A DNA stretch of 12,526 bases. It comes from Nitrososphaeraceae archaeon. Lineage in GTDB: Archaea; Thermoproteota; Nitrososphaeria; Nitrososphaerales; Nitrososphaeraceae. Position numbers and translations under genes: made by a program. The stretch lies in assembly GCA_044870765.1 (NCBI GenBank), contig JBIOZG010000025.1, forward strand, positions 1 through 12,526, written 5' to 3'. Positions 1-12,526 of this stretch are shown in pieces; the stretch's first letter is position 1, and each line of letters opens with the position of its first letter. The notes under the pieces were generated by a model. It did not search any database. It saw nothing but the letters and a program-made list of their open reading frames with translations, and was not told the origin of the DNA.

Positions 1-868
1 TCACAGTTGCCACATTACTCTCCACTTCTTTATCATCAATTACCTTGAATGCAAAACTCTCATTTCCAATATAGTCTGTTTCCGGAACAAAAGTTAACGT
101 CCCTTTTGTTGTGTCAAAATTGTCCAAACTTGCATCGGTTGGGTTAGATACGATTGCAAATTGTATGGGATCATTATCATGATCCTTTCCCGTCAAAGTG
201 ATGTCAGCTTTTTCATTCATCTGGATTGATAGGTCTTGATCATAAGCAAAAGGAGACTGGTTGTTTGCACTTAATTCGTTATTTTTGATTAATTGTTTTG
301 TTGTTTGATTTTCAGCTTCCGTGTTGGTCTCATCACCTGTTGTTGTTGTCGCCTGTTGGTCGGTTTCATCACCTGTTGTTGTTGTCGCCTGTTGGTCGGT
401 TTCATCTCCTGTTGTTGTTGCCGCCTGTTGGTCGGTTTCATCTCCTGTTGTTGTTGTCGCCTGTTGGTCGATCTGAGTAACTGCTTTGACTTCTATCTCA
501 ACGTCAGCTGAATCACTTTCTGCTCCTTTATCATCAATCACTTTAAATTTGAATCCATCATCTCCCGAGTAATCCTGTTCTGGTATGTAGGTAACAGTAC
601 CGTCCGACTTGTCAAAATTATCAAGTTTTCCATGTGATGGATCTGATACTATATCAAATTGGATCTTATCATCTTTATCATCTTCATTACCTTCTAAGGT
701 AATCTTTACTTTATCATTAGCATCTACAGACACCTTCTGATCTTCGGCCTTCGGTGCTTGATTGGTCTGGGCAAATATGAAATGACTATCATAAAATTGA
801 AAAGTAAGATTGATTACATTACCATTAATCAGGATTAGTAGGCCCACCATCAGGCATTTTTTATACAT
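1..868 (-). CDS. Secreted/surface protein with tandem Big_9 (tandem-95, cadherin-like) Ig domains and a Thr/Gln/Asp-rich repeat linker; 3' end runs off the window
   Basis: Not in the ORF track because there is no stop in the window. Manual translation from ATG 868: MYKKCLMVGLLILINGNVINLTFQFYDSHFIFAQT (signal-like), then NQAPKAEDQKVSVDANDKVKITLEG..DDKDDKIQFDIVSDPSHGKL..GTVTYIPEQDYSGDDGFKFKVIDDKGAES. After the linker comes a second copy, NQSPFAYDQDLSIQMNEKADITLTGKDHDNDPIQFAIVSNP..GTLTFVPETDYIGNESFAFKVIDDKEVESNVATV. An alternative in-frame ATG lies at 901. Confidence 0.9.
   Translation of the reverse strand, partial: MYKKCLMVGLLILINGNVINLTFQFYDSHFIFAQTNQAPKAEDQKVSVDANDKVKITLEGNEDDKDDKIQFDIVSDPSHGKLDNFDKSDGTVTYIPEQDYSGDDGFKFKVIDDKGAESDSADVEIEVKAVTQIDQQATTTTGDETDQQAATTTGDETDQQATTTTGDETDQQATTTTGDETNTEAENQTTKQLIKNNELSANNQSPFAYDQDLSIQMNEKADITLTGKDHDNDPIQFAIVSNPTDASLDNFDTTKGTLTFVPETDYIGNESFAFKVIDDKEVESNVATV
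331..470. repeat. 36-bp coding tandem repeat, about 3.9 copies (DQQATTTTGDET on the - strand)
   Basis: Unit catcacctgttgttgttgtcgcctgttggtcggttt starts at 331, 367, 403 and 439, with only 1-2 substitutions between copies and no spacers. Confidence 0.97.
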
Positions 869-917
869 TTGTACTGCATGATTGTATTCACCCACATGCA
901 TAAAAATGTTGAAATTC

Positions 918-1087
918 CTAATATTTGTCAATTTTAAGACTTATTGAGGTCGGCACAATTTCTCTGACACTTAAATTCTTAAAATCAACGTCGGTCGGTA
1001 TGTCCCATCTAAATGTTGTAATCGGACCATCCAACTTATTATCTGGTCTGGTGCTCCACCGCATTCTCCTCCTTCCGTACTCCAACC
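918..1087 (-). pseudogene. Frameshifted C-terminal remnant of a Nitrososphaeraceae extracellular protein family (..GWxxxGxECGGAPDQIIxWGGPIxTFRWD..DVDFKNLSVREI..)
   Basis: 1087-1031 reads GWSTEGGECGGAPDQIISW. After 2 nt (1030-1029), 1028-918 reads GPITTFRWDIPTDVDFKNLSVREIVPTSISLKIDKY*. Joined, they resemble a C-terminal motif I recall from Nitrososphaera proteins. There is no start codon or N-terminal part. Confidence 0.7.
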
Positions 1088-1305
1088 TAAGAACTCTTCT
1101 TTTTTCGTTCTTTATATGAAGAATCAGCAGTATCTGAAATAACAAATACATATCTTATTCCGCTTGTTCTCAAAGTCTTATTTAACATGGAATTCATCCT
1201 TTCGACGTCATTTTTTACTTTGGATTCAGTATATCTATTCGTGCTAGCAACTACATATTGAAAATCATCATTTTGATATTTGTGAATCTCGTATATAACT
1301 GCCAT
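1087..1305 (-). CDS. Small hypothetical protein (72 aa)
   Basis: ATG start, protein-like composition, basic tail (KERKKKSS), same orientation as neighbours and occupies an otherwise empty gap. Confidence 0.7.
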   Translation of the reverse strand: MAVIYEIHKYQNDDFQYVVASTNRYTESKVKNDVERMNSMLNKTLRTSGIRYVFVISDTADSSYKERKKKSS

Positions 1306-1414
1306 ATATTCGACAATCTAGAGATGGCCTAATCTTATTTTGGTCCAAAATTATTTGACAAGAAAATAAAACTACCTTGATTGATCATGATATTTTTGCT
1401 GAGTGCTTGGCACC

Positions 1415-2134
1415 TCAGTCCAATTGTATATATGAACTGTTATTTTTCAACCATGTTTTACAATACTTGTACGTCGGTAATGCATCTTGTACCAGCTTCC
1501 AAAAAAGGCTTGAATGGTTAAATTCAATCAAGTGAAATAATTCATGGATTATTATATAATCAATAATGTTGATAGGAAGTGCGGATAAAAGCAAGTTAAA
1601 ATTCAAATTGCCCTGTTTTGAACAGCTCCCCCACCTAGTCTTTTGGTTTCTTATCCTTACACTTCCATAAGATATTGATAACTTTTTTCCATAAAATGGG
1701 ACCTTGTTATCCAATATTTTCTTTGTTTGTTCCCTATACCATCCCGCAACGCTTCTTTTGTACATACGCCTATCTTTTACGTGGAATGTTATTTTCATTA
1801 GATTCTCAGATATGGTAGCGTATTGTGTGTTGTCCTTAACAATCTGAATCCCATATTTTCTCCCCAGGTAGACAATTTCGTTCTTCTGAAGGGGGCCATA
1901 TTCTAGTTTATCATTCAATTTCTTATATAATTGAATTTTTTTCATAATCCATTTATTATTTACATTGATGAAATTCCTAATTGATTCAATGCCCTCATTT
2001 AACGGACATATAACAGAAACCCCGTAACGGTCCACCCTAATGCTTAACCTTCTGCTTCTTTTACTTTTTATCAATATCACGGATACGATGGAGTCATCAG
2101 GAAAAGTTACTTCCAAATATGATTCAGTGCTCAA
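1415..2134 (-). CDS. YgjP/DUF45 (M48/SprT-like) zinc-dependent hydrolase
   Basis: Family motifs KSKRSRRLSIRV, IRNQKTRWGSCS, LNFNLLL, IDYIIIHELFHL (HExxH) and NHSSLFW. TTG start. Confidence 0.9.
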   Translation of the reverse strand: MSTESYLEVTFPDDSIVSVILIKSKRSRRLSIRVDRYGVSVICPLNEGIESIRNFINVNNKWIMKKIQLYKKLNDKLEYGPLQKNEIVYLGRKYGIQIVKDNTQYATISENLMKITFHVKDRRMYKRSVAGWYREQTKKILDNKVPFYGKKLSISYGSVRIRNQKTRWGSCSKQGNLNFNLLLSALPINIIDYIIIHELFHLIEFNHSSLFWKLVQDALPTYKYCKTWLKNNSSYIQLD

Positions 2135-2259
2135 GTTACCTTGACATTAATAGGAAGAAATTGTCACTATTTTTATTTATTGATGGAAATATTGCAGCCG
2201 TTGAAATTCAGCTGGTTCCGACAAACTGGCAGAAGTGTCAAAGGTACTAGCAAGCGGTC

Positions 2260-3390
2260 TTAACCGAACGTGAAGGTATATATTTTGAATCCGTTTCCAT
2301 GCGCGTTTATTTCAATTACGTGGTTTCCATAGTTTTTATCGTTTGTAATATTGTAGAGCCTCTGACCATCTATCTTCAGCGTTCCCTCCGCATCCAGATC
2401 ATTCCCTTTTAGTGCATTACTAATATTGTTATCTTTACCATCCACCTTCACGTTTAACTGACCTTTTCCACCTGCTACGATATTTACGGATTTTGCTGAG
2501 TAATCCAGTACGATACTCCCGTTAGTTCCTACAAGCTCCATGCTGTCTGGATTGTTCTTCCATGGCCCTTTAAGGTAAATAACATTAGGTTTCAAATCAG
2601 ATGCAGGTATTGTATAGTTGACAGTTTTTTCTGGATTGAATCCTTCTGTATTTCCAAGTTGATCTCTTGCATATTGATATCCAAAGTATAATTCGGGGGT
2701 TCTGATTTGATTAAAATCAACCGATTGTGTTTGTGGCGTACTCAATTTTGTTTGATTAATATCCGCAATTTGAACACCTTGTTGCTTCATTCGTTCTGTC
2801 AACAATTGCCTAATGGCATTTTCGGTTTCCAAATAACCTCCTTCTCCGATATGATCATATATAATGTATCCTTCTGAATCTACAAGATATTTCCGTGGCC
2901 AGTAACTATTTTGATAAGCGTTCCAAATATCATGATTATTGTCCAGCAATACCGGATATTTTATTCCAAATCTTGTTACGGCTTGCTTGACGTTATCTGT
3001 ATTTTTTTCAAATTCAAATTCGGGACTATGAATTCCTACTATGACCAATCCCTTGTCAGAATATTTTTGATTCCAATCAACAAGATACGGCAAGGTCCTG
3101 ATGCAGTTAATGCAACTATATGTCCAAAAGTCAACCAATACTACTTTTCCCTTTAGATCTGACAGCTTTGTCCCGTTTGAATTAATGTACGCAGTAATTC
3201 CCTCGAACTCCGGTGCTTTTTTAAGTTGAGATTTGTCTAGTGGTAAATCTACATTTCTAATACTGCTTGCACCAATATTTTCAGGGGATGATTTATTCAG
3301 TTCAGGATTATTAAAGTAAATTGCAAATCCTACTATAAGCGCCACAACTCCTATACCAGTTAACAAGGCACTGAGGTTATCCTTATTCAG
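2260..3390 (-). CDS. Membrane-anchored thioredoxin/redoxin, DipZ-like (TlpA-like domain plus C-terminal DipZ beta domain)
   Basis: N-terminal TM (GIGVVALIVGFAIYF), LKGKVVLVDFWTYSCINCIRTLP (CxxC), GIHSPEFEFEK, YWPRKYLVD, HIGEGGY, TPELYFGY and terminal YTFTFG. The ORF track starts at TTG 3366, but the frame is open up to CTG 3390, directly after the ccdA stop. Confidence 0.9.
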   Translation of the reverse strand: MNKDNLSALLTGIGVVALIVGFAIYFNNPELNKSSPENIGASSIRNVDLPLDKSQLKKAPEFEGITAYINSNGTKLSDLKGKVVLVDFWTYSCINCIRTLPYLVDWNQKYSDKGLVIVGIHSPEFEFEKNTDNVKQAVTRFGIKYPVLLDNNHDIWNAYQNSYWPRKYLVDSEGYIIYDHIGEGGYLETENAIRQLLTERMKQQGVQIADINQTKLSTPQTQSVDFNQIRTPELYFGYQYARDQLGNTEGFNPEKTVNYTIPASDLKPNVIYLKGPWKNNPDSMELVGTNGSIVLDYSAKSVNIVAGGKGQLNVKVDGKDNNISNALKGNDLDAEGTLKIDGQRLYNITNDKNYGNHVIEINAHGNGFKIYTFTFG

Positions 3391-4158
3391 CTACGGTCCC
3401 CTTTCTATTTTGATGATCTCGTTGGCAAGTGGAAAATTACCCAGAATACTGAGATTATTTGTAAATACCAGTATTCCAAGTAATATCAACATGATTCCCA
3501 TTGCAGGATTAAAATATTTCAAATGTTTCACCATTTTTCTAATTACGCTAGTGGCCTGTGAAAAGAAAATGCTTGTTACTAAAAATGGTATTCCGAGACC
3601 TAGCGAGTATGCCAGTAGTGAATTGTAGGCGGCTCCGGGTGCGGTCGCCGCCAATGTAAGAGTACTTCCCAGTATAGGTCCCACACATGGAGTCCAACCT
3701 GCAGCAAATGCAGCTCCAAACACAAATGATGTAATGTAACTGGTCTTGAATTTAGGAATAGCAGTAAATTTCTTCTCAAAATTAAGGCGTCTCAATTTTG
3801 TAGAGAGTATCAAGTAAACACCAAATCCTATAATTACAAGACCGCCAAGAGACGTCAATACATTTTGAAAGCTTACCCCTACACTCAGCAAAATACTATT
3901 CAGAAATACCCCAAGAAGCGCAAAAACAAGAGAGAATCCCAGAACAAAATAGACGGTATTTAGAAAAATGTTTAATCTGGTGGATCTTTTTAACTTGAGA
4001 GATTGCCCTGATTGTCCTGATGAATCTTGAATTTCATTTAGCGTTGTTCCAGAAAGATACGAGACAAATGCCGGTAAAATGGGCAAAATACATGGTGAAA
4101 AAAAAGATCCTGCACCTGCAAGAGCGGAAAAAACGATGCTAGAATCGACCATATTCAT
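3391..4158 (-). CDS. ccdA: Cytochrome c biogenesis/thiol-disulfide transporter CcdA (DsbD transmembrane domain)
   Basis: About six hydrophobic helices with the two diagnostic motifs SFFSPCILPILPAFVSYL and AAGWTPCVGPILGS, plus YSLGLGIPF. Confidence 0.93.
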   Translation of the reverse strand: MNMVDSSIVFSALAGAGSFFSPCILPILPAFVSYLSGTTLNEIQDSSGQSGQSLKLKRSTRLNIFLNTVYFVLGFSLVFALLGVFLNSILLSVGVSFQNVLTSLGGLVIIGFGVYLILSTKLRRLNFEKKFTAIPKFKTSYITSFVFGAAFAAGWTPCVGPILGSTLTLAATAPGAAYNSLLAYSLGLGIPFLVTSIFFSQATSVIRKMVKHLKYFNPAMGIMLILLGILVFTNNLSILGNFPLANEIIKIERGP

Positions 4159-4318
4159 AATGGTTCTTTTTTTGGATTAATACTTTTGTCCAGATTAACA
4201 CCAGATTTATTACAAATCTAAAAGTACCTTGTTTCTGTATTTGCTATTTACTATGGTTACAACTTGAGTTACAAAAAGATTGGGATTTGCGGATTCTATT
4301 CTGGTTGTATTGTAAATC

Positions 4319-4948
4319 TTACTTCTTTATTTCTGTAAGTCGCAGCGCATCTAGATCCTGCTCTGTTTCCATCTGATTCTTGTTACCGTATACTATCAGT
4401 ATTCTATCGTCGTCCTTTATCACATAGTTTGCAATTGAGTCCGTTTTGTTTCCATTTATATAAAATTCCAAATTTGAATTTCCATTACTGCAATAGCTTG
4501 TCTTATTTTCAAGAGTGAAGCAATTATTCGTAACATTCATCCCTACGCTTCTAAAGAATTCTTCCACTGGAACTCCGGTTGCATGTCTGTGCATTGTATT
4601 GCCATCATTATTCTCGACATGGATATATTGGGATCTAACTTGGTATTGTGGCTGACTGAAATTTAGTTTTTGACCATTTATTTTGACTGCGAATGCTGCA
4701 TGAACATGTTCAGATCCAAGTGGCCCAAATTGCCGACTTGGTTTTACCAAATGTTCAGAATATATATTTACTGCATATGCCATGATGGCCAAGAGTACTA
4801 TTACAGCCGGTATAATTATCATCAAATTCTTCTTTCTTCTCTTACGAGATACGGCAAAATAGCTCTTATCATCTCGCTCTTTTCTTGGATTGAGTGCCTT
4901 GTCTTTCTTTGTGTTATTGTCTTTCTTTTTATTATTCTTCATTTTCAC
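4319..4948 (-). CDS. Membrane-anchored His-rich hypothetical protein, probable metal binder
   Basis: Basic N-terminus, one TM (LMIIIPAVIVLLAIMAYAV), then EHVHAAF, YIHVE, MHRHATG, a Cys pair (NCF..SYC) and a C-terminal FYING..YVIKDDDRILIVYG. GTG start at 4948; an ATG also lies at 4942. Confidence 0.85.
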   Translation of the reverse strand: MKMKNNKKKDNNTKKDKALNPRKERDDKSYFAVSRKRRKKNLMIIIPAVIVLLAIMAYAVNIYSEHLVKPSRQFGPLGSEHVHAAFAVKINGQKLNFSQPQYQVRSQYIHVENNDGNTMHRHATGVPVEEFFRSVGMNVTNNCFTLENKTSYCSNGNSNLEFYINGNKTDSIANYVIKDDDRILIVYGNKNQMETEQDLDALRLTEIKK

Positions 4949-5054
4949 GCATCAACTAATGATTTATTCGTTAGAACTTTGATGGATAATTTAAAGAAAT
5001 CTCTATAAGAATTTACTAAAAGGCATACGATTTTGATAATGAAAATTAAGCAAA

Positions 5055-6482
5055 TTACGGGCTAGTGTAGATTTGTTTGAATTTTTCAGGCAATTCAGGG
5101 TTGCCATATTCGTCAGAATACGCAGAATAGACATTTATTTTCTCTCCATGCTTAATCTCGTAAGATCCAATCAACCTTATGTTATTCCTGTATTCTTCGT
5201 AAAGTGGTATTAACTGCATAGCAAAGTTTTCAGTAATGAGAATGTGCCAGCTGTCACCCAAGTCCATAACTCTCCTTGCCATTATTATGCCCGGACCCCA
5301 AACGTTAAGCCTGTTTGATATATCATAAACCGTAAATACAGGTCCAGAGCTCAGACCGATTCTTACCTTTATTCTGTTTTCAGGTTCCATTCGCTTATTA
5401 TATTTGCGTAAATATCCATGTAGCTCAACACTGAGTTTGTAAGGCAATTCCGGATTGTTTTCATACCCTATAGCCATGCCGTCACCTGCCGGAAGAATTA
5501 TTTTCTGCTCATCGGATATTTTCCTAAACGAATTACAGGAACTTATGAATTCATTCAGTCTGACTATCTTTTCCTTCTGCCTGTGAACCGCCAGTTCTGG
5601 ATTAGATAGTCCTACAATATCAATGAAGCAAAAATGATAATTCAATACTTCGTATTTTGGATCAAGGTCCTTGAAGACCGACATAAATTTTCTATATGTT
5701 CTTGCGCATCCTTCCGTATGAAATGGCAAGTCAAGATAATATACCGGAGGATGTTGAATGACTCTTCCGTCCAGAGTACATTTAAGTAAATCATAAGCAA
5801 AGGTGAATCTTCCATTTTTATCAATATTAAACTGTATCCAAGTAGGTTTGGTCATTGCATGGCCAGCCATTGAAAGTAATCGTATTTTCCTAATCAAAGA
5901 GTCATTAGACTCTTCAAATTTCATCTCCATTATCCCATCACAAAAAGACATTATGGGGTGATATTCTGAAGATGCGGGAGTATCAATAGTGAAAATTCCA
6001 ATTGTCTTTTTTTTCTTTAATTGAAAAATCAATTTTGTCAAAAACCTCCTTACTGAATCCACTTCAAAAATATTACAAAAATGATTTAACGAATCCATGA
6101 CAAAGTAAACTATATTGTTTTCATCTAGACTGTGACTGTCATTTTGATCTTTGGAAGCATCAATTTGTATATCTGAAAGAAAAGAAGTTATTCTACCCAA
6201 TGCTTCATCTAGTGACTTTTGATTTGGGGTATCGTAAAGGAGAACGGGATTTACAAATAGTGAATTGAATTTCTTCCCATCGATGTTAAGTAATTCAAAT
6301 TTTTCTTTATCAGTGACCTTCGAAGAAAGAAAGATGCATTTTTTTCTAGAACTTAAACCCTCTTCAAGAAATTCTCTACAATAATCTCTCTTTCCTATTC
6401 CAGGTGGGCCAGACAAGAGAAACAATGTCGGTGAAATATTTTCCTCACCGTCTGTGAGTTCAGCGAGTCCCGGAATAGTCAT
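5055..6482 (-). CDS. Fusion of a KaiC/RAD55-like (RecA-fold) ATPase domain, a TRASH-like linker and a class III (adenylate/guanylate-type) nucleotidyl cyclase
   Basis: N-terminal TIPGLAEL, FLLSGPPGIGKR (Walker A-like), FVMDSL (Walker B), FCDGIMEMK, RKIRL. Middle CTLDGRVI..FHTEGCARTY. C-terminal FIDIVGLS, AGDGMAI, VRIGLSSGPV, NVWGPGIIMARRVMD, HILIT, IKHG. Confidence 0.88.
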   Translation of the reverse strand: MTIPGLAELTDGEENISPTLFLLSGPPGIGKRDYCREFLEEGLSSRKKCIFLSSKVTDKEKFELLNIDGKKFNSLFVNPVLLYDTPNQKSLDEALGRITSFLSDIQIDASKDQNDSHSLDENNIVYFVMDSLNHFCNIFEVDSVRRFLTKLIFQLKKKKTIGIFTIDTPASSEYHPIMSFCDGIMEMKFEESNDSLIRKIRLLSMAGHAMTKPTWIQFNIDKNGRFTFAYDLLKCTLDGRVIQHPPVYYLDLPFHTEGCARTYRKFMSVFKDLDPKYEVLNYHFCFIDIVGLSNPELAVHRQKEKIVRLNEFISSCNSFRKISDEQKIILPAGDGMAIGYENNPELPYKLSVELHGYLRKYNKRMEPENRIKVRIGLSSGPVFTVYDISNRLNVWGPGIIMARRVMDLGDSWHILITENFAMQLIPLYEEYRNNIRLIGSYEIKHGEKINVYSAYSDEYGNPELPEKFKQIYTSP

Positions 6483-6506
6483 TTGACATATTATATCAAA
6501 TTGGGT

Positions 6507-6523
6507 CTATATACCTGTTTTTT
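6507..6523 (-). promoter_or_regulatory. Putative BRE/TATA promoter for the KaiC-cyclase gene
   Basis: Minus strand reads AAAAAACAG-GTATATAG, ending about 25 nt upstream of ATG 6482, which fits a leaderless or short-leader archaeal transcript. Confidence 0.45.
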
Positions 6524-6556
6524 GTGCCTGTGAAAAACAATGAAAAATCTATTGTT

Positions 6557-7426
6557 TCATATTTCTATCATAGATTTTAACTGGTTTATTTGTTCTGAAA
6601 AAGGATGATCAGGATAACCAAGAACTGTTAAGAATTCCTTCTGGGCAAATTGGATATCGCAATAACAAGGGATTGATGTCAATATATCGATTCCCGTCTC
6701 AGAACTCAGTTTCTTTACAAAATCGTCTGCCACTGGAGTTAGCGTGGTATAATTTGTATCAGAATAATTTTCGTGAGATTCACCAATTTGCAAATGAGGA
6801 ATACAGTAACCTGCTATCCTGTTAAGAAGTAGATGATATTTTGTGTTTCCCTGTTCCTTGAATTGTGCCAATATTTCATTTGCAATCATCTTTGTTCCTC
6901 CAATATCCATGTCTCCCATCTTTAAAGTCAAAAATACAATATCTGATAATGCCAAAGCATTAATCGCCCAAAATCTGATTCCTGGACTTGAATCCATTAT
7001 TACATAGTCAATATCATTTTTTTCGATTAATTCTTCTCTAAAGTTAATGAATCTCTTGAGCATGGTCATTCTGTTTCTATCCTCCTTTACACCTTCAATT
7101 TTGAGAATATCTTCTCTTTTAGGACTAGAAAAACAGCCTATTATTTTTCCATTCAAAGAACCTTTCTCTGAGAATTGTTGTATGGGTGTTACCTCAACTA
7201 GCAAGTCATCTACTCCGCAGGCACCCACAATGTAATCATTCAGGGTATTCTTGATCTTACTTTGGACGACATCGCCGAAATAAGCATGTAGGCTTGGTGC
7301 ATATACATCGATATCAACTATACATACATTGTTTCCATTTTTAGCTAATAATGCGGCCAGGTTAGCTGCCAAAGTAGTTTTTCCAGTGCCGCCCTTATAC
7401 GAGTGAAATGTAATAACTTGCTTCAA
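6557..7426 (-). CDS. MinD/ParA-family ATPase
   Basis: Deviant Walker A HSYKGGTGKTT, switch I VDIDVYAPSLH, Walker B DYVIMDSSPG, and LLLNRI. TTG start. No obvious C-terminal membrane-targeting amphipathic tail. Confidence 0.92.
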   Translation of the reverse strand: MKQVITFHSYKGGTGKTTLAANLAALLAKNGNNVCIVDIDVYAPSLHAYFGDVVQSKIKNTLNDYIVGACGVDDLLVEVTPIQQFSEKGSLNGKIIGCFSSPKREDILKIEGVKEDRNRMTMLKRFINFREELIEKNDIDYVIMDSSPGIRFWAINALALSDIVFLTLKMGDMDIGGTKMIANEILAQFKEQGNTKYHLLLNRIAGYCIPHLQIGESHENYSDTNYTTLTPVADDFVKKLSSETGIDILTSIPCYCDIQFAQKEFLTVLGYPDHPFSEQINQLKSMIEI

Positions 7427-7522
7427 ATTATACTAAAAGAATGGCAGATACAGGTTTTTAAGTATATGCTAAAATGCCTTTTTATTTGGTACGCAAATAT
7501 GTGTATAAAATCTCTGTTACAG

Positions 7523-7536
7523 CAGTCAATTGACTG
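7523..7536. promoter_or_regulatory. Perfect 14-bp palindrome CAGTCAATTGACTG, possible regulator binding site
   Basis: Seen directly, about 100 bp upstream of the MinD/ParA start. Function is inferred only. Confidence 0.35.
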
Positions 7537-7651
7537 TATTTGTCCCCATTAACTGTCAACATGCAATCTTAATTTATAGAATGATTTTTTCATAAGCGCC
7601 GGAATAGGCTGGCAAATTCTCCGGTGATAAACAGACTCATACAATAATGTC

Positions 7652-7726
7652 TGCGAAGTGCGGGATTCGAACCCGCGATCCCGAGCTTGGGAAGCTCGTA
7701 CCTTAACCGGTCTGGGCTAACTTCGC
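7652..7726 (-). tRNA. tRNA-Gly: tRNA-Gly (anticodon CCC), intronless, CCA not encoded
   Basis: GCGAAGT TA GCCCAGACCGGTTAAGGT A CGAGC-TTCCCAA-GCTCG GGATC GCGGG-TTCGAAT-CCCGC ACTTCGC A. It has a perfect 7-bp acceptor stem, 5-bp anticodon and T stems, and discriminator A. Confidence 0.97.
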
Positions 7727-8009
7727 TTAATCGGCAATTAAATCTTACAATCAATAAATTTCTATCTTTGCTTAGAATCATCTTACATGTTTCGTCAAAA
7801 CTGTCATGGCGTGTAAACTAGATGCAGTAATAATTGACTCACGGCTTGTTATTGAACCACAGTGTGATTACCATTTATGGTCCTAGGTCTGTTATTAAGT
7901 AACAATTAGTCGAGATAAATAAAGCTGGTACTTGAAAAGAAAACTCTATCCATACTTATTCCGTTCAAAAGGGGCGAAGCATGAATATATAAAGCTAAAT
8001 TGATAATGG

Positions 8010-9011
8010 TCAGTCCACGAAGTATTTGACTCTCTCTTTTTTAAATTCTTTAGAACTGAACAGAATCTTATATTCATCCATTCCTACAAACTGAGATAGT
8101 TCTGTGGCTATCTTTTTGGCGCCATCAATTGTTCTGGCATGAATCATGCTGAATAAATTGAATGGCCAATCTGGATACACGGGTCTTCTATAACAATGGC
8201 TAACTTGTGGGAACGATGCTAACTTGTAACCGACTTCATCAATTTTATTATCAGGCACTTTCCATACAATCATGCCGTTAGCCGTAAATCCCACATCTCT
8301 GTGACGTAGGATTGCTGCAAATCGTCTCATTACACCAATTGATTCATATTCTCTGGCTTTATCAAATAATTCGTCGATTGTGATACCAAGATTGTTTGCA
8401 GAGCCATCGAAGGGTCTTGGAATTACCTGCAAATCTTTTTGCAATTCCCTGATGAAATCCTTGTCTCTTGATGTAAGTTCAAATTTTTTTTGATCCAGAG
8501 TCTTTACGCTATCGTCTGGTGTCAACTTTTTAGGGTCACTATTTACCATGTCCAGTTTAACGCCTATTTTATATAATTTCAGAGTTGGCAGAAGACGGAA
8601 TTTAATTACACCTTCAAAAGATGCCATTTGTTCAAGATCTTTTTTTAAATCTCCTTCCGGAGGAACGGCCAACGTAAACCACATGTTAAATTCATGATCT
8701 CTTTCATAATTGTGGCTGACACCGGGGTGCTTGTTGACTTCCTGTGCCACAAGGTCCAGTTTGTCCTTTTTAACAGCAAATGCAACTAGAGCGCTTTTAT
8801 AGCCTAGTTTCCTCGTATCAAAAATAGCATTAATCTGTCTTATGAGTCCACTTTGTTTCATTAATGATATCCTACTCATCACATCATTTTCAGTAAGACC
8901 GTGTTTATTTGCAATTTCTAAATACGGTTTTTGAGAAAGGGGAAAAGTCCATTGAATTTCATTCAAAAGTTGTTTATCTAACGGATCAATGTATTGCTGA
9001 TCAAGCTGCAT
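8010..9011 (-). CDS. ahbAB: Fused siroheme decarboxylase AhbA-AhbB (NirDL-like, two Lrp/AsnC-type halves), alternative heme pathway
   Basis: Two homologous halves. First: LDKQLLNEIQWTFPL..GVSHNYERDHEFNMWFT. Second: DKDFIRELQKDL..NGMIVWKV..VSHCYRRPVYPDWPFNLFSMIH..LFSSKEFKK. Both carry HxYxR motifs. Confidence 0.9.
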   Translation of the reverse strand: MQLDQQYIDPLDKQLLNEIQWTFPLSQKPYLEIANKHGLTENDVMSRISLMKQSGLIRQINAIFDTRKLGYKSALVAFAVKKDKLDLVAQEVNKHPGVSHNYERDHEFNMWFTLAVPPEGDLKKDLEQMASFEGVIKFRLLPTLKLYKIGVKLDMVNSDPKKLTPDDSVKTLDQKKFELTSRDKDFIRELQKDLQVIPRPFDGSANNLGITIDELFDKAREYESIGVMRRFAAILRHRDVGFTANGMIVWKVPDNKIDEVGYKLASFPQVSHCYRRPVYPDWPFNLFSMIHARTIDGAKKIATELSQFVGMDEYKILFSSKEFKKERVKYFVD

Positions 9012-9035
9012 TTAAGATAAATTCACTGGTCAAGC

Positions 9036-9048
9036 ATTAAATACTTTG
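9036..9048 (-). promoter_or_regulatory. Putative BRE/TATA promoter of ahbAB
   Basis: Minus strand CAAAG-TATTTAAT about 25 nt upstream of ATG 9011. Confidence 0.45.
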
Positions 9049-9155
9049 TCATAAAATCCAATATCTGCTACTTATAGCTCATTTAGGAAGTTGGTTTTGC
9101 CTTTGATAGCACATAAGAATATATGAATTAATTACTTGTAAGTTATGTAAATAAT

Positions 9156-9974
9156 TTGAGCCGACAAATAGTCGCATTTCAAGGTGAGCACGGAGCATAT
9201 AGTGAAATTGCGGCCCTAAAATTTTTCCCTAATTCAGAACTCATCCCCATGAAATTATTCCAAGACATTTTTGATGCGTTACGCAATAATAGTATTGATT
9301 ATGCAGTCGTTCCAATTGAAAATTCAATCGAAGGATCTGTAAACGAAATTTATGATCTACTCTTAAGCACAGAAAAAAAAATCACGGCCGAAATATTTCT
9401 AAGGGTTAACCATTGTTTAATTGCATTACCAAATAATACTACAATAACCAGGGTCTTCTCCCATCCTCAAGCCTTAGCCCAGTGTAGAAACTATCTCAAA
9501 AAAAGAAATTTTGTTTCTCTGCCTACATATGATACAGCGGGGTCCGTCAGGTTGATAAAGGAAAATCAAATTCTCGATGCGGCTGCCATTGCAAGTAAGA
9601 GCGCTGCAAAATTTTATAATATGACGATTCTCGATGAAAATATTGAGGACAGAAAAAACAATTACACTAGATTCCTTGTACTGTCTGATGAAAAAACAAG
9701 TCCCTCTGAGAAAGATAGGACTTCAATGATTTTCGGATTAAAACACACACCTGGTTCATTATTTTCAGTCATACAAGAATTTGATCATAGTAAAATCAAT
9801 CTCACCAAAATAGAGTCAAGGCCAACTAAAGAAAAACCTTGGGAATACAATTTTTACGTAGACTTCGAAGGTCATGTCGAGGAAGATACGGTTAAAAGTA
9901 CATTGGCGAATGTTGAAAAGAAATGCACATTTCTAAAAATACTAGGTTCCTATAAAAGGGGAACAATAAATTAA
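9156..9974 (+). CDS. pheA: Prephenate dehydratase with ACT domain
   Basis: VAFQGEHGAYSE, VVPIENSIEGSV, SHPQALAQC, NYTRF (TRF motif), and ACT domain INLTKIESRP..WEYNFYVDFEG..LGSY. TTG start. Confidence 0.97.
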   Translation: MSRQIVAFQGEHGAYSEIAALKFFPNSELIPMKLFQDIFDALRNNSIDYAVVPIENSIEGSVNEIYDLLLSTEKKITAEIFLRVNHCLIALPNNTTITRVFSHPQALAQCRNYLKKRNFVSLPTYDTAGSVRLIKENQILDAAAIASKSAAKFYNMTILDENIEDRKNNYTRFLVLSDEKTSPSEKDRTSMIFGLKHTPGSLFSVIQEFDHSKINLTKIESRPTKEKPWEYNFYVDFEGHVEEDTVKSTLANVEKKCTFLKILGSYKRGTIN

Positions 9975-9983
9975 TCTCAAAAT

Positions 9984-10442
9984 TTAGGCATATCTAGATT
10001 TTATTCCAATTCCCAGAACTATGATCCCCGTTATCAGTAACATCATATGAGCTCCAAATGCCAGCGGGGAAGCCTTAGTTTCTACATCTCCATCAATTTG
10101 AAGTGTAGAATTTCCTGTATTTTTTGTTTCAATTCTATATTGGCCTTCATTGTTAGCAACGAGATCGTATTCATAGTGTGAACTATTTGTAACTGAAACA
10201 ATAACTGTATTATCGGGGTTTTCAATCTTGAAATCAAACTCGGAGCCATCAATTATTATTTTACCCACATTCCCTTTATTCATTATGGGTGTAACAACGT
10301 CTATGTAATTTACATTCGGATCCAATGTCTTATCCAATTCTACTTTTCTGGGAATATTTGAATCGATCAATGAGGCAGCACCAATTACAATAAATGCTAT
10401 GCCACTTATCATAAGAACATAGAAGGTCTTTTTCCTACTCAT
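9984..10442 (-). CDS. Hypothetical membrane protein (N- and C-terminal TM helices flanking a beta-rich domain)
   Basis: ATG start, TM1 FYVLMISGIAFIVIGAASLI, TM2 FGAHMMLLITGIIVLGIGI. Convergent with pheA across a 9-bp gap. Confidence 0.85.
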   Translation of the reverse strand: MSRKKTFYVLMISGIAFIVIGAASLIDSNIPRKVELDKTLDPNVNYIDVVTPIMNKGNVGKIIIDGSEFDFKIENPDNTVIVSVTNSSHYEYDLVANNEGQYRIETKNTGNSTLQIDGDVETKASPLAFGAHMMLLITGIIVLGIGIKSRYA

Positions 10443-10694
10443 ATCAAAACTGAAGGATATCGCACTAATTAACGATGTGTTTTTCGTCTAGATGTCAAGT
10501 CAGCACGAGTCAAAATTGAAAAAAGAGGAATGGAAAGGAAAGCTCATGCCAAGGTGCTTGAGTCGATAAACAAGAAAAAAACCGAGCTTTTAAACCGAGT
10601 TTTTTTGACATATTGAAATCATGGCCTGAAATATTGATCTTTTTGAAATCTCGAAGTATTTGTATGAACTCAATTGTAAATCATATAAGGGAGG

Positions 10695-10710
10695 GGAAAA
10701 TCTTTATTTA
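10695..10710 (+). promoter_or_regulatory. Putative BRE/TATA promoter
   Basis: GGAAAA-TC-TTTATTTA ending about 23 nt upstream of TTG 10733. Confidence 0.45.
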
Positions 10711-10732
10711 TTATTGTAGTGGACTTTAATCG

Positions 10733-11497
10733 TTGAACAATAGTCCATCGTTGAAGATATCTCTAATTCTAGGAACAATTATTATGATCGGAACTATTGT
10801 TCTTTTTAATAATAACAACATATACGCAAAGCAGGCGATCTGGAGAGACTTTGATAACATGAAAGACTTGGTAGCCGCAATAAGAAGTGGAGAAAAAAAC
10901 GATAATAATATTAATTGGGAAAAATTCCAAGACTCGGGAATATATCAGAATGAAGATAAAGACTCCAAAGAATGCCTCCAACTTGCACATAAAATAGGAA
11001 ATAACCTTGGAGACTACGAAATTGTCCATTGCTTCAGGGATGAAAATTATTTTAAGAACAAATATACTGAACCTGAAGCACCTGAACCTCAGCCAGAAAC
11101 CAACGCCTCCCTAAATGTCCCTGAACCTCAGCCAGAAACCAACGCCTCCCTAAATGTCCCTGAGGTACCTGAAACCAACTCTTCTGAATTAGTTACTCCA
11201 CGAAGTATAGACCTTAACATTACTGTTGGCAAAGATCCTATTGCTCGCGGTGAAAATCAAATGGTCACAGTTGTAGCATTGGACCCCACTACGGGTAACG
11301 TGCTTGATCGAGTTTTTATTAAACTTGAAATTAAGGATCCAGTTGGCATTCTTGTCAAGAATTATACTGATACAGAGGGTAATCTCACACGTACCTTTAA
11401 AATAGGCGAGAATGCAATCGGAACCTTTATGATTTCAGCGACTGCATCACAAGCAGGTGTTCAAAGCATGAAATCTCTCTCATTTCAAGTACAGTAA
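10733..11497 (+). CDS. Secreted putative glycoprotein: helical two-Cys domain, Pro/Glu repeat linker and C-terminal Ig-like beta domain
   Basis: Signal-like ISLILGTIIMIGTIVLF..IYA; Cys pair (KECLQ..IVHCF); PEPQPETNASLNV repeats; beta-strand-like C-terminus (ITVGKDPIARGENQMVTV..TFKIG..SLSFQVQ); sequons NAS, NAS, NSS, NIT, NYT, NLT. Confidence 0.85.
   Translation: MNNSPSLKISLILGTIIMIGTIVLFNNNNIYAKQAIWRDFDNMKDLVAAIRSGEKNDNNINWEKFQDSGIYQNEDKDSKECLQLAHKIGNNLGDYEIVHCFRDENYFKNKYTEPEAPEPQPETNASLNVPEPQPETNASLNVPEVPETNSSELVTPRSIDLNITVGKDPIARGENQMVTVVALDPTTGNVLDRVFIKLEIKDPVGILVKNYTDTEGNLTRTFKIGENAIGTFMISATASQAGVQSMKSLSFQVQ
11081..11163 (+). repeat. 39-bp coding tandem repeat, 2 exact copies plus a partial (PEPQPETNASLNV)
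   Basis: cctgaacctcagccagaaaccaacgcctccctaaatgtc at 11081 and 11120, then cctga at 11159. Confidence 0.95.
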
Positions 11498-11900
11498 GGC
11501 ATGTCGTGTGATTGATAATTGTACTACAGTTATCATTGCAAGAGAACATTCTTTTAATCTTCGATCTAGAGAATCAATAAGTACTACGTAGAACTTTCAA
11601 GATAATTTATGGATATAGGAAATGTTTTTTCTCAAAAAGGATCAAGTTACAACATTTCATATTTTTGGTGGTAAAATAAATAAAGTCAATCAGATTTGAA
11701 CATGTATAAACTATTAACTATGTCGAGCATTGACAACTATATTGACTAACAGTATCGTACATTTAATTTGAGATAAATTCAATCTAGCTGTCAAAAATAC
11801 AAATTCTTTTTAAACTGAGAATTGTTATTAGCAAATTACATAGTTATATTCTGCTTTATATGATATCCGTCTCATGAAATAGAATTTTGGTCATTTTCTT

Positions 11901-11916
11901 ATATCACTAGTGATAT
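11901..11916. promoter_or_regulatory. Perfect 16-bp palindrome ATATCACTAGTGATAT
   Basis: Seen directly in the 563-bp intergenic region, about 145 bp upstream of ATG 12061. Confidence 0.35.
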
Positions 11917-11959
11917 TTATTACTCAACTCGCCCTATTAGACATCTCTCAGGATAATGG

Positions 11960-12000
11960 TTAGGATGCTTGTGTAATGCTTTAGGAAGCTTGTATAATGC
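11960..12000. repeat. Non-coding 20-bp direct repeat with 21-bp period
   Basis: TTAGGATGCTTGTGTAATGC (11960-11979) and TTAGGAAGCTTGTATAATGC (11981-12000), 18/20 identical. Confidence 0.85.
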
Positions 12001-12031
12001 ACTTACCTAAACTTGATTCGTGACTACACAA

Positions 12032-12041
12032 TTTTTTATAT
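12032..12041 (+). promoter_or_regulatory. Putative TATA box
   Basis: TTTTTTATAT about 20 nt upstream of ATG 12061. Confidence 0.45.
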
Positions 12042-12060
12042 GTTGTTGTTGAATTCTAAA

Positions 12061-12526
12061 ATGTTGAACAAAGAACAATCGGTACAAACATCTCTTCTAT
12101 TCATGATAATTATTACTCTTAATACGTTATTTTTTGTTGGCAATATGATTTCAGTACAAGCAAGTACCGGAACATCCTCAGATACTGGAAGCAACGGTAG
12201 ATCAATTTCCAATGGTACTTCAATTGCCGATCAAGAAGAAAGCAGATTGATGAACGAGCTTGTGAAAACAGGTAAGTTCACAAAAGATGAAGCTAGAGAA
12301 TTTGTGACAAAAGTGATGTTGATGAACGAGCTTGTGAAAACAGGTAAGTTCACAAAAGATGAAGCTAGAGAATTTGTGACAAAAGTGATGAAGAATGGAA
12401 CCGATGGAACCAATGTAAATGCTGGATCAAAAGCTCCTGTCCCTGAAGCTAACCTATCTGCTAATGTTCCTGTCCCTGAAGCTAACCTATCTGCTAATGT
12501 TCCTGTCCCTGAAGCTAACCTATCTG
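12061..12526 (+). CDS. Secreted repeat-containing putative glycoprotein; 3' end runs off the window
   Basis: Not in the ORF track. Manual translation: MLNKEQSVQTSLLFMIIITLNTLFFVGNMISVQA-STGTSSDTGSNGRSISNGTSIADQEESR(LMNELVKTGKFTKDEAREFVTKVM)x2 KNGTDGTNVNAGSKA(PVPEANLSANV)x2+. No stop up to the window end. Confidence 0.88.
   Translation, partial: MLNKEQSVQTSLLFMIIITLNTLFFVGNMISVQASTGTSSDTGSNGRSISNGTSIADQEESRLMNELVKTGKFTKDEAREFVTKVMLMNELVKTGKFTKDEAREFVTKVMKNGTDGTNVNAGSKAPVPEANLSANVPVPEANLSANVPVPEANLS
12247..12390 (+). repeat. Exact 72-bp tandem duplication (24 aa)
   Basis: ttgatgaacgagctt...aaaagtgatg at 12247-12318 and 12319-12390, identical. Confidence 0.97.
12436..12526 (+). repeat. 33-bp coding tandem repeat, at least 2.7 exact copies (PVPEANLSANV)
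   Basis: cctgtccctgaagctaacctatctgctaatgtt at 12436, 12469 and 12502 (the last truncated by the window end). Confidence 0.96.

What the first reader, a model, noticed from the sequence alone, without database searches (positions are those of the whole stretch)
5055..7426. Candidate undescribed archaeal second-messenger module: MinD/ParA ATPase plus KaiC-TRASH-nucleotidyl cyclase fusion
Seen: two co-oriented genes 74 bp apart. One is an intact-looking MinD/ParA ATPase, with no ParB, MinC/E or chemotaxis gene in the window. The other is a 475-aa protein with a KaiC/RAD55-like domain (about aa 1-228), a Cys/His linker (about 235-265) and a class III cyclase (about 280-470). Established: KaiC-like ATPases have been proposed as archaeal signalling hubs, MinD/ParA proteins position or switch partner proteins, and class III cyclases need dimerisation for activity. 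Inference: the MinD-like ATPase controls the oligomeric state or location of the KaiC scaffold, which gates cyclic-nucleotide synthesis. I know of no characterised system with this architecture.
Basis: partly seen in the sequence, partly recalled or inferred. Interest (0 to 1): 0.8.

Follow-up and report, generated by a model that had tools for sequence, protein, structure and literature searches.

The report
ATPase switch with shared docking tag
Soil ammonia-oxidising archaea keep a ParA/MinD-type ATPase gene next to genes whose proteins share one small cysteine-knuckle-plus-helix module (here inside a KaiC-like/nucleotide-cyclase fusion, elsewhere on histidine kinases or alone), which suggests the ATPase likely docks on that module to switch several signalling enzymes, a control scheme we did not find in print.

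Summary
In detail: a ParA/MinD-type ATPase (6557-7426) lies 74 bp upstream of a KaiC-like/TRASH-like/class III cyclase fusion (5055-6482). The pair is duplicated in this genome and conserved across the family (24 of 27 loci picked by the cyclase carry the ATPase; 0 of 13 tag-less cyclase loci do). The constant partner is the ~45-residue knuckle-helix module, not KaiC or the cyclase: the ATPase also flanks KaiC-less tag-cyclases, tag-histidine kinases, free tags and, outside the order, cyclase-less KaiC-tag proteins (27 of 37 tags within 3 kb; 0.2 expected). The KaiC domain has lost its catalytic residues. The cyclase keeps both metal aspartates and the arginine but lacks purine-selecting residues and the transition-state asparagine, so its product is unknown. 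The ATPase has three invariant cysteines and no MinD tail. A conserved TATA-like box in the gap argues against a simple operon. Binding was not tested: the complex predictor was unavailable. The scan noted this pair before in other genomes (three notes). Verdict: real, undescribed variant of ParA-partner switching; mechanism inferred.

The parts
6557..7426 (-). ParA/MinD-type (SIMIBI) ATPase, 289 aa, intact deviant Walker A, no C-terminal membrane helix
   Evidence: Pfam AAA_31/ParA/CbiA; model pLDDT 81, nearest folds archaeal MinD, Soj, ParA; motifs invariant in 51 of 51
6659..6667 (-). C254-Y-C256 motif of the ATPase (with C208 at 6803-6805), candidate metal or redox site
   Evidence: C208, C254, C256 invariant in 51 of 51; CxC also in 27 of 27 complete relatives outside the order
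6508..6523 (-). TATA-like box with purine-rich upstream run, 31 to 26 bases before the fusion's ATG; candidate own promoter of the fusion gene
   Evidence: Same box at -31 in 13 of 13 close relatives with the short gap; absent at that place in the 4 other upstream regions printed. Function untested
5055..6482 (-). 475-aa fusion: inactive KaiC-like domain, knuckle-helix tag, class III cyclase
   Evidence: 854 homologues at E<=0.001 among 7106 candidates
5799..6482 (-). KaiC/RAD55-like domain (aa 1-228), catalytically degenerate
   Evidence: PF06745 over cut-off; fold match FlaH/KaiC; KaiC YEES aligns to S53-S54-K55 and FKMRG to S204-M-A-G, Walker A ends GKR
5658..5786 (-). TRASH/YHS-like Cys/His knuckle plus conserved helix (aa 233-275): the element shared by all partners of the ATPase
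   Evidence: profile A2; linkage tallies; low model confidence, pLDDT <50
5073..5645 (-). Class III nucleotidyl cyclase domain (aa 280-470): D288, D334, R404 kept; purine-selecting Lys to L330, Asp to N393, transition-state Asn to I400
   Evidence: nearest solved structure Ma1120, E 1.9e-9

Best explanation
The two genes are a conserved unit in which the ParA-type ATPase likely binds the small knuckle-helix tag of its neighbour and would thereby switch the attached output, here a class III cyclase domain predicted, not shown, to make a cyclic nucleotide. Shown by calls: the linkage; its persistence while the output changes between cyclase, histidine kinase and none; the loss of KaiC catalytic residues; the atypical cyclase site; three invariant cysteines on the ATPase. 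Inferred: the ATP-bound ATPase dimer offers two binding sites and grips two tags; since the tag's helix runs straight into the first strand of the cyclase (or into the kinase's sensor region) and both outputs work as dimers (established knowledge), this grip sets the dimer geometry and so the activity. ATP hydrolysis releases it. The free ~60-aa tags encoded beside many loci would compete for the ATPase or trigger its hydrolysis. The dead KaiC domain would be a nucleotide-binding or oligomer scaffold inherited from an older ATPase + KaiC-tag pair. The input is least certain; a metal or thiol-redox signal read by the ATPase's cysteines and the knuckle is the leading guess.
For: Paralogous pair in the same genome. 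Of 27 tag-cyclase loci chosen by cyclase score before the order-wide ATPase search, 20 have the ATPase directly upstream and 4 more within about 2 kb; 0 of 13 loci of the same cyclase family without tag have it, nor do 3 further tag-less cyclases in ATPase-less genomes. Tag + kinase beside the ATPase in 10 loci, plus one locus with tag-kinase, ATPase and fusion in a row. KaiC-less tag-cyclase beside the ATPase in the 2 of 73 genomes of another family that have the ATPase. Cyclase-less KaiC-tag directly behind the ATPase in 6 of 6 carriers among 25 genomes of a genus outside the order, found with a profile built without them. 27 of 37 tags within 3 kb of an ATPase gene in 11 genomes, 0.19 expected; 14 of 14 in six single-contig genomes. 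Among 73 family genomes: both 61, neither 7, ATPase only 3, tag only 2. Kinase-linked ATPases fall in two separate parts of a quick tree, mixed with cyclase-linked ones. An active cyclase lacking the transition-state Asn exists (Ma1120; PMC4215837, passages read) and is the nearest solved structure.
Against: All support is genomic; no interaction or activity is shown. Linkage is not absolute: 4 of 6 tags in this genome are on contigs without the ATPase; tag-kinases occur without it in three genera; 4 of 20 ATPase copies have no tag nearby; 3 of 27 fusion loci lack it; two close relatives have 2.5 and 4.3 kb between the genes. The profile was built partly from the loci counted, and the 11 genomes were picked by me; the 7 'neither' genomes are one genus and may be one loss. 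This genome's tag is degenerate (CxxD, no YG). The cyclase lacks three canonical residues and this genome has only one cNMP-binding-domain match. In a copper-limitation dataset of a cultured relative a similarly annotated gene pair was not co-regulated (orthology not checked).
Confidence: 0.5

Rival explanations
1. One reading: the ATPase acts on the KaiC-like domain (as FleN acts on the AAA+ domain of FleQ), changing its oligomeric state and so the cyclase.
For: The version outside the order is ATPase + KaiC-tag, with a second, canonical-looking KaiC gene close by in 5 of 6 loci, so KaiC belongs to the old core; 25 of 27 tag-cyclases carry it; FleN-FleQ complexes appear among the fold matches.
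Against: The ATPase stays with KaiC-less cyclases, kinases and free tags; the KaiC domain is the least conserved part and lacks the inter-subunit K-x-R finger.
Confidence: 0.14
2. Metal chaperone: the ATPase uses its CxC (+C208) site to load or strip a metal on the knuckles, and metal occupancy, not a lasting grip, sets the output.
For: Three invariant Cys; TRASH domains sense copper in CopR (PMC7830388, passages); ParA-type proteins proposed as metallochaperones (bioRxiv 10.64898/2026.10.19.760177, section 12); free tags resemble small chaperones; thiol-redox genes follow in the window.
Against: CxC predates the tag and is kept in relatives whose partner is a winged-helix protein; the tag's ligands vary (CCCC-like, CCHH, CxxD here) whereas the helix is conserved; no copper response of the putative partner gene (orthology unchecked).
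Confidence: 0.14
3. Positioning system: the ATPase moves tag-bearing signalling proteins along the nucleoid or membrane, like ParC or McdA, without changing their activity.
For: Cargo positioning is the best-known job of the family; in one genus the ATPase gene is followed by a ParB-type gene.
Against: No C-terminal membrane helix; acidic protein (pI 5.3; median 5.8; last 95 aa net -6, median -3) where nucleoid binders use basic residues (preprint, section 10); this genome's single ParB match is on another contig.
Confidence: 0.1
4. The unit is a real complex, but the cyclase is a pseudo-enzyme or nucleotide sensor, so no second messenger is made.
For: Lys, Asp and Asn positions are L/V/F, N and I/V in at least 141 of 143 fused sequences; the pair exists without any cyclase outside the order; no obvious receptor nearby.
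Against: Both metal aspartates and the arginine are invariant in 41 of 41 diverse domains, the cyclase is the best conserved part of the fusion, and Ma1120 is active without the Asn (PMC4215837).
Confidence: 0.25
5. Neighbours only: the genes share a regulon or travel together, with no direct contact.
For: Likely separate promoter for the fusion; insertions, inversions and unlinked copies are tolerated.
Against: Linkage follows one small domain through four architectures, across two orders, in varied orientations.
Confidence: 0.1

Closest known systems
ParA/MinD ATPases with dedicated partners: MinD-MinE/MinC, ParA-ParB, ParC, McdA-McdB, FlhG
   Same: Fold and all family motifs; partner binding at the ATP dimer is the family rule (bioRxiv 10.64898/2026.10.19.760177, section 10).
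   Different: No membrane helix, acidic C-terminal part, three invariant Cys; partner is a knuckle-helix tag carried by signalling enzymes; scores far under NCBIfam cut-offs for MinD and ParA (46 of 202; 62 of 180).
FleN-FleQ of Pseudomonas (MinD-like ATPase binding an ATPase-domain regulator)
   Same: A MinD-type ATPase used to regulate a signalling protein; FleN is among the sequence and fold matches. Its regulatory role is recalled, and the PDB titles show the complex.
   Different: Target here is inferred to be a small tag shared by cyclases, kinases and KaiC-like proteins, not an AAA+ transcription activator.
Archaeal single-domain KaiC-like ATPases and inactivated KaiC (iKaiC): FlaH/ArlH, PH0186, PH0284
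   Same: Fold and profile match; iKaiC fusions to signalling domains are described (PMC5847659, passages).
   Different: Fused to a tag and a cyclase; catalytic Glu pair and K-x-R finger lost; 'cyclase' and 'MinD' do not occur in PMC5847659.
Class III nucleotidyl cyclases, nearest Ma1120 and Rv1900c; Pycsar PycC
   Same: Metal aspartates, arginine, fold motifs; like Ma1120 lacks the transition-state Asn.
   Different: No Lys/Glu or Asp/Cys base-selecting pair; no PADLOC match for the fusion; conserved and near-universal in the family, unlike defence genes.
ParA-wHTH and PAACC systems of Li, Burroughs and Aravind (bioRxiv 10.64898/2026.10.19.760177)
   Same: The nearest relatives of this ATPase outside the order sit behind a long-helix + winged-helix gene, resembling the described archaeal ParA-wHTH pairs; PAACC is a ParA-linked cyclase.
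   Different: This ATPase keeps the Walker A Lys and lacks the PG motif that marks ConB2; PAACC is ConB1, fast-evolving and immune-linked. KaiC and 'treble' do not occur in the main text; its supplements could not be read.
TRASH-domain metal sensors and chaperones (CopR/CopT, CopM)
   Same: Weak YHS/TRASH matches for family members; free ~60-aa versions exist.
   Different: Under Pfam cut-offs; extra conserved helix; no cop genes in the neighbourhoods looked at.

Membership tests
ParA/MinD clade (SIMIBI) | KGGxGK[ST] Walker A, DxD sensor, DhhhhD Walker B, lone Asn of [NT]KxD | tested here: met
   K11, K16, D38, D40, D140, D145, N202 invariant in 51 of 51; definition from preprint section 10
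Cell-division MinD | C-terminal amphipathic membrane helix; MinC/MinE partners; NCBIfam cut-off | tested here: not met
   model ends with the core helix 275-288; TIGR01968 48.6 of 212.9, TIGR01969 46.2 of 201.75; no minC/minE among window ORFs
Partition ParA/Soj | basic DNA-binding C-terminal surface and linked ParB | tested here: not met
   pI 5.3, net -6 in last 95 aa; NF041546 62.1 of 180; ParB match on another contig. ParB follows the ATPase in one other genus only
ConB2 / KGGVGR-type immune ParA | Arg for the second Walker A Lys and PG after sensor-1 | tested here: not met
   K16 in 51 of 51; A43-P44-S45 follows DxD; NF047398 78.4 of 90
KaiC-like superfamily | PF06745 profile and RecA-type fold | tested here: met
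   40.1 over 26.6 bits; FlaH E 3.2e-12
Active KaiC-like ATPase | Walker A GK[ST], catalytic Glu-Glu, K-x-R finger | tested here: not met
   GKR; SSK; SMAG; 22 of 22 aligned fusions lack EE and K-x-R
Class III nucleotidyl cyclase | two metal aspartates and catalytic arginine in the class III fold | tested here: met
   D288, D334, R404 invariant; PF00211 over cut-off
Adenylyl or guanylyl cyclase (canonical) | Lys+Asp/Thr or Glu+Cys base-selecting pair; transition-state Asn | tested here: not met
   L330, N393, I400 by alignment to Ma1120 and AC II; census of 143
Class III nucleotidyl cyclase | cyclic nucleotide synthesis | not testable with these tools
   needs an enzyme assay
Pycsar and other PADLOC defence systems | PycC profile match and linked cNMP-binding effector | tested here: not met
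   0 PADLOC families for the fusion; the only cNMP-binding match is on another contig
TRASH/YHS domain | profile match over cut-off; CxxC...C ligands | tested here: inconclusive
   YHS 11 of 47 and TRASH families 5 of 47 members at E<=0.5, best 7e-05; this copy C-x2-D...H-x3-C; model unreliable there
ParA-partner switch | ATP-dependent binding of the partner | not tested

The most novel reading that the evidence does not exclude
A fourth kind of archaeal signalling hub: a cysteine-bearing ParA-type ATPase reads a metal or redox state and, through one portable knuckle-helix docking tag, switches whichever enzyme carries the tag (an atypical cyclase making a non-purine or otherwise unusual cyclic nucleotide, a histidine kinase, a KaiC-like protein), with free tags as built-in antagonists. 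It arose from an older ATPase + KaiC-tag pair and would give the first defined cyclic-nucleotide synthase pathway in archaea.
Probability: 0.22. Interest if true: 0.85.

Novelty: new variant of a known kind. Interest (0 to 1): 0.62.

Why it matters
A 2023 review states that no archaeal enzyme making, degrading or binding 3',5'-cAMP, or making cGMP, cCMP or cUMP, has been characterised (PMC10249747, passages). This unit is present in most genomes of the dominant soil ammonia-oxidiser family (ATPase 64 of 73, cyclase family 67 of 73), is small and soluble, and makes two open questions directly testable in vitro: which nucleotide an archaeal class III cyclase with a non-canonical site makes, and whether a ParA-type ATPase can act as a signalling switch through a portable docking tag shared by cyclases and histidine kinases.

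Tried and rejected
Complex prediction of ATPase dimer + ATP + Zn + tag: tool not available, nothing folded, no verdict. Profile search of the 50%-representative library: queue full, not run, so the range outside the phylum rests only on an Atlas listing (related clusters commonest in Heimdallarchaeota, Bathyarchaeota, Chloroflexota; leads only). Makarova, Galperin and Koonin 2017 (KaiC hubs; PMC5717392) is not held; known only from citing passages in PMC5847659, so a mention of this fusion there or in its supplements cannot be excluded. AlphaFold2 of the fusion gave pTM 0.48 with the tag under pLDDT 50: no domain arrangement can be read. RNA runs: contigs from four soil metatranscriptomes cover parts of both genes and one bridges the gap (6250-6802, run X4), but contigs show neither strand nor a single transcript and no silent control was laid, so not used as evidence. 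Sigma-70 scan at chance level (12 found, 11.2 expected), not apt for archaea. Defence role rejected (conservation). Cell division and partition rejected (membership tests). Copper-limitation transcriptome (PMC7785015, passages and supplement file 3 rows): a CbiA/ParA-annotated gene rose 0.63 log2 (half of all genes changed) and its 494-aa neighbour did not change; orthology not checked by sequence, so weak. Tree is the quick search only, 20 near-duplicate loci left out, long branches present; no clade test run. Three possible counter-examples (long cyclases in ATPase-less genomes) proved to lack both KaiC and tag.
Full report
Setting. The window is the whole contig C25 of a 2.0-Mb genome. Close homologues of the fusion are named Nitrososphaeraceae by their sources, so the host is taken to be a soil ammonia-oxidising archaeon.

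Observation. Both genes are as described: 6557-7426 (289 aa, TTG start) and 5055-6482 (475 aa), minus strand, 74 bp apart. Pfam gives ParA/MinD-type families for the first, and KaiC (40.1 bits, cut-off 26.6) plus class III cyclase (26.4, cut-off 21.9) for the second. No NCBIfam family reaches its cut-off for either, and the fusion matches no PADLOC model.

The pair is a unit. A second pair lies on contig C3 of the same genome with a 44-bp gap and 42% ATPase identity. In 301 genomes of the order, the cyclase family was found in 67 of 73 genomes of the window's family, 25 of 73 of a second family and 6 of 9 of a third; the ATPase subfamily in 64 of 73, 2 of 73 and 0 of 9. I fetched 40 loci by cyclase score before running the order-wide ATPase search. 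Of the 27 whose cyclase carries the linker, 20 have the ATPase directly upstream on the same strand (gap up to 0.84 kb), 4 have it downstream or convergent within about 2 kb, and 3 lack it in the stretch fetched. Of 13 loci with the same cyclase family but no linker and no KaiC, none has it. Twelve more loci agreed: six show ATPase, fusion and a convergent free tag; three long cyclases from ATPase-less genomes lack KaiC and linker; two run off contig ends; one ATPase stands alone.

What the ATPase follows is the linker. Twenty loci fetched around ATPase copies not beside a fusion showed that eight lie next to HisKA/HATPase kinases whose N-terminus is the same CxxC knuckle plus helix as the fusion's linker; two more such loci came later, and one locus has tag-kinase, ATPase and fusion in a row. 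In the two genomes of the second family that have the ATPase, it precedes a tag-cyclase with no KaiC domain. Free 50-100-aa tags sit beside many loci. A profile of the tag (A2) found 37 matches in 11 genomes searched in full; 27 lie within 3 kb of an ATPase gene, against 0.19 expected, and 14 of 14 in the six single-contig genomes. The profile was built partly from these loci and I chose the genomes, so this overstates; several near matches were not in the profile. Among the 73 family genomes, 61 have both, 7 neither (all one genus), 3 only the ATPase and 2 only the tag. The best out-of-sample test came from 351 genomes of the phylum: one genome outside the order has a full-length member of the ATPase subfamily 11 bp upstream of a 282-aa KaiC + tag protein with no cyclase (27% identical to the fusion's first 270 residues). 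In its genus 6 of 25 genomes carry that protein, all six directly behind the ATPase (two pairs broken by frameshifts), five with a second, canonical-looking KaiC gene nearby. So the tag is present in every architecture; KaiC and cyclase are each missing from some. A quick tree puts kinase-linked ATPases in two places among cyclase-linked ones.

Against. Four of six tags in this genome are not near an ATPase; tag-kinases occur without it in three genera; 4 of 20 ATPase copies have no tag within 3 kb, among them copies at the same chromosomal site as the window that lack the fusion. Two close relatives have 2.5 and 4.3 kb inserted between the genes. A TATA-like box lies 31 bases before the fusion's ATG in 13 of 13 close relatives with the short gap, so the fusion likely has its own promoter and co-transcription should not be assumed.

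Anatomy of the ATPase. All clade motifs are invariant in 51 of 51 sequences. By the criteria of Li, Burroughs and Aravind (bioRxiv 10.64898/2026.10.19.760177; abstract, passages and sections 10, 12, 20, 32 read) it has the PriB2 serine and lacks the ConB2 arginine. The model (pLDDT 81) matches archaeal MinD, Soj and ParA, ends without a membrane helix, and the protein is acidic. C208, C254 and C256 are invariant. The CxC is also in 27 of 27 complete relatives outside the order, most of which sit behind a long-helix + winged-helix gene (by eye; 5 of 5 scanned match TrmB-type profiles); the third Cys is in only 1 of 25 where that loop could be read. That these loops flank the adenine pocket and carry the DNA-binding arginines in Soj is recalled, not checked.

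Anatomy of the fusion. The N-terminal domain has the FlaH/KaiC fold, but KaiC's catalytic Glu-Glu aligns to Ser-Ser-Lys and its K-x-R finger to S-M-A; none of 22 aligned fusions keeps either, and this lineage ends Walker A with Arg. It is best read as an inactivated KaiC. The cyclase keeps D288, D334 and R404 (invariant in 41 of 41), while the base-selecting Lys and Asp and the transition-state Asn are L/V/F, N (141) or D (2), and I/V in 143 fused sequences, a set weighted to close relatives. The nearest solved structure is Ma1120, an active adenylyl cyclase with Ala at the Asn position (PMC4215837, passages). Activity is therefore plausible and the substrate open. The genome has nine class III matches and one cNMP-binding-domain match. 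The tag gives only sub-threshold YHS/TRASH/LIM hits and is poorly modelled.

Mechanism. The most economical reading is an ATP-dependent docking switch: the ATPase dimer likely grips two tags and sets the dimer geometry of the attached enzyme; free tags would compete or trigger hydrolysis; a metal or redox input at the cysteines is a guess. Linkage, domain content and residue losses are shown; binding, regulation, product and input are inferred. The complex predictor was not available, so binding is untested. I put this at 0.5, the KaiC-centred version at 0.14, metal transfer at 0.14, positioning at 0.1 and mere neighbourhood at 0.1; independently, about 0.25 that the cyclase is not catalytic.

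Prior knowledge. Searches for KaiC + adenylate cyclase + Thaumarchaeota gave 0 papers; KaiC + TRASH + archaea gave 3 unrelated by title and abstract; searches listed nothing on this unit. PMC5847659 describes iKaiC fusions but never mentions cyclase or MinD; the ParA preprint has no KaiC in its main text. Makarova et al. 2017 and the preprint's supplements could not be read and may bear on novelty. The scan noted this fusion or pair three times in other genomes; one note already proposes docking on the knuckle and its presence on kinases. My reading was written down before I saw them; they are not independent support. New here are the cyclase-less pair outside the order, the KaiC-less pair, the cysteine set, the counts with controls and the likely separate promoter.

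Verdict. Real, conserved and not found in print; a new variant of ParA-partner switching built from known parts, cheap to test in vitro. Interest 0.62.

Noticed in passing
window 4319-4948, 3391-4158, 2260-3366 (-): A 209-aa membrane-anchored, His-rich protein with no Pfam family, then CcdA/DsbD and a thioredoxin-like protein. The 209-aa gene stays next to the ATPase even in genomes where the fusion is missing from this site (L033, L077, L081, L083).
   Followed up: partly
L063-L075: The same cyclase family in a second architecture: cyclase followed by a ~200-aa domain with no Pfam match, in three families of the order, never beside the ATPase.
   Followed up: partly
G000 C22, C36, C19, C54, C26, C15, C44: Seven further class III cyclase-domain genes in this 2-Mb genome, several with receiver-like tails by eye, against one cNMP-binding domain (C4:15637-17346, on a thioredoxin-reductase-like protein by eye).
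   Followed up: partly
L079, L087, L088, L112: In one genus the order is tag-kinase, (receiver), ATPase, ParB-type gene.
   Followed up: partly
L119-L145: Relatives of the ATPase outside the order keep a CxC motif and follow a long-helix + winged-helix gene; one is fused to a TackOD1 domain (L136).
   Followed up: partly
L035:5921-7782: A distant MinD-like gene with Arg for the signature Lys lies between a V4R gene and archaellum genes.
   Followed up: no
L100-L106: In the window's genus, tag-bearing proteins of 280-340 aa look like tag-kinases that lost most or all of the kinase domain.
   Followed up: partly
window 7652-7726 (-): tRNA-Gly(CCC) 225 bp upstream of the ATPase gene.
   Followed up: no
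window 2-931, 10733-11497, 12013-12525: Secreted-looking proteins with short tandem repeats; the first has Big_9 Ig-like domains.
   Followed up: no
G000 C16:16131-21441: Genes that look by eye like TIR- and STAND-NTPase-type defence genes close to the genome's ParB-type gene.
   Followed up: no
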